A stretch of 64,000 nt of DNA from positions 10,850,001-10,914,000 of the forward strand of contig CP075492.1 in assembly GCA_021613535.1 (NCBI GenBank). The letters run 5' to 3'. The notes under the pieces were generated by a model. The model was not told where the DNA came from and ran no database searches. It was given only the letters and a program-made list of their open reading frames with translations. This document shows positions 1-64,000 of the stretch, in pieces. How positions within the stretch are numbered: the first letter of the stretch is position 1; every line of letters starts with the position of its first letter. The stretch comes from Adineta vaga. Taxonomy: Eukaryota; Animalia; Rotifera. The position numbers were made by a program, and so were the translations under genes.

Positions 1-1218
1 ACAAATATGACATCATGTTGTGATTGTACTGATAAGTAAGTAGATTAAACTGATAATCATGAAGTTAATATTAGATCGATTCTAAAATTTGATCTGTTTT
101 AGTTGTAATGATCGAATGAAATGTGCTTGCTTTCGTAAAACATTAAGTCAAGCTCAAGTAAATCATGATTCATTAGTAATGGAAAAAGAAAAAAATCGTT
201 ATACACAATCATACATGTTAAAAACAACAGGTTATCAACGAAAACGTTTGTTAAATCCAATATCAAGTGGTATCTATGAATGTAATTCGAAATGTGCATG
301 TCATCGTGAACATTGTTCAAATCGTCTTGCTCAACAAGGTCTGTTTGTACATTTACAATTGTTTAAAGATAAATCGAAAGGTTGGGGTTTACGTACATTA
401 CATGATTTACCTCGTGGAACATTTATTTGTCAATATATTGGAGAATTATTAACATCAGATCAAGGACATGAACGTGCACAAACGATGGATGATAAATATC
501 AAACAAGTCTAGATTTAGTTAGACAAGTTCGATATGAAATCAGTGATGAAGATATGGATGCTGATGATGACGACGATGAACCGTATGTAGTTGATGGAAG
601 TTTGTATAGCAATTTAGGCAAATATTTTAATCATTCATGTGATCCAAATATGTTTATTCAAAATATCTTTATTGAATCCCATGATCTTCATTTTCCAAAT
701 CTTGCTCTATTTACACGAACACATGTCAAAGCTGGTCAAGGTAATCGACACTTTCTATTTCACTTCCTTTTCTATTGACAAAAAAAATCTCATTAAAAAT
801 TCTTAATAGAGTCGTGCTTCTATGACCTTAGTCAAGTATTTGATTACGACAGAACGATATTATTCGATATTTATAACATCATATAGAAATATTTTATTTT
901 CAGTAGTGATTGATGCTTTTTCTATTAGATTTCGTAACACTATCACTCATGTTAGGCAATCAAGTTAATCTGTACAGACATAAAAAAATATTGACATTAT
1001 ACACGTATTTCATGTAAATATCTTCTTCTTCTTCTTCTCTTTCCTTCGATTATTAGATAATAGTAGAAAATAAGTTTGTTAATTACTATAACTTGAATAA
1101 TGACAAAATATATGATTAATATTTAGAATTGACTTGGCATTACAATTGTGAATTATTACCCGATCGTGAAGTAAAATGTTTCTGTGGATCGAAAAATTGT
1201 CGTGGTCGATTGTTGTAA
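1..1218 (+). CDS. SETDB1: SETDB1/eggless-type H3K9 methyltransferase, 3' part (pre-SET, SET, post-SET); 5' end outside window
   Basis: Exons ~1-35, 103-740, 1127-1218. Pre-SET CCDCTD..C.C and IYECNSKCAC...CSNRLAQQG; SET KGWGLR, FICQYIGELL, NLGKYFNHSCDPN, FIESHDLHFP (SETDB1 signature); last exon ELTWHYN...CFCGSKNCRGRLL* post-SET. Confidence 0.9.
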
Positions 1219-2331
1219 CATGAACTTTCTTTGGTCAGATTTCGGAATCTATTAACATATATTGCTGTTTCATAGCATATTTTGTTTTTCTATGTATGAT
1301 TGTTTTTTTGTTTCACTTGTTCTGAATTTAACTATGTATTTTTGATATAAATTCTTTCATATGATCTCTTTTGTTTTAATGATTAGCAGATTTGTCAGAT
1401 CAATGCGTTGATTATATTTTTGAGAAGAAGAAGAAGACGATAAAGAGAAAATGATGATTTCTGTTGATGTCAATGGCCTTCGCGTGTAGAATATATATTC
1501 AGTCGATGAACATTGAGTAAATTGAGCGCATAGAGAAGAACGAGAAAAGTAATCGATGTTACTTCTTAATGGCAGCTTTATTATTTCTTTTTCTTCTTCT
1601 CCTGAAGATGATGATGATGATGATGTAATTTGTGCGAGATTGATTCTTCACATACAACGATTTCATCGATGTCCTACTGCTTCATCAAATTTCACTTGTA
1701 TGTAAATTGTACTTGTCGTCAGGAAGATTATTTGCACGAGAAGAGGAAAATTAGAAGCATTACTATTTTCTCTTCTGACTAAAATAGAAGATAAGAAAGT
1801 AGTGCTGAAAAGATGTTAAGAAATAGAAACTTATATTGTTGGTCAGTTTGCTTTGAGAAAGATAAGCTGTTTTCTGTTAATTAGCATAAAGCATCTGGAG
1901 CTTTCTATTTCTGATTATATGATCACTGTTCGTCTTCTTTCTTTCTTTCTTATCTTGTGGAGAGAGAGAAAAAGAAAAGGTCAATCAGTTTTTGAATCTC
2001 TTCTCTTCACTTGCTCATCTTCATTCCAAATATTGACTTGAGTTGAACAAGACATTTGCTTAATCAAATCATTCGTTATCCAACCATATTCACCGTCAAT
2101 CGTTTTCATTCAAGATAAGAATCATTCAAACCTTTAAACCTGGCGACTCCTTTTCTTTTACAACAACCTCGACAAGATTCAACAAGATTGAACAATAAAA
2201 TTCCCATTCATTCATCGATTGCAATCTTACCCAATGCATCTTTATCTTCATCTCAATCAACTGATGAATCATCAACATCAGCAATACATCCAGCGGATAC
2301 TTCAACAAATACATTACAACTTTTTCGTCGA

Positions 2332-5300
2332 ATGTTATCAATAAGACGATCATCAACGACGAAACCAACAACCTATCATTCGTATAATTTACATGCTTTT
2401 GAACTAACACATGATCATTATTCAATTGTTGTACATTTTCTTGATGATACTGAACGAACTTTTCATGTTGATGTAAGTTGTTATCTAACTTTTAATTTCT
2501 TATTATGTCTTTTTTTAAATTTTTCTAGCGTCGATGTAAAGGAAGTGATTTATTGAATGAAATTTTTGATTATTTGGATTTAGCGAGTGAACGAAAATAT
2601 TTCGGTTTACTTATTGAAGATTTAACACAAGATTTTGCATATCAATGGTTAGATTCAATCAAGCCATTGAAGAAACAATTTAAAACAAATGTAACAACTT
2701 ATCATCTTTATTTTAAAGTTCGATTTTTTCCAACAGATCCAGCAACACAAATCGATGATGAATTTAGTAAATATTTACTTGTATTACAAATTAAAAAGGA
2801 ACTTCTAAGTGGAAAAATTTGGTGTCCAAGAACAGTAGCGATTATATTAGGAAGCTATATTATACAAAGTAAAAAGTATAAAAAATACAGGAAAAACAAA
2901 TAAATTCATTTTTATTTTAGGTGAATTGGGTGATTATGATGATAATGAACATCAATATGGTTATTTAAAAGATTTTCGTTTTGTACCTTTTCAAAATACT
3001 GATTTCGAAAATGAAGTACAACATCATCATGAACAACATAGGTAATTAAGATTTAATTTGATCATGAGGAAAATTGGATTTCCCTGTAAATAGAGGTCAA
3101 TCGCCAGCCGATGCAGAAAATAATTATCTTCGTGTGGCTAGCTCTTTGGATATGTATGGTGTTGAATTGCATAAATCATCTGTAAAAGTAATGAATTGAA
3201 TTATCTCCATATCTTATTTTCTTAATGGATATAATTAGGTGTCGAATATAAATGATGGGATTTATAATTCTCTTATGGAATTATATGTTGGCGTTTCAGC
3301 AAGTGGAATATCTGTCTTTCAAAATTCGACAAGAATTAGCACATTTCTCTGGTAAGAGATAAGGAAAGAGAGCAGTCGAAGAAAACGAGAATGCTTTTTC
3401 TTTCTTGATAGGGATCAAATAACTAAAATATCATTTAAACGTCGCACATTTTACGTTCAACTTGTTAAAAATATCGTAAGTATATAATTTGATACTCAGA
3501 ATGAAATAAAAGGAATATGACGAAGACGTATTTTTTATGTATTTTATCTTCGTCTATGAGAACAGACGAAAACAAGAGTCATTATTCATACATTATATCA
3601 GGTTACTAAAGTACTGAAATATCTCTCTTCAGTACATTGTGTACTTAGTCAGAAAAATCTTTTTATAAACAATGTTTTTATTTTATTTCTTTTTACATAG
3701 GACGTCTCGGATGATAATTCAATCATATTTACATTACGTAATTATCGTTGTTGTAAATATTTATGGAAATCATGTGTTGATCATCATACGTTTTTTCGCT
3801 TATCATCCACACCATCGTCACCAAAAAAATTGTTTCCATTTTCGAATAAACTTCGTCAAAAACATGACGAAACGGATAATCAACCGAAAGCTTCATTTGT
3901 AGAAACAACTGAGAAAAAACAAAAGGCATTCGAAAGGTAAATAAAATGATGATAGTTTTCTAAAAAAGGATGTGACTCTTATCTATTCAGAGTATCAAGC
4001 CGACGAAGTAATCCATCGATAATACCACTCGCTCCTTTGAGTAATAATCTTCCTATAATGAAAAGTTCGAATGTATCGATTCCAAAATTTACTAATGTTG
4101 TGAAGAATTCATCACCACCACCAAAACCTCCTCGACAATTTTGTAAACCATTATTAGTAACTAATGTACTTCTGGAAGCAAATGAATATAAACCAAAAAA
4201 TGCAATACAACCTCGAGAAAGGTAAGAAGAAAATCAACGACCGATTCTAAAGAATATACGTAGGTGGAAGAGAACGGAAAAATTCTTACGCGTCCATATA
4301 GAAATAATTTATACGCTGACAAAGAAAACTATTTCATATTTGGTTAAAGTTTTTCTTCTATGGTGAACAATCTTACAATGTCACTATAATAAATTAGTAG
4401 AATACATACAATATTAATTTCCCTTGAGAAGAAAGAAGAAAACTTGTGAAAACAGTATTTCACAATTCATTTCTATGATTATTTAGTCTTCAAAATCTTC
4501 CAATGATTGATTCATCAATGTTATGTACGACTTTCGATTCAATTCTTATTAAATTAATACCAGATGTTGATGGTCGATATGGTTTTAATGTTAAAGTATT
4601 TGATTTCTTAACACAATTTGAAACATATGGTTCGATTCATTTTTCAGGGTGGAGAAAATGAACAAGCACCAACTGTTGTTTCAAAAGTTGCATACAATAC
4701 ACCAGCAAGTCGAGCATCGATTCATGAAGGTGATATTATATTAGCAATTAATAATATTGATATTCGAAATCATTCATATGAAGAAGTAAATTGAATGTCT
4801 TCGGTTTTCTTTCTCTTCTTAATTGAAAATTATTGTATTTAGATTACCGATATGATTCGACATTCACGTGAACGACCTCGAGGAGAATTAGAATTATTGA
4901 TAAAATCAAATGATGAAAAAAATTTATTAGAAAATTCATTACAAACTTTACGTGATGACTTACGATCAAATCAATTAATTGAGCGATATGAGGTAAATCT
5001 GATCAACTGCAATAAAGTCTATTTGAGTTTATTGATGGAACTTTGGAGATAATTTCATCCATTTTATCAGTCTAATAGAGAGTAAATTTAAAATGAACTT
5101 TGATATTCTATCGATTCTAATTTCGGTAGTAAAATAATTTGTTCTTTACCAATGTTGATCAATGATATTCTGTTTAGGCTCTTCAACGTCGTAAAGACGG
5201 TTTTACGTTCGAAATAAGTAGTCATCAAACAAATATCTATCGTAATCGTTATAAAGATGTTTTACCCTATGATCAAACACGTGTTATTCTGAAAACAGAT

Positions 5301-6187
5301 ACAGAAAATGATTATATCAATGCTAGTTACATCAATGTATGTATAACTTGTTGTGAAATCATTACTGATTCATTGTCTATCTAGATACCAATTATTTCAA
5401 CTGATACTGTCAATCGTTATATTGCCACTCAAGGGCCCTTACCGACTACATGTGAAGCTTTTTGGCGAATGATATGGGAACAACAATGTACATTAATCAT
5501 CATGTTAACAACTCTATTTGAAAAGTAAATGAAAGTTTTTTTTTAATTTTCAATGTTTTATTCCTGAATTATTTTCTATAGTGGACGAATAAAATGTCAT
5601 CAATATTGGCCAAATGTATTAGAAACCATTGATTATGGATTATTCAATATTCGTTGTACTCGTGAACGAAAAGAAAATGATCTTATGTATCGTGAGATGA
5701 TCTTTTTGAATAAGGAAAGTCATGAAGAGAGAATTGTTTATCAAATTCAAAATGAAATCTGGCCTGATCATGGTGTTCCTACTGATTATGCATCCTTCGT
5801 TGATTTTGTCTTGGAAATTCGTGAATTAAGAAAAGCAAATAAACATCTACCGATTCCTTGTACATTGCAGGTTAGAAAATCGTTTCATTGCGAAAATATT
5901 TATCATCTAATTTTCGTTTCTTTAGTGCGGGAATTGGTAGAACAGGTGTATTGATTCTTATGGAGACGGCTTTATGTCTTATGGAAAATAAACAGCCTGT
6001 TTTTCCATTAAATATCGTCCGACAAATGCGTGAACAACGTTTAGGAATGATACAAACAGCTGTAAGCTTCTCTATTCATTTGATGATAATGATTATTTCA
6101 TTTCAATTTTAGAGTCAATATCAATTTGCATGTGAAGCTATTCTTTATGCAAATGCTCATGGATTGATCGAAAATGATAGCAATTGA
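2332..6187 (+). CDS. FERM-PDZ-PTP non-receptor tyrosine phosphatase (PTPN3/PTPN4/PTP-Meg-like); apparent 1-nt frameshift at ~5856
   Basis: FERM ([40 protein letters not shown]), PDZ ([10 protein letters not shown]), PTP ([58 protein letters not shown]). About 20 exons with canonical junctions. Confidence 0.88.
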
Positions 6188-6478
6188 TCAAAACGTTTTC
6201 GAAACATATATTTTTGTCAGATAAATTTTGTTCATCAACAGTTCAACATGTATTTAAGCTAAACAGAATTTCGAAAGAAAACGATTGATTTGTGTTTTTT
6301 GTTTTTTTTTAATGTTTGTTTTCTTTTTGTAATTGAATTATGAATATTTGTTTTTTTTAATTGATAAGATAGAATAATGATTTTGATCAACAGACTTAAT
6401 CAGGATGAACAATACTCCATTGCAATGATTTTTTTTAGATGTGAGCATGATCTTTATCTTGCTCACTTGTAGTAATTC

Positions 6479-7372
6479 ATGTCTATTTATTTGAATTATT
6501 TTACACGGTCTACTACCGGTTCGATTAAATCTTCCGGTTCGTCATTTTCATGTTATTGTAATGTTCATCGACGATTTTATTCAGAGAAGAAATCATCAAC
6601 CAGTCATTATGATGCTCTAGGAGTTAATGCTAATGCTTCAACCAAAGAAATTAAATCAGCTTTTTATAAACTATCAAAAAAACATCATCCCGATGTCAAT
6701 CCAAACGATACCAATGCTTCACATACATTTAGTACAATATCCAATGCTTATGATATCTTAGGTGATCCTGTTAAACGACGAGAATATGATGCTGAATTAT
6801 CCTCTCGAACTTCGACTTCATATTCATCTGTTACTTATGATAGAAGTAGTACATATGCTCAAAGAGCTCGTGCACATCGTCCATCAGCATGGAAACCACC
6901 TCCGTCATCGAAAAGTTCAAGTAGTGGTTTTCCAGGAGCTGATAATGCTTTTGGAAATAGTCGAAATACAAGTTATGGAACATTTGACAAAGATTATTAC
7001 GATGCAGCATTTGGTCGATATCGTGGTCCTTTACCGAAAGGACAATCGAATATTTATGATTTTGATGAATTTTATCGTTCACATTATACTGATTTTACCA
7101 ACTGGAGTACGATACGAAAAGAAGCAAAAGCAAAAATGCAACGTGAACAACAAGAACAGGAAACAAGACGTCAACAAAAAGCAAATCGTAGTATGGCATC
7201 GAGATTTTCGGTCGTCGGTCTTTGGTTATGTGGTGGATTTGTTTTTATGTTTGTTGTCAGTATTCTACATGATATGCAGTTTCAACAACCAACAGATGAA
7301 CTTCGTTCAAAATTTTACATCATTTCTAAATCATCGACAAAAAAATCACAAGAATCATCAACTAAATCTTAG
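6479..7372 (+). CDS. Mitochondrial-type J-domain protein with C-terminal TM (DNAJC30-like), intronless
   Basis: Ser/Arg-rich presequence, J-domain HYDALGV..EIKSAFYKLSKKHHPD..AYDILGD..KRREYD, YDFDEFYRSHY motif, C-terminal hydrophobic helix. Confidence 0.8.
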   Translation: MSIYLNYFTRSTTGSIKSSGSSFSCYCNVHRRFYSEKKSSTSHYDALGVNANASTKEIKSAFYKLSKKHHPDVNPNDTNASHTFSTISNAYDILGDPVKRREYDAELSSRTSTSYSSVTYDRSSTYAQRARAHRPSAWKPPPSSKSSSSGFPGADNAFGNSRNTSYGTFDKDYYDAAFGRYRGPLPKGQSNIYDFDEFYRSHYTDFTNWSTIRKEAKAKMQREQQEQETRRQQKANRSMASRFSVVGLWLCGGFVFMFVVSILHDMQFQQPTDELRSKFYIISKSSTKKSQESSTKS

Positions 7373-7664
7373 GCGTTTGTTTTCTTTTTTTCTGTGTTGA
7401 ATTACTTCAAGTTGTAACTTATTTTTGTACTTACTAAAAAATATACAAGCTACCTTAGTTTCTCATGTTTCTTTCCTTTACTATATGATAAACTATAGTA
7501 GAGTTCGAATCAAGATAGATAAGATCAATTCAAATACAAATTTTTCTAATGATAACGTAATTTGAACTGATACAAACAAGACTGTGTTCTTAGTTGCAGT
7601 GATTTTTCGAATTATTCACGTAAAGTCATTACTAATCTTTATGATCACTAATTTTAGATCAATT

Positions 7665-8246
7665 ATGATAAAATCGAATAAAATTCAAAGTATACCGTAT
7701 ACTCTCGAAGAATTACGACCAATCCGAACATCTGTCGATCAATGTCGAACTCATCTAGTCAAATTTATCGAACAATATAAATCAATTGATTTATTAGAAC
7801 TTGAAACTCGTCTCTTAAGTCGTTGTGTATACAAAAATTGGAATGCTCGTCGTGCTGAACTTGGTATACAAGCAAGTCGACGAACTGTTCGTTTCTTAGA
7901 ACGATTCCTCTCAAAACGTGAACAACATCTCGAACAAATACTAACTGAATTTAAATTAGATGCAGTTCACATTTGTTTGCCATCACGTGGTACATTGAAT
8001 CAAGTATTAACGAGTGTAGAAGAATCATCGTTATTATTGTCAAAAGTACAACATTTATCAAAAACAACTGTTGATCGATTAAGACTTGAATGTAGTCGAG
8101 GAAACTATGTTCATTACAATATTTTAATTATGTCACTTTGTTCTAGAATTCATTTTTTGGTTTTAGCACTTGAGAAAGCTCAAAGAGAGTTTTGTATCAA
8201 TGTTAAAAATTTAATTAAAATATTTAAAAAGAAAACTAAAGAATAA
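7665..8246 (+). CDS. NEPRO/RMP64 (DUF4477)-like N-terminal-domain protein, intronless
   Basis: Open frame 7584-8246; ATG at 7641 or 7665 (acceptor ttttag ends 7657). Motifs LELETRLLSRCVYKNWN..R and ILIMSLCSRIHFL resemble the NEPRO/Rmp1-type helical domain (from memory). Confidence 0.55.
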   Translation: MIKSNKIQSIPYTLEELRPIRTSVDQCRTHLVKFIEQYKSIDLLELETRLLSRCVYKNWNARRAELGIQASRRTVRFLERFLSKREQHLEQILTEFKLDAVHICLPSRGTLNQVLTSVEESSLLLSKVQHLSKTTVDRLRLECSRGNYVHYNILIMSLCSRIHFLVLALEKAQREFCINVKNLIKIFKKKTKE

Positions 8247-8269
8247 CAATTGAATTATTTATATTTCAG

Positions 8270-10219
<1,950 letters not shown>

Positions 10220-13200
10220 AATATGGATCACACTTTTCAAACAATAGTCTTCTTCTCTTCACCATGCAACAGCATTACATTTCTGTAGCTAAAAGTTACT
10301 TCCGTTTTCTCATAATTGCCTTCGCATATTAATTTGATTCCATATTTTTGGTTAATTTTATTTAAGAAGAAAACAAATATAGTTAGTATACATGATATAA
10401 ACTCATGAAATGTATTCTAGACACACCCAAGTTATTGAATTCTTTTTCCTAGAAAAACGCAAACCGTCAAATATTTAGAACAAAGTAAACTAAAAATAAC
10501 TCGCTATTTGCTTTTCTCATTAAATTTATCTCAAATAGTCGTGTGCCAAAATAGGACAAAATAAACAAAAGAGAGAACATTAACTGAAGTGCAATCGAAA
10601 CCGAACTAATGCTTTAGACATTCTGTGTCTACAACATTGAATCTAATGGTTATTATAGGAGAGAAAAACGTGACTTCGTATCTTTTGTTTACTTTTGTAA
10701 AATCGAAATACGACAGCTAAAATAACAAGACTAACATGACTGTGATCGTTTTACCCATCATGTGCTTTCGAATTAACCAACATTATGGAAATGAATGTCA
10801 ATCGTACAGATACATAATTATACGCCTACAATTTTTATGATTCTGTTTTGGCAAAAATCTTCTCTATTCATTTCTCAATAAAGTTTATTGTATTTCTGAT
10901 CTGCATAAAAAAAACATAATATTATAGAACATGAAAAACTATATCGAATATCTTTCATCACAATCATATACTTTCATAATACAAATAATGTTATCTCATT
11001 CGATTCTCTAATAACATATCCGTATGGTCTAGTATTAACAGGAGTCATCGTATTACTAATGGAAAAATGTTCCAAATCGCTTGTTGAGCTTATATTTTAT
11101 TCATCGTATACAAATATTGGTGATACTGTTATATGTAAACTTCTCTGATGTTATAAATGGGTAATATTATTACATGTCATTATTGCTATTAGATTCTCGG
11201 TTTAGTATTTAGTCGAGTTAAATTCCGTGTCAAACAATAAGGCACGGAAATGACAGATTCATCATCTTGGAATATGGTGTTTATCAAAATGTTTTATCTG
11301 AATAAATTTAATATGCTCTCATTGCACTTAATCATAGATATCGTATTTTTTACGCTGTTCTTTAATCAAATAATAAATTTTGTTTAAACTATCGCATTAT
11401 AATACAAATTGATGTTTTATTCTTGATTAAAGACAAGAACCATAAAGAATTGTATGAAATAAACAAGAAAAACAATTTTATTCTATTAGAGCTAAAATGC
11501 ACTGAGACATGGTTTAATCTCTAAATTGAATTATACTATACGATTGGAACATTATTCTAGAGCTTCTTCGAACTAAAACCATCCTTTTCAGGCTATTTAA
11601 GTCATAAAAGGTCAATAGTTTCGCGTGGTTCAACCTTAATGGCAAGTTACTCTTGCGTTGTATTTGACTTCTTAATATCAGGTTGAATGGATAAACGCGC
11701 TCAGTTATTATTGGTCATTTTGCTAAAAAAAATAGGAATAAAAGTGAACATAATTACTAATACATCATCGACTATGTATTCATTTCATCAACATTCACTT
11801 TAGTTTCTCATCTATTTGTCGATTCTTAGATTTGTTGTTTCATTTACTTTACAATTTAATTTGTACTCTAAGCGATCCATATAGGATTGCTTTATTTAAG
11901 AAAGAAATCAAATTAATATTCGTATATATGTCGTTCGCTTTTTTCTATAAATGGTTTAATTTCATTAAAATTAATTACTTAATAACATCCTTAGATGTTC
12001 ATCGATGGTTAACTGAAGTTTCGCTAGCTCTATTTATTTCTTATAGTTATTTTATTAGTTATGGTAGCAATCTTTCCGATGAATATAAATCTTATCATAT
12101 TTAGATATTTATGTCCAAAGTTCTCCTATTTTTCATGCTGTGTAACGCCGAAAGTCGATCCGATTGTTTACTCAATGAGTTGAAAAGAATTTTTTTCGCA
12201 TAGTATGTAAATCATATTCAGAATAGAACACGACTGCAATAAACACATTATTTCAACTTAGTTATATGATTGCCTCTAGATAACTTAAAATAAATTCATA
12301 ATCACATTGATCTGATCAACAAACATTTCATCCTTACACAATATTTTCAAGAAAAATTTCGTTCATATGTAATCAGCTGTGATAATTGGTAAATATTTAG
12401 TATTAGAAACATTTTAAATTCGTTCATTCATTGGCAGGGAACCTAGTATTAAGATTGAGAAGAATTACCTCATCATTCATGTATGACACATGAAACACGG
12501 TAATACAAGTTTGAACAAAAGAAAGAGTTTTAATCAGTTAACTTTTGATTCAACTCGTTCATTGAATTTGACTATTCCTATTGTCTAAATGAAAGAATAC
12601 TTGCTCTTTACTTTAGTATATATTATATGTTATTATTTCAATAGCGATATCATTAATATTATTCGTATTTATTTAGTTTTATGTAAACATTTGAAAAAAA
12701 GTTCACATCGAATTCTACTTAATGAATTGACAATTGCGGTGAGTATGAATATGATATAATTCGGAACGACTGAAGACTTCCATATCGGACTTATATGTGT
12801 CTTATTAAATGATTTAAAATCAAACTAAATTGAGAGTACGCATTTTGAAAGATATTTATGTCAGCAGCTGTTCTTCTTCTAATCGGATTTGAATTAGATT
12901 AGTTCGTGAGAAACTAATTAGTAATATACGTTACATAACAAATTCAATCTGTCATTTCTAAATGGTACTCTTATATTCAAACGATAAAATCTATTCTGTA
13001 CGGAATAGTTAATGCTCTTTTCAAATGAATAATTGAACTTTACTATCTTTTATATGAGAAAATAGTAATTTAGTTAAAGTTCTTCTTGCACTAGACTCTA
13101 TGACCGAAATGTTAAATGCAAATATCAATGAGATATAATTTCAATCGCTGAAAATGACGTCCATTCTTTTACAGTTATATTAGAATATTCATTTAGTTAT

Positions 13201-15976
13201 TTACTTTGAAATAGACAGAAAAACTAACAAACATAAGATATAACTCGAAATATTAGAGTGTCATTATAGAAATACAATGTTCTTCTGGAACGTATCGAAA
13301 TGTTTGTACAGATGTTATGTGAATGGCAAGCAATTGTATACATATATGACAAACATCGCATAAAGGAAGCCCGTCAATGATTATACAAATACTTGTAAGA
13401 AGACAAAAAAAAAGATGACAATATACAATATGTAGTAGTAGTGACACTACTATAAGAACCAACGATGACTAAAGTCTCATGAAATGTACACTCTAAATGA
13501 CTCAGTTTGTTTGATGAAATTCTCATCAAGATCGATCGTCTTCGATTCTACTGTTCTTTTCTAAAAAAAATGAAAATGTCAAATATTGAGCACATACTGA
13601 ATTAAAGAAGTGTAGGTTTTTTATTATTCAAATCAGTTGTACTAAAAATGAGACGAGAACTGAAAAAAAACGTTCATAACTATATAGATTTCTTAGAAGA
13701 AAAATTGAGAGCCAAATAATACTTTTTGTCAACCTACTTGTTTTTTCTTTATTTTGTTGTTCGATTAGAATAAATCCTATTTCCGTTAATTTTTTTCTAA
13801 ACAAAAGATTAACTTCTGTAGTTCTATCATCTGATATGATTTTCTTAATTATCACGCAAACAATGAATATTTTTAATTGTAAGAGAATGTTTATTGTATC
13901 GACAAAAGATTAGATGACATTCTGCACGACTTCGTCAGTGATGACGATTATTATTATTATTATTATTTAGTGGATGTCAAATAATTTGATTAGAATGTAA
14001 TAACTTGAGACTTAATCTTTATCGTATTAAAAACTAATCAAAAAAGACGAACTATGAGAAGAAAAGAATGAGTGAACATTGACTAAAATAGATTGGAGTA
14101 TTCATTCGTGCCTCTAAGGATCAAACTCAATCATAATTGATCTGAACTGATGTTCTTATATAAGCACATGTATGTCAACAAATAAACAAATAGAAAGAGC
14201 TAAAAAAAGAAATTTTACTCATCTAAATGTAAAACTATGTCTATAAATAGATTTGGAATAGTTATAGTTTCAACAAGTTAATATTTATAATCAGTATTCT
14301 GAACACGTTCATGTTAAGTATTATATTATATATATATATCAAGACAGAACAAATGTTCATACATATCTAATGCTTTCTTGTACAAATTCTTTAATTTAAT
14401 GAAGAGATTATCATTGTATTATAACAATCCTTGATTATATATATATATATATAAATATACATACATACGTCTAAACAAGGCTTCACATATGATTTTAATA
14501 AAAAAAAATATATGGATAGAGAGAAAATTATAATTATGAATTCTATAATTTCACTGACTTCTTTTTCATTGCTATTTGGTGTTTCTCGTGTCGACACTTT
14601 CTTTCTTCTTTCTTCTTTCTTTGTTTTTTAGTTGACAATTTTCGCCTGAATCAAGCTTGTCTTATTACTTTATTCACAGCATTCCTCTAGTTCTCTCTTC
14701 TCTTCTTTTCCCTTCTTTTCTGTTTTGACTCCTTCTGTGTATGCCGTTTTTTCTTCAACACTAAAGACAACATTCTATTTCCCAACAGACCATCTAGTTT
14801 AACAAGATTTCAATGAAAAATCTAATGAATTAGTAGCAGATATTCTTTCCAAAATCAAATACAATCGATTCATATTATATTTGCGAACAACTCACATCTA
14901 TTCGTTTGATTACATATACTTATACAAATAATCATGATACTCTACGGTATTGACAGCTTATATAATAGTATCGGTAAGTGTCATAAAGAAAACAATTGAC
15001 ACATCGATTTATCAGTTGTTTAATTTGTTCGATAAGTTCTTATATGTATATATATGATATTAGTTGATGAGAAAACATTTTCAATAATAACTTTTCTTCA
15101 ATTTACACCCATGAGTTAAAGCATATATCTGTAAAACTCATTTGTTTTATTCGACATTGAATCACAGTGCGATTCCGAATGCTTCAGTCAACACATTAAA
15201 TTGTTCTAACCTGTATAATTAACAATCAACTAGAAGTCTATTTTTGTCTATTTCAATGCAACTTTCAGCTAATAAATAATTTATAATCGAACAGAAAGAA
15301 AAGGAAATCAAACTTCTGACATTACTTTGCAAATGAACTGATAAAAATAGTTTGTCTCGAACATTAGTCTAATGTTAACTATCAACGAATGATCAATCAT
15401 TTATGTTGATATATATGGATAGGCATGTTTCATCTTTTATCTCTTTGTTGTATTGCGCTTAGTTGTTGACTATTTTTCTTTCTTAAAAAAAAAAGAGTCG
15501 TTATTTAATCAAATAATTCGATTTTCATATATTTTTTATTAAAAAAGTAGACACTTCATCATTCTTTTATTCTTCCGATTTTCAAATAAATAAATAAATC
15601 AGAAAAGAAGAAAGAAAGAAAGAGAGAGAGAGAGAAAATCTATACAGACAAAGAGTCGCATAGAATAATCATCTTTATATTACTTTTTCTCTTTCTCTCT
15701 TCACTATTAAGTGTTAGTATAGTTATAACAATCAGTAAATAATCTTGATGAGAATATTTCGATAGAATTCTATTCAAATCCAGTGCATGTTTTGGTTTTT
15801 TAAGAACCTGGAAGAGAAGATTATTCTTTTCTTATTCAATGATCTCATTCATTTACTGATATATGCATATGATTTACTTAGAAATGTTCAATATGAATAG
15901 AAAAAAAGTATTTCTATTATTTATTTATTTATTTATTATAGTGTAAGAAAAAAAAAAGATTCGTCATTATTCCATA

Positions 15977-18549
15977 ATGAATGTTAATGAAACACAGAAC
16001 AATACTATTATAACCAATGGCACGCTTACGACAATATCTTCTGAGATCGCTGTTCCACAAACTGGAGAAATTATTACTGGAGTTGTCGTAAGTTGAATAA
16101 ACAAAGAAGAACTCATAGAAAATACTAATATTTTTTTTTCAAAAAACTTTCATAGGTTTATTCAATTATTATTCTATTGAGTATTATCGGAAATGTTATT
16201 GTTGTCATTGCAATTCTTCGTGTTCAGCGACTGCGTCATCCAACTAATTTTATACTTATGTCACTTGCGATAGCTGATCTATTAGTAACAACAACAGTGA
16301 TGATACCAGGATTTATTTCTGAAATAAAACGAAAATGGATCTTTGGAACATTTATTTGTAAAATTTGGTTGGGAAATGATATTACTTTTTGCACAGCATC
16401 CATTTTACATCTTGGTAAGATAGACAGACAATTTTTGTTTTTCTACGTTTCGTTTTATATAGTTGCTGTTAGTTTTGATCGATATGTTGCGATTGAAAAT
16501 CCTCTTAAATACAAACAAAAAATGACTAAACGAACTATATTTATCATTATTGGTTGCATATGGTTAATAAGTGTTTTAATTTCATATGGACCCATTGCAT
16601 TAGGCATCTATAGTGAATCACTAAATGGTGAAATTCTATCAGATCCAGGTAAATGTAGAATGAAACCTGATTTTCTCTATTCGGTTGTATCAGCAACAAC
16701 TTCATTCTATATTCCACTTATCATTATCCTTTTTCTTTACGGAAGAATATATATTACTGCACGTCAACATTCAATTGAATTACAAAAACTTGAAAATATT
16801 ATTAAACGTTTACATAGTGATCAAAAATTTGTATTAGAAAGTACGAAATGGAATAAAAATATTAAAGCAATACGAACATTAGGTAAATAGATGATTAACG
16901 TGCATTTCAAGTTTATATTCTTTTTCTAGGCATTGTTGTCGGTGTTTTCGTTGCTTGTTGGTTACCGTTTTTCGTTATGTATCTTCTATTAGGATATTGT
17001 AAGGTTGGCTGTGTTTATCCAGTTGCTGAACGTTATATAACTTTGATTGGTAAAAATCTTGTTTTTATATTTTTCTTTTTTGAAAAACAACTGATTTCAT
17101 CTAGGTTATGCTAATTCATTTTGTAATCCAATGATTTATGCATTTTCAAATAAGTATGTTATAATTAACTTAATTCGAAAGAGAATATATCCGTTTGATG
17201 TGATTAATTATAGATAGCAGTCAAAATAATTCTTTTCAACTAACTATGTTTTCATAGACTGGATAACTTTGTTTTTGTTTAAAGGAAAATGAGTATCATA
17301 AGACTGAATGATAATGATGTTTTATATTTCCATCTAGGGAATAATTACTATTCATGATTTTATCACAAAAATTAGAGAAGATACAAGTCATGCCTCTTTT
17401 TTATGTACCTTAAGCTCAACGGGCACGGGGTTCAGAAGATGTTGACTTATTTTGACAATTGAATCTTTTCCATTTCTGATATGAGCTATAACAAAATTGA
17501 CAAATTTCGAGGTCAAATTTCAGATAGAAGAATACTTCAGCTAGTGGTAGAAATATTGAGTATTTAAATACCACTTTTGTTTTCAATTAATTTTCATTGT
17601 CTACAATGTCATATTTATCTAAGTTTATCATATATCTAACAGTAAATTGTATTGTACCAATTGATCTCAAAAACGTCCTAGATCATCAGTTACTACTAAC
17701 AACAGAAACTTTGTCTCTTTTGTATTTTATGCTTCAGACAATGTTTCTATTACTTACATTTACAATAATTATAAGAATATTATTCCGTGACATTATAGAC
17801 AGAAAAGTGGACTACCTACGAGATCGAAGAATAATTCTAAAAGAATGCATTTTCATAAAATCTTCCTATTCATGAATTCAAGACGAAATCTATGTCGAAT
17901 AATAGATCTTTAAGTTCATTTTTCTTGGTCACTGAACCCTCTTGAGCAAAGTAAACAGAATTAGCCTTTTTATAAATAACTTTTCACTACTTATTTACAG
18001 ACAATGATTTAAATATCAAACACTTTGCCTTACTTGTTCACATAGTTGACTAAATTACGAGAATGAAAACATAATATCAATTACTTGAGAAAGTTTTCTT
18101 TTTTCTTTTGTTTTAGAGAATTTCGCAATGCTTTTGTTGAAATTCTTAATTATCAGAATTGTCGTTGTTTTCCATTTCGATGTGGTGTTCGTACATCTAT
18201 CAATAAATCCATTCATTCAATGAATTTTAAAACTACACCGCCCAATTATTCTCGACAAACAAGTATCACACCACATTCAAATTCTTTACAACGTAATGGT
18301 CATCTTTCATATACATCATCGTCTCTGTGTACATCAGTTCCGACAAAAACTATCGTCGTTCCAATTGTCGATCCTAACGATGGATTAGAAATGCAAGTAG
18401 TTGTTCATCAACGTAAAACCATTGAAGCTTTTCATGAATTGGAACATCTCGTTCCAAATGGTTTGATGGGTCAAGTATCACTCGTTCGAATGAGTTCTCT
18501 TATTCAAGAACAAGATGATCCTATTAGTGAACCATCAATATCTACATAA
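15977..18549 (+). CDS. Class A biogenic-amine GPCR (octopamine-beta/5-HT4/D1-like)
   Basis: N-glycosylated N-terminus; GN..V, SLAIADLL, TM3 D..FCTASILHL..VSFDRY, TM5 SATTSFYIP, KAIRTLG..CWLPFF, GYANSFCNPMIYAF, EFRNAF; 6 coding exons. Confidence 0.9.
17414..17947. mobile_element. Possible degenerate MITE in last GPCR intron
   Basis: Left end gctcaa-cgggcacg-gggttcag vs reverse complement of right end gctcaa-ga-gggttcag; the host intron (~960 bp) is far longer than the other coding introns of this gene. Confidence 0.35.
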
Positions 18550-19139
18550 TAATATTCGTTCGATTAATTATACTTTCTCATTCCACTAGTCATCTCACTT
18601 TTTATGCGTGCTCTTAATATCGGTGACTATTCTTGATGACAATGCCCAGTGTGCGTGTGGATGTGTGTGTGTGTGTGATATGTGTGAAATTTTGTTTTCT
18701 TCTTTTTTACTACTTTTGATTAAAAATATTCGGCAGATTATACAAAATTTCGGTTGGTAAACAAAAAGAGAAAGCATATACCAGTCGAAAATAATGTTTG
18801 ATTCATATAGAGAGGATTAACAGATCCTTTCTTTTCTTTCCTCACATATTCTATGACTCATTAACTACAAAATCACGCATCATCAAATTTATACCAGTTA
18901 TTTCTTGTATTCTACCCGAATCGGCAAATTATTATCATTGAAGTTCGATTTCATCTGTACTATGTCAGCATGCTTTGCCTTCCCCTTTTCTCTTATCATA
19001 ACATTTTCATTCTTATCTTTTACACATTGTTGTACTTTGGATATCCATTTGATCAAAGATTACAAGTCAACTTATTATTTATTTTTCATCTCGTTCTTTC
19101 CTGAACTTTCATCACTTAGCATTTTTTTAGAAAAAGAAA

Positions 19140-20426
19140 ATGTTCGTATCTCAACTGATTCGATCATTAATTGAGCTTCCTTTTATCTCTTCATCCAGAT
19201 TGATTACTAGTACAGCACATCGAACTAATCAAGTACCATTAGAATTGAAATCAATCAATAATACACATGCAACATTACTTATTGATGGCAAAGAAACAAA
19301 ATATGACTGGATATTTCTACGAGATTCTTGTCAATGTTCTCAATGTGTAGACACATCCACAAGACAAAAACTACATAATACAACTGATATTCCAATAAAC
19401 ATTGCTCCTCAACAAGAAGGATTGAAAATTTTAAATGATAACAATCTAGAAATACTTTGGAATCAACCATTATTCAATCATGATGAGACTACAGTACATC
19501 GTAGTTTATATTCAAGTACTTGGTTACGAACATATTCTTCATCGAAAAATATTGCACGTGCAAGATATTTTGATCGTCCATCAATTTATTGGAATCGAAA
19601 GGATATACAACATGTCAATCTTCATATTCAATGTGATGATTATCTTCATTCAGATCTAGGACTTTATAATGTATTAAAACATTTGAATGATTATGGTTTG
19701 GTTTTTATCGATAATGTTCAAGGAGAATTTGCTGTTGAAAAACTGACTGAACGAATCGGTGAAATTCGTCATACATTCTATGGTAAATCATGGAATGTAA
19801 AAAGTACTAAACAAGCTATTAATGTTGCATATACATCTCAAGCACTTGGTTTACATATGGATTTATTATATTTTGAAGCTCCACCTGGTTTACAATTTCT
19901 TCATGCTCTAACAAATAGTGTTCAAGGTGGAGCATCTTATTATGCCGATTCATTTCATGCAATAGAAATACTTCGTCGGAAAGATTCCAAAGCATTTCAA
20001 TCACTTTGTTCATATCCAGTGACATTTCATTATCGAAATGCAGGTCGTCATTATCATTTTACTCGTCCAACAGTTGTTCTAAATCCATTTTCAACGGATC
20101 ATCCAATTGATCATATCAATTATTCTCCACCATTTCAAGCACCATTTGAAAGTGACACAACAAAAGATGAATTTCGACAATTCATTCAAGCTTTTCAACA
20201 TTTCCGTAATATATTAGAAGATCCAAATAATCAATTAGAATTGATTCTAAAAAAAGATCAATGTGTTATATTTCATAATCGACGAATTCTTCATGCACGC
20301 CGTGAATTCGATGCATCAAGTGGTAGTCGATGGTTAAAAGGTTGTTATACTGATTTGGATAATTTCAAAGATAGATTACGTGTTTTTCAAGAAAAATTCA
20401 ATCCTATTTCAGATGTAAAAGTATAA
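19140..20426 (+). CDS. Gamma-butyrobetaine dioxygenase-family (TauD/TfdA) Fe/2OG oxygenase, fungal AIM17-like, intronless
   Basis: Zn-binding LRDSCQCSQC..STRQK; IRHTFYGKSWNVKS, NVAYTSQALGLHMDLLYFEAPPGLQFLH (HxD), INYSPPFQAP, FHNRRILHAR, RWLKGCY; N-terminal presequence-like segment. Confidence 0.9.
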   Translation: MFVSQLIRSLIELPFISSSRLITSTAHRTNQVPLELKSINNTHATLLIDGKETKYDWIFLRDSCQCSQCVDTSTRQKLHNTTDIPINIAPQQEGLKILNDNNLEILWNQPLFNHDETTVHRSLYSSTWLRTYSSSKNIARARYFDRPSIYWNRKDIQHVNLHIQCDDYLHSDLGLYNVLKHLNDYGLVFIDNVQGEFAVEKLTERIGEIRHTFYGKSWNVKSTKQAINVAYTSQALGLHMDLLYFEAPPGLQFLHALTNSVQGGASYYADSFHAIEILRRKDSKAFQSLCSYPVTFHYRNAGRHYHFTRPTVVLNPFSTDHPIDHINYSPPFQAPFESDTTKDEFRQFIQAFQHFRNILEDPNNQLELILKKDQCVIFHNRRILHARREFDASSGSRWLKGCYTDLDNFKDRLRVFQEKFNPISDVKV

Positions 20427-20651
20427 TCATGATGGTTGACAAATATATGTAGGAATTCTTTTTAATTTCAAAGTAAAGGGAACAAAATGAGTTTTATTTA
20501 TGTATATAGTAATTAGTAAAGAATAAAAGTTAAAATAATAGTGAAAGGATGATACGCACTAAAAATAAATATGTTTTATGACTATAAATATAAGTATCGT
20601 TTCTGAATTACGAACAACAAAAAACAAATATAACAAACAACATGAAAGGAG

Positions 20652-20656
<5 letters not shown>

Positions 20657-20686
<30 letters not shown>
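20657..20686. repeat. (AG)n microsatellite in 3' region of synaptobrevin A
   Basis: About 15 AG units seen directly. Confidence 0.9.
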
Positions 20687-20690
<4 letters not shown>

Positions 20691-20787
20691 AAAAAGCAAA
20701 AAAAAAGTGTGCAGAGAGGGTCATCGTGATGAATGTGCTTGGTGATGGAATGAAGAAAGATGTTGTTTCTTGCTTGATGACGATTGT

Positions 20788-21695
20788 TTAAAATTGTAAA
20801 AGTGCACGAGTTTTTCGTTTACCAGCAGTTTTACCATCATCTTCTTCATCGTCATTATCATCTCCATCAGGTGATCGTCCTTCATCATTATTTGTTGCTA
20901 CTGTTGTACTAACCATTTTGGTTGTCTTTTTAGTTTTTTTACCTTTACGACGTCTCGTTGTTGGTTTTTCTCCGGGTGCAACAATGGCAGAACCAGCAAC
21001 TAGATTTTTTCCATCATTGTTTAGCATTAACACAGGTGTTGTTGCTTCATTAGCTGGAAGTGCAGGTGTAACTGCTTTAACTTTTGAAGCGATCCATGCT
21101 AAATAGAAATCAATACGATTAATATTTGAAATCAAGATTGCTTTCAAGCACATGACAATACATGCTAATGGATACTGAAAAACAAAGATACAACATCGAA
21201 TTTTTACCTATCACCACTATCGCAAAAATAGTACCCACTACTCCCATAATAATCATCATCTAATAGTCCCCATTAGAAAAAGGTAAGTTAATTTCATTTG
21301 AAAAGAATAAATAGAAATTAAAAATCGAAAATTGTCTCTATTTACCTTCATATTTTTCCACCAGTATTTTCGTTTTAATTTGCCTGCATGTTGTTCAAAT
21401 TGGGCTGCATTATGTTGTAATTTATCTTAATAAAACACAAATTCTGCATAATGCTATCTTCCAACATGATCTAGATCCTACCAGCTCGATCATCAAGAAG
21501 TGATAAATTTTTATCACGTTCTAACACTTTGTCCACATTTTGTCGCATAATATCAACAACTTCATCTACTTGGGCCTGTTGTTGTGCTAAACGTTTCGAT
21601 CCACCACCACCTGGTGCTGGAGCTCCACCACCATTATTAGACCTATATGCAACAATGAAATCTATCCAATCGAATTCTTCCTAAGAAACTTACAT
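20788..21695 (-). CDS. Synaptobrevin/VAMP (R-SNARE) copy A, long luminal tail
   Basis: [81 protein letters not shown] + TM + ~100-aa tail; ATG split AT|G by intron; 5 exons. Confidence 0.9.
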
Positions 21696-22120
21696 GTTAT
21701 GAAGAAATGGACTTTTACAAATGAAAAAAAAATAATCTAGAAAAAGAAAGTAGTTTTCATTAAAATAAATATATAATCCCCATCATTCGATGTTCAGTGA
21801 ATTTTGATGCACAAATTAAGTATGTATATATGGACGAACGGAAAAGCAAAAATAAACGAACAAAAAAAATAAGATCTTTTCAAAACAGTATGCAGAAAAA
21901 AAGCAGTTATAAAAACACAGATCATAAAAGAAATGGACGAAAATGGCGTATAGCCAATGCAGGAATGTAAAGAAGAAGTTTAAGCACATAAAAAAAACAT
22001 GTGTAATAAATATGAAGATAGTAGTGTTCTCACGGAAAAGTATTCTAAAAAAAGAGAAAAAAATATATATATGAATAAGCAATCGTTCAGTCACTTACTA
22101 TCCTCCAGTCTGATTTTGCG

Positions 22121-22862
22121 TTATTTTCTACCGGTATTATTTTGATTACCATTGTTATTATTACTACCGCTGTTATTACTTTTTACTGATTGAGTAACAG
22201 CAACTAAATTAGAAACAAAAAAGACAGTGGTTGTATTTTTCTTTTGTTAATTTTCATTTACCAACAATCACAATGATCAAAACAATCTAGATAAATAAAA
22301 GAAGATGTCTTTTTACAACAGATAAGTTCGAAAACTACTTACAATCACAATGATTAAAATAGCCCACATCTAATAATATGATTTATTTATCTTCTTTAAA
22401 TTTTCCGAGAGAAAAATATCACAACTTACTTTGAGATTTTTCCACCAATATTTACGTTTTAATTTACTTGCGTTTGTTGTAAATTGTGAAGCACCGGTTT
22501 GCAGAATGTCTGAAATTAAACAATTATTCATTAATATACTAAGAGCAACCTTTAGTTTTAACCCACCAGCACGATTTTCCAGTGTAGTCAATTTAGCATC
22601 ACGTTCCAAAACTTTTTCAAGATTATCTTTCATAATATCGACAACCTAAAATGAAGAAGTAGTTTGTTAGAAAAAAAAAGAAAATTAATCGTTATTGATA
22701 AAAGAATTTCTTACTTGATTCACATCCGCTTGAAGATTGTCAGCTCGTTTTGTTGATTGATATTGTGTTGACCGAGGTGGATTTTCATATGTCGATGATG
22801 ATGCCCTAATAGATCATAAATGTTTATTCAATTAAAAAAACTTGAAGAGAAAATATTTACAT
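22121..22862 (-). CDS. Synaptobrevin/VAMP (R-SNARE) copy B
   Basis: [71 protein letters not shown] + TM + Asn-rich tail; ATG split AT|G. Confidence 0.9.
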
Positions 22863-23873
22863 AATTTAATTAGTTTCCTTTTGATCACAGTAAGAAATTG
22901 ATCTGCTAAAAAAAATAATCAAAATGTCGAATGAAACTTTGAAAGAATTTCTAAATAGAAATGTCGCCATCTTGACATTATTGTCATGTTTTTCTGTAAA
23001 AGAGGCGTTCTTTTTATGGCTTGGAGATACTAGCGACAAACAGAACAAGTTTTTTTTTTCAACAAGAAAGATTTTCTCGAGTTCAATGGAGATTTCCAAC
23101 CAATCATGACGTTGAACGAGAAATACTATAATCGTTTGTCGTCGCTATGATTGATTTTTTTTATTGAACTAGAGTATTGTTCGCAGAACATGATTTATAA
23201 TAGTATAGAGAGAGAAAAAAAAGTAGGAGTATAGACATTAGTCATCGAAGATAAATACTATGATTCAATAGTCGATTATATGATCTCCAACTGTTTTTAG
23301 CGTAAGATTTGTACATAAATCCATATGTTTATGTTATAAATGATGAATTCTCTTATTTTCTAAATCACAAAAATGAGTATTTGATTTGTTATAAAGTAAA
23401 AACAAGGAAGATTAGGAATTTATCTTATTGAGAGAATATCTTCAAAGAGTTCAATTGTCTTTCGTCTCTAATTAACTGATCTTAACCTAAATGAGAGAAT
23501 CATGTTACTAATTTACTTTTAAGTTAAACAAATATTGAGAAACACTTCATAGTATTCACTCAGTTTCTATATTTATAAAATAATCTATTTTTGTATAGGA
23601 AATTATGTATCCTTTTTAAGTCACAACCGGAAATCCTTCTTTGTCAAGTACAATTCTAAAATAGCACGAATTACTCGTGATCTTTGGTATGCATTTAATC
23701 AACATAGAAATATCTTTTCATATTTTCATTTCAAATTAAGAAGAAATACCAAATGATTCTTCTGAGATTAGCATTTCTCTATATCAAAAAAAAACAAAAT
23801 ATCCCAAGAGAGAAATGATATAGAAGATAAATTGAATAGAAAACGGCAAAATTTTTTCTTCTTTCAGATCAAT

Positions 23874-26800
23874 ATGGATCGACGTATTCTATGTGATAGT
23901 TTGTTAAAATGGGTATGATGATATTCTTTGTATTCACTGAATACTATTGTTCATTACTAGATGAGAACCTTCGATCTCAATCGAACGATAAATGGCGCTG
24001 GTGATCTTTCTGATGGTGTTCTAATAGCGATGTGTTTGAAGCATATGTTCGTTTAGATTGTTTTTTATATATTGTAAAAATTCTATTTGAATTTTATATA
24101 GTGATGCGAATCATTTTAATGATAGTTGGGTACAAAAAATTCGAACGGACGCTGCAGATAATTATCGCATAAAAGTTTCATATTATTAATTTCAAATATA
24201 CCGTATGTTATAATGTTCTATGTTTATAGGCTAATAATTTGAAAAAAGTGTTAAAAAATATTACAGATTATTATTCTGAAGTATGTTGATGTTCAAATAT
24301 AAAAAATGAAGTTAATTATTTTTGTTTTTACAATAGTTTCTCGGTCAATCGTTAGTTGATTTTCAAATGCCTGATCTGAATATGATTGGTAAATGAATAG
24401 AAGAAGACAAAAAAAAACAAAGCATGAATTTGAATGATAAATTTATTGGTTTTCTTGTAGCGGAAAGTACGGATGAAACTGAACTTAGTCGACTTTTACA
24501 ACTTGTTCTTGGTTGTGCTGTTAGTTGTGATCGAAAACAATTCTATATTGAACGTATTATGTCACTTGAAGAATCTGTTCAACATGTTTTAATGAATGCT
24601 ATTCAAGAAGTTAGTAACAAGTATAATCAAGAAGATGAAATAGATCTTTCTTTTTTTTAGTTAATGGTAAAAGAAAATCGAAAAATGAATGAAGAATATT
24701 CAGAACTCGGAGATCAGGTAAAATTCATGAAGAAGGAAACAAATGATATTTGATTGTTTTCTGTATTTAGTTAAAACATGCATTAGAAGAATTGAATCGA
24801 GTTGTTGAAGCAAAAGAAGAAATTGAACATCGTTGTCGAGAACTTGATCTACAAATTACAACACTTCAAGATGAAAAATTTGGTTTAATACAAGAAACAA
24901 CACGTTTAAATGAACGTATACAACAATATGAAAATGCTGAAGATTCCGAGTAAATTTCAAAGAATTAAAAAGAAGATCATCATAATTTCAATTTCATATT
25001 TCAGTTCAATTCCAAAAAGTCGATATAAATCTTTACAAGAAAAAATTCAATCACAACAAGAAGAAATGTTCAAACTAGAAACAAGTAAAATAAGATATTT
25101 GATTAGCATTCGATCTGAAATGTTTCTATTGTATTTTAGCTTTACAAGATTTTCGAGCAAAAACTGATGTTTTACGTGAAGATAATGAAAATCTTCTTAT
25201 ACGAGTAAATCTCTGAATGATAAACAAGTTCCTTCTTTTCTTTTCTAAATGAAACTATCTCTTTAGAATGATGATCTCATGGTGCTTGCAGATGATGCAC
25301 GAAATTTCAAAGATGAACTAGATATTCTTCGAAATAAATGTGAAAAAATGGTTTGTTTCAATTAGTTGATTTCATATTTTTATTATTTCCTTTCGCTTTC
25401 AAGACTAAATTAGAATCAACAATAGAAGCTTACAAAATCAAACTAGAAGAAATGTCAGATCTTCGACAACAGATCAAATTCTTAGAAGAAACTAATCTTC
25501 GTTTATTTGATGAAAAATCCAATCTAGAACAAGAATATAAACAAGCCAAATTATTACAAACACAAGTAGAATTTCAAAAACGAACAAATCAAGAATTGTA
25601 TCAAAAGATTAGTGAATTACAACGTATTGCTGATAAAGCGGAGTTCGAAAGAAATCGAGTGGAAGAACGTTTAAATGCTGCTAATGCTGAGAAAATTGTA
25701 AGAAAAGATTTGTAGAAAGAAATAAAAGTTAAGCTTGATTCTTTCTTCTATTCATAGAATTTAACGAATGAAAATGAATTATTAAGAGAGACGAATGAAA
25801 GATTACAAGGTGTAAATATAGATGAAGGTAATGATGAAAATGAATTAAAGATTTGTTCATATTGTTTCTTTTTTCTTTCGTGTAGCTGGTGGAACAACAA
25901 ATACAAAAGATCGATTGACTGGATCATTGGAAGATTTGAATTTTCTCAATTTACCAGCTGATGTCAGGTTAGGATTAATTTTTGAATTTCTACGAATCAT
26001 TTTCAACTCTTGTAAAGTCATTAATCATTGATTGATCTATAACTTATTCTCTAAAAATAGATTATAACTCTATTTTTCTTAGGGAACGTTTCATTCATCT
26101 TCAACATGAAAATAAAATGCTCAAATTACATCAAACAGAAGAAACAAATAATGAACAAATCTTAATTCTTCAAGCAAGTTGTGAACAATTCAAAGATCAA
26201 AATAATCAATTAACGAATGAGTTATGGTGAATAGCACATCTTTTTCTTAATCATTCTTCTCATAAGAATTCTATTGTTAGGATGTCAAATCGAAAAATTC
26301 TCGAATTAGAAGCAACACTTAAAGATACAACATCTCTAGCTGAAAATAATACTGAAGTAACCGAATTGAAAAAATCTCTAAATCGAGCAATGACACGTAA
26401 TGAAGAAGAATCAACTCGAACAAAGAGTCAAATAGAAGAATTACAGAAACGATTAGAACATTCTGGTAAAGAAAATTCTCTTCTTGAAAGAGCCATTTCT
26501 GTTTCTTTTGTTTTCAGAAAATAAACTAGAAGAAAAAGAAACAATTGTTGCAACAAAAACAGCTGAAATTAATGCAATGGAAGAACGTTACGTTCAATAT
26601 TTAGAAAAAGCTAAAATGGTCTTACGTCAAATGGATCCACGTAATAGTAATTCAATTAGTCATCAAGAAATTCAAATTTTACGAAAACAAGTCGATGAAA
26701 AAGATCGACGAATTAAAGATCTTGAAGTAATAATAGATAGTTCAATTTTCAACTTAACTTCTTGATATTTGTTTTTTTCAGAAAGATTATGAAAAAATGA

Positions 26801-27068
26801 AAACAATAAGAGAAGATCAAGAAAAACTCTTGATTAGTGCCTGGTATTCAATGGTAAGCGAATATTATGAAATAACATCGTAATTGATTTCTTTTCCTAA
26901 AAGGGAAGTACCTTTCAACGACGTGAATTTGAAGAACGTCTTAAATCTCATGAAAACCAATCATTTCTTGCTAAGCAACGTACAATTCCATCGACACGTA
27001 AGCAATTACCTTCTGATCCGTCCAATTCTTCAACAAATGGAACAAATAATAGTGCTTCAAAACGATAG
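23874..27068 (+). CDS. HOOK: Hook microtubule-tethering/dynein adaptor protein
   Basis: [73 protein letters not shown], coiled coils, MEERYVQYLEKAK, EKLLISAWY, QSFLAKQR. Confidence 0.92.
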
Positions 27069-30000
27069 TCTTTCCAAATTTTCAAATCAAAGCATTTATA
27101 ACAGTGACTTGAACATTTAATGATATTTGATGTGTGTTCTTGACATTTTTTTTGTAATATTATCACTTTATGTCAAAATTATTTTAGTTGTGTGATCTTT
27201 GTCTTTATGTATATATATATACAATATTCCATCCGTTCATAATATAGAAAGAATCTTCTTTTTGAGTATTAAGAAACTAATGAAAAATATCATGACATAA
27301 TATATCTTCGACGATGAATTATCTTCATCGATCATCTTCGAGTATGCTAGTAGACACCTTGCAATTCCAATTTGAAAAATACAAGGTGTTACAAAGTGAA
27401 GCCGCTAGGAGCGAGCTGTTTCAAATTGAAGAAAATGATTCATAACAATGATCATTGTGTTTGTCAACAATTCTATACCGATGAAAATTGTCTCAAAGGT
27501 AACAGCTTGTTTTTACGGTATGTCAAATGAAAACAAGAGAATGCTACTATCTTTTCTTGTGTTAAATGACCAGTTCGTTCATTGCCGCTGTTTTTAGATA
27601 CACCGATGGATGCTTCTAATTGATCAATAACTTGTCAGGAAACATCTTGAAATATTGAGATCTCTAAGAAGTACAATCAATGATCAATATCAATTTTGTT
27701 TTGATCTTTTGACTCTTCATGTATGACATTGAAAAAGAAGAAGATGTGTATTTTTCAATTGTATGACTGGCAACTAGACGTGAATAGGTGATGATAGATT
27801 ACACATGATGTTCTCTTCTTTTCCCAGCATATCGTTTCATATTATCATTCAACTGACAAGTGCGATGCCATACATGTGTATGTTCAATCGATCTGAAATA
27901 ATTGAATTATCTCAAAGCAGCAGGTTGAAATGAATTGCTTATCTAAATAAAATTGGTTTATGTCATTTTTCGAAGACGAACATTCGATTCATCAGAATTA
28001 TATGACGTAAAAGTTTTTAAACTCATAGAGATTCTATACTCAAATTGATGTGAGAAATACGATTTGATCTTGAAAATGTTTATATTTATATCGCAGTGAT
28101 ACATGAAAGCAGTGTATCATTATCTGCTGTATGATATTTTTGTAAAGAAGACAACTTATCTTAAAGAAAGCAAGAAATTTGGTTTATAAGAGCAAATACA
28201 CTGTACTTTCAATGTAACAAGGTATTACTAGAATATTCACACAACTCTTTATACATTTTTATGTATTGTTTTTTTTAAAATCATATATGCTGCAAATAGC
28301 ATGAAGTATAAGTTTCAAACAATTTATATGAATCGGAAAACAAAATCTTCAAATCAACACGCTAAAAGTTTTATGTACAATTGGAAACTCTTCGTGTTCC
28401 AATATTGCTGTATTTCAGAAGACATCTTTCATAATGCGATAGTTTTGTGTTGTTGTGTGAAATGATGTTCAAAAAACATAAACAACTTTCATAGAAGTGA
28501 GAAATGTTTTGTTTCCATTGCCAATTTGTTCCGATCGCATTTGTACAAGCTGTTTATTGCGTCATGGGGATCTATCCAATTAGTTCATTTGTCATCTTTG
28601 ACCAATTGGTCATTCTTTTCTTCACCAATTGGATAAGTGTGAAAAGATCAGTTTTCTCTTCTTCTAAAGAGAAAGAGAGAGAGATGATAATTTTCTTTTT
28701 CTTCTTTTTCTCATTGGTGAATAAAAGTGAAGCATTGTAAACAATTTAGAGTATAAATAGTCATGTTTCAAAACAGAAGCATCAATAGTCAGATAATTTA
28801 ATCTGAACAAACAGAAAAACATTTCGTAAAGGTAGGTCTCATCTTGTCTCTTTGATTTATGGCACTTTAATTCACGGCTACTTATATCAATGTTTGCCGT
28901 GTACTACTGCGTCATGCATTGAGAGACAACTTTTCGACGATACTCTTTTTCTAGCTACTATCTTAAAATTGATAATATTTTCATTAACAATCGGTTCAGT
29001 TTCGGTCAATGGCACATAATTTGAAGACGGTTGACATTGCTAACTCCGTTTTTATCTGTGTGTCACCAATCGATTTGAATGTCAAATAATGAATTAAATA
29101 TAGTTTCTGGAAAAACAACGTTGTTATATGAGTGATTACTCAAAGATGGCAAGGTATAAAAATGGATTACTTCTAGTAACAAGTGGGTCATTGAACTATT
29201 TAAAGATAGTTTCAATTATGTGACTATATTTCCGAATCAACCATAGAGCACATTTTCAAGAATTTCATGAGTGCTTAGGCGGAGTAATAGTGTACGTGAT
29301 AATCTGATATTTCTAAAAATAGTTAGTTGGAAATAAAATAATATTGCTTTATGGAGGAACAACTTAGTGAGATAAGTTATGATGGTTGTTTGTATTTGGA
29401 ATACATATTTGAAATTAAAGTAATAACGGTTATAAATCAACAAATATATATATACATTGGAAGAGGACGTAAAACTTTGAAAACAGAAATTGAAGGAATT
29501 GGTGTATGTTCTCAGTTAGGGATAGGAACAGATGAGGAATGAATGAAAAATATAATATAAATGAAGCATTTTTATAACAACAAAAGAACGTAATGATTTG
29601 AACGAAATATGTAATAATAAGTCACGAAAATGAATAAATCTGATTCTATTCGAACATAACTTGATCGAGGTTCTTTCATAACAGAGATTTTTCCAAGCTT
29701 CGTTGAGAAGTATTTCTTTATGTTTTAGAATTTCAAATGATTACACGATCATAAAATGTAACAATAGTTTTTTTTACTTAAAAATAATTGTATGACTTTT
29801 TCATGAAGTTACGACTATTTCGGCAGAGACGTTTGTGAATAAGTTGTAGATACGTCTTATAAATTTAAACTCTCATCTTTAGTTTAATATGTATATTAAT
29901 CTTAATGTTTTAGTTTCATACTGATAAAATCAAGATTGATTTATTGAAGGAAAAGATTAAGTGATTGAAACAAACTATACGAATCGTGACTTTCTGAGAG

Positions 30001-30411
30001 ATTAAATTGATTTTTCTAATACATCATTGAGACGATCGATTAAAGAGAAGTAAACAGAAATGTATTGCTTTAGAGTCTTACTCATTTTCCTCTTTCTTAT
30101 ATGTGTATAGCAACTGGAAAAGAATGTTTTCCTTTCAAAGTCTTCGTTCAGTTTTTGAAAAAAATAACCTTGTCATTGTATTAGAATGTTTTTCTTTCTC
30201 ACAGACAGAAAGGAAAGAACAACGTGTAGGGAAGAAAAGAACAGAAAAATTCTTTTTTATATACCACTTGTCAGAGATGAAGTAAGTAAAAATAATATAA
30301 AGAAAATAAAACAATTCTGTCATTGACGCTCACATTACCTACCGACGATTGTGTGTCGCTCAAGTGTAAAACATATTTAATAGTTGAAGATTGCTTTGAT
30401 TTATCTCAGTC

Positions 30412-33400
30412 ATGCGTCGTGGAAGAGTAAGTCTTACTGTTCTATTCCAAATGTATACTAACTTAGATGTTGAATTTAGATCTATCCAAGTAAAACAGTT
30501 TCATACTTTCGTACATGTTGGACATACAAATCTTGGGGTGCACTTATTGGTGTTCTTGGTGCTTTAATAGTTCTATCTGGACTACATATTGGTTGGGAGT
30601 GAGTTCATATCTTTCCAGAATAATAAGAATTTCATTCTATTTTGAATTTTAGTTTTCCTATAATGATTAAAAATCGTCATTATTATTTTCCAATTCTATT
30701 TTCTTTGGCACTTTTCTATACAATTTCCAACTATCTTTTTGCTGCTCTACATGATCCTGGTGTTATTCCACGTCCCGATGCTGATGAAATACTTTCTGTA
30801 GAAAAAGAACATAATATTCAAACTGATTTGTAAGTTGAATCAGATTCCATTCCTATCAACTAATGATTGTTTATTAATTTTAGAAACGGAAAATATTTTC
30901 CATCTGTACCACAACCCATAACGATTCTTGTAAGAAATTTTCCCTATTCATCATCATATTGTTATACATGTCGAACTTATCGTTTACCACGTGTTTCACA
31001 TTGTTCAACTTGTAATGTTTGTGTTCAAAATTTCGATCATCATTGTCCGTGGAGTAGGAAATTCTATACTTTTCGAAGTTATTCTCAGCTAATATTGATC
31101 TTTTTTTAGTTAATAATTGTGTTGGTTTGTTAAATTATCGTTATTTTTGTAATTTTATTCTATCCTGTTCCATCCTTTGTTTATTCGGATTGATTGATAG
31201 TGGTGTAGCAGCCTATCTTCGATGGGACATGTACAAAAATGAGCCAGGACTTTATTTTGCTTATAATATTCCAAGTTTTTTCCTTGGTTTTATTAGTTTT
31301 TTTCTTATGTTTACGCTTGCTTCATTCTGGTTTTATCACTGTGGTTTAGCGATGAGTGGAGCAACAACTAGAGAAGATGTGAGTAACAAAACAGAAGAGA
31401 AAATTTCTTTCAATGAATGTATCTTGTTTTCAACAGATTAGATTACGAAAACATTTGGTAGAAAATAAACGTCACAATGGTTCACGATGTCGAAACTTAA
31501 TAGAATCTTGGTGTGGTCCTATACGACCATCGTAAATAACTTTTCTTTTGATTAATACATTTAATTGAAAATTAAATTGCTAGAGTCAATTGGAATGAAT
31601 TGTATGATATAGATCATTATGAAAAGCAAGAAGAAATCTATAAAGAAAAACGTCCAACTTTGTTAAGCAATACACTCATTATACCAACAGCAAAGATTCG
31701 AGAACATATTTATGATTTATCAACAAATAACTATCTTGGTATTCAGCAACAAGTAGCAGCATATTGTCGCACAGCTACAGGATTATTAGGTAAATGTACA
31801 TAAATTTTCAGATTTGATAGTTTTATTTCTATTTAATTGTTTGTTCATTTAGATCAACAATCGATAGTACCAACAATTAGTGCCTTCCATCATCTTCAAA
31901 CTTACACAATTGAACTGAATACTATTGACAATAATCAAATGGATGCTCGTTATTTATTAATCGACAGTAAGATTGATTAAGAATATGAGAAAAAAAATAC
32001 ATTCAGTGGTTTCTATTAAGTTGTTCTACAAGCAAATCTTTCAATCTTTTGGGATATCATTTGGAAATCTCATGTTTCATCAATTGTCATGTTATATGAA
32101 ATTAAAGATAATGTATAGAAACGATTTGTGATTTCTTTTGAATGATCATCTACTTCTTATGAATAGACTGCTCTCGTACAATATTGGCCAAATAAAACAA
32201 ATCCATCGATAACTATTGATCGTAATTATCAAATAGATTTCATTCAACATTCCAAACGATTATATACAGAGACCACTCAATTTAAATTACAAAAAGTAAG
32301 ACAAAACTAGAATTCATTGTAGGAATGAACTTCGATTTAGATTGGTGAAACAGAAACACGTATTATTGAGCATTTTCAAGTGAAGAATTGGTCAGATGTT
32401 AGTTTTGGATTAGATCCGGTTTCTCTTTTACATCTACAATATCAAATAAATGAGAAAGAGAAAGAAGAAAGACTTCATAATGGTACTCCAAATATAATAG
32501 CTATTCATAGTCGGTATGAATATTAACGAATTCGTATTTTCTTACTTTATTTAACTTTGTTTTTATCATAGTGGAATCGATACACTAGCAATAGCATACA
32601 TGACGAGTGATATAAATAGACGTTTATTGATCAGATGTGGTTTTATTAATATATTGAATACAATTACTCAACTTAATAAACACTTACCAATATGTATCAT
32701 GACTGAAGTAAGACAAAAACACGAACTCTTGTAAGTCAGCTATGTGAATATATTCAGGATGTATTGATGCATGTCTATTTGCTGATCCTACATCTATCAG
32801 CATGGACTTATTCATCAGATATAGTGACATTTCAAGGATTAAATCATCAAATAAACCGAACACTTCAATGTGGATTTGGTTCCTATTATCAAAATTCAAT
32901 CGTAGAATTGTTCCATGTAATTATGATCTTGATTTACAATTCATAATGTCTCATACGAGAAAAAAAAGTCTTCATATAACAATATTTTACGTCTTCTTTT
33001 CATTGTAGTCATTTACTACGAATAGTTTGAAAGAACTAAATGCAATTATTCCTCTGAGTATACAGAAAATGTTCAGTTTTTAATTACTCAAAATCTATTT
33101 CTCTTCTAGGTATAGAAACTTATCAGCAAGCAATTTCTATTGAACATCATGCTGTATATTTTATCAATGTAAGTTTATCATATTTATCGATATTTGTATC
33201 GAGTATTTGAATCTAAACAGAGCTATATACATTCGCAAGCATTTATTTTAACTGTTGGTCGTGATCGTAATAGTCTAGCAAAAATTATCTCACAATTAAA
33301 AATTCGACATTGTTTTTTATTTCAACATAGTAGTCATCTTGTAAGTTGATTTTCAATAAACTTTTTATGAAATATTCATTTTCGAATCAAAGGATGTGAG

Positions 33401-33950
33401 TTTTATTGAAAAACAACAATTAATATTAGATGGTAATTATTTATCGACTGATTTTCGTCGTTATTATAAGAATGAAGTGAGTCAAAATTTTTGATATTCT
33501 GATGTTTTAGATTGTTCGATATATGTAGTCTATGCCTTTCTTTTATCAACCGGTTGATTCTTGTCGAAATATTCCATTATATCGATTGTCTCGATTTCTG
33601 GTCAAACTTGATCAAAATGATGATCTACCTATTCTACTATACCTTGAGTACGTAAATGAATATAATGGTTCAAGATGATAAATTAAAACTCTATGTTTAG
33701 TGATGTTCGAGATGGTGCTATTGTATGTTTATTAGCGAATTTAATGGAACAAATGAGTATTGATAATACAGCTGATATATATCATCAAGCAAGAAAAATT
33801 GCTTTTGTTTGTCCTACATTTCGAACTCAGGTAGGATTGATTTTATTTATTGATTTTTCTTATTGTCATTATTATAAGGATGAATTGAGAACTATGTACG
33901 ACTGGATTAGAAAATGGACGGAATATGAATTGCATGATCAAGTTAATTAA
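30412..33950 (+). CDS. DHHC palmitoyltransferase (ZDHHC9/14/18-like) fused to two degenerate PTP-like domains
   Basis: [59 protein letters not shown]; frame continues via canonical introns into [37 protein letters not shown], then [17 protein letters not shown] and [31 protein letters not shown]. Confidence 0.8.
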
Positions 33951-34098
33951 GATTGTATTTTAAAGTGGCTTTGAAATTTCGTCAGATGTGTATTGAATAG
34001 AAAAAACAAGAACATTATTCATCAGATTTTCTTTCTATTTTTATAATAAAATGAAAAACAAGAATACTTTGAGAAAAGATTCTGAAAAAAGAAAAGTC

Positions 34099-35928
34099 TT
34101 ATGAATTCTGAAAACAGAATGTAGTGTCTTGTGCTCGAGCTGTTTTTAGATTACAATTAATCAAATTCATTCGACATGTTCGATCACAAGTATTGCCTGT
34201 CGTTGATGATTTCATGAAGTATTGGTAGACTAAACCCATTGTTTCACCTTCAATATCATTTTCTAATCGTATTATCAATTGATTCCATTCTTGTGGAGAA
34301 AGATCCTTCATCCCATAAGCTGATTTCGCAGAATATTCGATAAGAAATTTCGTTGTATTGTATAGATTTGTAGCGGTTAAATTAAGAATAACGGTTCGAT
34401 GATCCAATACATAAGTTGTATTAATAGCCTAGAAAATAAAGTAAATGACTAAAATTCTATGTAGAATTTTCATTATATTTACATCGATTGTATAGACACG
34501 ATATCCTGGATTGAGATTAGGATAGGTTGTAAACGAGGGTGAAATATAAGCAACAGAAACCTTCGAAAATAAATAAAGTAATCTTTCAATAGGAACGCTT
34601 TAGGTCAACTTACTGGTCGTTTAGAATATTTTTCGTCATAGAAAAGCATGAATTCATCATAATGAGTATGAGCAAAAAATTGACCAGTAATCGTATTTTG
34701 ATATCGATTAATGATACTATAATATGCCCAACTAAATGATACCATACACATTCGTGGTGGATGATGTCCAATAATATGAACTTTTTCTTGATGTTCTTCA
34801 GCGTATTGAAGCCATTGAATTAACTATAAGATACGAAAAAGAAATAAAACTTTCAAATAATATAGAAATTACCCATTGTAGTTGTCCGAGAGGATCTGTT
34901 GAATTAATAAAAAGCCAATAGTTATTTTCAGTGCAATAATTCATATTTAATGAGATTAATCGAAGATTTGTTTCAATGATTGTAGTGTAATAACCTCCTT
35001 TAAGAATAGTATCACGTGTACGTTCATTCAATCCAAATTGTCCAATCCATTGATTGGCTAAGATTGAGTAAAGCCAAGACATGTTATTTGTTGAAAAAAG
35101 ATCCGGTGGTGCTGCTTCATGATTACCAACACATGGATAGATTTTTTTATTCGGAAATGTTTGTTTTAATAAACGAGTAGTAAATGAAATTTCTTCGAGA
35201 TCTTTTTCTTGAGTTTGTTGCCAAACATCATGTGGAGCAATATCACCAGTGAAATAAATAAAATCAATCTGTTCTTCCGTTTGAACGATATATTGTAACA
35301 TACTTTCTGCAGTCCACTGTGGTAGATCACATGTACGATAATCACCCCAAAACTGTGCACCAATTTCACCAACTTTCGGTGTTCCATCACGACAACAAAG
35401 TGGTCGACCACAATTAGCATTTGAACCAGGTGTATATTTTGCATCAATATGCAAATCAGCAAGATGAAGAACGGAATAAATCGGATTTGTAGATGATTGC
35501 GTAGGAGATTGAACGACAGAGGAAAATGTTTGTACAGTTGATGGAGGAAAAGTAACATTCCATCGTAGTGCAGGAATATCTGCCTGTCGCATACATCCAA
35601 ATGCTACACCACAAATTTCATGTGTCGATAGCGGACTATGACGAAGTACTTCAATAAGTACAGGATTATATTCATCAATCATACCAGCACATACAGCATC
35701 ATCGGCAAGATGTAGATATTGACATAATGTGATACCTAGTTTCTCAATCAATGATGATTCATTAATTGCAATAAGACCTTTTGCAATAGGTAACAACATA
35801 TTGCACAATTCACATGGTGTCAATTCATTAGCTTGTGTGTTCACTAGGGAAATAGGTAGAGTAGATAATTGTTTTAAAATAAAAAGTAGACAGAAACCAA
35901 TGTAAAAACATCGAACTATCATCATCAT
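34099..35928 (-). CDS. SMPD1: Acid sphingomyelinase (saposin B + metallophosphoesterase)
   Basis: Signal peptide, saposin CELC..LCQYL..VCAG..ICG..C; DLHID, CGRPLCCR, WGDYRTCD, TGDIAPH, GNHE, IIGHHPP, AHTHYDEF, NLNPGYRVY; 4 exons. Confidence 0.92.
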
Positions 35929-36871
35929 CGTTGTTGAGAGAAACAAATATTCGTTCTAGTTTTCGTTAGATATTTATTCAAAACAAGTCTGCTGATAACA
36001 AAATGACAACCATATCTCTCTCTCTCTCTCTCGTTCTAGATAAATCTTCATTACACTTGATTCTTTCAAGTCATCAAGTAAATGCAAATATGTTAAATAG
36101 ATTTATTCATGAATTAACTCTTTCTTTTTCATCGATAAAAAAATCAAGACATTAGACGACTTATTAAAGTTCACATGAGAAGAGAAAAAACAAAATGTAC
36201 ACTTTGATTTCAACAAATATAACAAAATTAAACATGAAATACTACTTTCATTGAAATATGTTTACTAGGAATAATTCTTGATTGTGCTGTCAATGAATCA
36301 GATATAATAATTTGTTCTTTAGTCATAATTGCTTTGAGAATACAACTATTTCTTTTCAACGATTGATTTTGTAGAGATATCTGAAATAAGGAAATATTAT
36401 TATGCTCAAATTTTATTTTAAAACTTACATTTTTTTCAATATGGCAATTTTGACTTTTTTTAACTGGTGCAAAAGTCAATTGTTGATCGCTGTCATCATC
36501 ACTTGTAAGATAACGTTGCTAAAAGATCCCTTTCGGAGTTAGTTGGAAAATGTTTTCTATGGAAAATATACTTCTCTTTGACAATCAAGTTGACTTGAAA
36601 CAGTTGTTATGGAAGATGATGGAAGTAAACGATAGGAATCATTTGATTCACTCCACTTTAATGATGATGATGATGATGAATTTGTCAAACATGAAGAACA
36701 AGAACAAAGTGACATCTGTAACAAAGTATAAGAAAAAAAGAACAGAATTATATAGGAGAGAAGAAACCTCTCTGAATTTCTTGAACATAATGGCTGAATG
36801 ACATGTCAGAAGATCAGCATTTTCATCTGAGTAAAACGCGCCGTTAGTTTACAAGTTCAAAGTAAAACGTC

Positions 36872-38380
36872 ATGTCATCTGCAACTCAAGAAGCAAATAT
36901 GGCTGTTTGGTACGATCGAGAAATTCGATTCGATATTCCACCAAAGTAATTACATTACTTAAACATATTTTCAATGCATATGCTTGTTTCAGTGATATCA
37001 AATGTCGATCGGGTGAATTTATTATTGATACACTTAGTTCAGTTGAAGATACCAAAGGAAATAATGGCGATAAGGGTAGGACAACGTGTGATATCTTGTT
37101 ATATTTAGATCAAGAGAATATAAATTCAATCTTGATTCTTTCTTATTATTTAGGAAAATTGGTCATAACTAATATTCGTCTTATTTGGCATAGCCATTCA
37201 TCAACACGTACCAATCTCTGTAAGTTAACTCTTAATAATTGAATGAATATTTTCATACTTTTCGTTTTCAAGCTATTGGTCTTTATGCACTCGTTACTAT
37301 CACTGCTCGAAGTGCAAAATCGGTAATATGAACTTTTGAAAATTTTCCTATCTATTATCATTTTTTCAAAAAGAAACTTCGTGGTAGTACTGGATCTGTT
37401 TATCTTCTAACTAAATCTGGTACATCACGTTATGAATTTATTTTTACAAATCTGGTTGCTGGTTCCAGTGCAATGCTCAATTCCATTGTTGCTGTTCATA
37501 AAGCGTATGATTCCAGTCGTCTCTATCGCGAAATTCGTCTTCGATCATCATTACTTAATAAAGGTCAACTACGTATTTTACCCAAAGAACGCTTACATAA
37601 TCGATACAATGGAGTTTGGAATCTTTCTTCCGATCAGGTACGATTTTAGAAAATTTTTCTCCTCAAAAAAAGAACACCGTTCTGATTCTATTTGGTTTTA
37701 GGGTAATCTGGGTATTTTTCATATAACAGACATTCGTCTTATATGGCATGCGGAATTGAATGAAAATTTTAATGTTAGTGTACCTTATTATCAAACAAAA
37801 AGTATTAAAATTCGCGATTCAAAATTTGGTGTTGCACTCGTCGTCGAAACAACGCCTTATGTAAATATATAAATATATCTAGAAATATAAGAATTGTTAA
37901 TTTTTGTCCATAGAGTGGAAATTATTTACTTGGTTTTCAAATAGCACCTGAAGAAAAACTTCGTGAAGTTCATAAAGAAATTACTACACTTCATAAAAGG
38001 TATATCATTGTATAGAAGAATTCTGCTTCCATATGGAATGTAATCTGATTTCTATTCTCTGCAGTTATTTTGCCAATCCAGAATTTGGAGTCGAATATTC
38101 TGTTGAAGAACTACAATCTGAACAACCAGCTACACGTTTGGAAAGTAATGTGGATGATATTGAAATCTTACAAAGTCGAGAACATACAGATTCATATGCT
38201 GTAAGTACATAGTTTCATTTCAGAATGATTTATTCTTTAATTTTTGCCTATGTATAGACATATCTGACTGATGCAGGTAAACGTGATCGTGAACCTGTTT
38301 ATTCTGAAGAACTTGGTTTGGCTATAGAGAAATTACCACAAGGATATACTCTTAGTAGTCTCTGGGATATTCTTAGTTAA
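36872..38380 (+). CDS. BBS5: BBSome subunit BBS5
   Basis: [107 protein letters not shown]. Confidence 0.95.
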
Positions 38381-38605
38381 TCATTTGAATATCTTATTTT
38401 TCTTTCTGACATACGAATGATTAAAGTAAAAATATATTATTTATCAATAACAAAACAATACCTTTTAGTATCGATTGTAAAAAAAATGGTTCTTTATGTC
38501 ATATACGTATGTAAATATATATATGTGTATCAACTTCAATCTGAAAAAAATTGAAGAAAAATGCCGAAAACAAATAAATAACATTAAAAAAAATATAGAA
38601 ATTAT

Positions 38606-39370
38606 TTAGCTAAATATCATTTCTTGACTTTTGTCTGTATCAATAATTCCTCCTTTTTCTTTTTGTTGTTGAAAAAGTGCTTGAGTACGTTCTTGCCATT
38701 GTCGGACATTTGATGAAAGTTTATTCACTAATTCGTCATGTTCTTCATGAGAATTATTTTCAATAATTGATGTTGTCGGTAATTGTTCAATAACATTATT
38801 GGAAAGAATTTGTCGACAAACAGGATCTTCAATATCTTGACGAAAATCTCTTTCGATATAAAATCCATTTTTCTTTAATTCTTGATATTTTTCTTCTAAT
38901 TCAATTTTCTTCATATCAACATAGGGTTTAAGACAATTTTTATGATAAAAATGATGACAATTCGTTTTAATTACTTCACTTCGATCAGTAATTAAAGTTA
39001 AACATATAGCACAAGCTTCATTTGGAAGTTCATATGAAGATAATTTCGATCGTATTAATTCAATACATTCATAAAGTACACAACAACCGATGTTTAATTG
39101 GAGACAAGTTGAAATTGATGAATTTAATTCATCTAATTGTTCATCAGTCAAACCACGTGAACGACAAAGTGTTATTTTAGGTGAGTCAATATCAGGATAT
39201 GTGGATGGAAGATCAGCAATCAATGTAATACATAGAAGACGTCGATCTTGATTTAAATCATTTTCATCCCCATTTGAATAGATAGTAATGTTGATAGTTG
39301 TTGGATCACCTGAATTGATTATGATATCATCCAAATAGATGGATTGTAAGACACTTAATTCTTCATCCAT
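38606..39370 (-). CDS. RNF25: RWD + RING-H2 E3 ligase, intronless
   Basis: EELSVLQSIY, LPSTYPD..PKI..SRGLTD (RWD); CAICL..TNCHHFYHKNCL..(D)PVCR; QQQKEKGGIID tail typical of RNF25. Confidence 0.85.
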   Translation of the reverse strand: MDEELSVLQSIYLDDIIINSGDPTTINITIYSNGDENDLNQDRRLLCITLIADLPSTYPDIDSPKITLCRSRGLTDEQLDELNSSISTCLQLNIGCCVLYECIELIRSKLSSYELPNEACAICLTLITDRSEVIKTNCHHFYHKNCLKPYVDMKKIELEEKYQELKKNGFYIERDFRQDIEDPVCRQILSNNVIEQLPTTSIIENNSHEEHDELVNKLSSNVRQWQERTQALFQQQKEKGGIIDTDKSQEMIFS

Positions 39371-39972
39371 ATAATCTTGAGCAACAAAACCGAAATGCAG
39401 ACAAACCGTTCGTTCTTTAATGCTATCATGATCAGTTTGGTTCTAAATGACCAATCAGAAAAGGGCGCTAGTAGTTTCAATTAAAAATATTTTTAATCGA
39501 ATAACGGTGCGGTTTTTGAAAACTGGTTTGAAAATTTCTATTGTATTTGATCACAAAAAAAATTCGTCCAATCATTACCCATTTAGTATTGTTTACTAAT
39601 GTAGCCGTCAGTTGCTTTGCATTGATTTTGGCATTAATATAATAATATAAATAAGCTATATAGAGAAATCTTCAGAACATCTGTGAGTAAAATTTACGGA
39701 AGGGATTATTATAATAATAAGACTGACGTATAAACTCCTTAGAGTTATTTTTAATTTAAAAAAAATAATACTGAACTGTGAAAAACATTGACTTATGATC
39801 TTTCCGGACTTCAAGGTTGGAAATAATCTATTCTTGCAGAAAGCATAAAGATCTTATCTGAAACATTAATAAACAGAAAGTTACATAAGACTTTAAGATC
39901 GTTAAATCTTATAATAATATTATGAAAACTAGGTTTTCTTTCAGATCTTGCTATTTCGAACAAATCTTGAAA
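39371..39972. promoter_or_regulatory. Probable bidirectional promoter RNF25/COX8
   Basis: Head-to-head genes; CCAAT boxes at 39451 and 39568; 5'UTR donor gtgagt at 39683 and acceptor ending 39944. Confidence 0.45.
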
Positions 39973-40307
39973 ATGTCTGGTCTACTGACCCAAGTCGTTC
40001 GACGTCAAGCGCTAATGATGATGCCACGTCGTAATGGAAGTGCACTTTTAATTACCGGTCCACCAATGAATAAAGTGACCAATAAAGTACGAATACAATC
40101 ATCTTATTTTCTCTTAAATTATGCTTTTTTTATTTATTATTTTAGGAAAAATTAATTGCATTAAGTTTGTTCCTTAGTGTACCAATGCTTTATCCAATTT
40201 ACATTATGTCAAATCTACAAAAATATAATGGTTCAAATCGTACATCGACAAAAGCCAAGAAAGCCAAATCGGATAAAAAACAATCGGGCAAAAAAGCTGA
40301 CCATTAA
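39973..40307 (+). CDS. COX8: Cytochrome c oxidase subunit 8
   Basis: Two exons (39973-40086, 40146-40307): presequence MSGLLTQVVRRQ..RR, ITGPPMNKVTNKEK, TM helix ..PIYIMSNLQKY, Lys-rich tail; matches invertebrate COX8 pattern. Confidence 0.75.
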
Positions 40308-40494
40308 ATCTTCTCTTCATATTCGCATCCAATAGATTCTATGTAGATCATCGATTTTTCCTAGTCCTTTATCATTGGTTTTTTTCCCTCATTATTTCCT
40401 GTAACCATGAAAATATTTAGTTTTCATTTCAAATTTAATACAAATATTGTCTCTTTCTGTATTTAGATAGTTTTTTAGATGCTCGCAGACATAC

Positions 40495-43400
40495 ATGCTG
40501 CAGCATAAACTATCTTCTTATGGATTAATTTTTTTCAAAAAAAGAACTTCGCATTTATGTTTGTCCTTCATTCCGCATCGTTTAGTTTCATACGATCAAC
40601 ACGAATCTCCGACTGTCCCTCATAATATTCATCCTGTTCTAACATTAAAATTAACTGAAAAACTTCCCGCATCATGTAATGTACTTATTGCCGGTGGCGG
40701 TATTTTCGGTCAATCAATTGCTTATCATCTCAGTGAAATTGGTGTTCAAGATATTGTTTTACTTGAAAAAGCTAAGTAATATACAACCTTATCAATTACA
40801 TTTGGATATGCGAACGAATAATTTCAATTTTATATTGAAATAGATTAGCATCTGGCTCAACATGGCAGAGTTCTGGTCAAGTATCTCATTTACGAAACAC
40901 TGTAGTCGAAACGCATTTTATAAAATACTCAAGGCAATTATATGAACGATTATATAAAGAAGGATATGATATTGGTAAAATTATAGGATTACAATTGTTA
41001 ACAACCATATAATTTATCTTGTATAGGTTTTAATGAAAAAGGAAGTTTATGGGTTGCACAAACATCGGATCGTTTACATACATTAAAACGGCAATATAGT
41101 GTAACAAAAGCTTTAGGAGTCAATTGTGAAATCTTAAATCGTGAGAAATTACAAGCCAAAGTACCAATTATTGATCCACATGAAATTTGGGTATAGAATA
41201 CATACATCTCATCAAGTCGATTGAATTCATTTAAACTATTTTTAGGGTGGTCTTTGGATTCCTAATGATTTCATGGTAGATCCTGTATCATTAGCTTTAA
41301 CATTCGCTCAGCTAGCAATAGCTAAGGGTAAGACAAATCAGATTTTTTTTCTTTAAAATATTCATGAACACGAAGAAATATTATTTTTTAGGCGTTAAAA
41401 TCATTGAAGATTGTTCGGTGGAAGAAATTCTTACTGTAAAACAAAGTAGTGGAAAATCAGATCGTGTCTCAGGTGCACTAACATCTAAAGGCAACATAAA
41501 ATGTGATATATTTATCAATTGTACAGGAATAGTATGTTTTGTTTTATTTCTTTTTAAATCAATAAATTATAAACATTCTTTCATATTTAAAGTGGTCACG
41601 TGAACTTGGATTCCAAACTTCTCCAAGTGTACGAATTCCTACTCAAGCTTGTGGTAATTTTCCTAATTCATTAGATATCAAATATGTGTATATACTTTAG
41701 AATACATTTGTTTAAAGACAAAACCAATTCAAAATTTTCCTAATGATACTCCAACAGTACATAATCCTGAAGAACGTTTCTATATTCAACCATTAGCTGA
41801 TCATAGTATTTTAATCGGTGGTTTTCTGAGACAATCAAAACCTATTTTTTCTAATGGTGTGCCAGATACATTTCATTTTTCACTTCTACCCGATAATTGG
41901 GATGGTTTTCGTAAGTGAATCTATTCATCTTTGTTCTATGTCTAAATAGAGTTTCTCTAGACTGGATATTGAGCAATGCAATCAAACGTTTTCCTATTGT
42001 AGCCGATAGCGAATATGAAACATTAATAACTGGTGCCGATAGTTTTACACCTGACGGTCGATTGATTATGAATGAATCAGCTGAAGTTAGTGTTCTATTC
42101 ATACGAAAGTATTCATTAGAGTAGAAACAAAACTATTTAGATTGATAATTATTTCGTTGCATCGGGCGCCAATGGTCATGGCATAGCACTTGCTGGTGGT
42201 GTAGGAAAATTTATTGCAGAATTAATTCATAATGGAAATACAAATTTAAGTACTTGGCCAGTCGATATACGACGTTTTATGCGTTTACATACAAATAAAC
42301 GATTTCTTGAAGATCGTCTTCGAGAAATACCAGGTATAGTTTTGATGATTATCTCTTGTTCTTGTGTTTTCATATATCGATGATAATTTGATATTAGGAA
42401 AACAATACTCATTGAAATATCCAACTTATGGAATGTCATTATATCGAACGGGAAGAAAATTACGTGTTTCCGCTTTACATCCAAAACTACAAGCAGCAGG
42501 TGCGGCTTATGGTGAAGTACTTGGTTATGAACGACCCTTGTTTTTCACAGCAGATGAACTAGGAAGAAGTACAAATTGAATATTGAATAATTCAATCATA
42601 TGTTTTTGTCTTTTCTCTTTCTAGAAGATTCCGTAGATCTGAGTAAACAAGGTACTTTTGGTAAACCTCGTTGGTTTAATACAGTAATCAAAGAGTATAA
42701 TGCTTGTAGACGAGGTGTTGCTATTATTGATATGACATCATTTACAAAATATGAATTAAAATCAGCAAATCGAAGTGTTATTGATTTTCTTCAAATGCTC
42801 TGCGCAAATAATATCGATAAACCAATTGGTTCTGTTGTTCATACAGGAATGCTAAATGAACTAGGTGGTTATGAAAATGATTGTTCTGTCATACGTCTTG
42901 GAGAATATCAGTAAGATAAAAAAAATGTAATTAAGTTCATGTTTACTTGTTCGCTGTGTGTGTGTGTGTTTCGTAGTTTTCTTTTAGTCAGTCCAACTTC
43001 TCAATCAACTCGTAATATGAAATGGCTTAAAACGCATGTTCCTAAAGATGATTCAATTTTTCTATCGGATGTTACATCTCTTTATACAGCATTGAATGTT
43101 ATTGGACCGAAAGCAAAATATCTACTCAACGAATTGAGCGATGAAAATTTCAATGATTTTGGAAGGATGACTTGTCAAGTGAGTGAATCATCATTAATAA
43201 TGAAAGACTATTATTCATTTCATTCTAGGAAATTGATGTTGGCTTTGTTAGTCATATTCATGCTATGCGATTAACACATACTGGTGAAGATGGTTTTATG
43301 TTATATATTCCATCCGAAGTAAAACTTCTATTGACTAATTAATTGTTTATAAATGAATTATTTTCATTGTTAGTATGCGTTGTGTGTATATGATATGTTA

Positions 43401-44118
43401 ATGGAACAAGGTAAAGATTATGGAATAATAAATGCTGGGTAAGAGAATAGATTTTGATTTGTTTTTATTGATTTTTGTTAAATTTAGATATTTTGCTCAA
43501 CGAACTTTGCGAATTGAACGAATGTATCCATCTTGGGGACATGACATCGATAAGAAAATATCACCATTGCATTTAAATCGAGAATATCATGTTTCATTTG
43601 ATGTAAAAATATAAATCGAATATCGATTAACTATTTATTATCAGTTTATTTTCTAGAAAAATTTCATTGGTAAAGAAGCTTTACTAAAACAACGAACAAA
43701 TGGTATACACAAACGTTTAGTTCAATTTCATCTTGAAGATCATAATCTTGATTCAGATCCATGGTATCTTCTTTTTATTCTCAATGATTAAATAATATGA
43801 TCTTATTGTAGGCCATGGAGCGAAGAACCTATCTATCGCAATGGTGAATTTTGTGGATTTGTTACTTCAGCAGCATATGGTTTTACAATTGGAAAACAAG
43901 TATTGATCTTTTGAAGATAATCGATAGTTTGAAAATGTTTTGTGTTTCTTTAGGTTTGTTTGGGATATGTACATGCTTCTCCTTCCGAAAAAATAACGCC
44001 TAATTATATTCGCGAAGCAACTTATGAAATTGATATAGCAACAAAACGATTTAAAGCACGTCCGAATCTCTATCCTCCATCAGAAATGGGTCCTACCGTT
44101 CAGTTAAGTAGAAATTAG
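40495..44118 (+). CDS. PDPR: Pyruvate dehydrogenase phosphatase regulatory subunit (FAD/GcvT family)
   Basis: VLIAGGGIFGQSIAYHL; GSTWQSSG (lacks the covalent-FAD His of SARDH/DMGDH); DSFTPDG, GYERPLFF, TFGKPRWF, IDMTSFTK, TGMLNELGGYENDC, THTGEDG, LRIERMY..WGHDI, YEIDIA. Confidence 0.8.
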
Positions 44119-44477
44119 TATTTCCTCTCGAGTCAATAGTTCATAATGAATCTCAATGAACAGTAGTTATACAAATGCATATTGTTTTGTAATTATTCTA
44201 GTTCTGATGATCAAAAGTTTTTGTAGAACACCTATTTACATTTGTTTTTTGACAAAAAAAATGAAATTTATATTTATTGTATTGATAAATGTCGAATAAA
44301 AATAGAAATATCTTGATTAATCTTTCAAGAAGATTATTCCAGAATTATGTTATGATAAAAATGATTAAAAGATCAAATGGAATATTTTTAGTCTAGGTAA
44401 TAAATATGAAATGGTCACGAAACAACATCTAGTAGAATAATATGATAAAAGTTAATTTGATTAATTAAAATGTTAGA

Positions 44478-47400
44478 TTAGTTCATGACGATGTTCATAT
44501 TTTTTGTTTGATCCACATAAATCTAATTTTTCAAAGAAAAAAAAATACCAAAGATTTATATTATGAATTTAAATTAATCTTACGCGATCCAATGCGTTCA
44601 ATAATTGATCCATCTTATTCGGAAAAATGCTAGCGGAATCATAATATTTTCCTCCTAATAATTCATGTTGTTCATCGAATAGATACATTTCATTGGATCG
44701 TCCTAAACCTAGGTAAAAATTCATGATTACAATAAATATCAATCTACAAGTTACTCAACCTATCCAACGCTGAAATTTTCGAAGCATAAACACTCCAATT
44801 GCATGATCTTCGTTTCGATTTACTTTCGTTTTTTTTCGTACAATACGAAAACTATCACTGATAATTGTAATAAACATACTCATACAAACGAAGACAACTA
44901 TTAAAATAAATAAACAAAAAGACAATGGACCAAGAATGGGTGCAGCATCTCGTAATTCATAAGCATCGAATTTCATTAACATCATTTCAAAAAGCATTTG
45001 AGCTGTATGTAACAATGTTGAACAACTCCAAAGTTTACCAACGAATAATAAATAGAATAATGTTAGAAAAGCCATAAAGACGAAGATGAACATGGCAAAG
45101 AATGAAAATAAATCTTTTCTTGCATATTGAAGTGTGTCAATAAATAAAGACAAACGTTGATGAAATCGACAAAGACGAAGAAATTTCAATGTACCGAAAT
45201 AACAACAAAAACCAAGAAGATAAGTTAATACATCATTGATATATGTAGTAAATTGTAAATTGATTTGAACATATCCATTCGTTTCTTTGAAACGATTACC
45301 AATTCGAATAGATTCTCGATATCTCCAGATATAAACTCCAATTACACCCCAAGAACAACCAATAATACCAAGATCAATATAAGACCAGAATCGTCGGAAA
45401 TATGAAGATTTCATTCGAAGAAAACTCTGAATCTCTTTTATCATATTATATATGATAAAAACTATATAAATGATTGTACAAATCAATTGAAATGTTGATG
45501 TGAAAACTAAATGAACGAACATGGATCTAGTTTTCGACATTTTAGGAAGAAAAAGCAAGTCTCACCTTGAAGAGATAATGGTTCAAAACGATATTGTGGA
45601 ATTAAACTACCAGTTGATAAAAATTCCATGAGAAAAGTAACTGATGTAAATAATTCAACATTTGGATTATATAAACTTAATTGAATGATAATTGCTCGTG
45701 TTTGACTATCAATCCAACTTAATCGGTGAAGTTCAGATAAATTACTTCGAAGATCAGACAATCGACCACGATATTCATACACATAACCACCAGAACTATA
45801 AGTTGTATGATCACCAACATACATATATGTATCTAATTGATTTCCATTCTGGTAGAGAAAAGCTCGATGAATTGAAGAATTCAAATTTTGTACTATCGTT
45901 TGATTGACCCATCCAGGTTCGAAAGATTGTTTTTCTTCATTGAGAAAATTATAATCTTCGTTGCATTTCGAAGACAATGGCCTATCGCATGAGATTCGTC
46001 TGATGCGTAATTGTCTCATTGTTGCCCATCCAATCAGCCGATTCGATTTATCATTAATGAAGCCACTAAGATTTCGTGGTGGTTCACCATTATACCATTC
46101 CTGTGCACGAAGATTTTCTACAAAACTCGTTTCTAACCAATTCCAATACTGTTCAGTAGTTGAAATCTATTCAAATGATAAATAGATATTCGATCGGCAA
46201 AGATATATATATATTCTTACTTTCGTATAATCTGTCTGCGGTTGATTGACATTCAAAAAGAATTTTCGTAAATGATTAACTTTGAAAAATGCATGTACAT
46301 TGATATTTGAATAGGTTATTAAATAGATCAAACTTAAGAAAGACAAATAAGATAGTACTTCTCGTATGACAGACCACATGCGGATTTCTTTTAAACGTTC
46401 ATCACGAGCCCAAGCAATTTCTCCATCATTCAAACGATCAACAGAAAGAGATGAATGAAGACCAAATGACGATGCTTTCTAAACAACGAACAATATATTC
46501 TATACATTTCGACTTCATATTCAACAAACGTTTCTTGAATGTAAATATTGTTCATTAGAACTTAATCCAAGATCATCATGATCATTGTCCAAATATTCTC
46601 CAGCTTCTTTATCTTTGTCAGATTTTCGAATAAAAAATGCAAAGAAAATGGCCAATGCAACAATCTAGAGAAAAACAATTCGATACTCATCTACTAAAAT
46701 GATCACTACATACTTTCAATGGTTGAATAAGTAGAATTGATGAGAAGAATCCACTCACAAGTGATGTTAACCATTTTTGTGTTTTCACATCACCAAATTC
46801 AATTCCACGAACAATAATAAAGAATGATGATATAACAATGAGAAGAAATGATAAACCATATGCAATAAAGATACACCACCAAGGAAACATGAATCTTTGT
46901 CGTTTCTTTTTGGTTGATTCACTCACTTGAATTGGTTGTTGTTTTAGTTTTGAAAGTGTTTCCTGTAATGGAGAATGTCGATCTTTAGATTGAGAGGATA
47001 AAGTTCGTCGAAATAATTGAATCAACAATAGACTTGGAATAAAGCATAGAATTTCAACAATAATACCAATACCAATCTATAGATTTTACATTTAAAATAG
47101 TAACAACTATTTATGACTATATGAAAAATGAATTCATACTTGTTCACGAGTAAGAAGAAGTGGACCAAATGAAAGACTTCCTGTTGTTTGATTTGCTTTT
47201 GCATTATTGACTTGATCATAGTAGAGAATATTGAAAAGCATTGAAGTGAAAAGTAAAACAAAACAACATGTACATCGTTGAACACGTGTAAATTTATTCG
47301 ATGGTGGACGAGAAAAGATTGAAAACCATAGATGACCTTCCGCCATACTATGATAGGCTTGTTTGGATAATAAATATGAAAATTCTTGTTTTTGTAAATC

Positions 47401-50400
47401 ACCAGCAATGGGTAAAGTACGTTCAATCTAAATATCAATTATTTCATTTAAGAAGAATCTATAAACAAAATTACTTACACGACCATCATCTTTCTCTACA
47501 GCAAACCATTGTTGACAAATAAAATAAGATTTTTCCATTGTTTGTAAATCACGAATAATAATATATTTCAAAAACCATGATGCTTTTTCACCTTTTCCAC
47601 TATTATCATGCCATATACGAATATAATTCAATGATCCCAATGATCTAAAACTCGACAATTCATTCAGAAAAAGAATCTTCATCTATCGTTACTTTGGAAC
47701 ACTGAGAATAAATGCATCAATTCCTCCACGTTGTAAAATCTTTCGATGTGGATCAGAAAATCGACGAACATGTGTTTCATCTTCATTACCAGCCACAATA
47801 AAATGCACCTATCAATATACACATCATGTCACTTCTCTTCTTCTCTCTTCAGTTTCATCTTACTTTCGAATCTGTTCCTGCATTTTTTCGATGACCAGTA
47901 AAGACCAAAATTTGATAAAGATATTGATCTTCATTACAATTATCTGATAAAGGTGTTACACCTAGTTTTTCTAAATCTTTCTTATCTTTATAACGTGCAT
48001 AAATAACGATCAGAATATAAAATAGACCAACGCATATCACTGTCAAATAAATTGTTTTATTCCGAACAAAATCAGCATTTGCAAAAACATAATTCCAATT
48101 GATTGGAGATGGTAATACAAGAAATCCACCTGCAAATGTTGTTAAATGAGTTGACAAACATTGAGTTTGATGATGATTCGTTTCAGATCCAACCTTTAAA
48201 GATAAATCATTCATTCGAAGAATAAATTCAAACAAGACTTACTAATAATCCTTGTGTTTGCCAAAGATTATTTTCATCTAAATAATAACAACATGATGTA
48301 TACGTTCGAAGTTCATAATCTGAACTGAAATTAAATGGTCGATTGGTGATTGGAAGATTATTGAAAGATTGATTTGCGCATGTATTTTCATATTCTGTTG
48401 AATTTAATTCTCGTAAACCATAAATGATTGATTGATGACCGAATGTTTGTTGGTTGTTAAGAAAATATTGAAAAATATTATCCGAAGTCAAATCTAAAAA
48501 AAAATCCGGCATATTCTGATCGAAGAAGATATCAAAACAGACTTGAAGGACAAAATAAAGCCCATCCATCAAGAAGAAATATTGAACTATTCAAGTGAGG
48601 TGATTGATCAAATCGATAAATTAATAAATAAGCAAGACTTTGATTCAATGGTTTCATTTCAAACATTAATGAAACACTTCGATTATTATTCCATCGAGAT
48701 TGAGCATATTTGACAAAATGAAGATTAAAAATTTGATGATGAGTAGTGTTTTCAATGGCTGTTGTGACATTTTGTAAAGTCATCGATGGAATTTGTAAAT
48801 TTGGATCACGTGGAATAATCAATTCTATTCGATCATTCAAATCTGTTGCAACGGAAATTTCATTTCCATCTTTATCTAAGATTGTGAATGAAACACTTCG
48901 TGATAGATTTGTATTTGATACTAAACCATTTTTATCAGATAATGCAAGTGGTTGAACTATTGACTGAAAGAAAACGTAGAAAAATTATGCAATAGAATTA
49001 TTTAGAAATAAAAATAAACCCGAAGTGAAACGATAGAATGATTATTGTTTGTTAAATGAATATTTGCTGGAATCTGGATACGTGCATCATTTATTTGTTC
49101 AATTCGTTTATTTGATAATGATGAACTCGATATTGTTTCCATTTGAAAAAATACTGATGAACAATTTATCGTCATATTTTGACCAATATTTAAATGATTT
49201 TTCATCGCATTACTGATTAATGAGATAGTTTCAGTAATTTGAAGATGAATCTTTTTCGCTAATTGCTTTTGATAATAAATATTTCGACCTTTTTCAATAG
49301 TTTCCCATGAGAAATCATTTTCATCAGCAAATAAATCTATACCAATCGAAATCAAATTCTTATAAACATCATTCATCTCTAGTCCTACTTGGATTTGACC
49401 ATTCAGAATCAAGATCTGTATCATAATCAACAGGAAAAGTATTTGCATTCAACCAATCTTTATCGAGAATACTTGTTCGAACTTGTAATGGACCATTGAC
49501 ACTACTCAATACTTGACTAACACATTGAGTCAAATATGTTGCAACAGTTTGAACATCATTGGAAGAGATTTTTGTACTTTTTGATTGTAACGCTAATGCT
49601 AATTCATGACATTTATTCGATGCAATGGACTATAAAAGAAAGAAAGAAAAAAAACTAGCAAAATGTTATAAACGTTATGACATACTAAAGAATTTCGTGT
49701 TAGTTGATTTGTTGCTTCCGTCAATTGAGCTAATAAAGATGATTGTAATTTGATACTTTCGACTGTTGTGATCGAGAGATTTGTTACATGTTGAATGAGA
49801 AAATCTCGAATATTTGTAATAACATTCACTTGTTTGTTGTATTCAGCGAGAGCAGCAAATGCATTCAATGCACCGGATGATGACTAAAGAATACGCAAAA
49901 TATGTATTTATCATATGAAAATATCACAAAATGAATTTACTGTTTGTTGAATTTTATTATGTAATAATGAGATAGATATTGTGGATATAGGAATACCATC
50001 TAAATGAATATTATCTTTGTTTTTACAAAAGAACAGGTACAAGAATACTCACTTATCAAAGCCTTTTCAATTGCTTGATCATTAATCTTATTAAGTTGTT
50101 GAGATAATGATGTTATTATTTGACTAATTCGATTTTGATTTCCACTTGCAAGTATTTGAACAAATGAATTGTTTGTAGAATTTCCAAAACTTTCTATACC
50201 TTCAAAATCAGATTTAACAATCACAGGAGATAAATTAAACTCAGTAACACAATCAAATGTATCATGAATATATGCAACAATATGTAACAATGATCCATTT
50301 TCATTTGTTCCAGGCAGAAGAACTTCATTTGTTGATAAGCTCGAGAAAGCAAGCATTATTCGATCTGATGGATTTGTTATCCATCCTATTCAAACAAGAC

Positions 50401-53400
50401 ACAACTTTCTTTCTTTTTCAAAATGAGATGAATACATACCATACAATGAATAATCTTTAATGTTGTCTTCATCGAACCAATTTAAACATGAAATCGTAAA
50501 TAACGTACTTGTTGTACCATTCAAAGGACTTATTGAACAGGAACCATTGTTTGGTGGTTGATTGATGATGAAATTCAATGCACTAGAACTTGATCTATTT
50601 CCGAACCAGTAAACAACTTCAAATCGCCAATATGTTATCGAAGGATTCGCAATAAATAATTGATTTGTTGTTGTAAAATTATTTGTGTTCATACCTAAAC
50701 AAATAAAAAAACGATTCTTTTCTGAAGAAGTAATCAGTCATGCGATAGTCTTACCAAAAAACCAAATATCTCGATAGACATTCATCTGATTAAATAAAGT
50801 CCATTGAGTAACATTGGATGATACATTCACTGATCCTTGATAAATATTCCATGTAATATGATCAGCTTTCGAACAATTATTCACACATATAGAAAATAAT
50901 GCTACTTGTGTAGTTGGATTGATATATTGATATTCAACATTTGGAATACACATTGATGAAATCACACAACTGAATCATAATTACTCTTAGTTATTTGTAG
51001 AATATAACGGAAGAAACAAACTTACGCAAGAACTATTAATGGAGTTGGAATTTCTTCTACACGTATTAGAAGATAACCAATTGCTTGCAAAGAAGAATTT
51101 TGACGATGTGTCATACGAGTCATCATTTGATATGTTTGATTTGAAGAAAATGAACCCGGTAGAATGACCAATGAAGATTTTGGTGATGTGATTGATCCAT
51201 AATATTGTAATCCAGATCCATTTCCTGTTCGATTTGATAAACACGATGGATTGTATGGATCAATACGAGAATCATCGATGGTTAACAATGTTCCATTCAT
51301 ATTTGGAAATGTGTAATGTTCATATATTCGACAATAATAGTCATAATTCCAATTCTATCAAAGAAACAATTGAAATTCATTTTCTAAGTGTTACCTATTT
51401 ACTTACATTTGCATTAAATGTAGTTGCATCTGGATCAACAGAATATGCGCCTGGATTTAAGATCAACTCTTGTTGATAGCTATGTACGATCATTGATGTA
51501 CCATATTGAATCAAATTAGCTGCAATATTCGATGGAATAATTTGAACATAAGCAAAAATAGTTGAAACCATATTAGAAGAGATTGACATGATTACAGTAA
51601 GTTTGAACTCATAGATACCATATTCGAGAATATTTGCGGGAATGAAAAGTTCACTGTGTGAAGTGACTATTGATGGGTGAAGTTGAATATCAGTTAAACA
51701 AATTGATGAACATTGTTTCAGCGTCCATTTAATGATTGTAGAAAGTGATGAATTACAATTTAACTGAAGATAAGACATGAGATAAATACTTTGACTCCTT
51801 CGATATTGTAATGGTGTTAATAAGGTTGATGGCCTTTCAAACAAAGTGATATTAGGAGACTGGCACGCTAAATGAAAGAAAAATTATATGAATCATTTTT
51901 TATACTTCCTAAAAATTACTATTGTTAACTGGTAACAGTATGGATACTAGTGTTGTGGTCACCGATGAAGAGGTAGTGGTAGTATCGGTGATTGTTGTAA
52001 TCGTTAACGATGAATTTCCAGTAGTATTACCTGTAGTAGTTGCTGTCGCTAATGATGAGTTTTCAGTAGTAATATATGTAGTTACTGTTGTTGCTAAAAG
52101 AAAATAGTTGTGTTTTATTTTGTCAATGAGAAAGATTTCAAATTATTTACCAGAGTTATTTGACACAAGACGAAATTTCTGAATACGACTGTTATTTTTA
52201 TCGGCAACATAAATATTTCCATAACTGTCGAAAGCTATTGACCATGGTAGCAATAATTTCTGAGCACTACCAATTGCTCCTGAACATCCAACTAAGCAAC
52301 GAAAACCATTAGTATCTTGTCTAACAATACGGTTTTGTCCAGAATCAACGATAAACAAGTAATTATTTCCATCAAGTACAACACCTCTTGGATATACAAG
52401 TGCTATGCCAACTGGTGATGTACCTCCAGCTACTGTTGTTCCATTAAGCACACCTGAACTAAACCGTTGAATTCGATTGTTACCAGTATCTGCTACATAT
52501 AAATCTAGGTTGTCATTAACAAAAATTCCCGAAGGTACATCAAGTTGGTATGATGTTTGACCAGCACAACCGGTACCAGCGATAGTTCTAATCTCATTTG
52601 TCAAATCAGATAGTGATTTTACAATGACTTGATTCAAAATTGCTATGGAACAGTGAATACGATTGATAATATCAATAAACAGACCACTACATCGTCCACT
52701 TGTATACATAATTGAAGTGCTATTTGTAGAATTCAATCTCCGCTTATCGACTTCGGCATGGCGATGCATCATCAAAATAAATTTCTCCGCTATTACTAAC
52801 GAAGAAACTGTTGGGAAATGATGAACCACTAGAAATATTTTTCATTGATTGATTACTTCCTTCAGGCCAGATTTGGATCTGTTTAAAAGCTGACGAAAGA
52901 ATGTAAACGGTATTATTTGTATTAACGAAAACACCGTATGGAAATAAACCAATTGAACCACTATTTGCAAATGTTGTTGCATTAACATTCCATATGGCAA
53001 ATGTATCAAATGTTGGTCGATTGTATGAAATGACTCAAATAAATAAGAAAAAAAAAATGTTATTTTTTTATTTTTAGAACCATATTTGATAGCCGTTAAA
53101 AGAGTAAAATACATAGTAAATCACTTACTTTCTGAATAGGATGCATTTGAATTCAGAGACGATGTTGTTAATGCAATTTTCGTAGTTGTTGGTCCTGCTA
53201 TCGAAATAAATTAAATTATCAGTGATATAGGAATATAGAAATAGATATTACCGTACGTTGTTAACATATTTTGTGTTGTCATACTAGTAGCTATAGGAAA
53301 AACATAGTCTTATAGTATATCACAAACAATTTCAAATCAGAAATATATTTTTTATTAACAAAAAAGACTTTATGGAAGGATACTTACCACAAGAATTCGT

Positions 53401-54597
53401 ATTGATAAGAAACTTTTGAATTCGAGCATTTCCCCAATCAGTAACAAACATATTCCCATAACTATCGAAACTAAGTGTTCCTGGTAATATTAATTTATCT
53501 GATGTGGAACCACCACCAGAACATCCTACCAAGCATCGAAAACCATTCGGTCCTGATCCAATAATTCGATTATTATTACCATCAACAATAAACAAATATC
53601 CATTAACATCGAGTACGACACCGCTTGGACAGTTTAATAAAATATCACCTGATACACCATTGCCTGCAACTGTTTTTCCATTCAGTTCATTGATTTCGAA
53701 TAGTTGAATTCGATTATTGCCACAATCTGCCACAAATAGGTTCAAATCAGTATCGACGAAAATTGCTTGTGGATAAGAAATCATATTTGAAGCTGGTCCT
53801 ATACATCCCGTACCAGCGGCAACAATGGATGTATTGATATTACTAGCGAGCGATCTTTTAACAACTTGATGGCGATCTTGCATGGAACAATATAAAGTAT
53901 TGTTAACATCAATAAATACACCAAAACACGCTTTACCAACATACATAGCAGGTGTACTAGTGGTTGCATTGGCTGCCCATTTGTCTACTCGACCGTTTGA
54001 AAATCCATTATCAACATAAATTTCGCCGATATCTGTAACAAATAAATTGAATGGTCCATTCAAACTACCCGAGACGTTTCTACTCGGACTGCTCTGTCCT
54101 TCTAACCATACATGAATTCTGCCATAATATAATGATGCAGCATAAACTTATTAGTATTGACAAAAACACCAAATGGTGTGGGACCTATGGTCTTGTTTTC
54201 AACGAAAGTAAGACCATTCGTATTCCATGTCGTCAATGGACAAAATTTTGGACGATTGTACGATATAGCTATATAGAAAGAAGATCAGTTTAACTCTGAA
54301 TAGTTTATTCTCGGCTTTTTGTCTCTACGAAATAGTATACCCTTTGTTTCACTAATGATCAGTAAAATACATAACCCAAGAGTCAACTTTGCCATTGATA
54401 GTATCCTTCCGAAGGAATACTTCAGTAATGTTACAAAGAGATACTGTTTCAGAAACTTTCAGTGGTATCGAATCGGCGATAATAATATTCTTGTTGATAG
54501 CGTTTTTACCGTCTGATATACTTTTTATTTGGATAAAAACAAATAATTCTACAAGCGAAAGAATATTAATTTATTTTTACATAAACAAAAACATCAT
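44478..54597 (-). CDS. Polycystin-1-like (PKD1L) receptor: 2 NHL propellers - Thr stalk - REJ - GPS - TM - PLAT - PKD channel; 5' part disrupted and 5' end uncertain
   Basis: NHL repeats (VADTGNNRIQ, FDSYGNIYVAD), REJ (PLQYRRSQ, PPNNGSCSISP), GPS QCLSTHL|TTFAG, PLAT (TGHRKNAGTDS, IRIWHDNSG, WFAVEKDDG), HLWFSIF..FTRVQR, MRQLR, WIDSQTRA, channel TMs. Spliced frame open from ~52094 to stop 44478; frameshifts at ~54149 and ~52765. Confidence 0.85.
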
Positions 54598-55994
54598 ATG
54601 AAATTTATGTACAAGAATTATTATATTGTATATTGTTTCGTAGCATTACAATCCTTATCTGATAATCATATCAATAGCACGGTAGAACGATTCCATTTTT
54701 TAAAGAACTTTACATGCGAATGAAATCATTCTATTTAGTCGAGATTTGGTTGTATTTCGCACGACCTACATTATTCTCTGTCTTTTAAATATTTTATTTG
54801 TATTATTCTATGTAATTGAAAACGATATTCATTCAATAAACTTTTTTCGGATGTGTGTTTGTTTATTTATTTTTTATACGGCTGAGCGTCATAAATGTAC
54901 TATTTTCAAGTAAAACAAAGAATTCAAAGTTTAATTAGTTTTCTACCGGTGATATATTGACATCATAGAAAAAGTCTGCAGACTTTATTGATATATATGT
55001 TCTTGATTTAATGTTCTAAAATCGATTTCACATCTACATAAAGGAACAGTTGTTCTTGAAATACTCAAGCTACGAATCAATACAAATCGAGTAGAATGGT
55101 ACTAGGACAATTCGTCGCATATATGTTATAATTAATTGCAAAGCTACATATGTAATTCGATTAATAGGATAACTATACTATCACAATAGTCGTGTTAGTA
55201 ACACCAAGTGCAATCTAATATTCTAGTGGTATTGCGACCAAGAAGATACGGATTCACTCGAAAACTTCATACAAAATGTTTCGAAAGTACCAAAAAGCAA
55301 AACACAGAATTTGAATAGTAAAAAAACTTCTAAGAAAGTCTTAAGAGGAAAACGTTATTCAGTTAACTGTCAGACAAAAAATTTATTTCGTTTGAAACGT
55401 TAGGTTATATTTCAACATTACGAATCAAACAGATTCAAGCAAACGTCTACTAAACAAAAACATTCTACAACTTAGCGAATGATTTTTATCATAGTTCATT
55501 TAGTGAATATTTAATTTTTAGGATGTTTATTTTAGTTAGTGAAAATCCAAAGATTTCTTTTATGAAATATACATTAGCTCACAACAATGATCGCTATGTA
55601 AAATGAGTATTACCTCCAAATTGAGATTCTCGATAAAATACGGCTCAAGTTAGTACTGCTCCTTTACAGTATACATAATAAATTATCAAGACTATCTATT
55701 CATAATTATGAAGCCTTACAAATCCCTTATAGAATCCGTCTTCCGTAAACAAAACAACCCAGGTACTGTTTTATTCAGAAGTGTAAAGTTTTGAGTTAAT
55801 TTCTGTTAAGTTTGTTTCGTTACGTATTGTACATTTGTTTAAAATTATTGTTTCTTTTTCGAACGTGATGACCCTCATACAATGTTTATCTCTCTCTCTC
55901 TACCTTTATATTATGTTAATCTTATTACAATTAAATAATTATGCGACGAATTATCCAGTCACCATCTATCGATCGATTCGTGCATAAAATCAAA

Positions 55995-56576
55995 GACACA
56001 ATGACTCTGGTCTTTTTGAATTCTTTCTGAAATCAAAATCATAAGCCACAAGCATTTTTTCCACACAACCCTTGGTATACGGGTCTAAAACAAACAACTG
56101 GTTCTATTCAATAACCGACAGTCTTTGTTATATATCCAGACGGTGCAACACACAATTGTTCACATTATTTTTCACGATTTTTATCATTTCATTTGACCAT
56201 CACCAGACATAAATCCAGTACTATGTTCATTGACTCGCCTTAATTCATCACTAGTGATGAAAAATGTGTATACCCAGTTAGATACTTTCACCTAAATCAA
56301 TTTGAAAGACTCAGGGTATAAGGGTCTTAAGGATATAAGGGTCATAAGGATCTAAGGGTCGAAAGGTATAAGACCCTTAAGATCCCTATGACCCTTATAC
56401 TCTTACACACTTAGACACAAAGATAGGACGACTTCCGAAGTTATGGAGGACGAAGGTATGCATGTGTATATGTATATAATTATGAAGATTCGAAGACTCA
56501 TGATTTCAATCGGAAATGATATCTGTTTCTTCTTTTCTTAATTCAGAAAGAATTCAAATAGACCATTGTATGTGTC
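55995..56576. mobile_element. MITE/foldback-like non-autonomous element
   Basis: Inverted arms: 56008-56031 tggtctttttgaattctttctgaa vs 56542-56565 (23/24 match as reverse complement), extending to gacaca/tgtgtc; internal palindromic repeat array. Confidence 0.6.
56313..56418. repeat. Inverted array of 8-9 bp tandem units (taagggtc/taaggat)
   Basis: 56334-56360 tataagggtcataaggatctaagggtc pairs with 56372-56399 gacccttaagatccctatgacccttata. Confidence 0.85.
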
Positions 56577-57442
56577 TGTCTCGACAGCGACTCGAAGAAT
56601 TAACTGGGACACATGGCTCGATAATCTTCATTTCGTAAGTGAAACTTCATTGAGAAATGAGTAAAGTATTGTCAATCTTTTTTCCTTCGTTTTAGTATGA
56701 ACATGCCCAATTATTCGAGTTAAACATTGATTGATTTACCTTACCGAAGAACGTTGTTGATTTTCTTCTTCGGTTATTTTATTCCATCGTAGAATTATTT
56801 GTCTGTTTCTTGTTCATTGTTAGGTTTTTCTGTCTTTGCTGTTATTGCTATTCATCAAAACTTCATTTTGATTTTTAATAAACAACAAAGGAGAAGCAAA
56901 TGACATGGAAATGTCAATTCGATTAGAATTCACTTCATGTTGGCATTGATTGTATGATGAACTCTGTGATTGATCTCGGGACGAGTATGGATAGAATCTA
57001 GTGATTCTCATATGGAATTTATTGTAATATCTGCCAATTGTTTTTTCCATTAATGACAACTAAATTAACTCTGAGAAGTTTTGCTTGTAATAGAATCAGA
57101 CATATGTGCTCATGTCGAGCTAGTATATGCGCTTTTCTAACCATTTCTGTTCCGTCAATGAGTCTAGATCGTGTTTTGTTCGATGCATCTGTCCCTTGTT
57201 TGTTGTTGTTAAGTTTGCTCTTGCAGTAGAAAAATGTATGTACACAAAAGATACGTCAGAGCAATATCAAAGAAAAGCGTATGATTATATCACATGTGAA
57301 TGGACAATACAGAACGGCTTCATACTACAGGTATGATATGAAAATAATCTCAAGTTGATTTTTTTTAATGTAAACATAAGACAAGCAGCAGAGAGATGCA
57401 AAAAATTAAGATGAACATGTTCCATGAACTGTATTTTGATCA

Positions 57443-57490
57443 AGGGGGAAACGGCGGATTTCGTCTTCCGGGAGTACGCCGTTTCCCCCT
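57443..57490. other. Perfect 14-bp GC-rich hairpin, 20-nt loop
   Basis: agggggaaacggcg (57443-57456) ... cgccgtttccccct (57477-57490). Confidence 0.9.
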
Positions 57491-57578
57491 CGAACCCAAT
57501 GGTGCAATATGTTGAATATAAATGCTTTGCCTACATACTATTTATTGTTATGAAATAGAAAAACAAAACAAAAAAACA

Positions 57579-57815
57579 TCAAGAAACACGACTTAAATGT
57601 ATTTCACGAACTTTTCGTTTTTCTAATGTTTTAATTTTTCTTGTTTCTTTATATAAAACTTCTTGATCAAGCCATGGATCAATATGTAAAAATTCCAATT
57701 TATCTTGCGTTCTTTCACGTATTCGCATAAGTCGATGACCTGTTGCTTGTGATTCACAATTCACCAGTAATTGTCGACCACTTTTCGCTGCATTTAAAAT
57801 CCAAGACAAACGCAT
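57579..57815 (-). CDS. MRPL33: Mitochondrial ribosomal protein L33
   Basis: MRLSWILNAAKSGRQLLVNCESQATGHRLMRIRERTQDKLEFLHIDPWLDQEVLYKETRKIKTL matches bL33m pattern (LV..S.A.TG, R.R..KL..L.YDP..VLF.E.KK). Confidence 0.8.
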   Translation of the reverse strand: MRLSWILNAAKSGRQLLVNCESQATGHRLMRIRERTQDKLEFLHIDPWLDQEVLYKETRKIKTLEKRKVREIHLSRVS

Positions 57816-57925
57816 TTGAATTTTTGATTGCTTCAATCTAAAATCGAAGTACTGTAATAAAATTCTTACAAAGAATAAATTTATATTATGTCATATTTGA
57901 GTTTGTTTATTAAACTATAAATTAT

Positions 57926-59490
57926 CTACAAAACATCAGATTTTACAGGATTGTCATCATCACCATCATCATCGTCTTCGCTGTGACTCTGATGAAGATT
58001 GAAGGATTGTTGTTGTTGTTGTTGGTGTTGATGTGATCGTCTTTTACTATTCATGCGAATACATTTACCAGCAATCGCATCACGACGAAGTTGTAATAAA
58101 GCATTACGAATCTTTGGCCACATCAAATAAAGTTCTTGTTCAGTTAAATTCCAAGCAGCACATATACAATCTATATAATCATTTTAGTTCGTTTTCATTA
58201 AATCAAACCAAATGACTTACGCCGAAGAAAAATATCACGTTCATTATTATGATCTACATGTAATTTTGCCATAATTTCTTCCCGTGAAAAAAGATCACTT
58301 GCAACATGACGAGCAAAACTAGTTAATGTTGTTCGTGGTCGAAGATGTTTCATCATATTGCGTCCATTATACATCTATTCAAACAAATGAAAATATCTAA
58401 ATAACTTTGTTTTTTTTTGACAAAATATTTCTACAATAGCTTTGATCGGAAGTGGATGAATTGTATATGGTAGATTGTTCGATGTACTACCAGGGAAATC
58501 TAAATGTTGATTTGTATCGAATAATTCATCTTCATGTTCTTCTTCGTTTTCCAACTCCGATGGTTCATTCTGAAATCGAATTCACATTATTTCTTTTGCA
58601 TTTTGATATAAGATAAATTTTCTTTTACATCTTCGATATATTCATGTTTAATATTTGATTCGGAGAATGTCGGTGATGGATTTCGAATGTCTGATTGATG
58701 ATTGAGAGTATCAATGTTAGAGGCGAGACGAAGAACAATTGCTTGTAAACGAGCAATTTGTTGGTGAATATCTAGAATAGTTTTTTATTCAAATGAAATA
58801 TTACAAAATTCTAACAAGAAAATAGTAGCAGTTTAACCTGATGAAACATTTATATTTTGTTCTAACTGTTGTTGAGTGTAATGGACTAAGGAAGTATCAT
58901 TATATGAATCAGGTCCGGAATAAATTCCATCTAAATTTTCAAAAAAGAAAAGAAACAAATATTAAAAAACTAATAAAAACATACTGTATCTTAAATTTAT
59001 TTTAAACTAAATAGAAATATTATTGATTTAACTGAAAAACTAACTTAGCAAACATGATTCCGATCAACAAAATTTTTTAAATAATTAAAGACACTTAGCA
59101 TGTCTTTTAAAAGATACATATATTGAGATAATATAAAGACTTCGGAATGATAAACGTGTCTATTTATAAATTATTCTTACTTATTCGTAATCTTTTATTA
59201 ATCATATTATCATTCTCTTCTCTCATCGTTTTGTCAAATAATCTTTTATTTGTATTCGTTTGTCTTTCTTCTTGATGTTGATCCACACGCCAGACAAGCC
59301 ATGAAAGAAAATCTTGACAAGTTAATTGATTATCTTCTTCCGGTAAGAATTTTTTTAATAAATCAAATAATTTGTATTGATCAATAAATGATAAACGTGT
59401 ATCAATAATAAACTTTTCTATTGCGATATAACTTTCTAATAGACTAATTGAAGAATTTTTATATAATAAACGACGATATTCATGATCCAT
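57926..59490 (-). CDS. BEN-domain protein with transposase-associated-like N-terminus and coiled coil
   Basis: Six phase-compatible exons (first 59490-59181, donor gtaaga). C-terminal FARHVASDLFSREEI...WPKIRNALLQLRRD resembles BEN; IHQQIARLQAIVLRLASNIDTL coiled coil. Confidence 0.6.
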
Positions 59491-59622
59491 ATCTAAAAAG
59501 AAGAAAATTTTCTTTGAATTCTGATTTCTTTATTGTGAACAAATGAATGAAGAAGAAGAAGAAGAGAGAAAGAAAGAAGAAGAAAAAGAAGTTGTTGTTG
59601 TTCTTATTTACTTTTCCTTAAT

Positions 59623-60378
59623 TTATCGAAACATATAAAAAAGAAGAAAAATAACACAACATGCAATGACAAAACCGAGTACAAGGGAATCTTTACGTTT
59701 TTTTAATTTAATTTTATGTAAAATATTATTCATCAATGGAAAACGATTGGCAATTGTTTTCACTTTATGTGTTATATTCATAAAATGTTTCCGTTGATCG
59801 AAAAGATTATCTTTTAAAGTCACCATGTTTTCTAACTGTCTATCGATTAATTTATGTGAACTATTTAAATGTTCCATTTCTCGTAGATAATATTCATTAC
59901 GACGACTATTGAGACCTTGAGTATTCATATCCATATTGTTGGAATTATTATTCATCAGAAGATCTTCACGTGTTTGAAAATTTCGTATATTTGCTTTCGT
60001 TCGTTCGAATTCACGTCGATAGTCTTGACAAATTTCATGATGACGTTGTAATGTATGTGTTGCAGCTGTATTGGGACCAAGTAATGCCGGCATTGCATCT
60101 GTCATACGTTTATTGGTATCCGTTAAACGTTCGAGAAGTTTTTCGATTTCTATTGACATCGTTTCGAATGCAGATGCTGTTGGTGAAGATGAAGAAAGAG
60201 AAGAATGTTCACGTGCAACATAATTAGAACATAATTTTGAAAATGACACCAATTTTGCATCAATTTCATTCTCCAATTGACGAGCTTGTTTGCGTAAATC
60301 TTCCCAATCTGTGCCTGGTGCGACAGCCATTCGGGAGTTTGTTGAAGAATATGAATTATTACCAAATGTACGGTTCAT
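59623..60378 (-). CDS. GOSR1: Golgi SNAP receptor complex member 1 (GS28), intronless
   Basis: WEDLRKQARQLENEIDAKLVSFSKL, HTLQRHHEI, ANRFPLMN..KIKLKKRKDSLVLG + C-terminal TM. Confidence 0.95.
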   Translation of the reverse strand: MNRTFGNNSYSSTNSRMAVAPGTDWEDLRKQARQLENEIDAKLVSFSKLCSNYVAREHSSLSSSSPTASAFETMSIEIEKLLERLTDTNKRMTDAMPALLGPNTAATHTLQRHHEICQDYRREFERTKANIRNFQTREDLLMNNNSNNMDMNTQGLNSRRNEYYLREMEHLNSSHKLIDRQLENMVTLKDNLFDQRKHFMNITHKVKTIANRFPLMNNILHKIKLKKRKDSLVLGFVIACCVIFLLFYMFR

Positions 60379-60844
60379 AATCGAAAAATATATTTAGCAA
60401 TGAAAAACATATTTCCTTTTCCAATGAGAACTATCAATTTATGTTTAAGTGTGAACGTCACGCATGTACGTCACATATGATGAGATGAGATGAATATGAA
60501 TCATCCGAGATAGGAAAGATTAACTGACCTATGAAAATTTTCTAGTAAAAAATATGATTTCAATGATTTGAAAATGGAAAACATATTAAATCATATATAA
60601 ATTTGAATTATTCACTTTTTTATTTTCGGAAAATATTCGTCTGACTATGAGCGACATCTATTTTATATATGTATCTATAGTGGGAAACAAAAAAGTGCAT
60701 ACTTCGATGAATAAGAATACGATATTATATTAGTAAGTTAGCTATCGTTCTTTTTTCTTCTCCTTGTGTTATCATATGACGTCTATATAAACATATCAAC
60801 AGTTCCTAATATTATAATATTAATCTTTGTCCTTATATAGCGAT

Positions 60845-61477
60845 ATGTTTCTACATCTCTTTACCGTCTTTGCTATTTTTCATAGTTCAACAAGCAAGCC
60901 AACGATTTTAAAAAATATTTCAGGTAAATTACTCATGAAATAAATTTTAGTTCGATCTTTATTTGATCTTATTACATAGATTGCAGAATCAGTGTTGATG
61001 GTGTTCTTCAGTATTTCGGTCAACATTCAAAAACAAAATTCGGGAATGACTGTTTAACATGGAGCGATTTACAAACAGTATTTCCGGGAATTGTCAACGA
61101 ACCAAACTTTTTGAATGATACATTAATCAAAAATGCGCAAAATTATTGTCGAAATCCAAATGGCAAAGCTGATGGTCCATGGTGTTATGTACAATATGAT
61201 GATGCTTTTGATCAAGAATCGTGTGGAATCTGTCAGAGTCTTAGTAAGTCGATATTGAAAAACAAAGTTTCAATTTTTTCAATATGATTCATTTTTAGTC
61301 CCAAAACCAACTTTACCTCTACAAATAGAAGATTATACTGAAGTAACCACAGCAACTGCTCCTAATAATTTCTTTGAAAATATCCGCGATGAACTCAAAC
61401 GGGTTGGTGCTATTATTCGTGACAAATTTCTCGAAATAATTGAACGTATCAAAACCAAATTCAGACAATATGGATAA
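60845..61477 (+). CDS. Small secreted single-kringle protein with C-terminal amphipathic helix (173 aa)
   Basis: Exons 60845-60923, 60980-61243, 61299-61477. Signal-like MFLHLFTVFAIFHSSTS; kringle DCR..YFGQHSKTKFGNDCLTW..NYCRNPNGKADGPWCYV..ESCGIC. Absent from the ORF track. Confidence 0.85.
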
Positions 61478-61833
61478 ATTAGTTATCACAGCATATAATC
61501 AATTCATTCGGTACATAGAACTTCAGTTATAATACATATAAATGCTTACTCTCTTCTTCTATGTACACTGATTCATATGAAATAAATACAGAATGAATAA
61601 TTATCAATATGAGATTCTGAACAGCACATGACTTTTGATCTCATGATTATTACTTATATTTGCTGCTACTGATGGATATACGTGCAATCTGTAATAAGTT
61701 AATGTATACGAATTATAGTGTTCAAGAGAATAAAGATAAATTTAGTTGCAGGACTAAGTAAAAACAAATATTACAAAAATAAAATGAATTTTTGTATATG
61801 AAAGACAAAATAAAATCGGTAAAGGCAACGCAA

Positions 61834-63343
61834 TTAAAGTCGAAGAGAAATAGGAACATTTTGATACAATGGTGTTGGTTGTAAATAACCGGAATCATCT
61901 TCTAAAAGTAGTTGATCAGAAAATAATTAGATAACTTTTCTATGATTTAGAGAAAACATACCGTTTGGATTTTGGTTCCTGTATAGGTTTGACTCATTCG
62001 TTCTAACAGTTGAATATTCATTAGATGCTAGGTAATGAAGAGAAAAAGAAAGATTTTACATGTTCAAAAAGTAATACATACTGATAGTTTTCGAACTAAA
62101 TCATACGAATAGAAATCAATCTTTCTATATACGATTATTTATAATAATTAAACTTACTTTGTTGAAGCTAAATGAAAAGAGGAAAAAAGGAAGAAATGAT
62201 TATGTTCGCGATAAGATTTCAATTTTTATTGATTTCATACCTTTACGTTTACGACAAAGAAAAAATATTAAAATAGACAATAATCCAAAAAGAATAAGAA
62301 GACTGAGAATACACCCAAGAATAATAAGAATTCGTTTTGCTAAAAACAATTCAATAATAATTTCGAATGTTTGCTATCACTAGAAAACAAAACGATAAAA
62401 AGCTCACACCAGTTTTTAATTTTCTTCTTCCATTCGCTGCTGATGTCCTTTGAAAATAATCGTTCTCATCACCTTTTATCGGTGGTATATGTCCATTAGG
62501 TAAATCAATATCTGGATCCTCTGGCATAGCACCTAAATCGACATAGAAAAAAACGTTCAAATACTTTTGTTGTTTCAAATCCATTCAACTAACCTTTTAC
62601 TACAATTACACTGGATAACGTTGAAGACACTTTACCATCAGTAGTCAATTCACATGTTAATGTTTCTTCATTTCTTGAATATATTCGTTTTATTGAAGTA
62701 TGTTGATTAGCACAAACAACCCATGAACCATCTAGTTCTTGTTTTTTATGAACATTGATTGGTCTTCGAATATCTCCAATTTGATTCATATTAATATTGA
62801 TATTTTTATAACCAATCACAGATGCACAACAATACAGATCGACATTCGTTTGATCAGCAACTTCGAATGTACTTAAAGTATCATCATTTGGATCATCAGT
62901 ACGTATACATGATCCAGTTGGTGCATGACATGTATAAGTCCAATAGAATGATTGAACATCTAAAACACATGTTTATAGTTTATCGTTATGTGCAAAAAAT
63001 AATAGGATTTACCAGCGAGAATCAATTGATAGATACGATTCATTGCTGCTGTTGCCCATGTTGCTTTTCGACAACCATAATAACCGTGATTTTCCGCTTG
63101 AACATAATTGGAAGTGACACGTAAAATATTTTCTTTAGTTAAATAATTAAAATTTAATTTTAAAGATACATAATTGTTATCATTTTCTTGTATTTCTGAC
63201 CAATCATCAAGTCGACGAGCATAGAAAACGGAATCATCAAGTTTACAATCGAATGAAAATGATTGTCCAACAGAGGCAATAATTTGCTCAACTTTTGTAC
63301 ATGATGTACCCGAAATGATAAGGATAACAAGCAAATATAACAT
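61834..63343 (-). CDS. Type I membrane protein with two Ig-like domains and a Tyr-motif cytoplasmic tail
   Basis: Signal peptide; ASVGQSFSFDC..W..NILRV..ENHGYYGC (V-set-like); second Cys-paired domain VDLYCC..LTCEL; TM ILIILGCILSLLILFGLLSILIFFLC-RKRK; 8 exons including 10- and 14-nt microexons. Confidence 0.72.
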
Positions 63344-64000
63344 GATCGAATAATAATAATCTACGACAAAAATATCAAAGAATATGTCAATGTTAGAAAA
63401 AGAAACTATTTATAATAATAAAAGAATAAATACACATGTGAATGCATTACATGCTGAAGGACAATTATGATGTTGTGCATAAGACGTAGGGAGAAGAGAA
63501 GAAAGTGAAGTACGTTTTATTTGGTGACTATTGATTTTTTTTGTGTGTATGTATAGAGCAGAAATAGTATGGTTGAAGCATAATTACTTTATGTCGCGTT
63601 TTTATATTTAAATTAAAGTGTATGATTCATTCGTCATTTTTACAAACGTTAGATCAAAGGGAAAAAAGTAAGATTACATGCCATCGAGGAAGACGGTGAG
63701 CAATATTGACGGCTGTGTAGGCGAAAGACCTTTGAAAAAAATAGACTGTTACATTGATGTTTATTGACTTTTTGTCGTTCTTGTTTTTTTTGCTACCGAA
63801 TATGGTAAATGAGAGAGAGAGAGAGGTTTAGAAATGAGTAATCGAAAGAAAAATGGTCCGTAACGTTACGTTTCAAAGACAAAATAGTCTAGGTCTTGCG
63901 AAAAAATCTTTTTTGAAGTAAATAATGTTACTTTTTTTCTGATAATGACAATTATTAATCAGTCCAGTTGAGGAATGTTTCCTCAAAGATTCAACACAGA

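Follow-up and report, generated by a model that had tools for sequence, protein, structure and literature searches.

A single expressed gene of Adineta vaga, located at 30412-33950 on the forward strand of the window that we analysed (64,000 nucleotides of DNA), encodes a DHHC-type S-acyltransferase joined to two successive protein tyrosine phosphatase (PTP)-like domains, D1 and D2. How zDHHC enzymes choose their substrates is an open problem, and few of them have recognisable substrate-docking domains. The explanation that we favour for the whole, with moderate confidence, is an intact DHHC enzyme that carries two catalytically dead PTP-like domains as a cytosolic non-catalytic module.

The gene corresponds to NCBI I4U23_014231 (public protein P0019) and consists of 20 exons, which add up to 2487 nt and 828 codons in an open frame. 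The 19 introns, 45-92 nt in length, all have GT..AG ends, in line with the original prediction of a frame that runs without a stop across canonical short introns. The coordinates and peptides quoted in that prediction are all present in the sequence (DHHC, TTRE and an intronic TAA, at the positions listed below), including the peptides that cross exon joints (IAIHS/RGIDT at exon 11/12, AVYFIN at 15/16, PILLYL/DDVRDG at 18/19 and ..DELRTMYD at 19/20). Joints were read from public contigs X1, X2, X5 and X10, for which the RNA label of the runs is a guess and RNA origin is shown by the splicing, and minor isoforms are possible. The features are as follows.

30301-30411 (+): 5' UTR; X10 record 5 begins at 30301 and continues into exon 1, and the UTR extends at least as far as this contig reaches
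30412-30426 (+): exon 1 (MRRGR), ATG at 30412; joint 30426/30480 in three runs
30480-30598 (+): exon 2, TM1 (hydrophobic residues 25-43); joints in contigs; 67% identity to the chromosome 6 copy
30653-30829 (+): exon 3, TM2; record coordinates contiguous across 30829/30884; 79% identity to the chromosome 6 copy
30884-31053 (+): exon 4, cysteine-rich domain with DHHC at 31035-31046; Pfam DHHC E 2.1e-12
31110-31378 (+): exon 5, end of the cysteine-rich domain, TM3 and TM4 (hydrophobic segments), TTRE at 31364-31375; Pfam DHHC E 5.3e-12
31437-31531 (+): exon 6, ZDHHC9-type C-terminal motif; the flanking joints carry all 95 nt in X1, X2 and X10
31584-31789 (+): exon 7, linker and N-terminal helices preceding D1; 60% identity to the chromosome 6 copy, dN/dS 0.29
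31790-31852 (+): intron 7, 63 nt long, carrying an in-frame TAA at 31801-31803; removed by splicing in contigs X1, X2 and X10, the shorter flank in X10 being 118 nt
31853-31966 (+): exon 8, D1; joints or loose ends in contigs
32021-32112 (+): exon 9, D1; weak Pfam Y_phosphatase
32167-32295 (+): exon 10, D1, carries QYWP; joints or loose ends in contigs
32341-32513 (+): exon 11, D1, HFQVKNWSD; weak Pfam Y_phosphatase
32572-32707 (+): exon 12, D1, second part of the P-loop equivalent; joints or loose ends in contigs
32758-32916 (+): exon 13, D1; joints or loose ends in contigs
33009-33057 (+): exon 14, D2; joints in X5, X1 and X10
33110-33168 (+): exon 15, D2; joints in X5, X1 and X10
33221-33340 (+): exon 16, D2; joints in X5, X1 and X10
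33393-33476 (+): exon 17, D2; joints in X5, X1 and X10
33529-33647 (+): exon 18, D2; joints in X5, X1 and X10
33701-33830 (+): exon 19, D2; joints in X5, X1 and X10
33879-33950 (+): exon 20, D2, stop included; joints in X5, X1 and X10
33951-34092 (+): 3' UTR with approximate end; X1 record 3 ends at 34092, and AATAAA-like signals are in the sequence

Spliced public contigs, which come from three studies, skip a GT..AG intron at 15 of the joints; at the remaining 4, record coordinates are contiguous or loose ends carry the sequence of the next exon. The joint 31789/31853, between the linker and D1, is among those confirmed, and the check for RNA across it that had been proposed returned the spliced form in X1, X2 and X10. 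X10 record 5, a contig of 1739 nt, starts in the 5' UTR, covers exons 1-11 and reaches exon 12; exons 11, 12 and 13 are joined in X2 record 10, and exons 12-20 in X5 record 13. All joints of exons 14-20 lie on a single X5 contig and recur in X1 and X10. Retention of intron 7, with its stop codon, had been suggested to give a DHHC-only isoform; such an isoform found no support, as the spliced form alone was observed and a second copy of the gene on chromosome 6 has no intron there. Relative to the contigs, the annotated public model of I4U23_014231 contains one mis-spliced exon. For domain analysis the exons were searched singly, and full-length analyses used the public proteins P0019 (this gene) and P0014 (the chromosome 6 copy).

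Pfam DHHC (PF01529) matches P0019 with 109.8 bits (cut-off 28.7); searched singly, exon 4 scores 47.7 bits and exon 5 scores 46.4 bits. The zinc-binding pattern Cx2Cx9HCx2Cx2Cx4DHHCx5Cx4Nx3F, read directly in these two exons, is complete. Hydrophobic segments at residues 25-43, 59-77, 176-194 and 217-235 give a four-TM layout in which DHHC (residue 155) lies within the TM2-TM3 loop and the TTxE motif (TTRE, residue 246) follows TM4, on what would by homology be the cytosolic side. Among solved structures, the N-terminal 300 residues match human ZDHHC9 best (8hf3, E 1e-30), followed by Erf2 (3e-26), ZDHHC5 (9e-26) and ZDHHC20 (3e-19). The ZDHHC9 alignment extends from TM2 via DHHC, TM3-4 and TTxE to CGPLPPSV, and the C-terminal motif in exon 6 aligns with ZDHHC9 NCCEVLCGPLPPSV through the chromosome 6 copy. 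The N-terminal part thus reads as an intact ZDHHC9-type S-acyltransferase, its subfamily being assigned by similarity to solved structures, and the ZDHHC9/14/18-type core of the original prediction holds through the CGPxxPS motif. Autoacylation and the transfer of acyl chains to substrate cysteines would be its predicted activities.

Residues 354-560 of P0019 match Pfam Y_phosphatase (PF00102) with 72.6 bits (cut-off 20.9) over profile positions 30-233 of 234, and the matches of D1 to solved PTPs have an E of about 1e-14. In single-exon searches, the Y_phosphatase matches on exons 9 and 11 are weak but collinear. RPTP-alpha, a receptor PTP (RPTP), scores 57 bits with its D1 and 40 bits with its D2 against D1 of the fusion. 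The catalytic residues are gone, as had been read from IAIHSRGIDT: the P-loop equivalent HSRGIDTL (32506-32513 and 32572-32587) has Ser for Cys and Leu for Arg. The WPD equivalent is WSD (32389-32397), with its Asp retained, and the Q-loop (IMTEDVLMHVY) contains no Gln. No match to the KNRY phosphotyrosine-recognition loop was found in the Pfam or solved-structure alignments of D1; Pfam alignments of D1 across the family begin at profile position 30-51, and the N-terminal stretch where this loop would lie has a pLDDT < 50 in the model. By its motifs, D1 is a predicted pseudophosphatase.

D2 is much more diverged than D1 and likewise lacks the catalytic residues, its P-loop equivalent being PILLYLDDVRDGAI (33628-33647 and 33701-33724). 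No Pfam match was obtained with the D2 exons or with P0019:580-812, and a profile-profile comparison of D1 with D2 (hhalign) gives a probability of 0.1%; hence, D2 is not a recent duplicate of D1, and sequence alone does not place it in a family. Its profile matches CD45 D2 and PTPRZ D2 alone among solved structures, marginally (E 0.05 and 0.1). Modelled with AF2 from 12 closely related sequences (pLDDT 72, pTM 0.71), D2 aligns in VIA-align to RPTP-alpha D2 with Z 15.6 over 213 aligned residues and to 14 other classical PTPs with Z 12-14, and in Foldseek all 50 of the 50 hits listed are PTPs (E 7e-7). PTPRU D1 and PTPRN2 are also among the structural matches. As a lead only, an Atlas feature search listed 10 hits, all of them Y_phosphatase clusters at 0.86-0.88. 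On this modelling D2 very probably has a PTP fold; the assignment in the original prediction stands on predicted structure and found no significant sequence match.

The structure search of the C-terminal half against PTP folds that had been suggested as a check thus recovered PTPs for D2, and it did so for the two-domain model as well. For the latter, the top 23 Foldseek matches are solved tandem RPTP D1-D2 structures (E about 1e-15, about 500 columns), which agrees, for a predicted model, with the receptor-PTP-like tandem first proposed. The D1-D2 orientation is ill-defined (pTM 0.38, TM about 0.26 to RPTP tandems), and RPTP-like packing of D1 on D2 is a candidate arrangement.

The chromosome 6 copy (P0014, locus L004) has the same architecture, with exons 2-20 collinear, and we infer from bdelloid tetraploidy that the two copies are ohnologues. 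In this copy the DHHC tail and the first strands of D1 share one uninterrupted exon, with no equivalent of intron 7. An acid-sphingomyelinase-like neighbour lies downstream of the gene in the window; no match to it was found in the 2.4 kb that follow the chromosome 6 copy. The dN/dS check proposed for the PTP part, made between the two copies, gave 0.36 for D1 and 0.30 for D2, compared with 0.26 for the DHHC part and 0.29 for the linker, values that are rough given a dS of about 0.8-0.9, near saturation in an AT-rich genome. Purifying selection acts on every part of the fusion. Conservation is highest, in D1 and D2 alike, from the former P-loop through alpha-5 (dN/dS 0.14 for exon 12 and 0.25 for exon 19). 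This conservation could mean that a ligand cleft has been retained, beyond a scaffold.

These data also bear on whether the architecture is an artefact or a relic, that is, two adjacent genes misread as one or a set of decaying PTP exons. Such a reading could draw on the lack of a significant sequence match between D2 and any family, and on the mis-spliced exon of the public model. However, a single RNA contig covers the DHHC exons and D1, the corresponding junction in the chromosome 6 copy is intronless, and a cDNA-like contig of a relative (L006) has an uninterrupted ORF of 824 codons with both Pfam domains. Moreover, both frames have stayed open at a dS of about 0.9 with D1 and D2 at a dN/dS of about 0.3, and the architecture is kept across two bdelloid genera. 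The spanning contig and the intronless junction contradict the two-gene version and bear out the original claim of one fused gene, and we give the reading as a whole next to no weight.

The fusion was found only in bdelloids, namely Adineta, Rotaria and one cDNA-like contig, in two word-indexed searches. Searched by phmmer against 1.84 billion representatives, exon 11 matched 10 sequences: 1 full-length rotifer protein, 8 exon-sized or short pieces and 1 unrelated repeat protein (P0004). No fusion outside bdelloids was found by phmmer and the word-indexed searches, which are of limited sensitivity. The relatives are from Rotaria socialis, R. magnacalcarata, R. sordida, Rotaria sp. Silwood1 and Silwood2, Adineta steineri, A. 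ricciae and A. vaga, and public bdelloid relatives are 46-69% identical over D1-D2; the A. vaga entries are I4U23_014231 and I4U23_028807. In the tree the fusions form two paralogue groups that predate the Adineta/Rotaria split; the fusion is bdelloid-wide and older than that split.

The statement that no DHHC enzyme with PTP domains is known needs qualification. We found no description of a DHHC-PTP architecture in the literature searched, but NCBI/UniRef entries of eight named bdelloid species or strains carry precomputed PF01529 and PF00102, with D2 unannotated. The entries are automatic predictions labelled 'Palmitoyltransferase', 'unnamed protein product' or 'hypothetical protein'. The architecture is thus already catalogued in databases, and one of the refutations named with the original prediction applies in part. 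For the donor of the PTP module, the best non-rotifer match is RPTP-alpha, at only 22-23% identity, and none can be named. In the same genome the closest PTP genes, C3:11444881 and C6:4192260, encode ordinary active PTPs and reach 24-25% identity.

The P-loop varies among lineages. Most members of the family have Ser or Thr in place of the catalytic Cys and keep the Arg, as in the chromosome 6 copy (HSSGINTR) and Rotaria group A (H[ST]CEINTR). The gene in the window and its Adineta orthologues have also lost the Arg (HSRGIDT[LP], HSCGVNIP). An intact CX5R is kept by two Rotaria group-B paralogues, that of Rotaria sp. Silwood2 (HCCGINTR) and that of R. socialis (NCCDINTR), and the Silwood2 protein combines it with WTD for WPD and the best Y_phosphatase score of the family (86.9 bits). 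In these two, a module that still acts as a phosphatase on protein or another substrate would make the fusion a bifunctional enzyme. This does not apply to I4U23_014231, in which Cys and Arg are both lost, and the CX5R-bearing copies themselves have no Q-loop Gln and no recognisable KNRY loop. The independent replacement of Cys in most lineages further suggests that catalysis is dispensable, and we regard phosphatase activity in part of the family as highly improbable.

Cys-to-Ser mutants of PTPs are classical substrate traps. The module might by analogy be a phosphotyrosine reader or natural substrate trap that feeds tyrosine-phosphorylated proteins to the DHHC site, coupling tyrosine signalling to S-acylation. 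The Ser/Thr replacements with a kept Arg would fit such a trap, as would the conservation from P-loop to alpha-5, which is the highest in D1. Against it, Arg is lost as well in I4U23_014231 and its Adineta orthologues, the Q-loop glutamines are missing, and the KNRY loop is unmatched in a region where Pfam alignments have yet to begin and the model is of low confidence. We judge a reader of this kind very unlikely, and the phosphotyrosine sensing originally proposed is improbable for I4U23_014231 itself, whose D1-D2 probably do not read phosphotyrosine. Also unlikely is the tentative idea that the ancestral fusion had a working CX5R pocket, as Rotaria group-B copies still do, that the family couples phosphotyrosine recognition or dephosphorylation to S-acylation within one polypeptide, and that the Adineta copies, I4U23_014231 included, are later states whose pocket was re-used for a non-phosphotyrosine ligand.

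A further alternative is that the module acts on its own enzyme, as an autoinhibitory lid, in dimerisation, as a stabiliser, in sorting, or by altering or replacing the interaction with an Erf4/GCP16-type partner, which ZDHHC9-class enzymes use. The module takes the place of the C-terminal tail right behind the CGPxxPS motif that aligns with ZDHHC9 (8hf3), the linker motif RPTLLSNTL is almost invariant across the family, and RPTP D1-D2 modules, which dimerise and regulate one another, provide a precedent. However, two large folded domains are much for a mere lid, and there is no sign of partner replacement because Erf4/GCP16-family genes persist in the same genome, with matches that exceed the Pfam cut-off. 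We consider an effect on the enzyme itself unlikely, if the least unlikely of the alternatives.

We lean slightly towards a non-catalytic docking or regulatory role of D1-D2. Under the standard zDHHC topology the C-terminus would be cytosolic, and the tandem PTP-like module would sit beside the membrane, adjoining the DHHC active site, much as D1-D2 sit under the membrane in receptor PTPs. There it could pick out proteins for S-acylation or hold them in place for it, or it could gate the enzyme. Precedents would be the ankyrin repeats of ZDHHC13/17 and the ZDHHC6 SH3 domain, and the substrate-recruiting role of the original prediction is a putative one.

An RPTP-type tandem on a ZDHHC9-like enzyme, kept in two ancient paralogues and two genera, is a natural experiment in the re-targeting or regulation of an enzyme by an accessory domain. 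The P-loop states of the lineages, from CX5R through Ser/Thr with Arg to the loss of both, offer a series for the change from phosphatase to pseudophosphatase. If the tentative reading of an ancestral CX5R pocket were true, the family would provide an enzyme-to-pseudoenzyme series and tie two signalling modifications together in a way that is new and specific to this lineage. As it stands, this is a lineage-specific fusion, both domains of which had already been flagged by annotation pipelines, and a well-supported lead for biochemistry rather than a new class of system.

Compared with known systems, the N-terminal part shares with human ZDHHC9 (8hf3) and the ZDHHC9/14/18-Erf2 group the four-TM layout, the complete cysteine-rich domain and the CGPLPPSV motif. 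However, ZDHHC9 has a short tail behind PPSV, whereas the A. vaga fusion has about 540 residues of predicted tandem PTP-like domains. RPTP tandems (RPTP-alpha 6uzt, PTP-sigma 3sr9/2fh7, LAR 1lar, CD45 1ygr, PTPRZ 6j6u and PTP-epsilon 2jjd) likewise have consecutive PTP folds under a membrane anchor. RPTPs combine these with an extracellular domain, a single TM helix and an active D1, whereas the fusion has no extracellular domain, a four-TM enzyme as anchor and a D1 without Cys and Arg and with an unrecognisable KNRY loop. Hence, it is not an RPTP, but carries an RPTP-like module. Pseudophosphatases (PTPRU D1 6suc/6sub, IA-2beta/PTPRN2 2qep and RPTP D2) resemble it in having a PTP fold without catalytic residues that is under selection, although they are part of receptor PTP proteins and none is joined to an acyltransferase. 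No PTP-fold accessory domain on a zDHHC enzyme was found in the literature searched. The closest concept is that of the accessory protein-binding domains of ZDHHC13/17 (N-terminal ankyrin repeats) and ZDHHC6 (SH3), which are likewise cytosolic, non-catalytic recruiting or regulatory domains, but differ from the A. vaga module in fold and position.

The gene at 30412-33950 joins an intact DHHC enzyme to a tandem PTP-fold module that is conserved, expressed and without catalytic residues. It lies on contig C3 of a 100.8 Mb Adineta vaga assembly of six contigs, in a window that spans G000:C3:10850001-10914000 and has a G+C content of 30% and introns of ~50 nt, and its public product (P0019) has the NCBI label Adineta vaga I4U23_014231. 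The gene was rebuilt from a three-frame translation of the window and then verified by script, giving 20 exons that sum to 2487 nt (828 codons plus a stop) and 19 introns, each GT..AG and 45-92 nt long. All peptides and coordinates quoted in the original prediction were found in the window sequence.

Features of the gene and its downstream neighbour
30412-33950 (+), DHHC-PTP fusion gene, 20 exons
31035-31046 (+), DHHC motif
31364-31375 (+), TTRE motif
31790-31852 (+), intron 7, with an in-frame TAA at 31801-31803
31853-32916 (+), exons 8-13, first PTP domain (D1)
33009-33950 (+), exons 14-20, second PTP-like region (D2)
34099-35946 (-), convergent acid-sphingomyelinase-like gene (Metallophos E 4e-7, ASMase_C E 2e-9)

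Contigs from four public runs in three studies (X1, X2, X5 and X10), whose RNA label is a guess only, were aligned to 29900-34400. They omit the predicted introns exactly, and these skips indicate that they come from spliced RNA despite the guessed label. GT..AG skips are recorded for 15 of the 19 joints; at the remaining four (30829/30884, 31966/32021, 32112/32167 and 32513/32572) the record coordinates are contiguous or loose ends spell the neighbouring exon. Chained, the contigs cover the whole gene. Record 5 of X10, 1739 nt long, starts at 30301, covers exons 1-11 and reaches into exon 12, placing DHHC and D1 on a single molecule, while record 10 of X2 joins exons 11, 12 and 13 and record 13 of X5 joins exons 12-20 and the 3' end. 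The splice joint 31789/31853, proposed beforehand as the place to look, is present in X1, X2 and X10, with 118 nt on its shorter side in X10. The cDNA-like Logan contig L006 (SRR22100215) holds an unbroken 824-codon open reading frame with both Pfam domains, and independent gene predictions from eight named bdelloid species or strains have the same DHHC and PTP architecture. A reading as two separate genes is rejected by the spanning RNA contig, the L006 frame, the bdelloid predictions and an intron-free junction in a second copy on chromosome 6 (C6); that the fusion is an artefact or a relic is hardly credible. Retention of intron 7 had been suggested to yield a DHHC-only isoform; none was seen in the contigs, a kind of record that cannot exclude one, and intron 7 is not conserved.

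The genome holds only two copies of the fusion, on C3 and C6. The C6 copy (locus L004, G000:C6:4913000-4921500; NCBI I4U23_028807; product P0014) is collinear with the window gene over exons 2-20 at 39-84% amino-acid identity, and where intron 7 would lie it has a single open exon from VNWNALYD in the DHHC tail to LQTYTIEV in the first D1 strands. The two copies differ through intron turnover: C6 is without introns 5 and 7 (L004 3390-3749 and 3820-4092) and has an additional one within the exon 8 homologue (L004 ~4093-4140). Exon 1 of the C6 copy is longer than that of the window gene (MPSDVIVRLATTSHVRRGR).

At exon 6 (31437-31531), the public model P0019 (812 aa) falls 16 residues short of the exon supported by RNA and follows a different frame. 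The complete 95-nt exon is carried by contigs of X1, X2 and X10, and the C6 copy has a counterpart (..NLISSWCGPLQPSVNWN..); the I4U23_014231 annotation therefore seems to be mis-spliced there, dropping the conserved CGPxxPS motif. The stop of the convergent neighbour is only ~150 nt from that of the DHHC-PTP gene, and a single X5 contig continues unbroken from exon 20 as far as 34400; the transcript 3' ends of the two genes therefore abut or overlap. Runs differ from one another at single bases dispersed over 30394-34305, among them 30928 T>G, 31186 C>T, 31192 G>A, 32229 T>C and 33932 G>A. Several of these changes recur in runs from different studies, and the differences resemble allelic or strain variation rather than editing. 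X2 has CGA instead of TGA at 33645-33647.

Pfam matches of the window gene, searched exon by exon
Exon 4, DHHC, E 2e-12, profile 4-38
Exon 5, DHHC, E 5e-12, profile 40-128
Exon 9, Y_phosphatase, E 4.9e-4, profile 55-78
Exon 11, Y_phosphatase, E 0.016, profile 129-166

In P0019 the DHHC family (PF01529) scores 109.8 bits. The window gene keeps the zinc-binding cysteine pattern intact, together with DHHC and TTRE, and DHHC has its canonical placement among four hydrophobic segments. Among solved proteins human ZDHHC9 (8hf3, E 1e-30) is the closest, with Erf2 and ZDHHC5 next, and the ZDHHC9 alignment extends to the CGPLPPSV motif, which makes the earlier label of a ZDHHC9/14/18-type enzyme reasonable on matches to solved relatives, as distinct from a subfamily tree. 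Proteins of the Erf4/GOLGA7 (Erf4/GCP16) family are partners of ZDHHC9-type enzymes; the genome has 19 matches to this family at E <=0.01, four of them at the Pfam cut-off (matches include C3:4560620, C6:11928762 and C5:4838602).

D1 (P0019 residues 354-560) is a PTP domain without its catalytic motifs, as originally predicted. It scores 72.6 bits against PF00102 (cut-off 20.9) and is matched by solved PTPs (PTP-sigma, LAR, PTP1B and TCPTP) at E 1e-14 to 1e-12; RPTP-alpha D1 scores 57 bits against it, versus 40 bits for RPTP-alpha D2. HSRGIDTL replaces HCX5R in the P-loop, WSD stands at the WPD loop and the Q-loop is without Gln; the KNRY loop is aligned by no profile and is modelled at pLDDT <50.

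D2 very probably adopts a PTP fold in the predicted structures, and it is here that the claim of a second PTP domain holds, whereas at the sequence level it does not. Neither exons 16-20 nor the whole region had a family match in Pfam, hhalign of the D1 profile against the D2 profile gave no match (probability 0.1%), and against solved chains the D2 profile had only two marginal matches, CD45 (E 0.05) and PTPRZ (E 0.1), both located in RPTP D2 domains, with the register correct from P-loop to alpha-6. A D2-only model from 12 sequences (pLDDT 72, pTM 0.71) aligned in VIA-align with RPTP-alpha D2 at Z 15.6 (213 residues, rmsd 4.2 Å), then with 14 other classical PTPs at Z 12-14, and all 50 matches listed by Foldseek were classical PTP domains (E 7e-7). 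For a two-domain model (pLDDT 60.7, pTM 0.38), the best 23 Foldseek matches were all tandem RPTP D1-D2 crystal structures (E ~1e-15, ~500 columns), with single-domain PTP1B entries at ~1e-10; TM to the RPTP tandems was ~0.26, the model leaving domain orientation unfixed. The fold search proposed for the C-terminal half thus returned, from predicted models, tandem RPTPs and classical PTPs. Language-model features, a lead only, placed D2 with Y_phosphatase in 10 of 10 listed named clusters (0.86-0.88).

Selection was gauged by pairwise Nei-Gojobori dN/dS between the window gene and the C6 copy, with exon-by-exon sums; dS is ~0.8-0.9, so the values are rough.

dN/dS by region (rough)
DHHC, 0.26
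Linker, 0.29
D1, 0.36
D2, 0.30

By this rough measure, which the original prediction had suggested for the PTP part, D1 and D2 are constrained about as strongly as the DHHC enzyme. The lowest values among PTP exons are those of exons 12 (0.14) and 19 (0.25), the one-time P-loop to alpha-5 region. In a maximum-likelihood tree of the D1-D2 region, group A (100/100) holds Adineta and Rotaria sequences, and the remaining sequences, group B, likewise come from both genera, so the duplication predates the split of the genera; its timing would fit the ancient bdelloid tetraploidy. A synteny check on the C3 and C6 copies, in which the downstream neighbour was sought beside the C6 copy, was negative.

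D1 P-loop states in the family
Rotaria group B: HCCGINTR, NCCDINTR; CX5R intact
Adineta group B: HSSGINTR, HSLNVNTR; Cys lost, Arg kept
Logan contig: HTSQINTR; Cys lost, Arg kept
Rotaria group A: H[ST]CEINTR; Cys lost, Arg kept
Adineta group A (window gene): HSRGIDT[LP], HSCGVNIP; Cys and Arg both lost

These states form a natural enzyme-to-pseudoenzyme series inside one family. Two Rotaria group-B paralogues (P0017 and P0021) retain CX5R intact, Rotaria sp. Silwood2 with HCCGINTR and R. socialis with NCCDINTR, and Cys is missing from all Adineta copies; parsimony gives the ancestral fusion a CX5R, and the window gene is a member of the most degenerate P-loop lineage. Residual catalysis, conceivable in the CX5R paralogues and not in the window copy, is very improbable. 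Phosphotyrosine reading by the module is improbable too, and less likely still in the window copy because its Arg is lost. The module would be cytosolic and near the membrane. Action on its own enzyme, through regulation, dimerisation or sorting, is a lesser possibility. We lean towards docking or regulation without catalysis as the module's role.

The nearest other PTP genes are a C3/C6 pair, G000:C3:11444881-11445453 (-) and G000:C6:4192260-4192811 (+) (L007 and L008), apparently active classical PTPs by motif, with L008 keeping its PTP motifs including QTEDQY. On each chromosome 0.56-0.73 Mb separates the PTP gene from the DHHC-PTP copy, and at 24-25% identity the pair is uninformative on the donor of the PTP module. 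The third match to exon 11 (E 0.26) is a tandem PTP-like gene, L005 (G000:C4:7824000-7833999), with WRMMWELKLKSIVML, QYWP and ..QYHFTQWKD.., and then FWRMFIEHDSNCIVQL in a second segment; this gene is a possible RPTP-type tandem of rotifers.

The architecture, which the original prediction allowed might already be catalogued, is so at database level: NCBI and UniRef hold it under the automatic names 'Palmitoyltransferase', 'unnamed protein product' and 'hypothetical protein', with both Pfam domains precomputed. Full-text literature searches returned no paper describing DHHC with PTP. The window protein is a zDHHC family member whose D1 belongs to PF00102 by sequence, and from sequence and models together it would be a zDHHC enzyme whose accessory domain has a fold new to that role. 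It is not an RPTP, since it has no ectodomain, single-pass anchor or active D1; what it shares with RPTPs is the RPTP-like tandem module.
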